Shown one piece after another: positions 1-64,000 of a stretch of DNA of 64,000 nt. Source of the stretch: an uncultured Verrucomicrobiae bacterium (GTDB taxonomy: Bacteria > Verrucomicrobiota > Verrucomicrobiia > Limisphaerales > Palsa-1400); NCBI GenBank assembly GCA_963707025.1, contig CAVPOM010000006.1, positions 608,001-672,000 on the forward strand. The letters are read 5' to 3'. The notes below the pieces were generated by a model that was not told the DNA's origin, made no database searches, and was given only the letters and a program-made list of their open reading frames with translations. Positions within the stretch are counted from its first letter, which is position 1; each line of letters opens with the position of its first letter. Position numbers and translations under genes: made by a program.

Positions 1-1590
1 CGACTTGCCTATGGCGTAAGCCGCCTGGTTCATGGACCCGATGGTGCCCCGCCCGTTGGCCAAGGCCTGTTGATTGATCAGCGCCGTAAAGCCCGCCCAC
101 AACGGCGACGCCGCGCTCGTGCCGCCCACGGTTCCGCTTTGCCCGTCTTTAAGATACCAGAATAAAACCGTGTCCGCCAGAATGGACACGTCGGGGATAT
201 TGCGCTGGGCGGTCGAGCCGCCGATGGCGGACATGTTGATGCCAAGTTGATAGCCCGGAATGGGATAATGCGGGCTGATCCCGCCGCCGCTGCCACGCCA
301 GGTCGTTTCCGATTGCCACGGCCCGCCCGGGCTGCTCGTCGTCAGGGAAGTGCCGCCGACCGACGTGCAATTCGTGTCATCCGTCGGCGCAAAAATCGTT
401 TGCGATGCATTATAGGCCCCGCCGTCGCCGGAGGAGGAAAAGAACGACTGCCCTTGCATCGCCAACTGCTGCAATACCTGGCTCTGGCCCGATGGCGGCG
501 GATAATAGCCAAAGGAGCAACTGCATTGTTTGGCGAACCCATCCGAGGCCATGCGATCCAGGATGTCTATCGCGCTGTTGCCTTCATAGACGACCACCGA
601 CGCGCCCGGCGCCATCGAGATCGCCATGTCAATGTCCAGCGCCTCTTCGCCGTCATCCGTGCCGGCGGGGGCCACGCCGGTCAGGTTGTCCAGCAGGACA
701 TTGCTGATGACGATGTTGGCCGGCAGATGGGCATTGATTTCGTAAAGATACACGTCATTGGTAAAATAAGGACCGAACTCAAACAACCCAATGACCTGCC
801 CGTAGCCCGTGAGACCGACGCCCGCCGCGTAGGCATTAGGCAAATCGGAGCCAAAGAAATCTCCGCCCGGGCCCGAACCCGTCGCATAGGCCACCTCCTT
901 TGCATCCTGCCCTTTCACCACCAGATTCATCGGGCGCGGCGGCATGTAATCATCCAAGCCGCTCACCCCCAGGATCGGCAGATCGGCATCCACCGTCGGT
1001 TCGGCCTCGGGCGAATAGAAGGTGCGCGCCTCGGTCGGATGCTGATAAACCGCCAGCCTGATGTGAAACGCCCGCTCAATATCCGCCACCGCGCCGGCCG
1101 CGTCCACCAGCATGCGGTTTCCGTAAGTCCCCGTCACCGTCAGTCCCTGGGCCTGGGCAAAAGCGATCACCCTTTGATAATCCGCTTCGGTCGGTGCAAA
1201 GGCCGCCGCGAATTGCTCCGGCGCAAGCCACTGATGAAATTTCGGGCTGGCCGGGTCGTACAACTGCGCCAGCAGGTTGCTGAGCGCCCCCGGATTGCGC
1301 CAGGGCAAGGCGATGGCCAATTGCAGGCGTTTGGCGCCTTCCAGCCGCCCGGCCGCTTGCAGCTTCGTCATATCCATCGGCAGATGGCCGCGCAATATGC
1401 GCTGCTCTGCCGCACGCGCCGTCTGTGGGGCCAACAGCGTCCCAACCGCGCCCGCCGCGACCGCGAGCCACCCAAAAAAGTTCCGGCTGATCCTGCCATG
1501 CCGCTGGCGGGCGGGACACGCCGGTACGTCGGGCCGGGTCCCGACGACGAAAGCTGCATGACGGGGGAAACTCCATTGGTGCATGGTCAT
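1..1590 (-). CDS. S53 (sedolisin/kumamolisin) serine protease with pro-domain; runs off the left edge
   Basis: Not in the ORF track. Manual translation from ATG at 1590 gives pro-kumamolisin-like LAQLYDPASPKFHQWLAPEQFAAAFAP, then RNIPDVS and the catalytic VGGTSAASPLWAG, still in frame at base 1. Confidence 0.9.
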   Translation of the reverse strand, partial: MTMHQWSFPRHAAFVVGTRPDVPACPARQRHGRISRNFFGWLAVAAGAVGTLLAPQTARAAEQRILRGHLPMDMTKLQAAGRLEGAKRLQLAIALPWRNPGALSNLLAQLYDPASPKFHQWLAPEQFAAAFAPTEADYQRVIAFAQAQGLTVTGTYGNRMLVDAAGAVADIERAFHIRLAVYQHPTEARTFYSPEAEPTVDADLPILGVSGLDDYMPPRPMNLVVKGQDAKEVAYATGSGPGGDFFGSDLPNAYAAGVGLTGYGQVIGLFEFGPYFTNDVYLYEINAHLPANIVISNVLLDNLTGVAPAGTDDGEEALDIDMAISMAPGASVVVYEGNSAIDILDRMASDGFAKQCSCSFGYYPPPSGQSQVLQQLAMQGQSFFSSSGDGGAYNASQTIFAPTDDTNCTSVGGTSLTTSSPGGPWQSETTWRGSGGGISPHYPIPGYQLGINMSAIGGSTAQRNIPDVSILADTVLFWYLKDGQSGTVGGTSAASPLWAGFTALINQQALANGRGTIGSMNQAAYAIGKS

Positions 1591-1809
1591 AGGGACTCCT
1601 TAGGCTCAATCCAATATATTGCCGACTTCATTCATTGTAGTGGAAAATCCCGCTGTGCGCAATCCCCTTTTGAAGGAGCGTAATGCGATGCATCAGTGTC
1701 GGTAGGGCGAGACTCTGTCAAGCCGTGACTTTTTCGCACGAAATGGAGTTTCGCCTCGACGGCGTCTCCGGCCACCCCATGGCCAAGGCCTGGCGCGATG
1801 GGGGCGTTA

Positions 1810-2439
1810 TCAGGGAGTTTTGGGAACCAGCAGCACGAAGTCGCTGCGGCGGTTTTTGCTCCAGGCGGCTTCGGTGTGGCCGTCAACAGCGGGTTTGGCC
1901 TTGCCGTAGCTGACGGTGACAACCTGGCGGCCGTCCACCTGGAGGTTGATCAGGTATTCCCGAACGGCCAGCGCGCGCTTCTCGCCCAGGGACAGATTGT
2001 ATTTCTCGGTGCCGCGTTCGTCGCAGTTGCCTTCCACCCGCAGGGCGTCGGCCATGTGGCCTTTCAGGTAAGCGGCCACGTTCTCCAGCTTTTTGTCCTC
2101 GGTCTTCTTGATGGTGGCGCTGTCGAGGTCGAAATAAACGGTGTCCGACTTCAAGGTGGCGGCGTCTTCATCGTGCTCCTGGATGACCTTAGCCCAAGGA
2201 CCAGCATCCGGGTTGACAGGGTTGCCTTCGTCGGTTTTTGTGATCGTGCTCGGCGTTTCGACTTTGGCTCCGGGGGTTTCGTTGACTGGCGGTGGCGCAA
2301 TGGGTCTGTTGCTCTCGGGGAGCTGCGTAATGGCAACGCCTCGATGCGCACAGCCGGCCGAGCCGAGGGTTAAGGCCGCGCCGGCGAAAATTATACTCAA
2401 TAAGCTTGATGTTTTCATTGTCTCAAAATGGTTTGGCAA
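1810..2439 (-). CDS. pal: Peptidoglycan-associated lipoprotein (OmpA family)
   Basis: Lipobox SAGC, VYFDLDS, VEGNCDERGTEKYNLSLGEKRA, NRRSDF; last gene of the tol cluster. Start may be MKTSS a few codons downstream. Confidence 0.92.
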   Translation of the reverse strand: MPNHFETMKTSSLLSIIFAGAALTLGSAGCAHRGVAITQLPESNRPIAPPPVNETPGAKVETPSTITKTDEGNPVNPDAGPWAKVIQEHDEDAATLKSDTVYFDLDSATIKKTEDKKLENVAAYLKGHMADALRVEGNCDERGTEKYNLSLGEKRALAVREYLINLQVDGRQVVTVSYGKAKPAVDGHTEAAWSKNRRSDFVLLVPKTP

Positions 2440-2448
2440 AACTGTTCC

Positions 2449-3600
2449 TCACCTTGCCCAAGCAGGCTGGGAACAGCTTCCCGAAAGCTGACCGATATCC
2501 TTGACGTGTTTTGTCGGCACGTCAAGCAAGGACAGAACCGGATTGTGATTAACTTGCCGGGTGAAGATGACCGTGCGGGAATTGGGCGCCCAGCACGGGT
2601 CTTCACCAGCAACCAATTGTTCGGCCTCGCCGCCCGTGGCCGGCGTGATCCATAAAGTGAAATACCCGCTGCCGGAGGTAAAAATGATCTTCTTGCCGTC
2701 CGGCGACCAGTCCGGCGAAGTGAGATTGCCAAAAGTCCCGGTGCGCAACTCCTCCGCTTTGCCGCCATAGACGCTGATCTTGCGCAGGGAGGCGCGCCCG
2801 GAACGGACCACGTAGCAAATTTGCCGGCCATCGGGCGACCAGGTGGGGGAGGAAGCCTCGTCGCGCTCATGGGTCAGTTGTTTCAAATTGCCGCCGTCGC
2901 TGTCGCAGACGTAGAGATTGGGGCTGCCGCCTTTGCTCAGGATCATGGCGACTTTGCTGCCATCGGGGGAAACGGCCGGATTGAAGTTGCCGCCGCCGAA
3001 GCCGGCGAACAGGGCGCGCTGGCCGCTGGCGGCATCGTGTTCCAGGATTTGGGTGTAGCCGCTTTTCCAGGAGGTGTAATAGAGTTTTCGTCCGCCCGGC
3101 GACCAGGCAGGGGTGGCGACCAAAGAGGCGTCGTGGGTCATCTGCACCGGGTCATGGCCGTCGAAATCGGAGACGAACAGTTCCAGGTTGGCGCCCACCT
3201 TGCGGCAGAAGGCGATTTTGCTGTGAAAAATGGGCGGCGTGTCGCGGATGACTTTCACGATGTCATCGGCAAAGGCGTGGGCTTGGGAGCGAGTGGTGCC
3301 GCCGTTATAGAGGCGGGCGAAACCGCCGCTGCCAGCGCCGGCGGGTTGCAAGCGCCCATCCAGCCGGCCATTTTGCGTGCCGCTGATCAAATACTCCGCC
3401 TTGTCGGGCGTGGTCAGTTCCAGTCCCAAAACCGACAAATCGAATTTCAGGACCGATTCGGCCTCGCCGGTGAAGCCGCTGATGGAAATGGGGATGAGCC
3501 GCGTGGCAGTGTTGGTTCTGTTAATTTCAATGGGCTGGGCCAGCCCGCTCAGGGCGCAACTGCACAGGAATGCGAGTATAAAGTCAGGTGATTTTTTCAT
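2449..3600 (-). CDS. tolB: TolB beta-propeller protein
   Basis: Repeated PD40 motifs (PAWSPGG, PAVSPDG, PTWSPDG, PDWSPDG) and AHAFADDIV; lies between tolA and pal. Confidence 0.92.
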   Translation of the reverse strand: MKKSPDFILAFLCSCALSGLAQPIEINRTNTATRLIPISISGFTGEAESVLKFDLSVLGLELTTPDKAEYLISGTQNGRLDGRLQPAGAGSGGFARLYNGGTTRSQAHAFADDIVKVIRDTPPIFHSKIAFCRKVGANLELFVSDFDGHDPVQMTHDASLVATPAWSPGGRKLYYTSWKSGYTQILEHDAASGQRALFAGFGGGNFNPAVSPDGSKVAMILSKGGSPNLYVCDSDGGNLKQLTHERDEASSPTWSPDGRQICYVVRSGRASLRKISVYGGKAEELRTGTFGNLTSPDWSPDGKKIIFTSGSGYFTLWITPATGGEAEQLVAGEDPCWAPNSRTVIFTRQVNHNPVLSLLDVPTKHVKDIGQLSGSCSQPAWAR

Positions 3601-4454
3601 CCGGCGTCTTGTTTGGTTTCGAGGTTGAATCTGATGATAAAGCTCCGTTCGGCATCCGGCGCGTTGGTGGGGAAGGGGGGCAATTGTTTGACGGCATCCA
3701 GCGCGCGCTGCACGGAGCGGTCCACGGCGGCATCGCCCGACTTGTTGACGAATTCGGAGGAAGCAACCGTGCCGTCCCGCAGAACCACGATTTTGACATC
3801 CGCCACCGCCAGTTTGCGGGCGGTTTCTTCGGGGGTTTTCCAGGCCTGATAATAGGCGTTGAAAACAGCGGTGCGGTAGTTGACGAACGCTTCCCCGCCG
3901 TTTTCTCCTGGCAGGGCCAGGACCTTGTCGCTGGGTTCTTTGCTGTGGATTGTGGAATTCAACTCAGCAAAGATATTGGACATCTCCTGCGAGCGTTTCC
4001 GGCTGGCTTCCTGCGCCGCGGCCTGCGCCTGGGCTGAGGACTCGGTCGTCTTGGGTGGCGGTTTGTTGGAATGAGCAACCTGGGTGAGATCCACTTTGAT
4101 CGCACGCCTTCCCGGAGCCAGTTCCGGGGCCGCCTTTTCGGCCGGGGCGCTGCGCGGCGGCGGCTTGGGCGCGGTCCGGGCCGCGGGCCTGGGCGGTTCG
4201 GCCAAACGCGGCTGAGGAGTTACCGGGGGTGCGGCGCGGGTGGCGGGCGGGGAAGGCTGGGGTTTGACGGAGGCGGGAACGGGTTGGCCACCGACACCGG
4301 CACGATCCAATATATTGGCGGGCAGAAAGGTCAGCACCTGTTCGGTGGTGATGGCCGGCTCGGAGCGGAAAGCGGCGGTGGCCAGAAAAGCAACCGCCGT
4401 CAGGCCATGTAAACTGGCCGAGGCCACCAGACATTTCTTTTGCAGGCGTGTCAT
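3597..4454 (-). CDS. tolA: TolA/TonB-family energy transducer
   Basis: N-terminal TM with SASLH (SHLS-like), Pro/Ala-rich linker, TonB_C-like end (SGDAAVDRSVQRAL); ATG overlaps the tolR stop (ATGA). Confidence 0.8.
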   Translation of the reverse strand: MTRLQKKCLVASASLHGLTAVAFLATAAFRSEPAITTEQVLTFLPANILDRAGVGGQPVPASVKPQPSPPATRAAPPVTPQPRLAEPPRPAARTAPKPPPRSAPAEKAAPELAPGRRAIKVDLTQVAHSNKPPPKTTESSAQAQAAAQEASRKRSQEMSNIFAELNSTIHSKEPSDKVLALPGENGGEAFVNYRTAVFNAYYQAWKTPEETARKLAVADVKIVVLRDGTVASSEFVNKSGDAAVDRSVQRALDAVKQLPPFPTNAPDAERSFIIRFNLETKQDAG

Positions 4455-4873
4455 GGGGTTCGGGCCGGGGCGGTGTGGAGGATGAAATTGGTAATATGAT
4501 TGCGCATGCAAGCATCCGTCAGGCGAAAGTAATAATTGAATTGGACGCTTTTGTCGGCGCGGATGTCCACGATTAACTTGGGGTTGTCGCGGAACGCCTT
4601 GACCAGTTCGGTTTCCACCTGGGTCAAGGCCAGATGCTTGCCGTCCAGCCAATAGCCGCCGTCGGCCCGGACCTCAACCACATGCACGCTGTGGCGGTCA
4701 ATGGTTTTGGCTTCCCGGAGCGTGGATTCAGGCAGTTGAATCTTGACGTGCCCTTCCAGCATGGGCCGGGTAATGACGAAAATGATGAGCAGGACGAAGG
4801 CCAGATCAAGCAGGGGCGTAATGTTGATTTCGCTCAAAGTCACCAGAGAATTGCGTTGGGAGAAGCGACGCAT
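4451..4873 (-). CDS. tolR: TolR/ExbD biopolymer transport protein
   Basis: EINITPLLDLAFVLLIIFVIT and IRADKSV motifs. Confidence 0.88.
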   Translation of the reverse strand: MRRFSQRNSLVTLSEINITPLLDLAFVLLIIFVITRPMLEGHVKIQLPESTLREAKTIDRHSVHVVEVRADGGYWLDGKHLALTQVETELVKAFRDNPKLIVDIRADKSVQFNYYFRLTDACMRNHITNFILHTAPARTP

Positions 4874-4874
4874 G

Positions 4875-5585
4875 TCATTCCTCCTTTAAATACTCGATTT
4901 CCATTTTCGTAACCAATTCCTGGGCAAAATTGTCCAGTTCCACCGTCTGCACCCGCAGGCGGTGAACCAGATAATTGTAGCCGAACATGGAGGGAATGGC
5001 CACCACCAAACCGGCCACCGTGGTGATCAAGGCGGCCGAAACGCCGGGGGCCATGGTCTCCAGGGCGGCGCTTTGCTGCTGGCCGACCATGGCGAAGGTG
5101 TCCATCACGCCCCAGACGGTGCCGAGCAACCCCAGAAACGGGCCGCCGCTGACCGCGCTGGCCAGGAGAATCAAGCCGGCTTCCAGTTTGATGGACTCGC
5201 GGGCCACCGCGCTTTCCAGGGTGCGTTTGATGTGCTCCATGCCTTTGAGGGTGAGGCGGGGCTGGCGCTGGCCGCCGCCGGATTTGAGCCGGGCATCCAA
5301 TTCCACGCAGCCCTCCTGATAGACGGCAAAAAACGGGCAGCCGAAGACCTCCAGGCGGCGGTCGAAGATGCCGAGCACCTCCTTTTGGGCGCGGAACTCG
5401 GAATCGAAGTACTGATTGAGCTTTTTGGCGCGGCGCATTTGCAGGCCCTTGAAGACCATCATATACCAGGCGAAAATGGAGAACAGGGCCAGGACAACCA
5501 GGATGACGCGCGCCTCCACCGTGGCCCGCGACAACACAAAATGCAATTGTGTCTCGGCGAAAAAACTAACGGGAACATTCATCAA
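4875..5585 (-). CDS. tolQ: TolQ/ExbB/MotA proton channel
   Basis: PFLGLLGTVWGVM and APGVSAALITTVAGLVVAIPS motifs. Confidence 0.9.
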   Translation of the reverse strand: MMNVPVSFFAETQLHFVLSRATVEARVILVVLALFSIFAWYMMVFKGLQMRRAKKLNQYFDSEFRAQKEVLGIFDRRLEVFGCPFFAVYQEGCVELDARLKSGGGQRQPRLTLKGMEHIKRTLESAVARESIKLEAGLILLASAVSGGPFLGLLGTVWGVMDTFAMVGQQQSAALETMAPGVSAALITTVAGLVVAIPSMFGYNYLVHRLRVQTVELDNFAQELVTKMEIEYLKEE

Positions 5586-5861
5586 TCAACATCCGCCGCA
5601 GCCCCGGGGCTGCCGCGTCTCATCGGTGTAACGTGGAGGAATGAAATGGTCAAATTATTCACGTTCCACCGCAATTCCGACCATCTGGGCGCCATACTAA
5701 TCGAAAGAATTCTTTTGGCAACAACAATTCGCGAAGTATTTCAAATTATTTTCACGAGGCAAAACAACGGCCCTGATGCCGCGCCCGGCCCCCGGGCCGG
5801 ACTGAGGCCACGGGCAACCCGGTTTTGCCGCAACCCCGAAGGGAACCTCGGCAAAACGCCT

Positions 5862-5886
5862 GTAGCGGCGGTCTATGACCGCCGCT
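5862..5886 (+). repeat. GTAG-type REP palindrome
   Basis: GT-AGCGGCGGTC-TAT-GACCGCCGCT: GTAG tetranucleotide leading into a perfect 10-bp stem, intergenic. Confidence 0.6.
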
Positions 5887-5955
5887 GTAATCGTGAGCGC
5901 GCGTTTTGCAGAGGTCCCCTCAGGTGTTGCATCTCTCCTTCCGGCGCCCGCCGCC

Positions 5956-6858
5956 TCAATCGCTTTTCAGGTTCCTCACAAAAAAATCATACAGCCGGTC
6001 CAATTCCTCCCGCTCGCGAAAGGCCGCCCCGCCGTGCCCGCCGCCGGCAACGACGTGAAAAATGACGGGCACGCCCGCTTTTTGCAGCGCCTCCGCCAAC
6101 GCCCGGCTTTGCTCCAGCGGCACCACAGGATCTTTGTCGCCGTGCATGATCAAAAACGGCGGGGCCTCCTTTGTGATGTAGCCAATGGGATTGGCGCGCG
6201 CCGCCTTCTCCGCGTTCTGCGCGATGGGGCCGCCAAGCAATCGTGATTCGGGCGAATCCGGCGCGGCATGATTGATGTCGCTCGGATACTTTGTGATCTG
6301 CGCCAAATCCGTCGGCCCGAAGCAGTCGCAGACGGCCTGGACGCGGCTGGAAACGCCCGGATTATCGCCTTGGTCAAATTCCTTCACTCCGCCGGTGGTG
6401 CCGAGCATGGCGGCCAGGTGCCCGCCGGCCGATGCGCCCCAGACGCCGATGCGATTGGGATCAATTCCATGTTCCGCCGCATGTGCCCGCAACCAGCGAA
6501 TGGCCGCTTTGCAGTCCAGCAATTGGGCGGGGAAAATGGCCTCCTGGCTGAGCCGGTAATTGATGCTGGCCAACGCGAAGCCATGAATCAGGAAGCGCAG
6601 GCCGGGCGGTTGTTCTTTGCTGCCTTCCATCCAGCCGCCGCCATGAATCCAGACAATCAGGGGCCAATTCGTTCCGCTGGCGGGAAGGTAGAGGTCCAGC
6701 TTCTGGTTCCCGGTGCCGTTGGCGACATAGGCGATATTGGTCAACATTCGGGCGCCGGGCGGCAGTTCTTGCGGCGCGTCCTGCCTGGGCGCATCGGCCG
6801 CGCGCCCGGACCACGCCAGCAAGGCGGCCAGACAGAAAGCGCCGCGAGCATTTTTCAT
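5956..6858 (-). CDS. Secreted alpha/beta-hydrolase (HSL/BD-FAE-like esterase)
   Basis: IHGGGW oxyanion motif, GASAG nucleophile, HGDKDPVVP, GGGHG; signal peptide from MKNARG. Confidence 0.88.
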   Translation of the reverse strand: MKNARGAFCLAALLAWSGRAADAPRQDAPQELPPGARMLTNIAYVANGTGNQKLDLYLPASGTNWPLIVWIHGGGWMEGSKEQPPGLRFLIHGFALASINYRLSQEAIFPAQLLDCKAAIRWLRAHAAEHGIDPNRIGVWGASAGGHLAAMLGTTGGVKEFDQGDNPGVSSRVQAVCDCFGPTDLAQITKYPSDINHAAPDSPESRLLGGPIAQNAEKAARANPIGYITKEAPPFLIMHGDKDPVVPLEQSRALAEALQKAGVPVIFHVVAGGGHGGAAFREREELDRLYDFFVRNLKSD

Positions 6859-6967
6859 AATTCCAATCATAAGATGCATTATTTCATGCTTTCGGTTTCT
6901 CTGCAAGTGGTCGCTGGAGTCGCCAGCGTCCTCCTATGAGAACCAGCGACGACTTGGGCAGCGTTTC

Positions 6968-7077
6968 GGGGAGCGCACGCGCCCTCGCGTGCAGTCAGCG
7001 ACGCCCTCGTCGCTGACATCGGTCATTGGGTTCAGCGAAGGCGCTGAACCCGGCACGCGAGGGCGCGCGCGCTCCCC
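6968..7077. repeat. REPIN-like composite palindrome
   Basis: GGGGAGCGCACGCGCCCTCGCGTG ... CACGCGAGGGCGCGCGCGCTCCCC enclosing two inner hairpins (GTCAGCGAC/GTCGCTGAC and GGGTTCAGCG/CGCTGAACCC). Confidence 0.7.
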
Positions 7078-7109
7078 AAATTGGCCGCTGCCGCGGAGGG
7101 GAGCACTGC

Positions 7110-8408
7110 TCACCTCAGCCACGAGGGGATTTTTTCGGCGGCCCAAATCTCTGTCACGCGCTGCCGGCGGCGCACCAGGGCCGACTTGGCCCCGTCCACT
7201 AAAACTTCAGCGGCCAGCGGGCGGGCGTTGTAGTTGGAGGCCATGACGAAACCGTAGGCCCCGGCGCTGAGCAAGGCCAGCAGATCGCCCTCCGCCACCG
7301 CCGGCAGGAGGCGGTCCTTGCAAAAGAAATCCGCCGATTCGCAAATCGGGCCAACCACGTCGCAGGAAACCAGCCGGCCGCGGCGTTGGTTGACCGGAAC
7401 AATTTCGTGGTAGGCATCGTAGAAGGCCGGCCGGATGAGGTCGTTCATGGCCGCGTCCACGATGATGAAGTTCTTCCGGCCGGTCTTCTTCACGTATTCG
7501 ACCCGGGTGACCAGGATGCCGGCGTTGCCGGTGATGAAGCGTCCCGGCTCGATCAAGATTTTCAAATCCAGCGGCTGGAGCAGGGGTAGCAGGCTCGCGG
7601 CGTAAAGGGCCGGGGTCAGAATATCCTTGGCGCCAGGCCCCGACCACCACCCCGGCGCGCCGCTGGCCAGGGCCGGGTCATAGACAATGCCCAGCCCGCC
7701 CCCGATGCTGAAAAACTCCAAAGCATGCCGGGCGGCCAGGATGGCGACCAGCGGCAGCACTTTCCTGACCGCCTTGGCGAAGGGCTGGACCTGGGTCAAT
7801 TGCGAGCCGATGTGCATCTGCACCCCGCGCCAGCGCAGGTTTCTCAACCGGGCGCCGCGGGCATATACTGCCTCCACCTCCTCCAGCGCGATGCCGAATT
7901 TATTTTCGTAAGTGCCCGTCGTGATTTTGGCGTGGGTGTGGGCGTCCACGTTGGGATTGACGCGCACGGCGACCGGGGCGATTTTTTTCAACTTGGCGGC
8001 GATGCGGTTGAGGCGGGCCAGTTCCGGCTCGCTTTCGGCGTTGAAACAATAAATTCCCTGGCGCAAGGCGAACTGGATTTCCTCCTCCCGCTTGCCCACG
8101 CCGGCGAAAACGCAGGCGCGCGGGTCGCCGCCGGCGGCCAGGACGCGCCGCAATTCGCCCTCGCTGACGATGTTGAAGCCGCTGCCCAGATTGGCCAGGG
8201 TGCGCAGGACGGCCAGATTGGAATTGGCTTTCATGGCAAAGCAGATGCGGTGGTCCAGCGGGCGCAGCGCGGCGTCCAGGCGGGTAAAATGATCCGTCAG
8301 CGTCCGGCGGGAATAGATATACAGCGGCGTGCCGTATTTGCCGGCCAGCGCGCCCACCGGGACTCCTTCGCAAAAGAGCCGGCCATTCCGGTAACGAAAT
8401 GAATGCAT
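7110..8408 (-). CDS. lysA: Diaminopimelate decarboxylase
   Basis: FAMKANSN (PLP lysine), HIGSQ, GGGLG, EPGRF, GPICESAD, GAYGFVMASNYN. Confidence 0.96.
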   Translation of the reverse strand: MHSFRYRNGRLFCEGVPVGALAGKYGTPLYIYSRRTLTDHFTRLDAALRPLDHRICFAMKANSNLAVLRTLANLGSGFNIVSEGELRRVLAAGGDPRACVFAGVGKREEEIQFALRQGIYCFNAESEPELARLNRIAAKLKKIAPVAVRVNPNVDAHTHAKITTGTYENKFGIALEEVEAVYARGARLRNLRWRGVQMHIGSQLTQVQPFAKAVRKVLPLVAILAARHALEFFSIGGGLGIVYDPALASGAPGWWSGPGAKDILTPALYAASLLPLLQPLDLKILIEPGRFITGNAGILVTRVEYVKKTGRKNFIIVDAAMNDLIRPAFYDAYHEIVPVNQRRGRLVSCDVVGPICESADFFCKDRLLPAVAEGDLLALLSAGAYGFVMASNYNARPLAAEVLVDGAKSALVRRRQRVTEIWAAEKIPSWLR

Positions 8409-8634
8409 TCCTTTTGGTTAAGGCTTAACGTCCAAATGATAAAGCGCAAAATTGTAATGCGTCAGAAGCTGTGAAAAAATTGAAAACGACCCAAATTCAT
8501 TTTCTTCTCCACCTGGGCTTGACAAAAATTAGAACCTATGGTTGAATTGTCAGCGTGAGACACGTAGGCACAGTCCAAGGCCGCATCCGGGAGGATGCGC
8601 CCAGCGCAGGCCCGGCGGCCGCGGAGATTGATCC

Positions 8635-8658
8635 GGCAAGTTGACCTTGCCATTTTTT
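8635..8658 (+). terminator. Intrinsic terminator-like hairpin
   Basis: GGCAAG-TTGAC-CTTGCC followed by ATTTTTT. Confidence 0.55.
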
Positions 8659-8941
8659 ATGCTCGCAGCATCGAAAAATCGCATGTTTCCGCGGCTTCCG
8701 CGCCTCTTTGCCAAAAATCAATGGAACTGCCTTCCCATGAACCGTTTACGCTCCAAACTGGAGCTGTTTCCAAGCAAACCCACAAGCCAAATCAAGCCTA
8801 ATCAAGGTAATTTTCTGAAACTGCCATGCCCAGCACTCCATCACTCCATCCGCAGTTCCGGTCCGGCTTTTGCGGGTTTTTCGCGGATGCTTCCCATTTA
8901 TCATTTAGCATTTATCCTTTATCATTTTCCCCTGTGATGCC

Positions 8942-10714
8942 ATGAACCGCAAACAGATATTGGGCGCGGCCGCCCTTTTGGCGGCCATCACCGTGCTGGT
9001 GTATTGCCCGGCGATGCGGGCGGGCTTCATTTGGGATGACGGCGACATGGTGACCAACAATCCGCTGCTCAAATCCGCCCGCGGTCTGCAGGATATTTGG
9101 CTGGGGAAAAATCTGACCGATTATCATCCGCTGACCTATTCGGTTTTTTGGCTGGAATGGCGCTGTTGGGGAATGCACCCGGCCGGTTATCACGCCGTCA
9201 ATATTCTCCTGCACGCCGCCAGCGTGATTTTGCTTTGGCTGGTGTTGCGAAAATTGCGGATTCCGGGAAGCTGGCTGGCGGCGCTTTTGTTTGGGGTGCA
9301 TCCGGTTTGTGTGGCGTCGGTGGCGTGGATCGCCGAGTTGAAAAACACGCTGGCCATGGTGTTTTATTTGGCCGCCCTGTGGTGCTGGTTGCGCTCTGAA
9401 GAAGGGACGGAAGGGAACCGGCGATACTCCGCGCTGGCGCTGGTGGCTTTTCTTCTGGCCTTGCTGGCCAAAGTGTCGGTGGTGGTTCTTCCCGTGGTGC
9501 TGCTCCTCCTGGCCTGGTGGCAGCGCGGGAGGATTTCGCGGCGGGATTGGGAGCGGGCGGCGCCGTTTTTTCTTCTGGCGGTGGCGCTCGGATTGTTCGG
9601 GATGACCTTCCAGAACAAATACACCGCGCTCAATGATCCGTTGCCGGTGCGGTTGCTCGGGGGGGGTTGGGCCGTCTGGTTTTATTTATGGAAAATCTTC
9701 TGGCCCGTCCATCTGACCATTATTTATCCGCGCTGGAACATCCAGGCGGCGTCGCCGGCCGCGTGGATTCCGGGGCTTTGCTTTGCGGCCATGCTCTTTG
9801 TCTTTTGGCGCAAGCGGGCCGGCTGGGGCAGGCCGCTGTTGTTTGCGACGGGCTATTTCGTCATCGCGCTCGCGCCGGTGCTGGGGCCGTTCAAGCTGGT
9901 GTATCTGTATTTTTCCCAGGTCGCCGATCATCTGCAATACCTGGCCATGCCCGCCATCATCGCGCTGGCCACCGCCGCCGGATGCCAATGGTTCGGACTG
10001 AGCAGGTGGACGCGGCGCGCACTGGCCGCGGCGGTGGCGGCGGTGCTGGCGGTTTTGACGTGGCAGAACCAAAGCCGCTTCGCCGACATGTCCAGCATGT
10101 GGCGGGATAATCTGGCCAACAATCCCAATTCCTTTCAGGCCTTGCTTTTTGTGGGGGCCGAAGAGGAGAGCCGGGGCCGCTACGAACAGGCCGGCGATTT
10201 ATTCCGGCGGGCGCTGGCGCTGCGCCCGCAATCCCCGGAGGCGAATTTGAACCTTGGAATTGTACTTGACGACCAGGGCCGGACGGAGGAGGCCATGGCC
10301 CAGGCGGAAAAGGCGCTGCGGATCAAGCCCGGCGATGCGGATGCGCATGTTCTAATGGCGTGGTTGCTGGAGAAGAAGGGCTTGCCGGACGAAGCGGCCC
10401 GACATTTGCGCGAGGCCGTCCGGGTGGCGCCGGACAATGTTGCGGCCCATCAAAACCTGGGGAATCTGCTTGTCAAACAAGGGCGCTTGGATGAAGCGGT
10501 GCAACAATTTGGCGAGGCCCTGAACCTGAAATTAGATGATCCCGCGCTTTTTGTGGCCCTGGGCAACGCGCAGGGGAGAAGAGGGGATCTGGAGGCCGCA
10601 GGCAAGTGTTTCCAGAAGGCGCTGAGCCTGGACCCCAACAGCGCCGGCGCGCAGAAAGGTCTGGCCGCCGTGCGTCAAATGCAGGGCGCCACCAATGCGA
10701 CCCCGCGCCCATAG
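8942..10714 (+). CDS. Multi-TM membrane protein with C-terminal TPRs (TMTC-like GT-C glycosyltransferase)
   Basis: GFIWDD in the first loop, YHPLT, YHAVNILLH, HPVCVASVAWI, about 10 hydrophobic helices, then TPR repeats. Confidence 0.78.
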   Translation: MNRKQILGAAALLAAITVLVYCPAMRAGFIWDDGDMVTNNPLLKSARGLQDIWLGKNLTDYHPLTYSVFWLEWRCWGMHPAGYHAVNILLHAASVILLWLVLRKLRIPGSWLAALLFGVHPVCVASVAWIAELKNTLAMVFYLAALWCWLRSEEGTEGNRRYSALALVAFLLALLAKVSVVVLPVVLLLLAWWQRGRISRRDWERAAPFFLLAVALGLFGMTFQNKYTALNDPLPVRLLGGGWAVWFYLWKIFWPVHLTIIYPRWNIQAASPAAWIPGLCFAAMLFVFWRKRAGWGRPLLFATGYFVIALAPVLGPFKLVYLYFSQVADHLQYLAMPAIIALATAAGCQWFGLSRWTRRALAAAVAAVLAVLTWQNQSRFADMSSMWRDNLANNPNSFQALLFVGAEEESRGRYEQAGDLFRRALALRPQSPEANLNLGIVLDDQGRTEEAMAQAEKALRIKPGDADAHVLMAWLLEKKGLPDEAARHLREAVRVAPDNVAAHQNLGNLLVKQGRLDEAVQQFGEALNLKLDDPALFVALGNAQGRRGDLEAAGKCFQKALSLDPNSAGAQKGLAAVRQMQGATNATPRP

Positions 10715-10719
10715 CGGGC

Positions 10720-10782
10720 TTTGCAGTGTGCCGAGGCGTCGGCACCACTTTCAAAAGCGGGAGCAAGCTCCTGCACTCCAAA
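10720..10782. repeat. REP-like palindromic element between convergent genes
   Basis: Minus strand reads TTGGAGTGCAGGAGC-TT-GCTCCCGC, paired with a second hairpin GTGCCGA-CGCC-TCGGCAC ending in ACTGCAAA. Confidence 0.55.
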
Positions 10783-10793
10783 TTTCGAAGTTT

Positions 10794-12296
10794 TTATTTT
10801 GGCGCAGCCAAACGCGCCTCCTGCTGCACCTTGGAGTGGCGCCGGCCGTAGCAGAAGTAGATCGCCAACCCGATGGCCATCCAGACAATCAACCGCGCCC
10901 AGGTGTCGTGCGGCAGATTGTACATCAGTATAAAACAAGCACCGGCGCCAAGAGGCGAAACCAGCCAAAAGAGTGGCGTCCGGAAGGGCCGCTGGATGTC
11001 GGGGTGGGTGAAACGCAGAACAAAGATGCCGATGCAGACAATCGCAAAAGCCAGCAAGGTGCCGATGGAAACCAGTTCGCCCAACAGCCCGATGGGGAAG
11101 AGTCCCGCGATCAACATGGCGAGGAACCCGGTTAGGATGGTCGCGAGCCACGGGGTCCGAAACTTGGGATGGACGGCGCTGAACTTCTGCGGCAGCAGAC
11201 CATCTTTGGACATGCTGTAAAAAATGCGCGGCTGGCCCAGCATCATGACCAGGATGACCGAGGAAAGCCCGGCGATGGCCCCCACTTTGATAATGGGCCG
11301 CAACCAGGCCACCCCGGTACCGAGGGAATTAATCGCCACCGCCATCGGGTCGGGAACATTCAACTGCGTGTATTTAATGATTCCGGTCAGGACCAGTGCG
11401 ACAATTATGTAAAGAATGGTGCAGATCCCCAGCGAAGCCAGAATTCCAATGGGCATGTCCCGCTGGGGATTCTTGGCCTCCTGCGCTGCCGTCGAGACCG
11501 CGTCAAACCCGATGTAAGCAAAGAAGATTACGCCAGCCCCGCGCAGCACTCCGGACCAGCCAAATTCGCCGGCGCCTGTCGCCGGAGGGACGAAAGGATG
11601 CCAGTTGCCGGCATTGAGGTAGCACACGCCCACGGCAATGAAGGCAACGATGACCGTCAGCTTGATGGCCACGATGATGTTGTTGAACGTGGCCGATTCT
11701 TTGATGCCGATCACCAGCAGCACCGTGATGATCGCCACGATGCACATGGCCGGCACATTCAGCACCGCCTCGCTGCTGGTCCGGGTCCAACCATGGGCGA
11801 AAAGCTGCCAGATATTCCACCCGGCGCCGGCCTGCGCAACATGGTCATAGGGTGCTTTGGTGAACGCCGCGGGAATATTGATCCCAAGATCTTTCAGAAA
11901 CGAAACCACATAGCCGGACCACCCCACCGCCACGGTGGAGGCGGCAAACAGGTATTCCAGGATCAAGTCCCACCCGATAATCCAGGCGACAAACTCCCCC
12001 AGCGTGGCATAACTGTAAGTATAGGCCGAGCCGGAAACCGGAATCATGGAGGAAAACTCCGCATAGCACAGTCCCGCCAGCCCGCAGGCGAACCCTGCCA
12101 AAATGAACGAGAAGACAATGGCCGGTCCGGCGTACTTGGCCGCAGCCTGGCCGGTCAGGACAAAAATGCCCGCCCCGATCACCGCGCCAATTCCCAGGGT
12201 GGTGAGATTCAGCGGACCAAGCGCGCGGCGCAGGCTGTGATCCTGAAGCACCTCCGCCTGGAGGTCGCTCATCTTTCGACGGAGGAACAAATTCAT
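10794..12296 (-). CDS. APC-family amino acid permease (CAT-like)
   Basis: LGIGAVIGAGIF, YAEFSSMIPVSGSAYTY, FFAYIGFDAVSTAAQEAKNPQRD; start placed at MNLFLRR. Confidence 0.93.
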   Translation of the reverse strand: MNLFLRRKMSDLQAEVLQDHSLRRALGPLNLTTLGIGAVIGAGIFVLTGQAAAKYAGPAIVFSFILAGFACGLAGLCYAEFSSMIPVSGSAYTYSYATLGEFVAWIIGWDLILEYLFAASTVAVGWSGYVVSFLKDLGINIPAAFTKAPYDHVAQAGAGWNIWQLFAHGWTRTSSEAVLNVPAMCIVAIITVLLVIGIKESATFNNIIVAIKLTVIVAFIAVGVCYLNAGNWHPFVPPATGAGEFGWSGVLRGAGVIFFAYIGFDAVSTAAQEAKNPQRDMPIGILASLGICTILYIIVALVLTGIIKYTQLNVPDPMAVAINSLGTGVAWLRPIIKVGAIAGLSSVILVMMLGQPRIFYSMSKDGLLPQKFSAVHPKFRTPWLATILTGFLAMLIAGLFPIGLLGELVSIGTLLAFAIVCIGIFVLRFTHPDIQRPFRTPLFWLVSPLGAGACFILMYNLPHDTWARLIVWMAIGLAIYFCYGRRHSKVQQEARLAAPK

Positions 12297-12501
12297 GAAT
12301 AGTGATTTTGGGCAATTCGATTGCTGGCGCTCGTCAATAGTTGAGCCGCGCAACGAAGTCAAGGAAATGCTGAAAATGACACTGTTTATCTCCCGCCTCG
12401 GCCGTGCCGGGCCCGGTCCTCGCCGCCGTCAAACGGAAACGGGATTGAAAAGGGGCGCCGGATTCTTTAGCGTGCGGCCTGTTGGCCCGGATAACGGCAA
12501 A

Positions 12502-13695
12502 ATGAAGCGCAAAAATTTTATGATGAGACAACCAATTTTGACCGGCCAATGGCTGCGCGGCTTGAGTCTGCCGCTGGCGGCGGCGTGCGGTTTGTTTGTG
12601 GCGGCGGGCTTGACGGGCTGCCATAAATCAGGCGGGGGTGATGTCATCAAAGTGGGCGAATACGCCTCGCTCACGGGCAAGGAGGCCTCCTTCGGCCAGA
12701 TGTCGCATCACGGCACCGAACTGGCCATTGACGAGGTCAACGCCCGGGGCGGCGTGCTCGGGAAGAAACTACAGTTGTTGACGGAGGACAACCAATCCAA
12801 ACAGGGCGAGTCCAAAACGTGCGCGGACAAGTTGATCGCGCGCGACGGGGTGATTGCCCTGCTGGGAGAGGCCTCGTCGGGCCGTTCCTTGGAAGCGGCC
12901 CCCATCTGCCAGCAGGAGAAGATTCCCATGATCGCGCCCTCGTCGGTTGACCCGAAGGTGACCGAGACGGGCGATTATATTTTCCGGGTTTGTTTCGTCA
13001 GTTCCTTTCAGGCCCGGGTGATGGCGAAGTTCGCGCTCCAAACCTTGAAATTGAAGAATGTGGCCGTGCTGACCGATGTGGGGCTGCCTTACAGCGTGGG
13101 CCTGGCCGATCCCTTCAAACCGGCCTTTGTGGCGGGCGGCGGAAAAATCGTCGCGGAACAAAATTACACCAGCGGCGGCACGGATTTTCGGGCGCAATTG
13201 ACGGCGATCAAGGCGGCCAGGCCGGATGGCATTTTCGTCCCCGGTTACTATACCGAGGCGGGGCTGATTTGCCGGCAGGCCAGGGAGCTGGGCATCAACG
13301 CGCCCATCTTCGGCGGAGACGGGTGGGAATCCATGAAGCTGGTGGAGATCGGCGGGCCGGCAGTGGAAGGGACGTATTTCTCGACGCATTTTTCGCCCGG
13401 GCAAAAGACCCCGGCGGTGCAGGAATTTGCCAAAAAATTCGTTGCGAAATACGGAGTGGACCCGGATGCCATGGCGGCGCTGGGTTACGATTCGGCCATG
13501 CTGCTGGCCGACGCCCTGAAGCGCGCCGGCACGACGGACGGGCCGAAGCTGCGCGAGGCGCTGGCGGCGACAAAGGATTTTCCGGGGATCACCGGGAGCA
13601 TTACGATTGACAAAGACCGCAATGCGAGCAAGCCGGCGGTCATTTTGAAGGTGACGGGCGGCAAGTTTGAGTATCTGGAAACGATCAATCCATAA
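12502..13695 (+). CDS. livK: Branched-chain amino acid ABC transporter substrate-binding lipoprotein
   Basis: Lipobox LTGC, LAIDEVNARGGVLGKKL, TDFRAQLTAIK; first gene of the liv operon. Start uncertain. Confidence 0.88.
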   Translation: MKRKNFMMRQPILTGQWLRGLSLPLAAACGLFVAAGLTGCHKSGGGDVIKVGEYASLTGKEASFGQMSHHGTELAIDEVNARGGVLGKKLQLLTEDNQSKQGESKTCADKLIARDGVIALLGEASSGRSLEAAPICQQEKIPMIAPSSVDPKVTETGDYIFRVCFVSSFQARVMAKFALQTLKLKNVAVLTDVGLPYSVGLADPFKPAFVAGGGKIVAEQNYTSGGTDFRAQLTAIKAARPDGIFVPGYYTEAGLICRQARELGINAPIFGGDGWESMKLVEIGGPAVEGTYFSTHFSPGQKTPAVQEFAKKFVAKYGVDPDAMAALGYDSAMLLADALKRAGTTDGPKLREALAATKDFPGITGSITIDKDRNASKPAVILKVTGGKFEYLETINP

Positions 13696-13777
13696 AGGCG
13701 CGGCCCTTGACAGAATTTCCTCCACAACTCATCCACGATGCGGCGGCCAGCGGACTGGCCGCCCTACCGTCCTCGTT

Positions 13778-14719
13778 TTGACCGAATACCTCCAACAACT
13801 GATCAACGGCCTGTCGCTGGGGGCGGTCTATGCCTTGCTCGCCCTGGGCTACACGATGGTGTACGGGATTCTGCGCTTCATCAATTTTGCCCACTGCGAT
13901 GTTTTCATGGTGGGCGCGTTTGTCGGCTATTATGCGGTGACGCCCTGCACCATCCGTGTGGCCCAAATCGGGCTGTCGCTTCCGGTCAATCTGCATATCG
14001 GGACCCATTCCATCGCCGGCGGCCTGCTGGCGCTGCTGATCTCGATGGCCTTTTGCGCGTTGCTCGGAATCCTCATCGAACGCCTGGCTTACCGGCCGTT
14101 GCGCCAGCGCTCCAAGTTGACCGTCCTGATCACGGCCATCGGCGTCTCGCTGCTGTTGGAGAGCCTGGGGCAGTTGATCTTCAAGGCCGACCCGAAGCCG
14201 TTCCCCGAACTGTTTCCGGTGCGGGAATTTTCCGGGGCCGGACTCAATGTCTCCAGCAACCAACTGCTGGTCATCGGGGCGCTGGTGGTTTTATTGCTCG
14301 GATTGCAATTCATCGTGCTGAAAACGAAAATGGGGACGGCCATGCGGGCGGTGTCCTTCAATCCTGTCGCCGCGTCGCTGGTGGGGATCAACAATGACCG
14401 GGTGATTTCCTTCACCTTCGGCCTTGGCTCGGCGCTGGCGGCGGCGGGCGGCATTCTTTACGCGATGAATTATCCGTCCATTCAACCTTACATGGGGATT
14501 TTGCCCGGGTTGAAGGCCTTTGTGGCGGCGGTGCTGGGAGGCATCGGCAACATTCCCGGCGCGGCCTTGGGCGGAGTGCTCCTGGGTTTGATTGAGACGC
14601 TTGTCAACGGCAGCCATTATTCCACTTACACCGATGCGATTGCCTTTGCGGTTTTGATTTTGATTTTGCTCTTCCGGCCGGCCGGGCTGCTGGGGAAGGT
14701 GGAAGTGGAGAAAGTTTGA
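13778..14719 (+). CDS. livH: BCAA ABC transporter permease
   Basis: QQLINGLSLGAVYALLALGYTMVYGILRFINFAH and KAFVAAVLGGIG; probable TTG start. Confidence 0.92.
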   Translation: MTEYLQQLINGLSLGAVYALLALGYTMVYGILRFINFAHCDVFMVGAFVGYYAVTPCTIRVAQIGLSLPVNLHIGTHSIAGGLLALLISMAFCALLGILIERLAYRPLRQRSKLTVLITAIGVSLLLESLGQLIFKADPKPFPELFPVREFSGAGLNVSSNQLLVIGALVVLLLGLQFIVLKTKMGTAMRAVSFNPVAASLVGINNDRVISFTFGLGSALAAAGGILYAMNYPSIQPYMGILPGLKAFVAAVLGGIGNIPGAALGGVLLGLIETLVNGSHYSTYTDAIAFAVLILILLFRPAGLLGKVEVEKV

Positions 14720-14724
14720 GGCGC

Positions 14725-15714
14725 ATGAACGGACCCGGCCAAAATGTCCCGCCAACGCCCGATCGGACGATTTGGCCCAAAATCATTTTGCTGGCGGCGC
14801 TGGCGGCGGCGGGAGTGCTGGGCTGTTTCTCCGGCCAACTGGGCCGCTACTACACCGGCCTTTTGACCAAGGTGGGCATCAATATCATTCTGGCGGTGAG
14901 CTTGAATCTGATCAACGGCTATACCGGGCAATTCTCGCTGGGCCATGCCGGTTTCATGGGGGTGGGCGCTTACACGGCGGCGGCGGTGACATTGTGTCTC
15001 GGGCCAAACTTCCTGCCGCCGGCGGGAGCGGCCTGGCACAATTGGGCCGCTGATGGCTTGTTTGGCGGGGCGCTGCTGGCGGGCGGCTTGGCCGCGGCGC
15101 TGGCCGGCTTGCTGGTGGGCGCGCCCTCGCTGCGCTTGAAAGGGGATTATCTGGCGATTGTCACGCTCGGATTTGGCGAGATCATCCGGGTCATCTTTTG
15201 CAACATCAAATCGCTGGGCGGCGGGCTGGGCCTCAACGGCATTCCGCGTTACACCAGCCTTTTCTGGGTCTATGCCATGGCGGTGGTTTGCACCTATGTG
15301 GTGGTGGCGATGGTCCACTCGACCTACGGCCGCGGCTTCCTGGCCGTGCATGACGACGAGGTCGCGGCGGAGGCGATGGGGTTGAACACCACCCGCTACA
15401 AGATCGTGGCCTTTGTCGTCGGCGCATTTTTCGCCGGAATCGCGGGCGGACTTTACGGACATGACATCAGGGCCATTGATCCCAATGGATTCGGGTTCAT
15501 GCACTCCATTGACATTGTGGTGATGGTGATTCTGGGCGGCATGGGCAACACCCCGGGGGTGATCGCGGCGGCAATTGTCCTGACGCTTCTGCCGGAATGG
15601 CTGCGCCCGGTGGCGGAGTATCGGATGGTGATTTATTCCTTCCTGTTGATCGTGCTCATGCTCACCCGCCCGCAAGGCCTGTTCACCTGGCGGCGAAATT
15701 GGAAGCAGGTCTGA
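14725..15714 (+). CDS. livM: BCAA ABC transporter permease
   Basis: LNLINGYTGQFSLGHAGF, LRLKGDYLAIVTLGFGEI, VILGGMG. Confidence 0.92.
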   Translation: MNGPGQNVPPTPDRTIWPKIILLAALAAAGVLGCFSGQLGRYYTGLLTKVGINIILAVSLNLINGYTGQFSLGHAGFMGVGAYTAAAVTLCLGPNFLPPAGAAWHNWAADGLFGGALLAGGLAAALAGLLVGAPSLRLKGDYLAIVTLGFGEIIRVIFCNIKSLGGGLGLNGIPRYTSLFWVYAMAVVCTYVVVAMVHSTYGRGFLAVHDDEVAAEAMGLNTTRYKIVAFVVGAFFAGIAGGLYGHDIRAIDPNGFGFMHSIDIVVMVILGGMGNTPGVIAAAIVLTLLPEWLRPVAEYRMVIYSFLLIVLMLTRPQGLFTWRRNWKQV

Positions 15715-15716
15715 TC

Positions 15717-16508
15717 ATGGCGGCATCCCCGACAACCCAACCGCTGCTGCGCCTGGAGGATTGCACCCTCCGCTTCGGCGGGCTGACCGCGGTGGCGGCG
15801 TTGCAGGCCCGCATCGGGCAGAGGGACCTGGTCGGCTTGATCGGCCCCAATGGCGCGGGAAAAACCACCGTTTTTAATCTCATCACCGGCGTCTATCAGC
15901 CGGCGGCGGGCCGGATCGAATTTTGCGGGGAATCCATCGTGGGGAAAAAGCCGTGGCAGATCACGGCTTGCGGCATCGCGCGCACCTTTCAAAACATCCG
16001 GCTGTTTTCCTCGTTGACCGTGTTTGACAACGTGCGGGTGGCGTTTCACCTCCATTTGTTGCAGGGCATCGGCCACGCCCTCTGGCGCGGGGCGGCCTTC
16101 TGGCGCGAGGAAAAAGAGATCGCCGGCCAAGTGATGGAGATGCTGGAGATCTTTCAGTTGCATAAATTTCGCCACGCCCCGGCCCGCAGCCTGCCTTACG
16201 GGGACCAGCGCCGGCTGGAGATTGTGCGCGCCCTGGCCACGCGCCCGAAGTTGCTGCTGCTGGACGAACCGGCGGCGGGGATGAACCCGACGGAGAAAGT
16301 CGAGTTGATGAAGCTGATCCAGTTTGTGGAGGAGAAGTATAAAATTTCCGTGCTGCTGGTGGAGCACGACATGCAGGTGGTGATGGGCATCTGCCGGCGC
16401 ATCATGGTGTTGGATTACGGCGTGAAAATTGCCGAAGGAACGCCCGGGGAAGTGCGCGCCAATCCGAAGGTGATCGAAGCGTATCTGGGCCAGGTGCCCG
16501 CCCCATAA
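15717..16508 (+). CDS. livG: BCAA ABC transporter ATPase
   Basis: GPNGAGKTT, LPYGDQRRLEI, LLDEPAAG, VEHDM, VIEAYLG. Confidence 0.94.
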   Translation: MAASPTTQPLLRLEDCTLRFGGLTAVAALQARIGQRDLVGLIGPNGAGKTTVFNLITGVYQPAAGRIEFCGESIVGKKPWQITACGIARTFQNIRLFSSLTVFDNVRVAFHLHLLQGIGHALWRGAAFWREEKEIAGQVMEMLEIFQLHKFRHAPARSLPYGDQRRLEIVRALATRPKLLLLDEPAAGMNPTEKVELMKLIQFVEEKYKISVLLVEHDMQVVMGICRRIMVLDYGVKIAEGTPGEVRANPKVIEAYLGQVPAP

Positions 16509-16514
16509 GCCGCC

Positions 16515-17219
16515 ATGCTGTCCATTAAGAATCTTACGGTCCATTACGGCGCCATCACCGCCCTGCGGGGCATTTCCCTGGAGGTGCCGCAGGGGCAAAT
16601 TGTCACCTTGCTCGGGGCCAACGGGGCCGGCAAGACGACCACCTTGCGGGCCATCTCCGGTCTGATCAAAACCCAGGGGCGGATTGTTTATGACGGGCAC
16701 GACATCGCCAACGGCGCGCCCCACCAAATTGTGGCGGCGGGCCTTTCCCATGTGCCGGAGGGGCGGATGGTCTTTGCCAATTTGACGGTGGCGGAGAACC
16801 TGGAGATGGGCGCTTATTTGCAGAAGAACCCGGCGGACATCCGGGCCAGCCGCGAGATGGTGCTGGGTCTTTTTCCCCGGCTGGGCGAGCGGCAGAAGCA
16901 GAGGGCCGGCACGCTGAGCGGGGGCGAACAACAGATGCTGGCCATCGGGCGGGCCTTGATGAGCCGGCCGAAGTTCTTGATGCTGGACGAGCCGTCGCTG
17001 GGCCTGGCGCCGATTTTGGTCAAAACTATTTTTGAAAAGATCGTGGAGATCAACCAGCGCCAGGGCGTGACCATCCTGCTGGTGGAGCAGAACGCCAACC
17101 TGGCCCTGGAAGTGGCCCGTTACGGCTATGTGCTCGAAACCGGCCGCATCCTGCTGGAAGACGCCTCCGCCGCCTTGCGTCAGAACCCCAAGGTGCGCGC
17201 CGCCTATCTGGGGGGGTAG
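16515..17219 (+). CDS. livF: BCAA ABC transporter ATPase
   Basis: GANGAGKTT, LSGGEQQMLAIGRALM, DEPSLGLAP, VEQNA. Confidence 0.95.
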   Translation: MLSIKNLTVHYGAITALRGISLEVPQGQIVTLLGANGAGKTTTLRAISGLIKTQGRIVYDGHDIANGAPHQIVAAGLSHVPEGRMVFANLTVAENLEMGAYLQKNPADIRASREMVLGLFPRLGERQKQRAGTLSGGEQQMLAIGRALMSRPKFLMLDEPSLGLAPILVKTIFEKIVEINQRQGVTILLVEQNANLALEVARYGYVLETGRILLEDASAALRQNPKVRAAYLGG

Positions 17220-17358
17220 GATAGGTTGCGCATTAATTCCTGGCTTAAATGAGTGTTATTGGTATGTTTGCGTTTATGAACCGGGAACGCGGATCGCGGG
17301 CCTTTCGCCTCCGCGCCGGTGGTTCCATGCGCGGGTGAACAAAGCCTGTTGATGCGCC

Positions 17359-20054
17359 ATGCCGCTGATTTGTTTGAACTGCAAGCGCCTGCGGCCTGCC
17401 AGCCTGCTGATGCTGGCATGGCTGGTGGGTTCGGACCTCGCCCCGGCCCAAACCAATCGGACCTGGATCGGCTCCGTCAGCAGCGATTGGTTTAATGCCA
17501 CCAACTGGACGCCCGCCGGTGTCCCGGCGTCCAACGACGTCGTCAACTTCACCAACGGCACCCTCGCCCTGACCGCGCCGGTCACGATCAACGGCCAGTT
17601 TAACTGGACTGGGGGAACGTTGAGCGGGAATCCCTTGACGATTGCGACCAATGGGCTGATGACCGTCAGTGGCAGCGCCACCCTCTTCCTGGAGAATTCG
17701 CTGACCAACGCGGGGACGGTGGTGATGACCAACAGCGGCAGGCTGGAGGTGAGCTATGCCAGCGTTTTCGGCTATTTCGGGCTGATCGAGAACCTGCCGG
17801 GCGCGCTGTGGGACATCCAGAACGACCAGGTTATGACCCCTTACTACGCCGGTCCGGCCTATTTCCACAACGCCGGCATACTGCGCAAATCGGGCCAGTC
17901 CGGCGCGACCACGATCTACGTCCCCTTCAACAACTCCGGCAGTGTGACGGCGCTGCAGGGCATGCTGGATTTCAATGGCGGCGGGACGCTGGCCGGGACC
18001 TTCACTGCCAGCAATGCGGCCTCCATCCTTTTTTCCGGAGGCGAGTTCACCAACTCCGTGCCGGCCACTGTCAGCGGGCCGGGTGTCGTCCAGTCCTGGG
18101 GGACAATCTGACCCTGCTGACGGATGTGATACCGAATCTGCCGATGGTGAACGGCAATCTCATTCTGGGCCCGGGTTTCCAAGGCGGCACCATCACCGAT
18201 CTGACCCTGGCCGGGTCCACGCTCTTGAGCACCAACACCGTCACGGGCGCCTTCACCTGGAGCGCCGGCACACTGGCCGGTCCACTGAACATCGCCACCA
18301 ATGCGCTGCTGACCATCACTGGCAGTGCCACCCATTACATGGACAATCCGCTGACCAACGCGGGGACGGTGGTCATGACCAACAGCGGCGGCCTGATCGT
18401 GAGCTACTCCAGCGGTGCGGGCTATTTCGGTGTGATCGAGAACCTGCCGGGCGCGCTGTGGGACATCCAGAACGATCAGAGCATTTCCCCTTACTACCTC
18501 GGGCCGGCCTATTTCCACAACGCCGGCACTCTCCTCAAATCGGGCCACACCGGAACGACCACGATCTACGTCCCCTTCAACAACTCCGGCAGTGTGACGG
18601 CGCTGCAAGGCACGCTGGATTTCAATGGCGGCGGGACGCTGGCCGGAACCTTCACTGCCAGCAATGCGGCCTCCATCCTTTTTTCCGGAGGCGATTTCAC
18701 CAACTCCGTGCCGACGACGATGAGCGGGCCGGGTGTGGTGCGGTTGACGGGAGGCACTCTGACGCTGCTGACGGATGAGATAGCCAATTTGCCGCTGGTT
18801 AACGGCAACCTCATTCTGGGCCCCGGCTTCCAAGGCGGCACCATCACCAATCTGACCCTTTCCGGGTCCATGCTCGTGAGCACCAACACTGTCACGGGCG
18901 CCTTCACCTGGATGGCCGGCACGCTGGCCGCTCCCCTGACCATCGCGAGCAATGGGCTGCTGACTCTCGGCGGCAGCGCCACCCATTACCTGGAGAATAC
19001 GCTGACCAACGCTGGGACGGTGGTCATGACCAACAGCGGCGGCCTGGTCACGAGCTACCTCGCCTCTTTCGGCTATTTCGGGCTGATCGAGAACCTGCCG
19101 GGCGCGCTGTGGGACCTCCAGAACGACCAGAGCATCTATAACAACGAACTCGGTCCGGCCTATTTCCACAATGCCGGCACTCTCCTCAAATCGGGCCAGA
19201 CCGGCGCGACCACATTCTACATCCCCTTTACCAACTCCGGCACGGTGACGGTTCTAAAGGGGACGGTGGCGTGGAACGGCGGTTTTACTCCGGCGGGCGG
19301 CGAACTCCTTTTTGGTTTGAGCGGTCCGGCCAGCTTCGGGCAGATGAGTATTTCGGGCAATGCGACCCTGGGCGGCACTGTGGGCGTGATTTGGCTTAAT
19401 GGATTTGTGCCGGCCAGCGGCAATTCATTTCCCGTGCTCAACTACGGCTCGTACACCGGGATTTTTACCAATACAGATCTTCCCACCGCGGCTCTGTGGC
19501 AAACCAATTACGGCCCCACTACCTTTACCATCTCCGTCGCCACCATCAACAAGCTGGTCTTCACCACCGAACCAATGGGAGGGAAGCTGACCAATGAGGT
19601 CCTGGCGCCGGTGGTGGTGCAGGTCGAAGACCCCGCCGGCAACCCGGTGGCGACCAATGGCCTGGCGGTGACGCTTTCCTTGGCCAGCGGCAGCGGCCAA
19701 TTGAGCGGGACGCTGACTCAGAACACCGACCCCGCCGGCCAGGCCACCTTCAGCGATCTGAGCATTAGTCTGGTTGGGGCAAAAACACTTCGCGCTTCGT
19801 CACCGGAGTTGACGGCGGGGGCGAGCACGGTGTTTGGGATTGTGCCTCTAATCGGAACACTCTGGACGCGCAACGGTATCGAGCTGCAGTTAAATGGCAC
19901 GAACAGTCTGGGATCCACCATCATCTACGCTTCCACGGACCTGAGTTCCTGGACACCCATTTACACCAATGCGCCCACCAATGGCGTCATCACATTTCTC
20001 GATCCTGCTTCGACGAATTTCCCGCGGCGGTTTTATTACATCGAGCAGCCGTGA
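17359..20054 (+). CDS. Secreted Thr/Gly/Asn-rich beta-helix-like repeat surface protein, split by a 1-nt frameshift near 18094
   Basis: ORFs 17359..18111 and ~18095..20054 share a 217-aa repeat (LTNAGTVVMTNSG...ENLPGALWDIQNDQ...YFHNAG); ends in ASTDLSSW...FLDP...RRFYY. Confidence 0.8.
17560..19280 (+). repeat. Intragenic tandem repeat, 651-bp period, about 2.6 copies
   Basis: Anchor CTGACCAACGC(G/T)GGGACGGTGGT at 17701, 18351 and 19002 (spacings 650 and 651). Repeat ends are approximate. Confidence 0.85.
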
Positions 20055-20216
20055 CCACAGCGTTGACCTCCGGTCAAGCCGCCGCGAATTGTTGAAGCCG
20101 GCACCATGCCCGCCCCAATCATTCGCCCTCGCCTCGGCCCACCATGAGGCGATCAAGCTGCGCAAGCGGCTCATACTCCGGCCCTTGCCAAAACCCGCAT
20201 TTTTCCGCATTTTTCG

Positions 20217-20244
20217 TTGACAAAACTGCCTTAAATGCTAAAAT
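20217..20244 (+). promoter_or_regulatory. Sigma70-type promoter
   Basis: TTGACA, 16-nt spacer ending in TGc, then TAAAAT; about 285 nt upstream of the 20529 CDS. Confidence 0.65.
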
Positions 20245-20528
20245 GCGAGCGGTGAGGATGGGCAAGGCAACAGTGGAATCAGACGGCGACGGGACCAAGA
20301 CGGGCTTCCCCCATTTATCCCATGCCACTTGCCGCGCCGCCCCGCCAACTCCCGCCGCTGCATCGTCCGGCGGCTGCTCCCAATTCCGCTAAAGTCCCGC
20401 CCCAAAGCGTCCGTTGATAATGGGAGGAAGCGCGCTTGGGCGCGATTGGCTGTTTCCACAACCGCCGGTTTGCGCCGGCGGGCTGTCCTGCTTTGTCGCA
20501 GCGCAGAGCAAAGGCAGGGGCCTGTCAA

Positions 20529-22247
20529 ATGAAGAGTTTATATGCATGCAAATTCTGCCTGGCGCTGGCGGCTGTGCTTTCGATGACCGTCCGCGACGCG
20601 CCCGCTGCCAACATCGTGGCGTTATATACCTTCACCAATACACTGCCGGGCGGCGTGGATGGCGGCACTCCGTTGGGGGGTCTGATTCAGGCCGGCAACG
20701 GGGTTCTTTACGGAACCACCGCCAACGGGGGGAGCAACAATGGGTACGGGACGCTTTTCAAGATCACGACCAACGGCGTTTTCACCCCTTTGTACACGTT
20801 CAACGGCCTTGCCAGCGATGGCAGCACACCCTGCGCCGGCCTGTTGCAAGGGACCAACGGCAACTTTTATGGCGCCGCTTCCCAGGGTGGATCCAACGGT
20901 TATGGATCGGTCTTCAAACTCACTTCCGCCGGCGCGTTCACCGAGTTGTACGGCTTCACGCGGATACGCGGCATCAACCTGACCAATGCCGATGGCGCAA
21001 ATCCCGCCGCGCCTTTGGTCCAGGGAACCAACGGCAATTTTTACGACACCGGCCCGCAGGGCGGGACCAACGGCAATGGGGCGATCTTCGAGATCACGGC
21101 CGCCGGCGCGTTGAGCAGGCTGCATTCCTTCACCAACGCCGCGGAAGGCCAGAATCCGGGCGCGCTGTTGCAAAGCGCCAATGGTTTGATTTACGGAACG
21201 ACGACCAACGGCGGGAGCAACGGCTGCGGGACGATCTTCAAGATGACCTCCAGCGGAGTATTGACACCTCTCTACTCGTTCACCAACGGCGTGGACGGGG
21301 CGCATCCCGGACCCGCCTTGGTGCAAGCCACCAACGGAGTTCTTTACGGGACAGCCTGCGCCGGCGGCGCCAACGGTTGCGGCACGATTTTTCAAATCAC
21401 CACCAACGGAGCTTTCACGCCCTTGTATTCCTTTGCGCCCAACGGGCAGGCGGGACCGGGACTGGCCACCAATGCTGACGGACTCTATCCCGGCAGCCTG
21501 GTGCAAGGCACGGGTGGAACCTTCTATGGCTTCGCCCAGTTCGGAGGATTGAACGGCACCGGAACCTTGTTCCAGTTCAGTACGTCCGGGGGTCTGACCG
21601 TGCTCTATACGTTCCCGGTCGGATCACTGGGCATGAACGGCGTGACGAACCTCGAGGGCGCCGATCCTGCCGGCATCGTGCTGGACACCAATGGGACAAT
21701 CTATGGGACCACGCGGACGGGCGGGGCCAATGGTTTTGGCACCGTCTTCCAAATGGGGTTGCCGCCGCAGATCCTCAGCCAGCCGGCCAATCTTTTCCTG
21801 GCCTTGGGCAGCACGGCCAAGTTTGCCATGACCGCGTCGGTCCCGGCTTGCCAGTGGCAATTCAGCGGCGCCGACATTCCGAATGCCACCAACCTGACCG
21901 TGACCAATTTCAACATTCAAATTTCCAATGCCGGCCCCTACCAGGCAGTGCTGTGCAATGCGTTCGGGTCGGTGACCAGTGCGGTGGCCTGCCTGAACAT
22001 TACCAATGTGCCCGTTTCTTTTGCGACCGGCGCGGGAGCCATGCAATCTGGCGGGGGCCAGTGCAGCCTTTTGCTCACCAACTTGACAGGGCAGGGGACG
22101 GTGGTGGTAGATGCCTCTGCCGATTTGAAGGCCTGGATACCGATCCTGACCAACCCGCCGGCTTTTGGCCAATGGCCCTGCACGGATTGGGCCGCGGGAG
22201 GGTGTTCGAACCGATTCTATCGCGCCCGCGTCATCCCGGCACCCTGA
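20529..22247 (+). CDS. Secreted GloVer (Gloeo_Verruco) repeat protein with Ig-like and C-terminal domains
   Basis: Signal peptide; about 7 repeats of LxQxxNGxLYGTxxxGGxNGxGTxFxITxxGxxTxLYxF; PPQILSQP Ig domain; terminal ASADLKAW...NRFYRA. Confidence 0.85.
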   Translation: MKSLYACKFCLALAAVLSMTVRDAPAANIVALYTFTNTLPGGVDGGTPLGGLIQAGNGVLYGTTANGGSNNGYGTLFKITTNGVFTPLYTFNGLASDGSTPCAGLLQGTNGNFYGAASQGGSNGYGSVFKLTSAGAFTELYGFTRIRGINLTNADGANPAAPLVQGTNGNFYDTGPQGGTNGNGAIFEITAAGALSRLHSFTNAAEGQNPGALLQSANGLIYGTTTNGGSNGCGTIFKMTSSGVLTPLYSFTNGVDGAHPGPALVQATNGVLYGTACAGGANGCGTIFQITTNGAFTPLYSFAPNGQAGPGLATNADGLYPGSLVQGTGGTFYGFAQFGGLNGTGTLFQFSTSGGLTVLYTFPVGSLGMNGVTNLEGADPAGIVLDTNGTIYGTTRTGGANGFGTVFQMGLPPQILSQPANLFLALGSTAKFAMTASVPACQWQFSGADIPNATNLTVTNFNIQISNAGPYQAVLCNAFGSVTSAVACLNITNVPVSFATGAGAMQSGGGQCSLLLTNLTGQGTVVVDASADLKAWIPILTNPPAFGQWPCTDWAAGGCSNRFYRARVIPAP

Positions 22248-22556
22248 AAGGCGCCGCCCGGCGGAAGCGGGGCGCCGCCTTAAGCCGGGTAGGGTATTTG
22301 CCTACCAACGATATCGGAAACTCCCTTGCAGACAAAACTTTGCAAGAGAGTAGGCTGGAGACGCAGTAGAGTTAGTTTTCATGGGGCGCCCCGGGTGGGG
22401 CGCCTTTCTTTGTGCCCTGAGTCGCGGTGAAATTTCTCTTTGCCCGCCTTGACGGGTGATCCTGTGGCGGCCGGCTGGCTGGCCGCGCCGGTTGGTTCGG
22501 CCACAGCCTGACCGGCGGAAGAGGTTTGGCGGCGGCGGAAGCCGGGCCGAGGCGGA

Positions 22557-23867
22557 TCAATTGGTTTGCGCCTGGGACACAGTCAAGAAGTTTTCCACCT
22601 GGTCCATCACCACCGTGTCGTTGAATTTCTCCAAGACCTCGGCCTGGGCGGTTTCGGCCATTTGACAGCGGAGGGCAGGGGAGACTTGCAGTTCCTGCAT
22701 GCGGGCGGCCAATTGAGTGGCATCGCCGGGCGGATAGGTCAGGGCGTTCTCGCCGTGATGCAACAATTCCTCCGCCCCGCCAGCGGTCGAGCCGATGACG
22801 GGCAACCCGCAGGCCATGGCTTCCAAGGGAGTGAGCGGGAACGGCTCGGCCCATTCCGGGGTGTGCAGCAGGACGTCATGCCGTTTATAGACCGCCGTCA
22901 TATCCATGTTCAAACTTGAGGCCGGCAGAAATTCCACCGGCAACTGGTTGCTCACCACAAAGGAGCGCAGCGTGGCGACATAACTGGATTCGCCGCGGCC
23001 GTAAATATGAAAGGTGACATTGAGCCTGGCGGCGCGGGCGAGCTTGAGCGCCTGGAGGGCCGTCAGCACGCCGCTTTCCTCGTTCAAGCGGCTGACGATG
23101 AGGAATTTCTTCATGGGAGCGCCGGCCGGCTTGATCTGGCCGACAAAGGCCCCGGTAATGCCGGGATAGATCACCTCGGTGTGACTGACGGCGAAGCCCG
23201 CCCGCCCGGTCAGTTGCTTGAGCGCCTGGCTGCAAAAGTACATCCGGTCGAAGCGAAAGGCGGTGATGGAATCGGGGGCCACGGCGGCGCGGGCTTGGGC
23301 ATCTCCGTAGAGAGCCGGGATGCGGTCGTAACCTTTCATCATGCGGGTGGGCGCGGTCGAATCCAGCCGGCCCCGTTCGCCGCTCATCTCCAGGGCGGCG
23401 CGCCCGGATTGTTCGAGGAAGGGGAGGGAGGGCGCGTTCCAATAGCGCAGCCAGGGATCCTCCCGGACGCCGGTGGAGAGCCAGTGATCAGCAACGGCAT
23501 AAGCCACCGGCACCCGCGCATTGCGCAGAGTGAAAATCAGCGACTTGGAGAGCCTGTGGAGGCTGAAGACATGGACAATCTCCGGTTGAAACGCCGTGAT
23601 GGTTTCCAACAGCATCTGCGAGTTGTGAATCTCCTGCGCCCGGAGCGGCAGGATGGCGGTGACTTTGGGCGCATCGTAAGCGCCATTGAGGAGCAAACAG
23701 CGGTGGATCTCCCCGTCGCGTTGTTCGCCGCGCAGCCCCTGGGTGGAGGTCAGCACCAGGACGGTGTGGCCGCGCGTGCGCAAGGCCTGGACCACGCTTT
23801 GGCAATGAGTGTCAAACGTGCCCGCGTGATGCGGCGGGTACAAATTGGTCAGCGCCAGGATCTTCAC
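22557..23867 (-). CDS. GT4-family glycosyltransferase
   Basis: KILALTNLYPPHHAG N-terminus and EPFPLTPLEAMACGLPVIGS (ExE-type motif); probable GTG start. Confidence 0.88.
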   Translation of the reverse strand: MKILALTNLYPPHHAGTFDTHCQSVVQALRTRGHTVLVLTSTQGLRGEQRDGEIHRCLLLNGAYDAPKVTAILPLRAQEIHNSQMLLETITAFQPEIVHVFSLHRLSKSLIFTLRNARVPVAYAVADHWLSTGVREDPWLRYWNAPSLPFLEQSGRAALEMSGERGRLDSTAPTRMMKGYDRIPALYGDAQARAAVAPDSITAFRFDRMYFCSQALKQLTGRAGFAVSHTEVIYPGITGAFVGQIKPAGAPMKKFLIVSRLNEESGVLTALQALKLARAARLNVTFHIYGRGESSYVATLRSFVVSNQLPVEFLPASSLNMDMTAVYKRHDVLLHTPEWAEPFPLTPLEAMACGLPVIGSTAGGAEELLHHGENALTYPPGDATQLAARMQELQVSPALRCQMAETAQAEVLEKFNDTVVMDQVENFLTVSQAQTN

Positions 23868-23939
23868 GTCAGCAGCAGGGTGCAAAATGCCGGCGCAAGA
23901 GTAAATGAAGAATGCAGCCAACCGGCGGTGCAGGGCGAG

Positions 23940-25330
23940 CTAGAACCCAACGTCCTCTCCCTTGGGCTTCAAACTGATGAGGTAGGCCACCATATCGTCC
24001 AGTTCGGCGTCCTTGATGACGGCGCCCCAGGCGGGCATGTAGAGGGGCGGCGGCGGGCGTTTTGGGTCAAGCGCGGGAATTTCGCGCTGGCCTTTCAGGA
24101 TGCGGTTTTTCAACTCCGCTTTCGTGTAGCCCTCGGCGACGCGAATCAAGCCCGGCACTTGTTCGGCGGTTTTGGCGTTCGGATTGGGCACGCCACCCTT
24201 GGCCTCGGCGCCGTGGCAGCCGGCGCAACCGTATTTGCGGTAGGTTTCGCGGCCGCGCTCCGCCGGATCCATCAACGAGGGCAAGCTGGACGCCAGGTTG
24301 CGTTCCCGCAGGTGCAGGAGAAACTCCGTCAGCGCGCGGGCTTCGGTTTCGGTGAAGCCAAATCTGGGCATGACCGAGCCGGGGGTGACGCTCTGGGGAT
24401 CGCGGAAATGCTGCAACATCCACTCCGGCGAGCGGCGCAGGCCCACATCGTCCAGCACCGGACCGACCTTGCCGCCCTGGCCGGCCGACGGTGTGGCAGC
24501 CAATGCAACCCTTTTGCTGGAATAAACGCTGGCCTTCGTCGGCGCTGGGGATGACTTTCATGGAAGCGTAATAGCCCGGCGCCGCTTCGCCGGTCAGGCT
24601 CAACATGAACAAAACAATCGCTTCGAGGTTCGTCTCGGAAAATTTCTGTGGCGGCATGGCGGAGCCGGGCGTGACGGCGGCGGGTGCCAGGAAATGTTTC
24701 TTCAGCCATTCCGGCGCGCGCCGCGTTCCGACCTTGTCGAGTTCCGGCCCGATGTTGCCGCCCGCGCCGCCGAGTTTGTGGCAGCCGCGGCAACCACTCG
24801 CCTCAAAGAGCTGCTGGCCCTGTGCCAGTTCCGGTGCGGCCGGATTGTCGGCCGCCTGGTGGCACTGGCCGCAGGAGGCCTGGATGTATTGCAACGGCAG
24901 CATGGGCTGATCCCAATGCGGCCACCGCGCCATGAGCGTCCGCCGTGGTGGTGGCGCGGCCCTGGCCGCGATGGCAGATGGTGCAGCCGAATTTTTCAAA
25001 GGGGTGCTGCTCGTGCTGGGGATGGTAGGCCAGGGGTTGCGGGTAGCCGCCGTAGCTGGGGTCTTCCACCGCCAGATGGCAGGTCGTGCAGCGATCCACC
25101 CGGTTGAGTTCCGGCAGGAGAATTTGCCGGACTTCGACCGGCGTGCTCTCGGCGATGGCTTTTTGCTGCGGTGTGACGGCCCGGCGAATTTCTTCCTGCA
25201 CGAATTTGCGCTGGTAATCCTTCCATTCGCGATACTCGTCCTTGTAGTAGCCCAGGACGACCAGTCCGCCGACCAGCAAGCCCAGGAAGGTGAACCATCC
25301 GTAAAACCTGAGCATGGCGCCGTGGTTCAT
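23940..25330 (-). CDS. Membrane-anchored hexaheme cytochrome c (2 frameshifts, ~24930 and ~24485)
   Basis: Stitching three ORFs gives an N-terminal TM and six CxxCH motifs (CTTCH, CTICH, CGQCH, CRGCH, CIGCH, CAGCH). Length is 3n+2, consistent with two single-base insertions. Confidence 0.82.
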
Positions 25331-25331
25331 G

Positions 25332-26623
25332 TCAGCGGCCTTCCGTCATGGCGGGCGGTTGCCGCCAAGGCTCTACCCAGCCCCAATTCGGTCCGCGGAA
25401 AAAGGTGCCGATGACGGTAAAGACAATGGCGGCCAGCAGGCAGATCGTGAAGATCGTGTTGGCCACCACCCGCTCGCGGGCAAACCAGCGGCCCACCCCC
25501 GCCCGTTGGCGGTCCAGGTAAGGCAGCAGCAGCAGCGCCGTCACCAGCAAGCCCGGGACGACCACCCCGCCCCAGAAGGCGGAATAGCTGACCAGTTCCT
25601 GCAGGCCGAGAAAGTACCACGGCGCCTTGGCCGGATTGGGCGGATGGATCGGGTTGGCAAATTCCTCCAGCGGCGCATTCCAAAAAATCGCCAGGAACAA
25701 CACCACCGCCGTCACCAGCAGGAACAGCAGAATCTCGCGAAAGACCAGATGCGGCCACGAGAACACTTCGTCCTCCGGGTTCTTGCCCACCTGCGGGGTG
25801 GTGCCGCGTGCCAGTTCCATCAGCCCGTAGCTCTTGTTCGTCGGCAACTGGCCGGTCGGAATTTGCTGCGACGACCTCGTCCGCTTCGTCCGGCCGCGAC
25901 AACCCGCCGTCCTTGCGCACGCGCCACAAATGAACCGCCACCATCAATACAGCCAGCGTCGGCAGCACGATCACATGCAGCGCGTAAAACCGGGTCAGCG
26001 CCTCCTGCCCGACCACGTTGCCGCCGAGCAAAACGATATTTCAGCTTCAGCCCGATGACCGGGGCGTAGCCGGCGATGTTCGTGCCGACGGTGATCGCCC
26101 AGAACGCCAGTTGATCCCACGGCAGCAGGTAACCCGTGAAACTCAGGCCCAGCGTCAGCAGAAAGAGTCCGACGCCGATGACCCAGTTGAATTCGCGCGG
26201 CCGTTTGTAAGCGCCGGTGTAAAAGACGCGGCACATGTGCAGCAGCACGAACAGCACCATCAGGTGCGCGGCCCAGCGATGCATGTTGCGGACGAGCAAT
26301 CCGGCGGAGACCACAAACTGCAAATCCTTCATGGTGTTGTAGGCGCTGGCGGTGCTCGGCACGTAATAAAACATCAGCAGCACGCCGGTGCCGATGAGGA
26401 TGAGGAACAGGTAGAGCGAAATCAGTCCCAGTCCGAGCGAGTAACCGGCCTTGAGGGAATGTTGGTGGACCTTGGCCGGCTGGAGGTGCAGCAGGAAACT
26501 GGAGGTCATGGCCTGCGACCGCTCCAGATTGCTCTGGGGCAGGCCGACGCGGAAGATGGAGCGGCCCACGCGCGTGCGCGCCAGTTTTTGCCAGAGGCGG
26601 GTGAGGAGGGGCGCGTTCATCAT
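25332..26623 (-). CDS. Cytochrome b of a Rieske/cytb complex, b6-like part apparently fused to subunit IV (2 frameshifts, ~26035 and ~25870)
   Basis: [12 protein letters not shown]...[32 protein letters not shown]...VHLW, then [15 protein letters not shown]. Confidence 0.85.
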
Positions 26624-27112
26624 CAAGCTTTGGTCGGCAGAACCAGGTATTTGTCGGCGGCGACCGTGCTGATTTTTGTCCACCAGCAGCCGGTTGTCCT
26701 TGCTCAGCGTCACCTGAAACCAGGCCAGAGCGCGGGGCGCCGGCCCGCTTTTCACGCTGCCCTGGTCGTCAAAAACGCTGCCGTGACACGGGCAGTGATA
26801 GCCTTTTTCAGCGCGGTTGACCGTGCAGCCCAGGTGGGTGCAATTGGCCGAGAGGCAGCGGTAAGTGTTGCCCTGGCGAACCAGAAAAACCCGTTCCTCC
26901 TCCAGAAACGTCACCGAGCCATCGGGAAAATCATCCGGCTTGCCGGCCTTGAAAACCTGGCTCGGCTCGAAGAGCACGTTCGGCACCAGAAACCGCACCG
27001 CGCCGGCGGCGGACAGGGCCATGGCGAAGGTGCCGGCCAGCCAGCCGAGGGTGAGCTGGAAAAATCCGCGGCGCGAAACGCCGTTTTGGCCTGGGGGCGT
27101 GGCAGGGTTCAT
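26623..27112 (-). CDS. Rieske 2Fe-2S protein with Tat signal (1 frameshift, ~26670)
   Basis: SRRGFF Tat motif, [22 protein letters not shown]. Removing one base gives ...[13 protein letters not shown] with a TGATG overlap into cytochrome b. Confidence 0.88.
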
Positions 27113-29038
27113 CAGGCGGGCACAAGTTCGACTCGTTCCATCGTGATCGCGCCCGTCGGACAACGCACCGCGCACAGGCCGCACCGGATGCACCGGGTTT
27201 CGTCCTTGATGATCGCCGCCTTGTTCGCCCGGGAGCGGGCACGCGGCCGTAACGGGCGAGAAAGGCCGCCTGCAAATTCTCGTTGCCGCGCAAATGGGCG
27301 GCATCCACCAGGCGCAGGCAATACTCCGGGCAAACGTCCGCGCAGCCGCCGCACAGAATGCACTCGTCGCCGTTGAACACCGGGCCAACGTGGCATTTGA
27401 GGCAGCGATCCGCCTGGCGGCGCGCGGCGGCTTCCGGATAAGTTTTTTCCACTTCGGCGATCCCGATGCGGCGATCCATCGGCAGCGTCGGCGGGGCCTG
27501 CCGCGCGAATTTTTCGTAATCCGGCTTCATCCGGTATTGCTGGGTGTTGAAAATGGTCACGCGGGCCTGCTGGGGTTCGGCGGGCACCGTGCCGGTGAGA
27601 AATTTGGCGATGGATTTGGCCGCGCGCTTGCCTTCGGCCACCGCGGTGATGATGATGCGCGGGCCAAACGCCACGTCGCCACCGGCGAAAACATCGGGCC
27701 GTGATGTGGCCATGGTCAGCGGATCGGTTTGCAGCGTGCCGCGCGGCGTCAGCTTCAAATTGTCGTGCGGGCTGGATCCACGCCAGATCGGCCGCCTGGC
27801 CGATGGCCAGCACCACGGTGTCGCAGTCCACCGTTTCCTCGCTGCCTTCGATGAACTGCGGGTTGAAACGGCGGTTCTCGTCGAACACCCGGCTGGCCTG
27901 GATGAGTTCGATGCCGGTGACTTTGCCGTTCAGACCGAGAATCCGTTTCGGGCCGAAGCGGGTGTGCAGTTGGATGCCTTCTTGTTCGGCTTCCTCGATT
28001 TCCTCGCGGGCCGCCGGGATTTCGTCCAGGCTTTCCAGGCAATACATGTGGACCTCCGGCACGCCGCTTGCGGATGGCTTCACGCGCCACGTCCAGCGCC
28101 AGCCGCACTTCATCGGGCGCTTCCGGTCCTTGGCGGTCAATTCTTCCAGCGCGGCGGCGGCCTGATGCAAGGCGACGCGCAATTCGGCTTCGCTCATGCC
28201 GGCGAACTTCTCGGCCTGGCGCACGACCGAGCGCGCCACGTCGAAGGCCACATTGCCGCCGCCGATGACCACGACTTTGCGGCCGAGGGAAACCCGAAAA
28301 CCGAGGTTGACATTGAGGAGAAATTCGATGGCGCGCAGCACCCCGTCGTTTTGCACGCCTTCGATGGAAAGCTCGCGGCTCTTGTGGGCGCCGATGCCCA
28401 GGAAGATGGCTTCGTAGCCCTGTGCTTCAGATCGGCCAGCAAGAAATCCCGGCCCAGCCGGCGAATTCAGGCGAATCTCCACCCCCAGGGATTCGATGGC
28501 CCCGATCTCGGCGCGGATGATGTCCCGGGGCAGCCGGTATTCGGGCACGCCCAGCACCAGCATGCCCCCCGCGACGTTGTGCGCCTCGAAGACCGTCGGC
28601 GAAAAACCCATCAGGGCCAGTTCATGCGCGCAGGACAAGCCCGGCCGGGCCGGCGCCGATGACCGCGATCTTGCGTCCGCCGCCGGCCCGTTCGCGTCGC
28701 GCGTCGCGCAGTTGGGGATAAACGCGGCCCAGATCAAAGTCGTCGGACTCGACACCGAACTTTTCGCAGACGAAACGTTTCAAGGCACGAATGGAAACGG
28801 CGGCGTCCAGCGCGCCGCGACGGCATTTGGCCTCGCAGGGCGCGGCGCAAACCCGGCCGCAGATCGAGGCGAACGGGTTGGGGGTGCGGGCGATGACGTA
28901 GGCGTCATCATAACGGCCCTCCGCAATGGCCTGCACGTAGCCGCCAGAGTCCGTGCGCACCGGGCAGCCCTCGCGGCAGAGCACCTGCCGGGAGAAATAA
29001 TTCACGTCCGGCAGTTCGACTGAATAGGTCGTGGGCAT
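27112..29038 (-). CDS. GltD/NfnB/DsrL-like Fe-S flavoprotein NAD(P)H oxidoreductase with C-terminal 2x[4Fe-4S] domain (at least 7 indels)
   Basis: CREGCP...[56 protein letters not shown] and [12 protein letters not shown] are spread across frames. Confidence 0.85.
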
Positions 29039-29064
29039 TTTCAGCCGTTCGGTTGGCTGGCGAA

Positions 29065-29560
29065 TTATTTGCCGTCGTACTTGTCGTGAAGTTCCTTGAT
29101 CTTGGTTTCCGCGGTCGTTTTTTCTTCCGGCGTGGCCTTGGCGAGTTTGTCGTCCACCATGGCCTTTTTGCGCACGCTGGAGTCATAGGCCAGGAACTCG
29201 TAGATCTTCTTGCCGTCGGCCGCGTTGATGTTCGAACCGGGCTTGTTCATCATGCGCTTGATGTAGCGGGACCATTCGTCGGGGAGCGCGTAGTCCGAGT
29301 TGATGGGGCGGCTCAACTTGTGGCACTGCGAGCATTTCTGGGTGAAAAGCTGCGTAGTTGTCCTTGATGACATCCGGGTATTTGGAAACATCAACCGTCG
29401 CGGGGCCTTTCTCGAAGCGCTCAACGCGCGCCTTGGTTTCAGCATCCATTGTCTGCGCGGTGGCGCGCCACAGGCCCGCGCCGGAGATGCCGAGCACAGC
29501 CGCCCCGGCGAGGGCGGCGGCCAGTCTTGTTGTCATTTTCATAAGAGTCATTTTGTTCAT
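29065..29560 (-). CDS. Periplasmic monoheme cytochrome c (1 frameshift, ~29355)
   Basis: Signal peptide in ORF 29183..29560 joins FTQKCSQCHKLSRPINS...EWSRYIKRM in ORF 29065..29445. Confidence 0.8.
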
Positions 29561-30910
29561 TTAGAATCCGTAGGAGAGTTGAAACACAAACGAAGTGGGA
29601 GGCAGGGCGCCGGGACCGCGGCTGTGCATCCATTCGTAGTCGCCCTCGAACCACAACGTGTTGGAAAAGTAATAGACATAGCCTGCGGTGTAGCGTTCTG
29701 TTTTGGTTCCCTGGCCGTCGTTTTCGCAATCAAAGCGGCCGACCAACTCGATATTGTTGATGTAGGGAAGATCCAGATTCAGGCCGGACAGTTTGTAGCC
29801 CGCCTGGGTCCACCATCCATGGGGATCGAGTTGGCCCAGGTCGTCGCTGCCGTACCACGTTTGGATATACTCGCCCTTCAGTTCAAAGTTGGGGCTGAGG
29901 TGGATGGCGGCATCCAGCACGCCGGCCGACCAGAGGTGGCTCCCGTTATCGCTCCAAGAGCCGGTCTGGCCTGAAACCCCCAGTTCCAGATCATAGTGAG
30001 GCGCCCAGGGGTAAAACCAACCGAGGCGGCCGCCGCCGCTGGGATCCGCATGCCAGTTCGGCGTGTCGCCCACATTGCCGCCCAGATCCAGCGCGCTGGC
30101 GTTGGCCATCGAGTTGCTGGCGCCGGAGGACGGTCCGTTGACCCCGTAAACCGAATAGGTGACCATCTGCCCGGACTCACCCACCGGGACGGCCCCGCGC
30201 AACTGGACGCCCACGCCGCTGGCCGGCAGAACGTCCCGAACCAGCGGGTCATCCGGGATCTTGTTGAGCCAGCCGGCGCCCCGCTCGCTATACGTGCCCA
30301 GCGGCAGCAGCATGTCGCCCGCCACCACCGTCACGTAATCGTTCCAGAGATAATCCAACTGGCCGAAACTCATGCTAAAGGAGGTCGAACTGCCTGGAGC
30401 ACGGTTGCCGTTCTGATCCACGTTGTTGTTCAGAATGGTGTCGAATCCCGCCTCGACCAGCACGTTGTCGCTGGCGCGGAACAGGAAAATGGGAGCAAAA
30501 TCAGCCAGGGCAAAGGCGCTGTGCTGCCCGGCCGTTTTTCCAAATTGCGCCTCGGCATCCCCGACAATGGTGAAGTTGTGCATCGGCCCCTGGGAGGCGT
30601 TGACGACGGGATAGGTGGATTGCACCTTGGCCACATTGTCGGCCGTCTGTTGCGCGTTGGTGGCGGCGGTTTTGGTTTCGCCCAACTGCTTTTGCAATTG
30701 CTGGATGACTTGTTGGTCTTGTTCGTGCGCCTTCTGGTCCTGCTCGTGGGTCTGCTCGAGCTTCTGGACTTTGTCGCCCAATTGTTCGACCATTTTCTTC
30801 AAGGCATTGAAGTCGTCGGTGCTCACTTGGGCCGAGGCCCGCTGGGGCAGAACCGCCCCCAGCGCGCAGGCGGCGGCCAAAGCTCCAAGAATCAGGGAAG
30901 TTTTTTTCAT
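29561..30910 (-). CDS. Outer-membrane beta-barrel (porin) with N-terminal coiled coil
   Basis: Signal peptide, Q/K/E-rich heptad region, amphipathic aromatic-rich strands, C-terminal FQLSYGF (BAM-type signal). Confidence 0.8.
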   Translation of the reverse strand: MKKTSLILGALAAACALGAVLPQRASAQVSTDDFNALKKMVEQLGDKVQKLEQTHEQDQKAHEQDQQVIQQLQKQLGETKTAATNAQQTADNVAKVQSTYPVVNASQGPMHNFTIVGDAEAQFGKTAGQHSAFALADFAPIFLFRASDNVLVEAGFDTILNNNVDQNGNRAPGSSTSFSMSFGQLDYLWNDYVTVVAGDMLLPLGTYSERGAGWLNKIPDDPLVRDVLPASGVGVQLRGAVPVGESGQMVTYSVYGVNGPSSGASNSMANASALDLGGNVGDTPNWHADPSGGGRLGWFYPWAPHYDLELGVSGQTGSWSDNGSHLWSAGVLDAAIHLSPNFELKGEYIQTWYGSDDLGQLDPHGWWTQAGYKLSGLNLDLPYINNIELVGRFDCENDGQGTKTERYTAGYVYYFSNTLWFEGDYEWMHSRGPGALPPTSFVFQLSYGF

Positions 30911-30927
30911 GGGTCAAATCCTCTGGT

Positions 30928-31338
30928 TTAGTTGCTGCTCTCCTCCTGGAGGTACTTGAGCACCTCCCTGGCCTGCGGCGCGGGAAGGTTGGCCCGGACG
31001 CGCATGTGCGTCAGGACCGTCTTCCACTGGGACGGCGTGAATTCGGTGGGATACCGTTCCGCGTGGCAACGGCTGCAGTTGATGGCATACAAATCGGCGC
31101 CGGTGAGCTTTTTTGCCATCTGCTTCTCTTTGGTGTCTTTGGTCTCCTTGTTGGCGCCGGCGGCCGCGGTGTTCGTGGATTGCGGGTCGGCGCAGGCGAC
31201 CAACACGCCGGACACCACGCAGATGGCCGCCGCCAGGGCCGCGAGACTGAGCCAGGCCCGCAGCCGCAACTTCAATGGATGGGAACGCTTCATGGTTGTC
31301 CTTGGGTTGAGGTTATTCATCGCCAGGTTGCATTTCAT
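30928..31338 (-). CDS. Small monoheme cytochrome c, possibly a lipoprotein
   Basis: Hydrophobic leader ending LVAC, GADLYAINCSRCH, QWKTVLTHMRVRANL (candidate Met/His axial ligand). Start uncertain. Confidence 0.8.
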   Translation of the reverse strand: MKCNLAMNNLNPRTTMKRSHPLKLRLRAWLSLAALAAAICVVSGVLVACADPQSTNTAAAGANKETKDTKEKQMAKKLTGADLYAINCSRCHAERYPTEFTPSQWKTVLTHMRVRANLPAPQAREVLKYLQEESSN

Positions 31339-31470
31339 GGTGCCCTTTCAAGCATGGTGAAATGATTAAGCTGGCGCAGAGAAAGCCGCTACTGGCCGGT
31401 TGGCTTTTGCTTATGGGCTATTGCGGTGGGGACAGCCGGGCGCCGCCTTGGGCGCGCCGGGCAGGCGGGA

Positions 31471-32358
31471 TTAAAAAGGCAATTGCGCGCGCAACGTCTC
31501 GCGGTATTCCGTCGGCGCCATCCCGACAATGCGCTTGAACACGCTGTTAAACTGGGGAATGGAGCCGAAGCCGGCCGCGTAAACCACTTCGGAGATCCGC
31601 AGCGAGGAATCCACCAGCAGCGTCTTGGCTTTTTCCACGCGCACCCGCGCCACGTATTCGGTCAGCGTCATGCCCGCGCCTTTTTTGAAAAGCTTGCAGA
31701 AATAAAACCGGCTGACATGCACATGCCGGGCCACTTGCGCCAGCACGATCGGCTCCTCCACGTGGGTTTGGACAAACTGCTTGGCGCTGACCACGGCCAC
31801 CGGTTCTTCATTGGCGCTGGCCAAAACCTGGCGGCTGGCGTAATCGGTCAGATATTGCGCGAACACGGTCAGGAGTTGAATGATCGCCTCGAATCGTTCC
31901 GCATCCACCACCGGCGTCTCGAAATAAGCCTTGCGCGCCTTCTTCTCCCACTCGGCGCTTTGCCCGAGCAGGGCGGCCACCATTTTGAAATCGCGCTCTG
32001 TTGGCTCGCGGCGGAACACCTGGCCGCTCAACAGCGTGGCGACGTGCCGGCCCCCGATCACCACCGGCACCGCCACATCGGTCAGGCCGCAAAAACAATT
32101 GATCTGTTGCGCCGTTAATTTCTTCCCGGCCAGGCGCTGGACTCGAATCTGCGTTTCCAGGCACGCATCGCATCCCGAAGGCGTGCCCGCCGCCAACCGG
32201 CAAAAAGCGTTCTCATCCTTTCCCAGATTCAGCCGGTGCCTGGGTTCGCCCGGCGGCACCACCTTGAGCGACGCCCCGGTGGCTTTGCGGAACGCTGCCT
32301 CGTAAAACTCAATCACGGGCAGGCGCGCCAGGTTTTCAAATTCCACTTGCTTCACCAT
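31471..32358 (-). CDS. AraC-family regulator with PocR-type sensory domain
   Basis: Cys-rich N-domain (NAFC...CDAC...CFCGLTDVAVPV...GQV) plus double HTH (RISEVVYAAGFGSIPQFNSVFKR). Confidence 0.88.
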   Translation of the reverse strand: MVKQVEFENLARLPVIEFYEAAFRKATGASLKVVPPGEPRHRLNLGKDENAFCRLAAGTPSGCDACLETQIRVQRLAGKKLTAQQINCFCGLTDVAVPVVIGGRHVATLLSGQVFRREPTERDFKMVAALLGQSAEWEKKARKAYFETPVVDAERFEAIIQLLTVFAQYLTDYASRQVLASANEEPVAVVSAKQFVQTHVEEPIVLAQVARHVHVSRFYFCKLFKKGAGMTLTEYVARVRVEKAKTLLVDSSLRISEVVYAAGFGSIPQFNSVFKRIVGMAPTEYRETLRAQLPF

Positions 32359-32824
32359 TTCACAGTAGCATGCGCCGACATGGCAACAAGCCTGAACGTC
32401 GGGCCGGTCTCATCTTCTCTTAAGCAGAACCCCCGCGGGAAAAAGCAAGATCGCCCCCTCCCCGCTTGTCATGGCCCGGCTCAGGGCACCGCCGTGCTCA
32501 ACCAGCGCCAACCTGGCGCCGGAGGCGATGGTTGAACCGCGTTCGCCTGGGAAGGACGGAATCCGTTGAACATTTCGGTCATTGAAGGGGGCTGGCTCGC
32601 TGTGTAGTCTGCCGGTGCAACCGTTTGCGCCTGCCCGGTGGAACGGCCGGCGCGGCCAATCTTTTTATCAGTCAAATCTCAATCCATTGAACGCCAACGG
32701 ATTTGATGCCGTGATCAACCCGGTGGTCATCGAGCCCGTGGTCCAATTCACGCTCTACCTCCAGATGCGCTACGACATTGACCTGAAGAAGAGCAAGCCG
32801 GCCGGACGTTTGGTTCCTTGAAGG

Positions 32825-33934
32825 CTAAGGTTGCACGCCGTAGTCCTTCACCACCTTGTCGTACTGCGCCATTTTTTCGGGGATGACCGCGCCGCTGTTA
32901 TCAAAGAGTTGTTGCCGGTTGCCCGATTGCGTGGGTTCCCAAACGAACGTGCCCAAGCCCCGGTGCCCGGGCAGGTTGTGCATGATTTCATTGGATTCCG
33001 CGATTTCGAAGGTGACCTCGGCAACGAGGAAGGAGAGTTTGGGATAGCGCGCGGCCAGGTCGTCAAAGTTGGCTTTCCACTTGTTCGGCGGGCCTTGCCA
33101 GCGGCTGTAACAGGATTCGCCCAGGATGTCGAAGGAAACGCCGTGCGCCAGCGCGGCATCCACCCAGCGGCGCGAAGCGGCATTGTCGCCGCCCTTGTCA
33201 ATGTGCAGCACGACGAGAATTCTGGGGTCCACCTCCTTGACGCCGGCAATGCCGGCCTTGAGCAGTGAAGAGAGGATGTCCCAATTGCGCGCGCTGCCTT
33301 CCGGCTGGGTGGAGACGGTTTGCGGGCCGCCGCCGCGCCGTCCGGGCAGTGCGTTGAGGAGCATGCCGGGGGTGATTTCATTGCCGATTTGCACCATGTC
33401 CGGTTCGCCTCCGGCGTTCTTGAGTTGGGTGATGACCGCCTTGGTGTAGTCCTGCACGGTTTGGATCAGTTGATCCAGCGGCAGGTCGCGCCAGGCCAGG
33501 GGCTTGGTTTGTTTGCCCGGATCGGCCCAGGTGTCGCTGTAGTGGAAATCGAGCAGCAGGCCCAGGCCGGCCTCCTTCACCCGCCTGGCCATGAGCGTGG
33601 TTTGAGCCAGACCGCAGTAACCCTGCCGGCTGTAGCCGCCCTGATTGGTGGGTTCGACGAATATCCGGAGGCGGATGTAATTAAAGCCGTGGTCCTTCAG
33701 GATTTGCAAAATGTCCTTCGGCACTCCCCGGTCGCTGAACTTCAGGCCGCGCGCCTCGGCGGCCGGGACTGACGAAATGTCCGCGCCGACGATGAAGCCG
33801 GGCAGGTAGGGCACCTTCTGGCGGGCGTCGCCGCTCCCCGCCGGATTGGCGCTCCCGCAACCCGCCAAACCGGTCGCGATGGCCAGGACCAGCAGAGCGA
33901 GCGCGAGCCGCCCGGGGGGATGCGCTTTTTTCAT
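32825..33934 (-). CDS. GH53 endo-beta-1,4-galactanase (lipoprotein)
   Basis: GADISS, HGFNYIRLRIFV, DFHYSDTWADPGKQ, MVQIGNEI, FVWEP; lipobox LAGC. True start is MKKAHP. Confidence 0.92.
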   Translation of the reverse strand: MKKAHPPGRLALALLVLAIATGLAGCGSANPAGSGDARQKVPYLPGFIVGADISSVPAAEARGLKFSDRGVPKDILQILKDHGFNYIRLRIFVEPTNQGGYSRQGYCGLAQTTLMARRVKEAGLGLLLDFHYSDTWADPGKQTKPLAWRDLPLDQLIQTVQDYTKAVITQLKNAGGEPDMVQIGNEITPGMLLNALPGRRGGGPQTVSTQPEGSARNWDILSSLLKAGIAGVKEVDPRILVVLHIDKGGDNAASRRWVDAALAHGVSFDILGESCYSRWQGPPNKWKANFDDLAARYPKLSFLVAEVTFEIAESNEIMHNLPGHRGLGTFVWEPTQSGNRQQLFDNSGAVIPEKMAQYDKVVKDYGVQP

Positions 33935-34054
33935 GATGCGGAGACTTGCATCGCCTGGAGAACAGCGCAATTCAATTTTGACGAACCTCCTCCGCCATGC
34001 AGGAAGAAAAAAGTATGTCCGATCAGGCCGGACCCGTTTATCATTGATTGAATC

Positions 34055-35556
34055 ATGAAGAATGCCATCCGCATTGCTGCCGCCATGCTGCCGGCGTGGT
34101 CCATCCTGGCGGCCTCCTCCGGCGCCGTGGCGCCCAAGCCCAACATCGTGCTCATCATCGCCGACGACCTCGGTTTTGGCGACACGGGCTGCTACGGCGC
34201 GACTAAAATTCCGACGCCGAACATTGACCGGCTCGGCCGGCAGGGACTTCGCTTCACCGATGCCCACGCCACTTCCGCCACCTGCACTCCCTCGCGCTTT
34301 GCCATGCTGACCGGCCAGTATCCGTGGCGCAAGCGGGGCACCGGAATTCTGCCGGGCAACGCCGCCCTCATCATAGATCCGCAGCGCGCCACGCTGCCGT
34401 CCATCCTGAAAATGGCGGGTTACTCCACCGGCGTGGTGGGCAAGTGGCACCTCGGCCTGGGCGGGCCGGGCGGACCGGATTGGAATGGCGAGATCAAGCC
34501 CGGCCCCCTTGAAATTGGTTTTGATTATGCCTTCCTGCAACCGGCCACCGGCGACCGCGTGCCGTGCGTTTATGTCGAGAACCACCGGGTCTTTGGCCTG
34601 GATCCAAAGGATCCCATTCAGGTCAGCTACGGCCAGCCGATTGGCGACGAGCCGACCGGCAAAAACCACCCGGAGTTGCTCAAGATGGGTTTGAGCCAGG
34701 GCCACGACGGAACTATTATTGACGGCATCAGCCGCATCGGCTTCATGACCGGCGGCCACGCCGCCCGTTGGAAGGACGGGGACAAGGCCGACGTTCTGAC
34801 GGGCAAGGCCGTGGACTTCATCGAGCGGAGCGCGAATCGTCCGTTTTTTCTCTACTTCGCCACGCACGATCCGCATGTGCCGCGCGTGCCCAACGCGCGT
34901 TTTGCCGGCAAGAGCGGCTGCGGCGTGCGCGGGGATGTCATCGTGGAATTCGACTGGTGCGTCGGGAAAATTCTGTCCACGCTCGACCAAATGAACCTGG
35001 CCTCGAACACCCTGGTGATTTTGAGCAGCGACAACGGCCCGGTGATTGACGACGGTTACGACGACCGCGCCGAGGAGGATTTGCACGGCCACAGGCCGGC
35101 CCGTTGCGCGGCGGCAAATACTTTGTCTATGAAGGCGGCACGCGCGTGCCCTTCATTGTCCGCTGGCCGGGGCGGGTGACGCCCGGCGTTTCCGACGCCC
35201 TGGTGAGCCTGGTGGATTTTTCGGCTTCGTTCGCCGCCCTGACCGGCCAGACCATTGCTGCTGGCGATGCGCCCGACAGCGTCAATGTTCTGCCCGCGCT
35301 GCTGGGCGAAAGCAAAAACGGCCGCGACAAACTGGTGGAGCATGACGGCTCCTCCATCTTCGGCTTCCGCGACGGCCTGTGGAAATGGATTCAACCCGAT
35401 CTGCGCCCCCGCCCGTTCTATTCGCTTTTGGGAGAACTCTACGACCTTGGCCGCGACCTCGGCGAAACGAACAATCTCGGTTCCGCGCTGCCCGCCACCA
35501 GCCAAAAGTTGTCCGGCGAACTGGAGGAGGCGCGCCAGGCCTGCCGCCGGCAATAA
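34055..35556 (+). CDS. Arylsulfatase (Cys-type), frameshifted at ~35100
   Basis: PNIVLIIADDLG, CTPSR, GKWHLG, SDNG, then LRGGKY...EGGTRVPFIVRWPG and ELYDL in the next frame. Confidence 0.88.
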
Positions 35557-35584
35557 CCGGCGGTGGCCATCCTCGCCCGGCTGC

Positions 35585-36808
35585 CTACCGGAACAACTGG
35601 GGCGCGAATTCGCCGAGGTAGTTGCGCCAGTTGATCCAAGTGTGCGCGCCGGGGGACTCGACGAAGACCGGATTAAAGCCGTGCTTTTTGAGGACTTCCA
35701 CGGTGGCGCGGGAACTGGTGATCAGGCCGTCGTCCTTGCCGGTGCTCATCCATATAAGTTTAATGCCCTTCTTGAGCTTGGGGTTGTCCAACACGTCCTT
35801 GTGACGTTCTTCCCAGCCGCTCGTGCCGCCCGCATTCATCAGGCTCGCTCCTGAACTGAACACGGCGATGTAAGCAAATTTGTCCAAGGTGGCGAAGGCG
35901 GCGTTCAAGGTCTGGCTGCCGCCCATGGACAGGCCGGCGATGGCACGGCGCGCTCTATCGGTGTAAACGCGATAGTGGCTTTCCGCATAGGGCATGATAT
36001 CGCCGAGAAAATCTTCCTGGAATTCGTCGCGAGGCGGGCCGCCCGCCGCGGCGCCGCCGCCGCGCCGGCCCATGGCGGAGGTGTGCCCGGCCGGCATCAC
36101 CACGACCATGGGCTTGGCTTTATGGTCGGCAATCAGGTTGTCCAGGATGAATCCCGCCCGGCCGACGGTGGACCAGGCGTCATCGCTGTCGCCGGCGCCG
36201 TGGAGGAGATAGAAAATGGGATAGCGGCCCGATCCCTTTTCATAACCGGGCGGCGTATAAACATGCATGCGGCGGAAGCGGTTGAGCGCCTTGGAAAAAT
36301 AGGTCACCGTTTCGACCGCGCCGTGCGGCACGTTGCGCGTGTCCATCAGGTCCGAGCCGGGAACATTGACCAGGCTCCAGATGGCCTCGTTGGACTCGCT
36401 GGTGGTCGCCGTCTCGGCGGTTGCCGGATTGCGCGGCGCAACCACGGAAAGGCCGTCCACATTGAAATTATAGCGGTACTCTCCCGGCTGGACCGGGCCG
36501 ACGGTCCCCTCCCAAAGGTTATTGGTGTTTTTGGCGAGGATCAGACTGCTGCCGCCGACGGGAATGTCACCGGCGTTGACGCGGACAGATTGCGCGTTTG
36601 CAGCCAGAATACGGAAGGTGATGTGGCCATCGGCGGAGACTTCCACCGGGGCGGGGCGCGGCGGTCCGCCGCGGCCGCGGCCGCCGCGGGCAGGCGGCGG
36701 CGCGTTCGTCCCGGGCGCGGCCGCCTGGGCGAGGCAATCGGGCATGAGTGTGAAAGTTGCCAGCGCCGTGGCGGCAAGAACAGCAAGACAGGACGGATAT
36801 GTTTTCAT
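35585..36808 (-). CDS. CBM48-like plus CE1 esterase (feruloyl/acetyl esterase type)
   Basis: GEYRYNFNVDG, VPHGAV, VYTPPGY, YLLHGAGD, GLSMGG, GAHTWINWRNYL; start MKTYPS. Confidence 0.88.
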   Translation of the reverse strand: MKTYPSCLAVLAATALATFTLMPDCLAQAAAPGTNAPPPARGGRGRGGPPRPAPVEVSADGHITFRILAANAQSVRVNAGDIPVGGSSLILAKNTNNLWEGTVGPVQPGEYRYNFNVDGLSVVAPRNPATAETATTSESNEAIWSLVNVPGSDLMDTRNVPHGAVETVTYFSKALNRFRRMHVYTPPGYEKGSGRYPIFYLLHGAGDSDDAWSTVGRAGFILDNLIADHKAKPMVVVMPAGHTSAMGRRGGGAAAGGPPRDEFQEDFLGDIMPYAESHYRVYTDRARRAIAGLSMGGSQTLNAAFATLDKFAYIAVFSSGASLMNAGGTSGWEERHKDVLDNPKLKKGIKLIWMSTGKDDGLITSSRATVEVLKKHGFNPVFVESPGAHTWINWRNYLGEFAPQLFR

Positions 36809-37036
36809 TTTATTTTTGCCCGCGGAAACGTGAACCCGGAGGCTGGCTGTGTCCATGGAAACAACTCTTGCATGTCCGGGCATCATGGTTCTGGCGCTTT
36901 GAGTATCCGATCCGCGTCCGCCGTGCAAGACAAGAATTGTCATTTGAGGATGGAAGTTGATCTGTCGCGGGAGAAGGGCCAGAATCCGGCCATTATGGCA
37001 CTCGAAAAACCGGCGGCAAATTCCGTCCAGGCATAA

Positions 37037-37291
37037 CTCTACAGCGGCTGCCTCCAGATGGAGCGGGGCGACAACCGGATGTATCGCTGGTACATTGCCA
37101 ACCCGGCGCGCTTCCAACAGTCGCTCGAAGTCCAAATCCAGAACCAGCACCAAAACGGCACACCAACCACCAGCGACGCCGATGACTACACCAGTGTCGC
37201 CTTCTGGTACCAGGAAAATCCGCATCCAGCCTTCAGGTTGCAATCCTTCTTGGAGCGCACGGCGCCCAGCCGCGCACGCGGGACGAAGTAA
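37037..37291 (+). pseudogene. C-terminal remnant of a DUF2961/GH172-like glycoside hydrolase
   Basis: YRWYIANPARFQQSLEVQI...DDYTSVAFWYQENPH resembles the DUF2961 C-terminus; an in-frame stop lies just upstream and no N-terminal part is present. Confidence 0.65.
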
Positions 37292-37362
37292 AGGAAGCCC
37301 CTTGCGATTGCAAGTGATCCGCCGATTTTGGCTTTTGTTTTCCTCTCTATTGCTCTTCCAAG

Positions 37363-38976
37363 CTAAAGGCTTCCCTCGAAAAAGAGCGCGGCCCCGGAGG
37401 CGGGTTCCAGTTCGATTTTCACCTGGCCGTTCGCACTGATGAGGGACTCTTCGCGGAGCGGCTTCCAGGTCGTTCCGGGCGTGATTTGCGCTCCGGCAAG
37501 CGTCACATCCGAAATGGCGGTCAGTCCGGGTGCGAGCAACCGCCACAGCTTTGCGTTGTGTGCGGAGGGGATGGAAATCGGCAGCTTTTGCCGGGCATGC
37601 TTATTGAGCAGGACGAGCCGGGTGGACTCCTCCGGCGACTCCGCCGCCCAAGCGGCGGCGTTGGCCGGGGCATGATCGAAGCGCACTGGGCGCATTCGGG
37701 CTCCAGCAAGAATTCCAGCCAATCGCATGCCATAGAAGACCGGTCGGGCGGTAAAGCCATGCTCACGACTGCCGGCGATCGGGGTGTAAAAGGTGCCGTC
37801 GGTGGCCACGGCAGCGGCGTCTGGGGCGACTTGCTCGCCGGGCAGATGTCCGCCGAGGGCGCTGCGAATGGCATTGGTACTCCCACCATGGAGGTTTACT
37901 CCGCTACAGCCAAAACTGGCCATTTTAAGGAGGTAATCTGCAGCCCAGAGCGCCGAGCAAAAGGCGTTGCTCACCCCCGGCTTGCCGCCCCGGTAGCACG
38001 AATTTCCCTCGGTCATTCGGTAGGCAAGGTGGCTGGCATTGGCCACACTGACCATGCGCGGCACGTCCCGGTCCAAATTGCGATCAGTGCCGAGCAGCCG
38101 CTCGACGGTGGAGCGCGGATCATCCGGGGGACCCATGACGAAATAATGGCCGCTACAGGTCACGACCTTGCCGGGTAACATTGGCGGAGCTTCCTGCGCG
38201 AAGCGCGATACCCACTGCGCGTTTGAACCGATGTCCGGCCCGCCGAAAACCGCTTCCGGAACGCGGGCGATCACGGCTCGCGCGAATGTCGTCCATTGGG
38301 CGAGGTATTTGTCAAAGTTCCAGTCCTGGGGACGCAACCGGTTGTTGGCGTCGCGGTAATACTCAGGTTCGTTGCCGATCTGAAAATAAAGCAGCCGCGA
38401 GCCCAATCGCTTGGCAACATAAGCCGCCTCCTCCGCGTTGCTTTCGGGCGTGCTGGTTCCGAGGTTCAAACCGTAAATCGCCTTCCAATCCGTCGCCTCA
38501 AGAAAACCCGCCAGACGATCAACCGCGACCGGTTCGATCGCCGAGAAAGAGTGCGGCATCCAATTGTCCGGGCGGGCAGCGGACTCGGGCAAATCCGGCG
38601 GCTTGTCGGCGGCCCCCGTCTTCCACCAGCAAAACTCACTGGAATTGCCGCCGATGCGCAAAACGCCGTCCGAAGTAAGCGACGCAAAAAGGGATACCAG
38701 CTCCCGATTGTCTGCGGCAAAAAAGGCCGGATCTGCCAGTTGCGCCGATTCATAGCTCAAACCAAGGTAATCGCGCGGCACAGCCTTGGCCGCTGCTTCT
38801 CCGAAGGAGAGACTCACTTCCATGTCACTCTCCTGCGCCCAAGCGGGAAGTTTTGCCAGCGCGCCGGATGCCAACGCGGCCGCGGTAACGAATCGCCGCC
38901 GGTTAATAAGCCGCACCGGGTGAGCATGCTTGCCGCCAAACTTCTCATGGTTCCAAACCACGGGCTTGTTCGTCAT
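37363..38976 (-). CDS. GH79-like beta-glucuronidase with Tat signal
   Basis: NRRRFV Tat motif, GLSYE, LRIGGNSS, IGNEPE (acid/base), TEGNSCYRGG (nucleophile), SALWAADY, GVNLHGG. Confidence 0.82.
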   Translation of the reverse strand: MTNKPVVWNHEKFGGKHAHPVRLINRRRFVTAAALASGALAKLPAWAQESDMEVSLSFGEAAAKAVPRDYLGLSYESAQLADPAFFAADNRELVSLFASLTSDGVLRIGGNSSEFCWWKTGAADKPPDLPESAARPDNWMPHSFSAIEPVAVDRLAGFLEATDWKAIYGLNLGTSTPESNAEEAAYVAKRLGSRLLYFQIGNEPEYYRDANNRLRPQDWNFDKYLAQWTTFARAVIARVPEAVFGGPDIGSNAQWVSRFAQEAPPMLPGKVVTCSGHYFVMGPPDDPRSTVERLLGTDRNLDRDVPRMVSVANASHLAYRMTEGNSCYRGGKPGVSNAFCSALWAADYLLKMASFGCSGVNLHGGSTNAIRSALGGHLPGEQVAPDAAAVATDGTFYTPIAGSREHGFTARPVFYGMRLAGILAGARMRPVRFDHAPANAAAWAAESPEESTRLVLLNKHARQKLPISIPSAHNAKLWRLLAPGLTAISDVTLAGAQITPGTTWKPLREESLISANGQVKIELEPASGAALFFEGSL

Positions 38977-39080
38977 GGTTGTGAGAGTAGCTAGCCTCGA
39001 TTCAAGCGTCAATTGGCAAGCCGCGCATTGACGCTTATGGCGGCGGGGCGGCTCTCATCACAGCCAAGGAAATCAAAACC

Positions 39081-39650
39081 ATGAACAGCCCAGAAGAACA
39101 AGCGGCCCAAGCCATTGCCCTGATCAACATAGTCCTGCATCGAGAGCCATTCGGTCTGTCCGCTCAACTCATTGCCACCCGGGATGAGATTGAGGTCGAA
39201 CCTGCAACCAAATCCCCCTGCGAAGCTTGCGATGGCGTGGGGTGGCGGCAATTCAATGTCGGCAACGATCAATCGCCCAAATATGAAATCCAGCGCTGCG
39301 ATGCCTGTGAACGATACCACAACGACCAGGCCGCCCAGGAAGCCGCTGCGAGGGAGGCTGAATCCTCCACAACCACTCAAAGAAAGGAAACACCAACGAT
39401 GCAAATGGCGCGAGCCATTGATGAGACCATCCACGGCAACCCCGGAGAGCGACGTATCCTGCCCGCCAACACCCTGGTCGTCATTGTTCCGGCCACCAAT
39501 CTCCCGCCCGACAGCCCGGTCAAGTATTGGGCCAGTCCTGTCCGGGGTCATCCCTGGCCAGCCGGGACAGAGGCATGGGCGCGGGGGCGGGCGCGGTTGG
39601 CCACGTCAACGCAGGAGGCGGCAGGGGGTCTCAGGAGAATCGCCGCGTGA
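39081..39650 (+). CDS. Hypothetical mobile-element-like protein with Zn-finger (CEAC...CDAC)
   Basis: AAGGA RBS before ATG; two CxxC pairs; a second RBS plus in-frame ATG at 39399; hairpin-T terminator follows (~39660-39691). Confidence 0.5.
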   Translation: MNSPEEQAAQAIALINIVLHREPFGLSAQLIATRDEIEVEPATKSPCEACDGVGWRQFNVGNDQSPKYEIQRCDACERYHNDQAAQEAAAREAESSTTTQRKETPTMQMARAIDETIHGNPGERRILPANTLVVIVPATNLPPDSPVKYWASPVRGHPWPAGTEAWARGRARLATSTQEAAGGLRRIAA

Positions 39651-39713
39651 TGATGCGGGAAAGGAGTTCGCCTCGGGCGGCTCTTTTCTTTAGCTATCGG
39701 ATGCTGCTGAGGC

Positions 39714-39741
39714 AAGGATTCGATTCCATTCACCCGCTCCA
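39714..39741 (+). mobile_element. Degenerate tRNA-Gly 3'-end fragment (att-site scar)
   Basis: AAGGATTCGATTCCATTCACCCGCTCCA matches a typical tRNA-Gly 3' end as I recall it (GAGGGTTCGATTCCCTTCACCCGCTCCA) at 25/28; no 5' half of a tRNA upstream. Confidence 0.6.
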
Positions 39742-39849
39742 TTATTCTGGCTGAACGACTTGCGTTAATGGCGGTCTTGGACCCAACTTCGCCTTCAAAC
39801 TTTTGCGGCACTCATTGATTCCAGAAAGAGAACTCATTAACATCGCCGC

Positions 39850-40437
<588 letters not shown>

Positions 40438-40637
40438 CGCGGAGGCATCGCGTCGCGATTCGGGTGACGCCGGCAAATCCGATTCGCCACCCATCCTCAA
40501 CGCGTATGCGGCAGCGCTTTAAGCCAGGCGAACCGGCCGGTGGAGATAACGCAGGCTGGCGCGCTGTTCTGACATCTTATTGCGCTGCAGGGCTCCTGCC
40601 GACGGATCGATTCAAATAATTTCCGCCTCCCGAACAT

Positions 40638-42782
40638 CTACTTTCGCAAGTAGTCCTTCATTGTTTCCAGCGCCAGATCGCGTTGCGCTTCGGGAGGAAA
40701 TGGATTGTATCGGGGTGGTGGAGTGCCGCCATAAGCGGAAAGCAACACGGCCAGCCAGTCGCACGAGCGCAGTTGCGCTTTCGTCCCGTTGGCAGGCTGT
40801 TTCCCCTCTGGCAGTTCATAGTTCATGCTGCCCATGCCGTTGCTGATGGTGTACTGCAGGCCGCCTTCCCACAAGACAGAGCCGCAAATCTCTTTGCGAT
40901 CCAGCTCGCGCGCCAGGTAGCGACGAATCGCCGGCACTCGGGCAAACTCACCCGACGCGAGATTATCCTTCCAATGGGACCACGACAAACCGCTCCACTT
41001 GGAGTTGAGGTTGTCAAACATTTTCTCTGCCATGGACCGTAGCACCGAGTTGGTCGGATATTCTTTCAACGGTTGCAACGGCTCCCAAAATCCCAATTGC
41101 TCCGGCGCGAGAGTGGGCAACCACCCGGCGTAATCGTCAAACGCGCCGGGGTCGCCCGCCCAAGCCCGCGCGATCGCCAGCTTTGTGAGAAAGCTTCCGA
41201 GGTTCTGGCGGGGATCTGCCATGGCGGAGCGACAGCGCTGCGAGAGCGTCTTTACCGCGGCTCCGGCGGACGGCGCGTCCCAAGCCGCCAGGTGCAATCC
41301 CACTTGGCAGGCCGCGGACAGATCGTAAGGATCTGAAGCATCCGTCTGTACTTCCAAGGCGCGTCTTGCCATCAATTCGCTGACGGAAGGATTCGATTTG
41401 CTCCGCAAAATTTCTCCCGGCATTTGGGCCGGCTTGCTTAACGTCGCTGTCCATTTGCTGCCAGGAACTTGCGGAAACGTTATCGGGTGGCTTAACTCGA
41501 TCATATTGCCGGCGGCTTCCAGCCAGCGACCGCGGGCGGTGTTGTCGTTGAGAATCGCATACCAACGATCCGCCAGTTTCACGTTCCGGTAAGTCTTCCA
41601 GTAGGCGCGGATTTCAGAGACATTTCCCCCGAAGCCGGCATGTAAAATCGCTTGAATGGCAGTGCCCGCCACCGTGCTTACCGGAACGACGGAATGCCCG
41701 GGGAATACCTCGTGCGAGACGTAATTCGCGACGCGGGTCAGCCGCTTGTCTTTCTCCAGGCAATCCAGCAGCGGATCAATCGCCGCGTCTCCCTCCTGCA
41801 TGAGGGCCGCGACCGTGGCATCAAGAGTCAAGTTGGTTCCACCCGAACTCTCCAACGGGAGCGGTGGAATCAATTCCAAATCCCGAATCAAGGCGGCGAT
41901 GCGTTCCGCTGGGTTCGTGAATTGGTCCAATCCAATCTGCCGGGCGCTCACGAAAGGCCTTTCCTTCTCGCGGCGTTCCAGATCGGCCAGTAACTGCGGT
42001 AGTTGTTCCAGAAAGTCAAAGCAGGGTTTTTGCGCTTGCTCCGGATCAAGGTTCCGCGGACGGGCGATGCCCCGTTTGGCGCATTCTGCCTCCAACTTGG
42101 GCTGCAGCGCAGCCAGTTGGCGCGCAGTGGCCAGCGCGAGTTCTTGATCCCCTCTCACGTGGGCGCAAATCGCGCGGCCAAACAAGCCCCACGCCCACGA
42201 TCCGGCCCATTGTGCGTACGGGTCAAAACCTCCCGGCCTTTGCCCTCGGTCGCGACCGCTCATCTGTTCAAAGGCGTGCAATTCTTCCGAGCCAGCCGCG
42301 ATTTCGCCCGCGCGCAACAAGAGCAACCCGCGGGTGTAAGTGGCATCCTTGAAGATAACAGCTTGTGGTTCCAGTGTGCCCCAGGTCGGCCAGCCGGCCG
42401 TGCCGACATCGTTGGCTTCAGTATGCAAGTCTGCCGGAGCGCCCAGTGTCACCACCGGATAAATCAGCCCGTTCCAGCAAATGGCAAACCGGTTGGTCTC
42501 ATTGGATTTGGCCGGCAAGACCCAGCCGCGAGTTTTTACCGGCCAAACGTTGGTGGCAAAGACCATGCTGCATTCCACTTCAATCTCCCGATACTCGCAT
42601 CCGCGCGGATCGGGAAAGCCCTGCTCGAACATGGTATTCGCGGCGGAATGGATGTTGGCGGCAATCGGAGAATCCGGGTGCCACGCCTGGTGTTGCTGGG
42701 GCGGTTCCGGCAATTGCGATTTTCCCTGGCAGGCCAGAACAGTGAAGAGCCAGGAGAAGACAGCGGCAAGCAACGGCTTCAT
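40638..42782 (-). CDS. Secreted hypothetical protein, 714 aa
   Basis: Long ORF with a signal or lipoprotein-like leader (TVLAC); mostly helical-looking; no family recognised. Confidence 0.7.
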   Translation of the reverse strand: MKPLLAAVFSWLFTVLACQGKSQLPEPPQQHQAWHPDSPIAANIHSAANTMFEQGFPDPRGCEYREIEVECSMVFATNVWPVKTRGWVLPAKSNETNRFAICWNGLIYPVVTLGAPADLHTEANDVGTAGWPTWGTLEPQAVIFKDATYTRGLLLLRAGEIAAGSEELHAFEQMSGRDRGQRPGGFDPYAQWAGSWAWGLFGRAICAHVRGDQELALATARQLAALQPKLEAECAKRGIARPRNLDPEQAQKPCFDFLEQLPQLLADLERREKERPFVSARQIGLDQFTNPAERIAALIRDLELIPPLPLESSGGTNLTLDATVAALMQEGDAAIDPLLDCLEKDKRLTRVANYVSHEVFPGHSVVPVSTVAGTAIQAILHAGFGGNVSEIRAYWKTYRNVKLADRWYAILNDNTARGRWLEAAGNMIELSHPITFPQVPGSKWTATLSKPAQMPGEILRSKSNPSVSELMARRALEVQTDASDPYDLSAACQVGLHLAAWDAPSAGAAVKTLSQRCRSAMADPRQNLGSFLTKLAIARAWAGDPGAFDDYAGWLPTLAPEQLGFWEPLQPLKEYPTNSVLRSMAEKMFDNLNSKWSGLSWSHWKDNLASGEFARVPAIRRYLARELDRKEICGSVLWEGGLQYTISNGMGSMNYELPEGKQPANGTKAQLRSCDWLAVLLSAYGGTPPPRYNPFPPEAQRDLALETMKDYLRK

Positions 42783-42794
42783 AGCTGATACCTT

Positions 42795-43064
42795 CTATTG
42801 GGGGGCACGTTGGGACGAGAGCGGCGTTTTCCCCAGCAGGTCATCCACCTCTTTGCCCATTGGAATCTTGATCCCGGGGATCTGGAAGAAAGGCAGAAAA
42901 GGCAGCGCGAGGCCAAAACAAAAAATGCCGCGCCAGAGAATCAACCGCCAGCGGGCATGGTGGCGACGCAACAATCCATGCGCCACCCAGCCCAGCGCGA
43001 CCAGGCCAGTCCATTTGAACAGGATGACTGTAACCGGCGAGGCGAACCAGAAAGGCAGATTCAT
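42795..43064 (-). pseudogene. Truncated BlaR1/M56 peptidase N-terminus
   Basis: Overlaps the blaI stop; KWTGLVALGW...LLRRHHARWRLILWR...LALP resembles the M56 first helices, then ends without HExxH. Confidence 0.65.
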
Positions 43065-43486
43065 TTGGATTTCCTTTTTGCTTTTTGTGATGACAACCCG
43101 TGGGCGGCTTGGCGGATGAGTTTGAGATCGGCCGGTTTGATGTCAGAAGTCTCCAACAATTGCACGACCAATTCCTGAGGCGAGCCGCCCGCAAAGATCC
43201 GCGCCAGCGTCTGCGTCATGGTCTGAAGCATGGTGGCTTTGGGAACGCAGGCCGCATAATAAAACGCCTTCCCCTGCAACTGGCGGGTGATGAGTTTCTT
43301 CCCGACCAGATTGGCCAGGACGGAGCGCAACGTGGCGTTTTCAATCGGCCACACGAATCGGGCTTGAATCTCGGCGGGTTTCGATTCGCCCCTCTCCCAG
43401 AGAATGCGCAGGGTTTCCAGTTCGTTTTGATTCAATGAATTCATCGGCATGTGTGAAAACATCGCATATCGGAAACAGTAAGTCAA
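43061..43486 (-). CDS. BlaI/MecI/CopY-family repressor
   Basis: LNQNELETLRILW, TLRSVLANLVGKKLI, GKAFYY, IFAGGS. True start probably MPMNS (~43450). Confidence 0.88.
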   Translation of the reverse strand: MTYCFRYAMFSHMPMNSLNQNELETLRILWERGESKPAEIQARFVWPIENATLRSVLANLVGKKLITRQLQGKAFYYAACVPKATMLQTMTQTLARIFAGGSPQELVVQLLETSDIKPADLKLIRQAAHGLSSQKAKRKSK

Positions 43487-43807
43487 CGGGAAAATGTGAA
43501 ATATTCACACTTCCGCTGCCCAACTCGAAATCGCGATGCGACGACCATTCAAACCGTTCTGCAAAAATGTGAACTAAAAGCAGGGTTGGATCCGAGCTTT
43601 GCAGGCTGTTGGCAGCAATCACTTCACATTTTTAAACGCTTCACATTAGACGATGTGGAGATCAACATAATTCGTGTCGTGGTGCGAGCAAAAGAGGAAA
43701 GCCCCGTGCGAACAAAAGCGGAATAATGATGCGTCACGCTTGTTCTTGGTTGCCTGGCGCACAAGAGGCCAGCGACCCTGCCCGTGCTTGAGCGGATGCT
43801 GATTTGT

Positions 43808-43981
43808 TCAAGCTGCTTGAGCGATTACTTTCTCCTTCGCGTTGGCCTTGGCCCAGGCCGCTGGCGTGACCTCTTTGATCTGGGTGATCTTGGCCGCCGG
43901 CAAGCGTGAGAACAAATCTTTCAAATAATCGAACGGATTTATTACGTGCCGACGGCAACTGCCCAGCAGGCTGCAGGTGAC
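43808..43981 (-). mobile_element. IS66 transposase (TnpC) C-terminal remnant
   Basis: Manual translation gives CSLLGSCRRHVINPFDYLKDLFSRLPAAKITQIKEVTPAAWAK...*, the typical IS66 C-terminal element. Confidence 0.75.
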
Positions 43982-43999
43982 GGTACCGCCCCGCGCCTT

Positions 44000-44770
44000 T
44001 CAAGGATTGGCCAGGCGGAAGAACAGGCTGCCCGCCGACGGGGTGATGTTGATGCATTTGGCGCCATTGGCATTGGTGGTGACAGAAAAACCGTTCGTTG
44101 TCCAAGCCGCTGACGCAGCCAGCGTGCTGCTCTGTTGCAAAATACAACCGCTTGTGCTTGGCCATGAGATCATGACGCTATTGCCAACCTTGGAGATGCT
44201 CAGCTTGGGCGCGGCGGCCACAACCTGGACGTAAAAGGATTCCTGCTGGGACCACATGGCGGAAGCCGAGTCGTAGCCCGCCATTTGAGTGTGGACCATG
44301 TAAAAGTCACCTGGGGTATTAGTCTTGACCACCAAGTTGAAGGTCCAGACATCCGGACAGGTGGTCGTGCATCCCGCCATGAAGAAGTTCGTGGCGGTGC
44401 CGGGGAAGTAGCTGGTCCAAGTCGGGTCCGCGCTGTAGGCCATGTGATTGCTGCTGTTATTCACCCCGGCGGCGTCGAGGCTGTTGATGTTCAGCCCGTA
44501 ATAGCCCCCATGGCCGTTGGTCACCATCCACTGAATCACCGCCGTTTGGCCTGGGTTGACCTGAAAGACTCTGAGCAGTCCATTCCCAAGATTGGTGGTG
44601 GTCTGGTAGTTGGTCATGGCCATGCCGGTTTGGGGCGTGGTGTGGCAGCCCGCGCAGTTGATGTAAAAGGCGCCGGTGGCACGGCCGCACCAAGCAAACA
44701 TCGCCAAAAGCGCCACGGTGACTGCGGCGGCGTCTCGGACGGGCTCGACGCTGGGGTGTTTATTCGTCAT
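44000..44770 (-). CDS. Secreted protein with N-terminal CxxCH and verrucomicrobial C-terminal domain
   Basis: Signal peptide, CAGCH, beta-rich middle, LSI...ISWP...LQQSSTL...W...LFFRL end. Confidence 0.75.
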   Translation of the reverse strand: MTNKHPSVEPVRDAAAVTVALLAMFAWCGRATGAFYINCAGCHTTPQTGMAMTNYQTTTNLGNGLLRVFQVNPGQTAVIQWMVTNGHGGYYGLNINSLDAAGVNNSSNHMAYSADPTWTSYFPGTATNFFMAGCTTTCPDVWTFNLVVKTNTPGDFYMVHTQMAGYDSASAMWSQQESFYVQVVAAAPKLSISKVGNSVMISWPSTSGCILQQSSTLAASAAWTTNGFSVTTNANGAKCINITPSAGSLFFRLANP

Positions 44771-44901
44771 AATAATCGATCGCGCGTCGGCTCATTATCG
44801 GTCATTTGCACGCTCCCCTTGAGCCTCCTGCCTGGGATTATCCTCATGATTTTAGTTCCGCGGCTGCGCTTGGATCTTTGGTCTTTGATCAGACCGGAAA
44901 C

Positions 44902-45096
44902 TTAGCTCATGTGCGCGGTTTCCCGCCGATACCGTTCATCAATTCCCTCTGCAAGGCCGCGAGACCGGAGTTCCCGACGCAAGGCATCACGGACATCTTT
45001 CAGCGTCTCGTTTTCGCAAAAACCCTGGATCATGATTGCCGCCGGGGACGCGGTGACTCCTTCAAACTCAACTCGAATTGGAGCGGCTTTCCGCAA
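44902..45096 (-). pseudogene. Fragment of a 2H-phosphoesterase (2'-5' RNA ligase-like) gene
   Basis: PIRVEFEGVTASPAAIMIQGF...IDERY..TAHMS carries one HxS/T motif; truncated at both ends. Confidence 0.5.
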
Positions 45097-45434
45097 TGCC
45101 GACTACACCGCCGCAAAGCCGCCCCAATTGCCGGCACCGATTCCGCCACCGCCGCCGTCACCGGCCAATCCGCCAGCACCCGGCCAGCACCGCTGGGCCA
45201 CCATGCCACGTTTCGCCTCCAGGCCGTGCGGCGCATCGGTCCAGACGCTCAAAAGCATTCGTTGACTACTTCTCGCAATCGTTAAAGCGCCCCCAGCACT
45301 TCCTCGCATTGCTCCGCAACTCGCCCCCTACAACCCCCCAACCATCCGGCCCCGGAACGCATCCATCTTTGGCACCATACGGCGTTGCTGAATGATTACT
45401 CGACAAGGCATGCCCGCCAGCTAAGTTCAAGCCC

Positions 45435-45746
45435 GTGTTACCCCAATACATCATTACGCTCGGCGCCCGCACCAAGTTCAGGAAAATTGCCGGGAAGACC
45501 GGCAGGTTTGAAGAAGAGGACTACAGGACCATCGAAACTATCGTGCGGAAGGAGCGGGGATTTCCTGGATGCACGATTATCCGGGCGCAGGGCTTTTACA
45601 AGGGCCAGAAGGAGGACACTGTCCAAATAATTATTCTGACGGCGGATTACGGCAAAATTGTGGCCTGTGCCCAGCAACTGCGGCGCACCTTCCGGCAGCA
45701 GCAGGTTCTCCTGGTGCTCGCGGGCGTTGGGGAAATAATCGAGTGA
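45435..45746 (+). CDS. Small PII-like-fold protein resembling DUF3574 and phage SAM lyases
   Basis: FPGCTIIRAQGFYKGQKEDTVQIIIL...AQQLRRTFRQQQVLL pattern; GTG start. Confidence 0.5.
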   Translation: MLPQYIITLGARTKFRKIAGKTGRFEEEDYRTIETIVRKERGFPGCTIIRAQGFYKGQKEDTVQIIILTADYGKIVACAQQLRRTFRQQQVLLVLAGVGEIIE

Positions 45747-46471
45747 TCCACGACTGAACAACCGGGCTTTTGCAGACCTTATGTGACCTGGGAACGGCCC
45801 CCCAGCCGCAACGGCGTAACTCATCAGGAGCCACACGCGGCATTTTGTTTTCGGTGGGCTTTGGTGGCCAGAACCACCAAAGAGCCGTTCGACTTCTGGC
45901 ACAGTCCTGCCGTAATTTCCCCCAATAATCCGCTGCGGGACACCCTATTTTTTGCAAAAGGTCCGCCGATCAAAGAACCGAGGCTGAACCCCCATGAATC
46001 CACGCTCGCGCCGGGGCCAGATCAGGCGGCGCTCATGGCGCCTGCAGCCGCCGAGCATTTTTCCCCCGAGGTTGCACCAAGCGAATCCTTCGTGTAAACA
46101 AAGCCCGTGAGTCGTGTTCAGATAATGAAGTCGGGGGCCAGACCGGCGCTGACCTGGCTGCGCTGGACTGGGCCATCGAGCATGGAATCCCGCACGGTGG
46201 CTGGTGTCCAAGGGGGCGCAGGGCAGAGGACGGGCCGATTGACGCCCAGTATCAATTGAGGGAGACGCCCAGCCGCACATCTTCGAGATCGAGGACACCG
46301 GGGAAACGCTGCGAATCGTCAAAGAATTTACTGGGGCCGAAGCGGGAACCGCTCCATGATCGTGAATGAATGCAAACCGGAACAAAACCCATCCAACGCG
46401 GCTCCAATGAAGGACCGGTGCGGTCAACAGGAAATAAAACCACTCATTACACACGTATCCCAATCAATCCC

Positions 46472-47569
46472 ATGAAAGAACTGATAAAACTGTTCGCTGT
46501 GATGTCCGCCGCCATCGGGGTCTCTTCGCCGGCCGCCGATAAAACCCTGATAGATTATTTTCTTCCCACACCAGTTCGTGGTTCATTGACAACGAACGCG
46601 TGGGGCGCCGCCAATGTGCTTCCGCGCGATCCGCAGAACGGCCTCGAAGACCAAACCCTGAAACAGTGGTATTATTGGGATGGCCAAATCATCAATGGGC
46701 CTGATGGCAAATACCACATGTTCGCCAGTCGCTGGAACCGGGCCCTGGGCCATAACGGTTGGGGCACCTCCCTGGCCGTGCATGCCGTCGCGGACGACCC
46801 GGTCGGGCCGTACATTGACAAGGGCGTCTGCTGGCCTGACAGCCTGGGTGGCAGAGGTCACAATGTGACGGCGCTGGTTCTGCCCAATAATGAGGGATAC
46901 GCCGTCATCGTCAGCGAAACCCGGCCGGGCGCCGTGTTTGTTTCCAAGTCGCTGGACGGGCCATGGACCATGAAGGGCCTTCTTACGGTGGAAGGTCAGA
47001 CGAATTGGCGCGCCTCCAACGCAAGCATCCTGATTCGGCCTGATGGCGATTATATGATTGTCCCGCGCAATGGCCGGATCATGATCAGCAAAGCATCCGA
47101 CGGCATCTGCGGACCGTACAAGATAATGGGGCCGTCCTACCCACGGGGCATTCCCAATCTCGAAGACCCCGTCGTCTGGTACAGTGGCAATCTTTATCAC
47201 ATCGTGGTCAATTCCTGGAGCACCCGGACGGCCTACCACCTCACCTCCAAGGACGGCCTGACCCGCTGGGTCAACCGCGGGGTGGCCTACGACCCAAGAA
47301 AAGACTTTGTCCGCTACACCGACGGCACCGTCAATCATTGGAATAAGATGGAACGCCCCGGAGTGCTGCTGGAAAACGGCCATGTCAAGTACTTCACCCT
47401 GGCGGCCATAGATGTCGAAAAGAATGAGGACCGGGGAAACGACAACCACGGCAGCAAGGTTGTCGTGATTCCGTTCGACGGTGAGGCGTTTGATCGCGAC
47501 ATGGCAAAAATCATCGCCGCTGAAGACGCCGCCACGCAGGAGGCCGCGCCCGGCAGCCCAAATAAATGA
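46472..47569 (+). CDS. GH43-like five-bladed beta-propeller glycoside hydrolase
   Basis: YWDGQII...DGKYHMFASRW, AVADDPVGPY, LEDPVVW, MERPGV; signal peptide from MKELIK. Confidence 0.78.
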   Translation: MKELIKLFAVMSAAIGVSSPAADKTLIDYFLPTPVRGSLTTNAWGAANVLPRDPQNGLEDQTLKQWYYWDGQIINGPDGKYHMFASRWNRALGHNGWGTSLAVHAVADDPVGPYIDKGVCWPDSLGGRGHNVTALVLPNNEGYAVIVSETRPGAVFVSKSLDGPWTMKGLLTVEGQTNWRASNASILIRPDGDYMIVPRNGRIMISKASDGICGPYKIMGPSYPRGIPNLEDPVVWYSGNLYHIVVNSWSTRTAYHLTSKDGLTRWVNRGVAYDPRKDFVRYTDGTVNHWNKMERPGVLLENGHVKYFTLAAIDVEKNEDRGNDNHGSKVVVIPFDGEAFDRDMAKIIAAEDAATQEAAPGSPNK

Positions 47570-47589
47570 TCCCCACCCAAAGTGCGGGG

Positions 47590-47754
47590 TCATTTATTTT
47601 TGTCTTCGGCCAGCATATTCAAGAGCTTGCCGCATTTGCAGCAGGAGAAGCCATCGGGCTGGATCATGTCCAGGACGCCTTCTTCCGGGGTGGGGACGTT
47701 GTAGTGGTTGCAGCCGATGCATTTGGTGTCCACTTCGCCCAGGTGTTTGTTCAT
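47590..47754 (-). CDS. 54-aa zinc-ribbon-like microprotein (below the ORF-track cutoff)
   Basis: MNKHLGEVDTKCIGCNHYNVPTPEEGVLDMIQPDGFSCCKCGKLLNMLAEDKNK*; two CxxC knuckles and GC-rich third codon positions. Confidence 0.6.
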   Translation of the reverse strand: MNKHLGEVDTKCIGCNHYNVPTPEEGVLDMIQPDGFSCCKCGKLLNMLAEDKNK

Positions 47755-47811
47755 GATTGGATGGCAGCCTTGCAGAGCGGGGCAGGATGTGCCACTGTCC
47801 GCTCAAATGTT

Positions 47812-49848
47812 ATGAGAATCCTTTCCATTTGCGTTCTCTTCGGAACATTGGGATTTCTGCCCCAGAGCATCAACGACGCGATGGCTCAAGAGGCGAATCA
47901 ACTCACGCCGGTGCCGATTCAATCGGTGACGATCGAAGATTCCTTCTGGTCACCCAAACGCAAGGTCTGGCAGGAAGTCACCATCCCGGATTGCTTTGAC
48001 AAGTTCGAGAATGACCGCGGCGGTGCGTTGAATAATTTTGACCGCGTTCGCGATGGCAAGTCGGACGGTCACGCGGGCCCGCCGTGGTATGACGGATTGA
48101 TTCACGAAATGATCCGTGGCTCGGCTGACTTTCTGGCGGCCCATCCGGATCCGGCGTTGGAAAAGCGGATTGACAGCTACATCTCCCGCATTGCGGCGGC
48201 CCAGGACAAGGATCCGAATGGTTATCTTAATACGTGGACAGAGCTGGAACATCCCAACCAGCGCTGGGGACTGAACGTCGGCAATGACGGCATGCAGCAC
48301 GAAATGTATAACGTGGGCGCGCTCTGCGAGGCGGCCGTTCATTATTATCAGGCCACGGGCAAAACCAGCTTGCTCAAAGTCGCCGTCAAGCTGGCAAATT
48401 ACACCTGCGACCAAATCGGGCCGGCGCCAAAATACGAATTGGTTCCCAACCACGCCATCGCCGAGGAAGCGTTTGGAAATTTGTATCTGTTTTTTCGCGA
48501 ACATCCGGAACTGAAACGCGGGATGCCGGTCACGGTGGATGAACGACACTATCTGGATCTCGCGCAATACTGGGTGGAAGCGCGCGGACATCAGCGCAAA
48601 GATCAGCCGTCGTATGGCGCCTACAACCAAGACGACCAGCCGGTCTTTGAGCAACAAACCATCGAAGGTCACGCGGTTCGCGCGGCGTTGTTGGCCGCGG
48701 GCGTGAGCGCCCTTGCGGGCATCAACGGCCGCGGCGATTATCGCGCCGCCGCCGTTCGCTTGTGGGAAAATATGAACGGCAAAAAAACGTATGTGACTGG
48801 CGGCATTGGCGCGACCGCGAGGAACGAAGCCTTTGGCAGAGATTATTTCCTGCCGAACGACGGCTACCTGGAAACCTGCGGCGCAGTCGGCGGGGGGTTC
48901 TTTGATCGCAACCTGAACCTGCTCACCGGTGACGCGCGATACGTGGACGCGCTGGAGCGCGAACTTTACAACGGGGCGCTGGCCGGCGTTTCGCTGGCGG
49001 GAAATTCCTACACTTACGTCAACCCGCTGCAAGCGGCTAACGGCAACTCGCGTTGGGCATGGAATGGTTGCCCGTGCTGTCCGCCGATGTTTCTGAAGTT
49101 GATGGGCGCGATGCCTGGCTATATTTATGCTCAAGACAAGACGGGCGTTTATGTGGACCTGTTCGTCGGCAGCAAAGCGAAGATTCAACTGGCTGGCCAC
49201 ACTGTCCGCGTGACCCAGACGACGGATTATCCCTGGAATGGCAATCTAAGAATTGCCATTGAGCCAGCCAGGGCCGACGAATTCGATTTGCATATCCGCA
49301 TTCCCGGCTGGTGCCAGGGGGCGACGTTGCCGGACGATTTGTATCAAGCCGGCAACCGTCCGCTGAACGGGGCCGCGCACCTGAAAATAAACGGCAAGCG
49401 GGTCGAGAATGTTGATATTATTCACGGCTACGCCATGCTACAGCGCCGCTGGAAATCCGGTGATGTCGTGCAGGTGAATTTCGACATGCCCGTGCAACGC
49501 GTGACCGCGAATCCAAATGTCGAGGCCGACAAAGGCCGGGCTGCCTTGATGCGCGGTCCGATTGTTTACTGCTTTGAGGGCGCGGACAACGGAGCGGCGG
49601 TGCAAAATCTCGTCATTCCTCCGGGAACGGTATTCACCCCGGAATACCGGAGCAATTTGCTCGGCGGAGTCACCGTTCTCAATGGAACCGCCACAGGAGT
49701 GTTTCGGACCGGCAATAACCAGATGACTTCCACGCCATTCCATGTCACGGCAACGCCTTATTACGCCAACGCCAATCGCGGCACCTGCCAGATGCAAGTT
49801 TGGATGCCGGAAAACCGGGATGGGGCCAAACCGCAAGGACAAGACTGA
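47812..49848 (+). CDS. GH127 beta-L-arabinofuranosidase
   Basis: HEMYNVG, EGHAVRA, YVTGGIG, YLETCG, ERELYNG, CPCCPP, RGPIVYC; start MRILSI. Confidence 0.92.
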   Translation: MRILSICVLFGTLGFLPQSINDAMAQEANQLTPVPIQSVTIEDSFWSPKRKVWQEVTIPDCFDKFENDRGGALNNFDRVRDGKSDGHAGPPWYDGLIHEMIRGSADFLAAHPDPALEKRIDSYISRIAAAQDKDPNGYLNTWTELEHPNQRWGLNVGNDGMQHEMYNVGALCEAAVHYYQATGKTSLLKVAVKLANYTCDQIGPAPKYELVPNHAIAEEAFGNLYLFFREHPELKRGMPVTVDERHYLDLAQYWVEARGHQRKDQPSYGAYNQDDQPVFEQQTIEGHAVRAALLAAGVSALAGINGRGDYRAAAVRLWENMNGKKTYVTGGIGATARNEAFGRDYFLPNDGYLETCGAVGGGFFDRNLNLLTGDARYVDALERELYNGALAGVSLAGNSYTYVNPLQAANGNSRWAWNGCPCCPPMFLKLMGAMPGYIYAQDKTGVYVDLFVGSKAKIQLAGHTVRVTQTTDYPWNGNLRIAIEPARADEFDLHIRIPGWCQGATLPDDLYQAGNRPLNGAAHLKINGKRVENVDIIHGYAMLQRRWKSGDVVQVNFDMPVQRVTANPNVEADKGRAALMRGPIVYCFEGADNGAAVQNLVIPPGTVFTPEYRSNLLGGVTVLNGTATGVFRTGNNQMTSTPFHVTATPYYANANRGTCQMQVWMPENRDGAKPQGQD

Positions 49849-50077
49849 AACAATCCGGTTTCGTGGCTTCAGCGGTATATTGCAATTTACCGGAGGACCG
49901 CTGTGCGGTTGCGGCGGGATCTGAAAACCGTCTCCGGTTTCTGTTTGTAAAGCCAGCGGCGAAATTTCCGCTCGATGCGCCTTACAGAATCAGCCTCGAA
50001 ATGGATGATCCTCACTCACATGCGGTTCGAGCCATTTGCATAATGTTGTTTTCCTTCTGATATGAATAAACGACCTT

Positions 50078-50131
50078 GGAGTGGCCGGTTGAACTGCCCG
50101 CGAGTGGCCGGTTTTCAACCGCCCGGTGACA
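50078..50131 (-). mobile_element. IS21-family terminal sequence (orphan end)
   Basis: Minus strand TGTCACCGGGCGGTTGAAAACCGGCCACT...AACCGGCCACT: TGT end with tandem internal repeats; no istA/istB follows. Confidence 0.6.
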
Positions 50132-50308
50132 GCTCCGGGGCAGATTGTGCCGGCGATACGACAACAACCAACGCGTGCCCTTGGTGGCGACCATGGCATC
50201 CTCGCTCTCGGTCTGCCGGACCAATTCCCGGCGCAAATCAGCGAGTTTCTCATTCATCAGCTTCATCACGTGAAATCGGTCGAACACAATCAGCGCCTCG
50301 GGCAGCAT
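50132..50308 (-). mobile_element. ISL3 transposase internal remnant
   Basis: LPEALIVFDRFHVMKLMNEKLADLRR...KGTRWLL, containing the ISL3 DRFHV motif. Confidence 0.8.
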
Positions 50309-50324
50309 TGAAGTGAGGCGACGG

Positions 50325-52629
50325 TTAACGGTTCTCGACCGCCAGCACCATGCCGGGGTCGGATAAGTCGCCGGGAGTCGCGGCCTGGGTGCCGACCTGT
50401 TCAATGAGGCTGCCCGGAATGGTAATTGTCGCACCGCCAATGCGGACCAACCGCGTAATGTCTTCCGCGCCGTCGCCGGCCAGGTCTTGAGCCAGGATGC
50501 GAGCGTCGCGCAGCGGGCTTTTCAGTTGGAGAGTCAGATTCCGGTAGTGTCCGAAAATGCCAAAGGGACCTTTGGCGTCAGCCGTGTTGACGGTTACGTC
50601 GGCGGAAGGCATGAACCAGGCGTTGGTCTTGGCAGTCCGTTCCAACGCGCAGACGGCGACGGCGCCGTTGGGGAATTGCCCCGCGATGACAAAGGGCAAT
50701 TCGCCTTCCGCGGCGACCAGCGGGAGCGGCAGGTTCCGCGAAACGCGGGCGGGCGCGCCTTGCTTCGCGTCCTTGCCCAGGACTTGCGAATCCCACGTCT
50801 CGCCGCGCTGGAATACCCAATCGTCGGTGAGAATGGCAGTGTCCAGATTTACGAAGCCGTTCCCGGCCGCATAAGGTTCCGCCAGCCGCTGCCAGTGCAG
50901 AGCGCGGACGACTTCATCCATGCGACGTTTGAGCTGTCTGGGGCCGGCGAAAAACAGATCCGGATCGCCATTGGGGCGCAAGCCCACGAGCGGGAAACGC
51001 ATGACCCCCATCGTGCAGCCGAGCGTGGCCGCGATATACACTTCGTCTTCGCAATTGATGAGGGCAGTGGCCTCGGGGTGTCCCTGCGCCGCATGGAGCG
51101 TCTGCGCCACGCGGTCCAGCGTCGTGGCAACAGAGAGCAGCGGACTAACATCATAGGTGCGGAAGACGTTTGTGTTCCTCAATACTCTGATGCGGCCGGA
51201 ATTCCAATTCAGAGTCGGGAACCTCCCCTCATTTTGCCAATCTCCGTTGAATGGGCCTTCCCCGCTCATGTGCTCCAGGATCAAAGCGGGATACTCGGCC
51301 TGCTTAAGGTGCTGCACGGAAAGGTCCCCGTCGCCGCCGTCAATTTTCCAATACCCCACCCCGGCGTCCTCGCTCCACTTCAGGAGCGGCTCGATCCTGA
51401 TTGGTGGTGTTTGGCGTCCCGCGAGTCCAAAGCGCCAGACCGCGCCAGCCCTCCTTGCGAACGGCCTGGCTCAGCAGTTTGAGCCGTTCCCCCGGCGTGC
51501 CCGCGAAAGACGGAAATTTATTTGTGTCCAGCACCATCGAACTGGAGCGTCCGGCATAATATCCATCGTCCATAAGAAAATAGAGGTCCTGACGCACCTT
51601 CGGATAGAACGTCTTCGCCCACCCATGCGGCCCGAACACCTGATCCTCGGTGAAGGCAGCCTTCGCCAGGTTGGCGCCGCTGCCGCCTTCCAAGATCGCT
51701 ATATCAATGTTGGAAGCGCCCTGTCCATAGGCATAATTCTGGGTTTCCCAGGTGCAAAAGTAATTCGGCGCGGTGGCCGGCTCCTGGGGAACCAAGTTGA
51801 CATTCGCGCCGCCGGACGCCTCGGCCCATGCCTTGCCGATGACATTGAGTAAACCATCGGAAGTCTGCAGCGACAATGTCCTCTGATTGGGGATCAGTGA
51901 ATACCACGCGTAACGCTCCACATACGAGAGGCTTTTCATCATGGCCGCCGACGAGGTCGCGAAGCGGGCGGCTGTCTCGGCGTCAGGATAGGTCTCGGTG
52001 TTCCAGTTCACCATGGCATATTCCGTCACCCAGACCGGGATGTGGTAGGTGTCGTGGACATAGGCGATCTCTTGGCGGAGGTTTTCGGTTGCCTGCGCCA
52101 CATCGAAGTTTGATTGATAGGGGTGAATGCAGATAAAGTCCACGCGATAGCCCTGTGCTTTGATTTGCGCCATGAACTGCGCCAGCCATCCATTGGTTTT
52201 GGTATCGTCTCCCCTTCCTGTGGCTGGACTGCCGAGTCGCAAACCGGTGGCCTGCAATCGCGGCCAGTCGGCAATCGCCTGCTCAACTGTCATGTGCGAT
52301 TGTCCCCACTCGTTGGGCTCGTTGAAGCCGAGTAGAACGCCGGCACCAGTGGCAACAGCGGCATCAAGGTCTTTCTGGTTCACATTATTGTGGCCCCAGA
52401 TCATCGGAACAAACTGAATGCCAGGCGTCTCCCCGATCGGGGACGTTCCCCAGTCATAGTACCAGCCAACACGCAGGGCACCCATGTTAGCAATTGCTCG
52501 CGGAATGCGGGGATAATTACCCACACCTTTTTGGGCAACTTGAGCACTTGCACAAAGCAGCATGGTGAAAGAAATGGCTATCGTGGCGCTGACGATGCGT
52601 GCCGTCAGAAAAGGCTGTATTTTGTTCAT
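50325..52629 (-). CDS. Two-domain glycoside hydrolase: GH128-like (Glyco_hydro_cc) plus clan GH-D-like barrel; frameshift at ~51400
   Basis: WYYDW, FVPMIWG, LGFNEP, PVWVTEY, VERYAWY, then NYFCTW, LMDDGY and, in the next frame, IEPLLKWSEDAGVGYWKIDGGD and FRTYD. Confidence 0.75.
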
Positions 52630-53180
52630 GGGGTCATTTGTCGGCACCGGGGCCGATGGGCTGCGTTCCGACTATCTTTAGGAACGCCACTCCGGGGGCC
52701 GGAACCTTGGTGGTATAGCTGGCAAATGTTCCCATATCCTGCCTGGCCCTTGTATCACGAACCGAGAAACGGCCATTTAATCCAAGCATGCTCGCGTTCA
52801 CGGTCATATTAGTTGATATTTCCCATTTGATTTCTTGCCCACAACCAGCGTGGGTTCTTTCTTGAAGCTCTTCCCACTTCATAGATTTGCAAGCCATTTT
52901 TCTCCCGGATGCGGAGACACCTCCTCAGTAGTTTCCGGTGTTTTGACATGATCCGCCTGCGCATCCGTGAAGATGGATTCCTGAGCCGGATCATGTCGCC
53001 GCAATGGCCGGCAGGAGGCGTGGCCCGCAAAACCGGCACCGTGTGGGCGGCCAGGGCGGCGCAATACACCGTGGAATAAATAATCAACGGCAGTCCGCTT
53101 GATGATTCAACCTTCGCCCCGGCTCATTTCCCCGTTTTCACAAACCGTCGGCAAAAATCCCGCACCGACCGCGCCGCACT

Positions 53181-56100
53181 TTATCGGGCGACCGCTCGCA
53201 GCGTGAAGGCGCCTGAGAGCGGACTGGCTTTGCTCGCTCTAATGTCGTGGGCCGACACCCAGTTTCCGCTGAAATCCCGCGGGCCGGCGACTTCGCGACT
53301 GGCGAAGAGGGTCGTGCCACCCGGCGTTTTGGAATCCGCCCGGCCGATCAAGGGCATGTCCGCAACCGGCAGCAGCACCAAGCCAACCCCCGCAGTGTCG
53401 GAAAGCTTGAGCCAGTGCAGGTTGCGCTTCGAGGCGCGGAACAGGACGTTGCCGGCGCGACAGGTTCCCGAAGGCTCGCCAACGTGCCCGTCGGGATAGT
53501 CCGTGAAATAGGCATCGCGCTGCCAACTCATTTGCGTCATGGCGGCTGGCAAGGAAAACTTCATGCCTTCTTCCCAGAGGCTCTTGTTGTCGCCGGTCCA
53601 ATCCAGAGTCCAGTTCACCACCACTTCGGCATCCGTTTTGATGTCGTACGTGGAGGTGAGGGCGCCGAGCGTGGCGCCGCCAGCCGCCCCAAGGACTTTA
53701 CTGGTGACCGAGACGCGTATTGTGCCGTCGGCACTGGCGGGCGCGGCCGTCACTTGGGCGCTGTCGGTGACTGGCGGATTCGGGGCGCGATAGAACGCTC
53801 TTTCACTGCTGGCTTTTGCCTCCCCAAGGTTCAGAATAGGGCCGCCAACAACAATAGCCTTGCCGTGGACGCGCCATGACTGCATGGTCCCGGAGCGCTT
53901 GTCGAAAACAATCTCCTGAAGGTGGTTTGAAACACGGAGCGTGTCCGGGCTGTCCTGAGTGGTCAGAGCATCGCCGGAGGCCAAGGCTGCGGGCGCTTCT
54001 GGAACGGGAGCACCGTCCACCGCCAGGTTAACGGCCACGACGGAAGTGCCATCGGCATGGTCGAACTCCAGCCGCAGTTTCGTAACTCCTTTCGGAGCGG
54101 GGAACGAAGCTTGGACCGATTCTGCCGGCGCACAGTTTATATGCTGGACACCGCTTTTCAGGGTCGCCGTGCCCTTGTAGGCAGTCCAGCGACAGGCCAG
54201 TTCGCTGAGATCAGTGAACGAGTAGCGATTGGTGATTGACACGGCAAAAGTTCCGCCGGAGGCCGGGAGTATGCACGTTCCGACCTGGACCGGGCTATAG
54301 ACCTGCTTGACGATCCACCATTCGGGCTTGAGAACCCGGTATGCGGTGACGACTCCCTTGTCGTTTTCCTGCCTGAGATTATCCGGCCCCCAGGGGCCTT
54401 CGTGGGGCGCTGGCGCATTTTTGTCGGCAATGCCCTGGCTCTGCCATTCCCAGATAAAAGATCCGAGAATGGTGGGGGCTTTCCAAACCTTGTTCCAAAC
54501 CCCGATCATCGCTTCGGACCAAAGATCATGCTCACCCGGGTCGTATTTTTGCGTTTCCGGCTGCCAGAAGATGTGCGGGTTTTCGGAGAAGTTCGCGGGC
54601 CTGCCGCTCCTGATGATCGTGTCAACCGCACCAGGTGAGGGATAATGATCGTCCTGCCAGAGCTGACCGGTGACGTTGCGCGGGCTGGTGCTGGAGACGA
54701 ATGCCGGGCGGGTCGGGTCGGTGGCCCTGACCAGGTTCATGACCTCTTGGGAATTCGGTCCCATCGGATTTTCGTTGCCAAGGCTCCAAGCGAGGACGCA
54801 GGGGCGGTTCTTGTCCCGGGCGAGAGTCTCAGTCGCGCGTTGCAGCAGGAAAGGCGCGTAGGCAGGATCTCTGACTTGATTGCCAATCCAGCAGTAGGGG
54901 ACTTCGTCGAGGATGTACATGCCCTTTTCTTCACAGAGTTCCAGGAATCGCTGCGCATGGTTGTAGTGGCTGGTGCGAACGGCATTGATATTGGCGGCCT
55001 TCATCAGGGTCAGGTCCTTTTCCCAGTTGGCTTCGATCAGAGCAAATCCCTTGTCCGCCCAATAATCGTGGCGGCAGGTGCCGGTGCATTTGATGGGGCG
55101 GCCGTTCCAGAGAACGATGTTATTCTTGAAGTCAATTTGCTTGAATCCGAACCGCTGCTCGACACGCTCCACCGGTTTCCCGCCGGTGGTGAGCTGCATG
55201 ACGGCGTAATAGAGGTTGGGCTTCTCAGCGCACCAGAGGGCTGGCGCCTTCACCGGGGCGGTCATGGCGATGGTGGCGGTGCCGTCCGCGCCAATGATTC
55301 CATGACCGGAAATCTGAACACCGACCGGGGTGGAAGGCTTCGCCGCGACCAGGTTGCCGGTGATAGCGACAGCCTCCCCTGGCGTGCCCGTGACCTGCAC
55401 CGTGGTGTTGAGCGTGGCGTCCCGGTACTCCGAATCCAGCGGCGTCTGAATGGTGATGTCTGAGACATGGGTTTGCGGTACTGCGATCAGGGAGGTGTCG
55501 CGGTAGATTCCTCCCATGCACTGATAGTCGCCAGTCTCGCAGTCGTCGGAGGGAGTGGTTTTGGAGACGCGAACGGCGAAAAGGTTGCGCTGGCCGGGCT
55601 TGACCAATCCGGTCAAGTTGATATTCCAGGCGGTGTAGCCGCTCTCGTGATAGCCGGCTTTTTGACCGTTGGCATAGACCTCGGCGCCGTCCAGAGCGCC
55701 GTCGAAGTGCCAATAGATATTCCGGCCCTGCCATGACGCCGGCACATTGACCCACCGCCGATACTGGCCAACCGTGTTGTCAACCGAACCGTATGTGGGT
55801 GCGGAATAGCCATACATTTCCCAGTTGGAGGGAACCGGGAGGTCATCCCAGCTCGCGTCATTAAAGGTGGGCGCGGCAAACTCATCGAGAGGGGCCTCCG
55901 GGTTGGCCGGCGCCTTCTGCTCAAGCGGCTGCCATACTACTTCCTGCCCCGCACGCTCGACATGGATCTGAAACTCACAGATGGAGGCCCAGGCGCCGGA
56001 GGCATGCCCTTTGACCGTCACCCTGACGAAACGAGCATTCGCGGGCGTTGTTTTGACAGGCCCATTGCCAATCCCAGGTTCAGCCGAGGCATCCGCCAGC

Positions 56101-56582
56101 GTGACCCATTTTCCGCCATCTTCTTTGCCTTCGATGCGGCATTGATACCCGCCCGCCGCCTTCTCCCAAGTGAGGCTTGCTCCGGTGACATGCTCAGTCT
56201 TGCCGAGATCGGCCTGCAGCCATTGCGGAACGCTGTCATCGCTCGCGCACCAACGCGTGTTGTTTTGGCCATCGAATGCGTCTTCCGGAGGGTGGTTCCC
56301 CTCGCTGCTCGACGCACTGATCCCCAGTTTTCCCACAGGGCCCTGGGCGAAGACGCCCCCTGCCTCGATGCGACCGTGCGTCAGCGCAAATTTCCAGGTG
56401 CCGGTCATCGGCAGGTTCCACGGGTTTTTCGAACGCAGCGCGTCCGGCGGCACCGGGGCGGCGGTTGGCAGGGGCAGGGGCAAAGAGGCGGGGGAGACGC
56501 GCCCGACATCCTGCGCCATCGCGGGACAGGCGAGAGTGGTCAATATTGGGACGCACAGCAGTGTAAAGGTCTTGAAGCTCAT
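53181..56582 (-). CDS. GH2 beta-galactosidase-like enzyme with inserted F5/8 type C (CBM32) domain
   Basis: VPSNWE, GGIYRD, LWCAEKPNLY, NINAVRTSHY, WSLGNE, GSFIWEW; discoidin motifs AFDG..NTRW and QWLQADLG. Confidence 0.88.
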   Translation of the reverse strand: MSFKTFTLLCVPILTTLACPAMAQDVGRVSPASLPLPLPTAAPVPPDALRSKNPWNLPMTGTWKFALTHGRIEAGGVFAQGPVGKLGISASSSEGNHPPEDAFDGQNNTRWCASDDSVPQWLQADLGKTEHVTGASLTWEKAAGGYQCRIEGKEDGGKWVTLADASAEPGIGNGPVKTTPANARFVRVTVKGHASGAWASICEFQIHVERAGQEVVWQPLEQKAPANPEAPLDEFAAPTFNDASWDDLPVPSNWEMYGYSAPTYGSVDNTVGQYRRWVNVPASWQGRNIYWHFDGALDGAEVYANGQKAGYHESGYTAWNINLTGLVKPGQRNLFAVRVSKTTPSDDCETGDYQCMGGIYRDTSLIAVPQTHVSDITIQTPLDSEYRDATLNTTVQVTGTPGEAVAITGNLVAAKPSTPVGVQISGHGIIGADGTATIAMTAPVKAPALWCAEKPNLYYAVMQLTTGGKPVERVEQRFGFKQIDFKNNIVLWNGRPIKCTGTCRHDYWADKGFALIEANWEKDLTLMKAANINAVRTSHYNHAQRFLELCEEKGMYILDEVPYCWIGNQVRDPAYAPFLLQRATETLARDKNRPCVLAWSLGNENPMGPNSQEVMNLVRATDPTRPAFVSSTSPRNVTGQLWQDDHYPSPGAVDTIIRSGRPANFSENPHIFWQPETQKYDPGEHDLWSEAMIGVWNKVWKAPTILGSFIWEWQSQGIADKNAPAPHEGPWGPDNLRQENDKGVVTAYRVLKPEWWIVKQVYSPVQVGTCILPASGGTFAVSITNRYSFTDLSELACRWTAYKGTATLKSGVQHINCAPAESVQASFPAPKGVTKLRLEFDHADGTSVVAVNLAVDGAPVPEAPAALASGDALTTQDSPDTLRVSNHLQEIVFDKRSGTMQSWRVHGKAIVVGGPILNLGEAKASSERAFYRAPNPPVTDSAQVTAAPASADGTIRVSVTSKVLGAAGGATLGALTSTYDIKTDAEVVVNWTLDWTGDNKSLWEEGMKFSLPAAMTQMSWQRDAYFTDYPDGHVGEPSGTCRAGNVLFRASKRNLHWLKLSDTAGVGLVLLPVADMPLIGRADSKTPGGTTLFASREVAGPRDFSGNWVSAHDIRASKASPLSGAFTLRAVAR

Positions 56583-56819
56583 TGGTAACTATTCCTGGCT
56601 TTTCGTTGGACTGGCCCGGAGTTTGAGGGCGTGGGAACGTGAAGGCAATCAAAAAGCGGGAAGCGAAAATGACCGCGAACTGGATTCCCAAAGATTTAAA
56701 CACGGACGAGACTGGTTTTCCGGAGAACCTCGTGCGCACCGGGCGAAGAAAATGAAGAGATGCGATTATGCGCGACTGGTCCCGTTTCAACTTACTACCG
56801 CGCTTCGGCTTAAAATTCA

Positions 56820-57265
56820 CGTGCGTTGGTTACTCCATGGGCGCGTGGCATGCGGGGATGGCGGTCTGCCGTGATACACGTCTGGCCTCTGTCGTTCTGG
56901 CCTCGCCCGCCGTGCGCATGAATCCCTGGATAGAGCAACGCACTATGAGCCCTGCTATTCGGGGGACATTGCAGAAGGTGCGCGAGCTGTGCGAGAGGTT
57001 GAATTACACTGCGCTGAATTTGACCTCGGCCCTGCCTGCCATCCCCAAGGAGAATATATTGTTGATCGAAGGTATCCATGATTTGTTTGTGCCGAAGGAA
57101 GATGTCGAGGACCTCTGGCAGGCGTGGGGACGGCCCGAAATTTGGCGGCTGCCGCACGGACACTTCGGCGTTTGTTGTGGCGTCGTGCCAGGCTTGACGG
57201 GGCGCGTCCTTCGCTGGCTGGAACCACGACTGCAGGCTGATAAAGACCAAAGAACCCCTCGTTAG
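56820..57265 (+). pseudogene. C-terminal half of an alpha/beta-hydrolase
   Basis: GYSMG nucleophile, HDLFVP, PHGH; no N-terminal half upstream. Confidence 0.6.
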
Positions 57266-57372
57266 CGGATATGAATCAAGCAGCCCTGCCATCCCGAAAA
57301 GCGAAAGCGTTGCTGCGACGGATTCTCACGGTGCTGGCGGTGTTGATCGGCGCGCTTCTGGCATATGCCGGT

Positions 57373-57522
57373 TGCCGCTTTGGCTTCGGCATAGTTCTTG
57401 AAGCTGCGGACACGCTGCTGCCTGGCCACGTAATAGCCAAGACGGTAAAAGTCATACCCCGGACTTTTGCCGTAGATCGTGGCCTTTTCGCGCCGCTGGC
57501 GGATAATGACCGGGAATTTCAT
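57373..57522 (-). mobile_element. N-terminal stub of a tRNA-associated integrase
   Basis: MKFPVIIRQRREKATIYGK...YRLGYYV...RVRSFKNYAEAKAA resembles an arm-type DNA-binding N-terminus; starts 87 nt downstream of the tRNA 3' end; catalytic domain absent. Confidence 0.55.
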
Positions 57523-57608
57523 CTTCTGGGTTTGATTTTCAGATTTGGCTGGAATTTGTGCGGAATCTGTGCGGTAAACGCCATTTTCCCCAACTTCATA
57601 GGGAGAAA

Positions 57609-57682
57609 TGGCTGTCCGACATGGATTCGAACCATGACAAAGGCCTCCAAAGGGCCTTGTGCTACCGTTACACCATCGGACA
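57609..57682 (-). tRNA. tRNA-Gln(TTG)
   Basis: TGTCCGA TGGTGTAACGGTAGCAC AAGGCC CTTTGGA GGCCT TTGT CATGGTTCGAATCCATG TCGGACA GCCA: full cloverleaf, anticodon TTG, encoded CCA. Confidence 0.97.
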
Positions 57683-57777
57683 GGGCAGGGATAGCTTAAC
57701 CCTGACGGCTGCCGACTGCCAATAGAAATCAACGGGAGGCGGGGGTGAGAGGACGAATGGGACGAACCGGCAATCGG

Positions 57778-58653
57778 TCAAGGCAGTTCGACCAAGGCAG
57801 TCCAGAATTGGGGGCCGAATTTGCCTCGGAATTTTTCGAGGAGGGTTTCGGCGCAGCCACGGGAATCGGTCAGGGCGAAGGTGGCGGAGCCGCTGCCGGT
57901 CATCAAGGTGGCGGCGGCGCCGTGTTCGCGGAAGAATTCCTGGAATAGTTGGAGCAGGGGATACTTGAGCAGGGCTGGGGCTTCCAGGGAGTTGTAGAAT
58001 TCTTTTCCCGCATCGGCCAGGGCGGCGCTTTGCAGAAGGGCGATCAGGCCTTGGGCGCGGCCGGGTTTGCCGTGGAGCGCCTCCGGACGACGGGCCAGTT
58101 GTTCGTAGGCCCACGGGGTGGAGATGCCAAAGCCGGGATGGACCAACAGCATCCAGGCGCCACCCAGCGCGGGAAAGAAATCCAGGGGGGTGATCAGTTC
58201 GCCGCGGCCAGTGGCCAGAGCCGGACGGCTTTGCAGGAAAAAGGGTACGTCGGAGCCAAGCGAACCGGCCAGTTGCAACAACAGCTCCGGGCGGAGCGGC
58301 TGGCCGAAAAGTTCATTCATGCCCAGGAGGGTGGCGGCGGCATTGCCGCTGCCGCCGCCCAAGCCCGCCGCGATGGGAATGGTCTTCTCCAGATGAATGC
58401 GGACGCCTTCGTTAATGCCGGCGGTTTTGAGAAAGCGCTCCGCCGCGGCAAAGACGAGGTTTTTGGAATTGGTCGGCAAAAGCGGGTCATTGCATTTCAG
58501 GCGCAGCCTTGTGCCGTGGCGCTGGAAGGTCAGGCAATCGTGGAGGTTGACCGGATGCAGGACGGTCTCCAGTTCGTGGAAACCATCGGGGCGCCGGCCC
58601 AGGATGTTGAGGAGGAGGTTGACCTTGCAGGAGGAATGCTTCTCAAGCGGCAT
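57778..58653 (-). CDS. ispE: 4-diphosphocytidyl-2-C-methyl-D-erythritol kinase
   Basis: KVNLLLNILGRRPDGFHEL, IPIAAGLGGGSGNAA, LGSDVPFF, MTGSGS; ispE next to tRNA-Gln is a common arrangement. Confidence 0.95.
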   Translation of the reverse strand: MPLEKHSSCKVNLLLNILGRRPDGFHELETVLHPVNLHDCLTFQRHGTRLRLKCNDPLLPTNSKNLVFAAAERFLKTAGINEGVRIHLEKTIPIAAGLGGGSGNAAATLLGMNELFGQPLRPELLLQLAGSLGSDVPFFLQSRPALATGRGELITPLDFFPALGGAWMLLVHPGFGISTPWAYEQLARRPEALHGKPGRAQGLIALLQSAALADAGKEFYNSLEAPALLKYPLLQLFQEFFREHGAAATLMTGSGSATFALTDSRGCAETLLEKFRGKFGPQFWTALVELP

Positions 58654-58716
58654 GGGAAATGGCGGGGCGCGGCCAGGCCGCCCCGCTGCTTTTTCCGGCG
58701 GATGCAACCCTCCCGG

Positions 58717-59163
58717 TTATTGATCGAACACGTGGAATCGGCTGCCCGGGATAAACGGCGCCATGTCTCCACCGCCGAAGCCCAGGGAGGTGTCCGGCGA
58801 GGTCATCTGATCCGAATACCAATTGGGTTTGTAGCTGTCCGGATTGACGGGGTTTTCCGGCAGGAAAATCGGGCCGTAGTTCTTGGGGGAATGATTGGGG
58901 AAGGGGAATGTGGCCACTTCATAAAGGCCAACGGCGGTGCGGGCGAAGGTGCGGTCAATGCCGTGGAAAACACCGGTGGTATAGCCTTGATCGCGGCTGA
59001 CCAGAACGGTGGTTTGTTCGATGGAGCGGCGCAACTCACCCAGGCGGGTGATTTCGGTCAGGTTGTTGAGGCCCCGACCGAGTTTTTGCTCCGGGCCGGC
59101 GCAACCGGCCATGACCAGGGTCATGCCCAGCAACGGGATAATTGAGGAAAATAATTTACGCAT
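58717..59163 (-). CDS. Exosortase-system-associated lipoprotein (TIGR04073-like)
   Basis: Lipobox MAGC; KLGRGLNN...ARTAVGLYEVATFPFP...PE. Confidence 0.7.
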   Translation of the reverse strand: MRKLFSSIIPLLGMTLVMAGCAGPEQKLGRGLNNLTEITRLGELRRSIEQTTVLVSRDQGYTTGVFHGIDRTFARTAVGLYEVATFPFPNHSPKNYGPIFLPENPVNPDSYKPNWYSDQMTSPDTSLGFGGGDMAPFIPGSRFHVFDQ

Positions 59164-59208
59164 ATATACACACTCTTTCTGCTAAAATAGCGGTCTGTGC
59201 GGAATTGT

Positions 59209-60222
59209 CTAGCTTTTTTCTGCTTTTTTCTCCTGCCGCTCCCAATACCAGGCGATCCAGACGCTCACCTCGTAAAGCAGTTGCAGGGCCACCGCCATCA
59301 CGATCTGGGTGAGAACCTCAGGGGTGGTGAGCAAGGCGCCCAGAACCAGATTCCCAACAATGACGTAGCGGCGCATGCTGGCCAGTTTCTGGTAATTGAG
59401 GATGCCGATTTTGACCAGCGCCAGCAGCACCACCGGCAACAGAAAGCCCAGTCCCATGCCCAGCATGAACTTCAGGACAAAGCTGATGTAAGTTCCCGCC
59501 GACCAATAGGGCACGCTCACCCCCATCCATTCGGCGTATTGCTGGGCGAACTTCAGCGCGGTGGGCATGATGACAAAATAAGCGACCGAAATCCCGGCCA
59601 AGAACAGAAAAAGAGAAACGACGAAGGCGCGCAGGAAGTACTTCTTCTCCCGGATTTTCAGGGCGGGCATGAGGAATTGCCCAAAATAATAAAAAACAAA
59701 GGGCGAGGCCAGCAGCAGTCCGCCAAAAAAGGCCAGATGAAACGAGGAAAAAAACGGGGCCGACGGATCCAGGTAAATCAGGCCCGGTCCTCCCGCCGGA
59801 TCGGCCTCCTCCGGGTTGGGAACAAGCCGCAAAGAAAAAAGCTGCTGGCCGCCCACCTCGACCGGCTCGACTTGCAGAGTGATGGCGGGATTGGTGCCCA
59901 GATCCAGCGAGCCAAGCCGGTTGGTTTTCAAAATCACCGGCCTGAGCCGGGCCGCCCCGATTTGGAAGGTGACGATCTGGTTGGTTTCGTCGGGCAGAAA
60001 GGCGATATGGCGCTGGGCGGCGCGATGGAGCGGCCAACTCAGAACGGCGATCATGGCCCGGGCGTTGAACAGGCAAATCAACATCCCGACCAAGGTGGCG
60101 GCGGCGCTTTTAATCAGCGTCCAGCGCAGGTCTTCGAGATGTTCGAGAAAAGTTTTTACGACGCCACCGCCCTCGGCCGCTTCCTCATCCTCCGGCCGGA
60201 GTTGGTCGTTGCGTTCTGCCAT
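59209..60222 (-). CDS. tatC: Twin-arginine translocase TatC
   Basis: FLEHLEDLR, FLMPALKIREK, RRYVIV...LLTTPEVLTQ...LLYEVS. Confidence 0.93.
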   Translation of the reverse strand: MAERNDQLRPEDEEAAEGGGVVKTFLEHLEDLRWTLIKSAAATLVGMLICLFNARAMIAVLSWPLHRAAQRHIAFLPDETNQIVTFQIGAARLRPVILKTNRLGSLDLGTNPAITLQVEPVEVGGQQLFSLRLVPNPEEADPAGGPGLIYLDPSAPFFSSFHLAFFGGLLLASPFVFYYFGQFLMPALKIREKKYFLRAFVVSLFLFLAGISVAYFVIMPTALKFAQQYAEWMGVSVPYWSAGTYISFVLKFMLGMGLGFLLPVVLLALVKIGILNYQKLASMRRYVIVGNLVLGALLTTPEVLTQIVMAVALQLLYEVSVWIAWYWERQEKKAEKS

Positions 60223-60244
60223 GAGAAACCATCACCGGCCGTGG

Positions 60245-60511
60245 TCAAGCCTTGGGAGCAGTGGAGGGTGGAGCCGTGCTGACGGGTTGAGTATTGGCAG
60301 GCGGTGGGGCCGCCGGGTAGGTCGGTTGCTCGTTCATCGAGCTATGGATTTCGTCGGTGACTTCGCGCGACGCTTTCTTGAACTCCTTGATCCCCTGACC
60401 CAGCCCCTTGGCGAATTCTGGTATTTTCTTGGCGCCAAACAGCACCAGGATGACCACAAAAACAACGACCAGTTCAGGGCCGCTCAGAAAACCTGCATTT
60501 AGTGTATTCAT
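60245..60511 (-). CDS. tatA: Twin-arginine translocase TatA
   Basis: [35 protein letters not shown]; start MNTLNA. Confidence 0.94.
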
Positions 60512-60934
60512 ATATTCGCTTGCTGATATATAAATAAACCAGTTGCCGCCAATAGTAAAGCCCGCTTTTTGCGGTTTTTGGCGCAACGCCGGCCGCCCTG
60601 AAAACAGCCCGGGAATACCCGCGCCCTCCGCCGGGGAAAAGCGGCGGCGTGAAACAGACAATGCGTTGGCCCGTCCCAAACCCTCCCGCCCTCCCGCAAG
60701 ATTTGGCCGGTTTTTGCCAAGGGGGGGGTAGTCGCTCCGCCGGCCTGTGGGTAAGTTGAGAATGAAATTATGAGCATTAGAAGGCATGAAATTAGATCAG
60801 CGGGCAACTTTGGACCGCCGCCGGCGGCGTTGCCTCCAAACGACGCGGTCCTCATCGGTCAGGCGCGTTCGTTCCCCGCGCGGTCCGGCGTCCCGGGTTT
60901 GGCGGCCCAGGCCTGAACCGGAAAGGCAAGCGAC

Positions 60935-61837
60935 ATGTACATCGCCAGAACCAGCCCATCTGTTACCCAGCGCGACGAAAAATCCCGCGGCGCCCCGGCC
61001 GCAACCGCTTTCGGCTGCCCGCGCAATTTTCTCGACAACCGCTTCGTCTATACGGTGGTGTCGGCGCGGGCCCGGGGCCTGGCCATCGGCATCAACATGA
61101 ACCCGGATCGGTTCTGCAATTTTGACTGCCTTTATTGCGAGGTGGACCGGAAGCTGCCCGCCGCCGAACGGGAGTTGGACGTGGGGGTGATGGCGGAGGA
61201 ATTGGACAAGACACTCTGCTTGGTGCGGTCGGGCAAGATCCGCGAGCATGCGGCTTACCGCGAGTTGAGCGACGAATTGCTGCAATTGCGCCATGTCGCC
61301 TTGAGCGGCGACGGCGAACCGACCCTCTGTCCCAATTTCGCCGAGGCCGTCCAGGTGGTCGTCCATGTGCGGGCGCGCAGTCCCCATTCGTTTTTCAAAC
61401 TGGCCTTGATTACCAACGGCACCGGGCTGGATTTGCGGCCGGTGCAGGGCAGCCTGCAATACTTTACGCACGACGATGAGGTTTGGATCAAGCTCGACGC
61501 CGGCACGCAAGATTACATGAACCGCGTCAACCGCGGCGCGGTGCCGCTGGAAAAAGTCATTGCCAACATCGTCCTGGTGGGGCGGCAGCGGCCCGTCATC
61601 ATCCAAAGTTTGTTCCCGTCGGTCCTCGGCCAGGAACCGCCCCAGGAAGAAATTGATGAGTATATTTTGCGGTTGAACGACCTAAAACAAGCCGGGGCGC
61701 GCATTTCGCTGGTGCAAATTTATTCGGCGACCCGGCCCATCGCCCATCCCGACTGCGGCCATCTGCCGCTGAAAAAGCTTTCCCAGATCTGCCAGCGGAT
61801 CAAGGCGGAAACGGGCTTGAGAGCGGAAGTCTTCTGA
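60935..61837 (+). CDS. Radical SAM protein of unknown function
   Basis: CNFDCLYC, SGDGEPT, LITNGT, KLDAG. Confidence 0.85.
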   Translation: MYIARTSPSVTQRDEKSRGAPAATAFGCPRNFLDNRFVYTVVSARARGLAIGINMNPDRFCNFDCLYCEVDRKLPAAERELDVGVMAEELDKTLCLVRSGKIREHAAYRELSDELLQLRHVALSGDGEPTLCPNFAEAVQVVVHVRARSPHSFFKLALITNGTGLDLRPVQGSLQYFTHDDEVWIKLDAGTQDYMNRVNRGAVPLEKVIANIVLVGRQRPVIIQSLFPSVLGQEPPQEEIDEYILRLNDLKQAGARISLVQIYSATRPIAHPDCGHLPLKKLSQICQRIKAETGLRAEVF

Positions 61838-62004
61838 GCGCGCCGGGCGGCGGGCGCGGGCCCCGGTCTAAGGAATATCCCTAGACCTTCTAGTTGCTTT
61901 TCCCCAGACGCGTCTGGCAGGATGCCTGATTGTTGGCGGAGCGTGATCGGTGCTAAATTGCTCACATGACAACAAATTTTGTGCAGCCAAACGGGGACAA
62001 GCCC

Positions 62005-62892
62005 ATGAACCGCCGCGACAACAAAGGCCTGATCGAGAGCCTGATCAACTCGAAAATCTTTCAGGATTACGAGAAGGCGTTCAGCGAAACGACCGGCCTG
62101 CCCGTCTCCTTGCGCCCGGTGGAATCGTGGCAGTTGCCGCACCACGGCAAGCGCCACGAAAATCCCTTGTGCGCCATGCTGGCGGAAAAGAGCCGGTCTT
62201 GCGCAACCTGCCTGCAAATGCAGCAAAAGCTGTCGGAAAGCGCCCACTTTGAACCCGCCACGGTGACCTGCCAGTTGGGATTGGTGGACACGGCCGTGCC
62301 GGTTCGTTTGGGCGAGCAGTTGATCGGCTTCCTCCAAACCGGCCAGGTGCTGCGGAAGAAGGCCACGCCCTCCCAAGTCGGGCGCACCGCCCGGCTCATC
62401 GCTGAATGGGGTCTGCAGGTGAGCGGGGAACGGCTGAAAAGCCTCTATGCTTCAACCCGGGTGTTGTCGTCCAAACATTACCAGGCCATGGTCCAACTGC
62501 TCAGCATCTTCGCCCAGCACATTTCGGTGGTGAGCAACCAGATTGTGGTGGGCCGGGAACACGCCGAATCGCCGGTGATCCGGAAGGCCAAGGAGTTTAT
62601 TGTCGAGAATCAGGCGGAGGATCTTTCCCTGGGCCAGGTGGCCAAGGCGGTCAACACCAGCGTCTTCCACTTCTGCAAAATGTTCAAGAAAGCGACTGGC
62701 TTGAACTTCACCGAGTATGTGTCGCGCGTGCGGGTGGAAAAGGCCCGCAATCTTCTGCTCAATCCCAATTTGCGCATCAGCGAAATCGCTTATGAAGTCG
62801 GCTTCCAGTCGCTCACCCATTTTAATCGCGTTTTTAAGAAAATCACCGGCCAGTCCCCCACCGATTACCGCGGCCAACTGGCCCCGGCGTGA
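62005..62892 (+). CDS. AraC-family regulator with PocR-type sensory domain
   Basis: NPLC...CATC...CQLGLVDTAVPV...TGQV plus AraC HTH; paralogue of 31471..32358. Start could be 61966. Confidence 0.88.
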   Translation: MNRRDNKGLIESLINSKIFQDYEKAFSETTGLPVSLRPVESWQLPHHGKRHENPLCAMLAEKSRSCATCLQMQQKLSESAHFEPATVTCQLGLVDTAVPVRLGEQLIGFLQTGQVLRKKATPSQVGRTARLIAEWGLQVSGERLKSLYASTRVLSSKHYQAMVQLLSIFAQHISVVSNQIVVGREHAESPVIRKAKEFIVENQAEDLSLGQVAKAVNTSVFHFCKMFKKATGLNFTEYVSRVRVEKARNLLLNPNLRISEIAYEVGFQSLTHFNRVFKKITGQSPTDYRGQLAPA

Positions 62893-62962
62893 AACAGGGG
62901 CGCCGGGCCAACCCGGTCGTTTATCCTGTCTGTGGCCCGGACCCCGGTGGCATTAGGCCGTG

Positions 62963-64000
62963 ATGGACGCTTATTCCAAAATGACCAGGGCCGAGTTGGT
63001 GAAGAGACTCAAGGCTTGGGAGGCCGGCTCTGTTCCCGCCAGCCAGGCCACCGCGGCCCTGCAAGCCGGGGAACGCCTCGAGGCGGTCAAGGAGCTGCAC
63101 GAGCTGAAATCGGCGCTCGATGCCCATTCCATCGTGGCCATCACCGACGCGCGCGGCCGCATTACCTATGTCAACGACAAGTTTTGCCAGATTTCCCAGT
63201 ATTCCCGCGCGGAGTTGCTGGGCCAGGACCATCGCCTCATCAACTCCCGGTTTCATGCCAAGGCGTTTTTCCGCGGCCTCTGGACCACCATCGCCCGGGG
63301 CAAAGTTTGGAAAGGGGAAATCCGCAATCGCGCCAAGGACGGCAGTCTTTACTGGGTGGACACGACCATCTTTCCCTTTCTGGATGCGGGCGGAAAGCCG
63401 GTGCAGTACATCGCCATCCGCACGGACATTACCGAGCGCAAACGCACCGAAGTCAGGCTGGCCGAATTGGCGCAAAGCCTGGCCGAGAAGAACAAGGAAT
63501 TGGAAACGGTGGTCTATGTCGCCTCCCACGATCTGCGTTCTCCCCTGGTCAACATCCAGGGATTCACCAAGGAATTGCAACGCGACTGTGACCGCATTCG
63601 CGAGTTGATGGAGGGCGGCGAGCCGGCGGCCCTCAAGGAACGCGAACTGAACACGATTCTCAGCCGGGATGTGCCCGAAGCGATGGAATTCATCCAGGCC
63701 GGCGTGGTCAAGATTGACGCCTTGTTGGCCGGCTTCCTTCGTTTTTCCAGGCTGGGCCGGGCGGCCCTGAGAATCGGGCCCCTGGACATGAAGGCCACGC
63801 TGGCCGGCATTGCGCAAACCGTCGAGTTCCAGCTCCAACAAGCCGGCGCCACCCTGCAAGTCGGGCCCCTGCCGGACTGCCGGGGTGACGCCATCCAAAT
63901 CAACCAGGTCTTTTCCAATTTGATTGATAACGCCATTAAATATCGCCACGCCAACCGCCCCGGGCTGATTGAAGTGTCCGGCCGGGTTGAAAACGGCCGT
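62963..64000 (+). CDS. PAS-domain sensor histidine kinase; runs off the right edge
   Basis: Manual translation: [19 protein letters not shown]...[21 protein letters not shown] (PAS/PAC), ASHDLRSPL (H-box), [13 protein letters not shown] (N-box). Confidence 0.9.

Follow-up and report, generated by a model that had tools for sequence, protein, structure and literature searches.

A conserved seven-gene operon of uncultured Verrucomicrobiota offers a proposed, testable route for electron trade with small dissolved substances such as iron chelates. The operon lies in a window of 64,000 nucleotides (the whole stretch of DNA analysed), and it consists of two separable modules: a flavoprotein–Rieske–cytochrome b–multiheme cytochrome module, hereafter called the inner module, and a porin with small monoheme cytochromes c, hereafter called the cassette.

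All seven genes are encoded on the minus strand at the position claimed in the earlier note. They follow, in the same orientation, the gene of a PocR-AraC regulator (31471–32358; Pfam PF10114 and PF12833), whose stop codon lies 132 nt before the first ATG of the first operon gene. The spacing read from the sequence is as tight as described previously, with gaps of 17, 0, and 26 nt, two TGATG overlaps at the flavoprotein/Rieske and Rieske/cytochrome b junctions, and finally a gap of 1 nt. As also claimed, no terminal oxidase or reductase is present within the seven-gene run. The promoter and terminator scans yielded nothing usable (one promoter-like site versus 1.5 expected). The glycosyltransferase gene behind the operon was rejected as a member, because an unrelated gene intervenes in the relative G003. 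The regulator is located upstream of most operon copies, not all, and its sensor domain keeps C53, C63, C66, and C88 in 26–28 of 28 distinct rows of adjacent homologs; these four cysteines could possibly form a metal or Fe-S sensor.

As compared to the relative G003/L021 (92% DNA identity), in which the genes are intact, the window copy contains 14 single-base indels across five genes: one in the second monoheme cytochrome gene, eight in the flavoprotein gene, one in the Rieske gene, and two each in the cytochrome b and hexaheme genes. There are no in-frame stops, every gene is under purifying selection (dN/dS 0.07–0.38), and the same assembly likewise has fragmented rpoB and rpoC genes. Therefore, we ascribe the frameshifts to assembly errors and rule out a pseudogene reading.

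The porin (29561–30910) is composed of a signal peptide, a periplasmic coiled coil, and a 16-strand barrel with a conserved, in-folded L3 loop. It has neither a sequence relative among the solved structures nor an NCBIfam family. Its AlphaFold2 model (mean pLDDT 85, 16 barrel strands) best matches the structure of OprP (2o4v; Z 27.8, rmsd 3.1 over 306 residues), and MtrB (6r2q_B) ranks 41st (Z 12.2, rmsd 9.0). The earlier note had proposed a trans-envelope conduit; in the Mtr sense, this proposal is not supported, given the 16-strand OprP fold, the L3 loop, and the single heme of each soluble partner. The distant kin of the porin, chosen by eye, stand beside FMN-binding, ApbE, PepSY, DtxR, FeoB, or flavodoxin genes.

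The first gene product, cytC1 (30928–31338, likely start at 31293), is an exported, basic monoheme cytochrome c with a heme domain of about 60 residues of the TorC-C-terminal/DHC-like type (TIGR02162 C-terminal region, E 2e-8). Its C88, C91, H92, W105, and M112 residues are invariant in 89 rows. A lipoprotein anchor was considered and rejected, as the lipobox-like Cys is not conserved. The second exported monoheme cytochrome c, cytC2 (29065–29560, with its indel near 29353), is an intact 164-aa protein in L021, and its best PDB sequence matches are 3a9f and 7uea_C (E 5e-5), which we take to be the green-sulfur PscC cytochrome.

How firmly is the porin tied to a cytochrome? In 73 of the 74 testable metagenome loci, cytC1 flanks the porin on its upstream side; a locus counts as testable if its upstream sequence exceeds 60 nt. 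In the 44 loci from two taxon-wide scans, cytC1 adjoins all seven porins scoring at least 262 bits, while the 37 with porins at 140 bits or less gave one weak cytC1 match. Moreover, a CxxCH domain is fused to the N-terminus of the porin in 13 of 150 representatives of the family, all of them distant, and each of the three tested domains is a Pfam cytochrome c. The window porin and its 120 closest homologs lack CxxCH. The single-sequence model of a natural cytochrome–porin fusion was unusable (pLDDT 35).

In the inner module, the cytoplasmic GltD/NfnB-type FAD, NAD(P)(H) oxidoreductase (27112–29038; Pfam Fer4_20, Pyr_redox_2, and Fer4) carries Fe-S ligands at its N-terminus and a 2x[4Fe-4S] domain at its C-terminus, and is an intact 640-aa protein in relatives. 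Its PDB matches are NfnA 9n5u and 9bov/9bp5 (E 3e-83), and a plasmid match was absent at E 1e-60. A CxxCH in this cytoplasmic protein was rejected as a heme site, since it belongs to a conserved Cys motif. Arg168, invariant in nine rows, may correspond to the Arg beside the bifurcating flavin of NfnAB, although non-bifurcating GltD relatives have this fold as well. Among the operon genes, there is no NfnAB-type small subunit to receive the high-potential electron.

The Rieske [2Fe-2S] protein (26623–27112; PF00355; indel near 26672) has the twin-arginine N-terminus expected from the claimed Tat export, and Ser/Phe at the potential-tuning positions. Its best PDB matches are 9rk4 (E 2.5e-22) and 9rk3 (E 3.5e-17). 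Judging by the description in PMC12954380, the Ser/Tyr pattern of the former agrees with Kuste4569 and the Ser/Phe pattern of the latter with Kustd1480. The long cytochrome b (25332–26623) fuses the b6 part to subunit IV, as assigned by alignment and by NCBIfam models below cut-off (ExtP, 268 bits against 290; ExtQ, 82 against 150). In intact relatives it is a single chain of 428 aa, with four heme His residues and a PWY-type quinol site without the Glu. In the alignment, the fused sequences have no Cys at the column of the CxGG heme-cN motif, which is present in the cytochromes b of type B loci and L179. An additional N-terminal His45 with an RK motif is found in 14 of 14 related cytochromes b, versus none of the four flavoprotein-less ones. 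The last protein is a membrane-anchored cytochrome c (23940–25330), in which we counted the six CxxCH motifs that had been claimed. Its C-terminal heme domain recurs in the cytochromes accompanying the cassette in other operon types: it shares 62% identity with the type C cytochrome, 48% with that of type B, and 43% with that of L057, but also 48% with a porin-less copy.

The operon is conserved, and yet its halves are not obligate partners. The complete set is kept in 7 of 19 stretches from relatives, in 9 of 80 metagenome loci, and in two genomes of other classes. The junction of porin and cytochrome c with the Rieske/cytochrome b genes, as the earlier note had it, therefore holds as conserved synteny in relatives, but each half is also found alone. 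Among the 80 metagenome loci, type D (cassette and diheme, no inner-membrane complex found alongside) is the largest class, with 28 loci, followed by types A (20), C (13), and B (3). The type C cassettes are co-oriented and lie ahead of ctaA/ctaB/coxA (L066, L075, L078, L097, L127, and others). Apart from the inner module, the cassette pairs with a plain Rieske/cytochrome b complex, with NrfD/ACIII-like complexes (L057, L239, L240, and L219), or with aa3 oxidase operons. In the phylum sample, seven of the nine retrieved loci with the inner module have no porin, and without the porin the module precedes ccoN/ccoO in L171 and L174 and a NapA-like enzyme in L173; the cassette thus occupies the position of an electron acceptor. 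A specific link to nitrite reduction was rejected, as nrfHA-like genes are beside one copy only (L169). In a quick, unrooted tree from 64 of the 80 loci, restricted to full-length porins at loci whose type could be assigned, the locus types are interleaved (14 label changes versus a minimum of 3), and no order of events is drawn from it.

Based on the gene order, conservation, fold class, cofactor motifs, and modular partners, we propose that the two coupled modules carry electrons between a small, pore-entering solute and the quinone/NAD(H) pools, most likely outward. We favor this reading while placing it slightly below an even chance. A dimeric Rieske/cytochrome b complex in the inner membrane would oxidise menaquinol, with the high-potential electron passing to the Rieske cluster and then to the hexaheme cytochrome. 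The low-potential side would lead to the cytoplasmic Fe-S flavoprotein, probably via a bridging heme b on His45, and the flavoprotein would exchange electrons with NAD(H), bifurcating or not. At the outer membrane, the small monoheme cytochromes may dock at the periplasmic mouth of the narrow OprP-fold pore, giving a Cyc2-like arrangement divided over several proteins. The substrate would be a small redox-active solute, with an iron chelate or a small quinone as the likeliest candidates; it would enter the pore and swap an electron with cytC1, which cytC2 and the C-terminal domain of the hexaheme cytochrome would connect to the Rieske complex. In this sugar-degrading heterotroph, the net flow would most likely be outward, under low oxygen.

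The proposal is supported by the near-invariant cytC1–porin pairing, the 13 fusions, and the Cyc2-class fold; by the net acidic barrel (36 D+E versus 14 K+R) facing a basic cytC1; and by the pairing of the cassette, in the acceptor position, with several respiratory complexes. The iron context of the distant porin kin (accessible part of PMC8238504), the distribution of His45/RK, and the MK-7 and Fe(III) reduction reported for Limisphaera isolates (in the portion seen of PMC13608581) are also in its favor. On the other side stand the size of type D, the porin-less inner modules, and the host itself, whose separate DmsE-like multiheme cluster could reduce iron or humics and whose aa3 and cbb3-like oxidases could accept the electrons. 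The L3 loop is typical of ordinary solute channels, the choice of distant kin was made by eye, and, according to the accessible text of PMC5877670, Geobacter does not need its comparable porin ExtI to reduce Fe(III) citrate.

The same wiring could carry electrons inward, with the pore as the site where, as in Cyc2, Fe(II) or reduced quinones give up their electrons. These would go to an oxidase, and a part of them would be pushed uphill by way of the Rieske complex onto quinone and NAD+, supplementing heterotrophy. The type C cassettes ahead of aa3 oxidase genes fit this direction, as do the Cyc2-like architecture and the acidic lumen, which suits cations. Nevertheless, we regard inward flow as rather unlikely: visual inspection of cytC1, cytC2, and the fusions did not reveal the Cyc2 motif AxPxFAR[QK][TY] before CxxCH, the inner module feeds terminal enzymes where it lacks the porin, and an apparent polysaccharide degrader has little need for reverse electron flow.

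It is also unlikely, if well worth considering, that the Rieske–flavoprotein module is a low-oxygen complex III or an NADH:cytochrome c oxidoreductase feeding aa3 or cbb3-like oxidases elsewhere, with the small cytochromes as ordinary carriers and the porin as a co-regulated, non-redox solute channel. The operon provides the only Rieske/cytochrome b found in the host genome (G000), which encodes such oxidases; in L171 and L174 the module adjoins ccoNO, and the complete operons of L074 and L095 are followed by oxidase-cluster genes. The OprP fold with its L3 loop would suit a solute channel. However, this explanation leaves unaccounted for both the cytC1–porin pair, which is kept with or without the Rieske module, and the cytochrome–porin fusions, and an ACIII-like complex is already present beside the cbb3-like gene of the genome.

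Much less probable is assimilation, in which the cell would acquire iron by reducing ferric chelates that enter the pore, and the cytochromes would replace the flavinylated carriers of the distant porin kin. The genes around those kin point in this direction, since PepSY-flavinylation clusters have been tied to iron assimilation (PMC8238504, in the part available). However, in the ORF lists read, neither an iron transporter nor a DtxR/Fur-type gene stood out beside close homologs, and many hemes and Fe-S clusters are a poor answer to iron starvation. Finally, decay of the operon in the host genome, or a chance neighborhood, deserves hardly any weight: the indels spare the regulator, cytC1, and the porin, but the lack of nonsense codons, the purifying selection, the equally broken rpoB and rpoC, and the synteny across classes all contradict it.

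If the cassette does exchange electrons with iron chelates or humic quinones, it adds an uncounted route of anaerobic respiration to organic soils, a setting with few well-characterised electron acceptors. As its partners are monoheme and it has no curated family, the cassette would escape surveys based on multiheme cytochromes or on Cyc2 motifs. In its boldest form, which we consider doubtful, the porin and cytC1 would constitute an undescribed family of small-pore porin–cytochrome oxidoreductases, apart from Cyc2 and Mtr, derived from iron-uptake porins and plugging into at least four kinds of inner-membrane complex. Here, it would serve as the acceptor for quinol-based bifurcation or direct NADH oxidation, and in Verrucomicrobiota that abound in soil and peat, a single operon would couple NAD(H) with humic quinones or with iron in solution.

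We compared the operon with the known systems; the literature searched, mostly open-access text, yielded no paper describing the seven-gene set. The anammox likeness of the inner module, suggested previously, is borne out by the closest solved Rieske proteins and the flavoprotein match 9bp5. The Rieske/cytochrome b complexes of Kuenenia stuttgartiensis, Kuste4569-4574 and Kustd1480-1485 (PMC12954380; Kartal 2013 and de Almeida 2016, as cited by others), likewise come with an NAD(P) oxidoreductase encoded alongside, with the fold family of the present flavoprotein (PMC12954380 names 9bp5), with a multiheme cytochrome c replacing c1/f, and, in Kustd1480, with the Ser/Phe tuning. His45 is a candidate for their bridging-heme ligand, an equivalence drawn from the description in PMC12954380 and not from the Kuenenia sequences. 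In contrast, the present cytochrome b is fused to subunit IV and lacks CxGG/heme cN, the HAO-like octaheme is absent, an outer-membrane cassette is added, and the host is a heterotroph. The mechanism of NAD(P)-linked Rieske/cytochrome b complexes is still unsettled and has been studied in no organisms other than slow-growing anammox bacteria, and this simpler version in heterotrophs makes the proposed bridging-heme path testable apart from heme cN. Cytochrome b subfamily G/G′ (Dibrova 2017, PMC5600118, in the part accessible) likewise has a long cytochrome b in a large conserved operon of unassigned function, beside a cysteine-rich NAD(P)-binding oxidoreductase. The likeness is one of operon description only, and that text does not mention a porin.

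An operon of porin, cytochromes, and Rieske/cytochrome b is already known: Geobacter extHIJKLMNOPQS combines a Porin_O_P-class porin, c-type cytochromes, Rieske, and cytochrome b in one cluster (accessible parts of PMC5877670 and PMC13510729), and the nearest NCBIfam models include ExtP, ExtQ, and ExtS, with scores below cut-off. Unlike our operon, ext has no flavoprotein in that portion of PMC5877670; conversely, our operon has no rhodanese, ExtKL-type enzyme, or 10- or 12-heme proteins, and its porin matches no Ext model. The MtrAB/PioAB-type conduits and the peat EET1-4 clusters share porin/cytochrome synteny in Verrucomicrobiota (10.64898/2026.05.27.727921), but employ 8–13-heme cytochromes and Mtr-like barrels, as compared to the 16 strands and monoheme partners here. 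The main text of that preprint does not contain "cytochrome b", "monoheme", "bc1", or "Cyc2". The 26-strand barrel of MtrAB/PCC is not found in our operon, nor is a soluble multiheme cytochrome threading the barrel, and the hexaheme cytochrome is membrane-anchored.

Cyc2, as predicted in the accessible text of Keffer 2021 (10.1101/228056), shares the 16-strand, OprP-like barrel, the monoheme domain on the periplasmic side, and the requirement that the substrate enter the pore. Fused forms also exist within the family of the window porin, though distant from it. In contrast to Cyc2, the heme proteins are encoded by separate genes and belong to the TorC-C-terminal/DHC-like and PscC-like types. 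By analogy, the porin–cytochrome cassette resembles a split Cyc2, rather than the Mtr heme wire through the outer membrane.

The operon occupies window positions 23940-32358 on the - strand and consists of eight co-oriented genes. These encode, in order, a PocR-AraC regulator, the monoheme cytochrome cytC1, a porin, the monoheme cytochrome cytC2, a GltD/NfnB-type flavoprotein with a C-terminal ferredoxin domain, a Rieske protein, a long cytochrome b, and a hexaheme cytochrome c. The intergenic gaps and overlaps described in the earlier note were borne out when the window sequence was read. As compared to the intact copy L021 in the relative G003 (92% DNA identity), 14 single-base indels are distributed over five operon genes. 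The operon genes have no in-frame stops, their dN/dS values range from 0.07 to 0.38, and rpoB and rpoC of the same assembly are likewise fragmented. The frame breaks are assembly errors, and therefore the protein-level analyses were performed with the sequences of intact relatives. The operon is real, conserved, and uncharacterised, with parts of known kinds in a new combination.

The PocR domain of the operon regulator (window 31471-32358) contains four near-invariant cysteines. At window 60935-62892, a radical SAM gene is followed by a second PocR-AraC gene, 37% identical to the operon regulator; in the related locus L023, a radical SAM gene 68% identical to the former adjoins the regulator of the porin-cytochrome cassette. 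The placement of such a gene beside both regulators hints at a shared regulon.

How widely is this arrangement conserved? The named records of close homologs bear Verrucomicrobiota, Limisphaerales, or Spartobacteria in their titles, and the relatives search matched the porin in 18 of 61 genomes, the own genome counted. The complete operon with its regulator is present in 7 of 19 fetched stretches, and 2 more are truncated at the contig end; a second scan of 18 genome loci gave several further complete operons (the two sets overlap, and their counts are not summed). Of the best 80 of 501 confirmed metagenome loci, 74 have more than 60 nt of sequence upstream of the porin, and cytC1 is found there in 73 of them; the sole exception has 109 nt. 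The gene content downstream is variable. Twenty loci carry the gene set of the window operon (type A; 9 complete, 11 cut by the contig end), and 3 carry a different Rieske/cytochrome b with CxGG, one monoheme cytochrome, and no flavoprotein (type B). Type C, cytC2 plus a diheme cytochrome, accounts for 13 loci and often precedes ribH and aa3 oxidase genes, and type D, a different diheme only, for 28 (24 downstream, 2 upstream, 2 on the opposite strand). Another 14 are too short for typing, and 2 have none of these sets. The seven-gene synteny thus recurs in other genomes, with complete copies in relatives, metagenomes, and two loci from other classes.

The inner module, composed of the flavoprotein, Rieske protein, cytochrome b, and multiheme cytochrome, also occurs separately. 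Cytochrome b matched in 32 of 401 genomes of a phylum sample, and 9 of the 16 stretches fetched from it contain the four-gene set. The full cassette accompanies the set in two of these nine (L169 and L170, both from other classes) and is absent from seven. In the porin-less copies with ORF lists, the module runs on into cbb3-type ccoN/ccoO (L171, L174) or a NapA-like enzyme (L173; 269 bits, under the cut-off), or stands behind a multiheme-FeS-NrfD set (L168). The cassette, in turn, lies beside ACIII-like MopB/FeS/NrfD complexes in three loci (L057, L239, L240) and beside an FeS/NrfD pair in L219. Since each module is also found alone, the operon is a stable union of the two.

Further genes adjoin some complete copies. 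Divergently oriented to the regulator of one copy are nrfH/nrfA-like genes (L169:13823-16082), and at L050:17548-20937 and L053:11105-14497 a second Rieske/cytochrome b is accompanied by a 9-heme cytochrome. Upstream in L050 are a NapC-like hexaheme and cytochrome c maturation genes.

Next, we considered the porin and its cytochrome. In 44 loci from phylum and class scans, cytC1 adjoins all 7 porins scoring at least 262 bits and gave one weak match among the 37 scoring at most 140 bits, a relationship that is partly circular, since the porin profile was built from cytC1-associated sequences. An N-terminal CxxCH domain, mostly another class I cytochrome and not cytC1, is fused to 13 of the best 150 porin representatives (2781 matches in all). 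In a plasmid-borne relative, a three-heme fusion is followed by a cytC1 homolog. Adjacency, score-linked co-occurrence, and these fusions link the porin to cytochromes, with cytC1 as a putative binding partner.

The plasmid locus (L238:4705-8891, Legionella anisa) continues from its cytC1-type diheme into a triheme cytochrome. Distant porin kin, hand-picked from ORF lists, adjoin FMN-binding, ApbE, PepSY, DtxR, FeoB, or flavodoxin genes. In L194-L218 and L241-L246, an OprP-like porin recurs with an FMN-binding protein and ApbE and/or a PepSY protein; this candidate iron-uptake system is often preceded by a DtxR-type repressor gene or has feoB close by. PepSY-flavinylation clusters have been associated with the reduction and uptake of iron in a paper whose accessible text lacks the word "porin" (PMC8238504). 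In L247-L249, such kin stand immediately behind a di-heme oxidoreductase (Pfam DHOR match in the one tested).

The predicted porin model (140 sequences, mean pLDDT 85) comprises a coiled coil and a 16-strand barrel. It matches OprP best (Z 27.8, rmsd 3.1, 306 residues), and MtrB ranks far lower (Z 12.2). The in-folding L3 loop accounts for many of the best-conserved positions. Acidic residues outnumber basic ones in the barrel (D+E 36 vs K+R 14), and the cytC1 heme domain is basic. As modelled, a barrel of this size cannot accommodate a multiheme wire, which, together with the low MtrB score, speaks against taking the candidate trans-envelope conduit of the earlier note in the Mtr sense. The same fold was predicted for Cyc2, the fused cytochrome-porin iron oxidase, by Keffer et al., who argued that Fe2+ needs to enter the pore to reach the periplasmic heme (10.1101/228056).

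We tentatively favor, at somewhat less than even confidence, reading the cassette as a Cyc2-like device divided over several genes. In it, a small solute would come into contact with heme at the mouth of the pore, and electrons from quinol and NAD(H) would be delivered by the Rieske module. By analogy, the flow would be outward, because a terminal enzyme stands where the porin is missing. The reverse, inward flow through the cassette, accords with the type C loci, often placed ahead of aa3 oxidase genes, and is unlikely given those terminal enzymes. A plain solute channel beside a low-oxygen complex III would suit the porin fold and the oxidases elsewhere in the genome, which encodes an aa3 oxidase and an ACIII-like complex with a cbb3-like gene; however, the cytochrome-porin fusions do not fit, and we consider it improbable. 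Assimilatory reduction by the cassette is quite unlikely, and decay of the operon exceedingly so.

The operon encodes the only Rieske/cytochrome b found in the host genome (G000, 88% complete). A separate DmsE-like multiheme cluster lies ~70 kb from the operon; its barrel gene has no family match and is presumably MtrB-like. Outside the window, G000:C6:709711-731898 (L184, L185) encodes two 9-heme proteins, a DmsE-like cytochrome, a likely barrel protein, two FeS-NrfD sets, and further multihemes, with about 50 CxxCH in all; it is a candidate Mtr-type conduit like EET3/EET4 of a peat preprint (10.64898/2026.05.27.727921). Limisphaera isolates are described as Fe(III) reducers with MK-7 and without bc1 (PMC13608581). 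A further DmsE-like cytochrome lies beside a long gene at G000:C7:34002-37165, and a separate 8-9-heme cytochrome at G000 C4:176630-178159. In the window, glycoside hydrolases are abundant, and two adjacent secreted repeat proteins (17359-22247) have no Pfam matches; a similar short C-terminal domain ends both, and one is frameshifted with an internal duplication.

Within the inner module, the flavoprotein has an acidic residue after its second nucleotide-binding strand, which we take to favor NAD over NADP. Its NAD-binding region (L021:9994-11913; window about 28230-28090) contains a 40-50-residue insertion that seems to duplicate the helix behind the glycine motif, and is shorter in L173 and absent from L171 and L174. 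CytC2 resembles 3a9f/7uea_C (E 5e-5), presumably PscC, for which a Rieske/cytochrome b complex is the electron source. The last domain of the hexaheme recurs in type B, type C, and L057 cytochromes, and also in the porin-less L168.

The best solved relatives of the Rieske protein, 9rk4 and 9rk3, fit the Kuenenia Rieske proteins as described in PMC12954380, and its Ser/Phe pair is the same as in Kustd1480, measured at +335 mV (PMC12954380). The top PDB matches of the flavoprotein include 9bov/9bp5, which the same paper gives as homologous to the subunit in anammox bacteria (PMC12954380). The likeness to anammox complexes noted earlier is seen in these two proteins. Cytochrome b, unlike that of the anammox complexes, forms one chain with subunit IV and has no CxGG motif. 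His45 and the RK motif occur in 14 of 14 related rows of the cytochrome b alignment and 0 of 4 flavoprotein-less rows, a pattern that would agree with a bridging heme b of the kind put forward for the Kuenenia complex (PMC12954380). Dibrova et al. placed long cytochromes b in clade G', with conserved operons of unknown function, and reported oxidoreductase gene neighbors for subfamily G (PMC5600118). The flavoprotein may either use quinol bifurcation to reduce NAD+, a scheme proposed for the anammox complex, or feed in electrons from NADH, which would suit a heterotrophic host. The operon genes include no Nfn-type flavin bifurcation partner.

Neither the seven-gene operon nor the cassette is described in the papers that the literature searches listed, in keeping with the earlier remark that the full combination was not known as characterised; supplements and subscription papers may contain a description. 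Surveys of humic lakes and peat cover multiheme conduits and Cyc2, and not the seven-gene set in their accessible text (PMC6344600; 10.64898/2026.05.27.727921). The cassette has no curated family. A bolder reading, in which small-pore porins and cytochromes make up a new oxidoreductase family that couples NAD(H) to iron or humic quinones in solution, is conceivable if doubtful. A porin, cytochromes, and Rieske/cytochrome b are already known in one cluster, Geobacter ext, the porin of which serves periplasmic reduction and is dispensable for Fe(III) citrate reduction (PMC5877670; PMC13510729). By their defining membership tests, the operon falls outside both Mtr and Ext. By analogy, its working may resemble that of an anammox complex coupled to a Cyc2-like pore, but by the same kind of test it belongs to neither.
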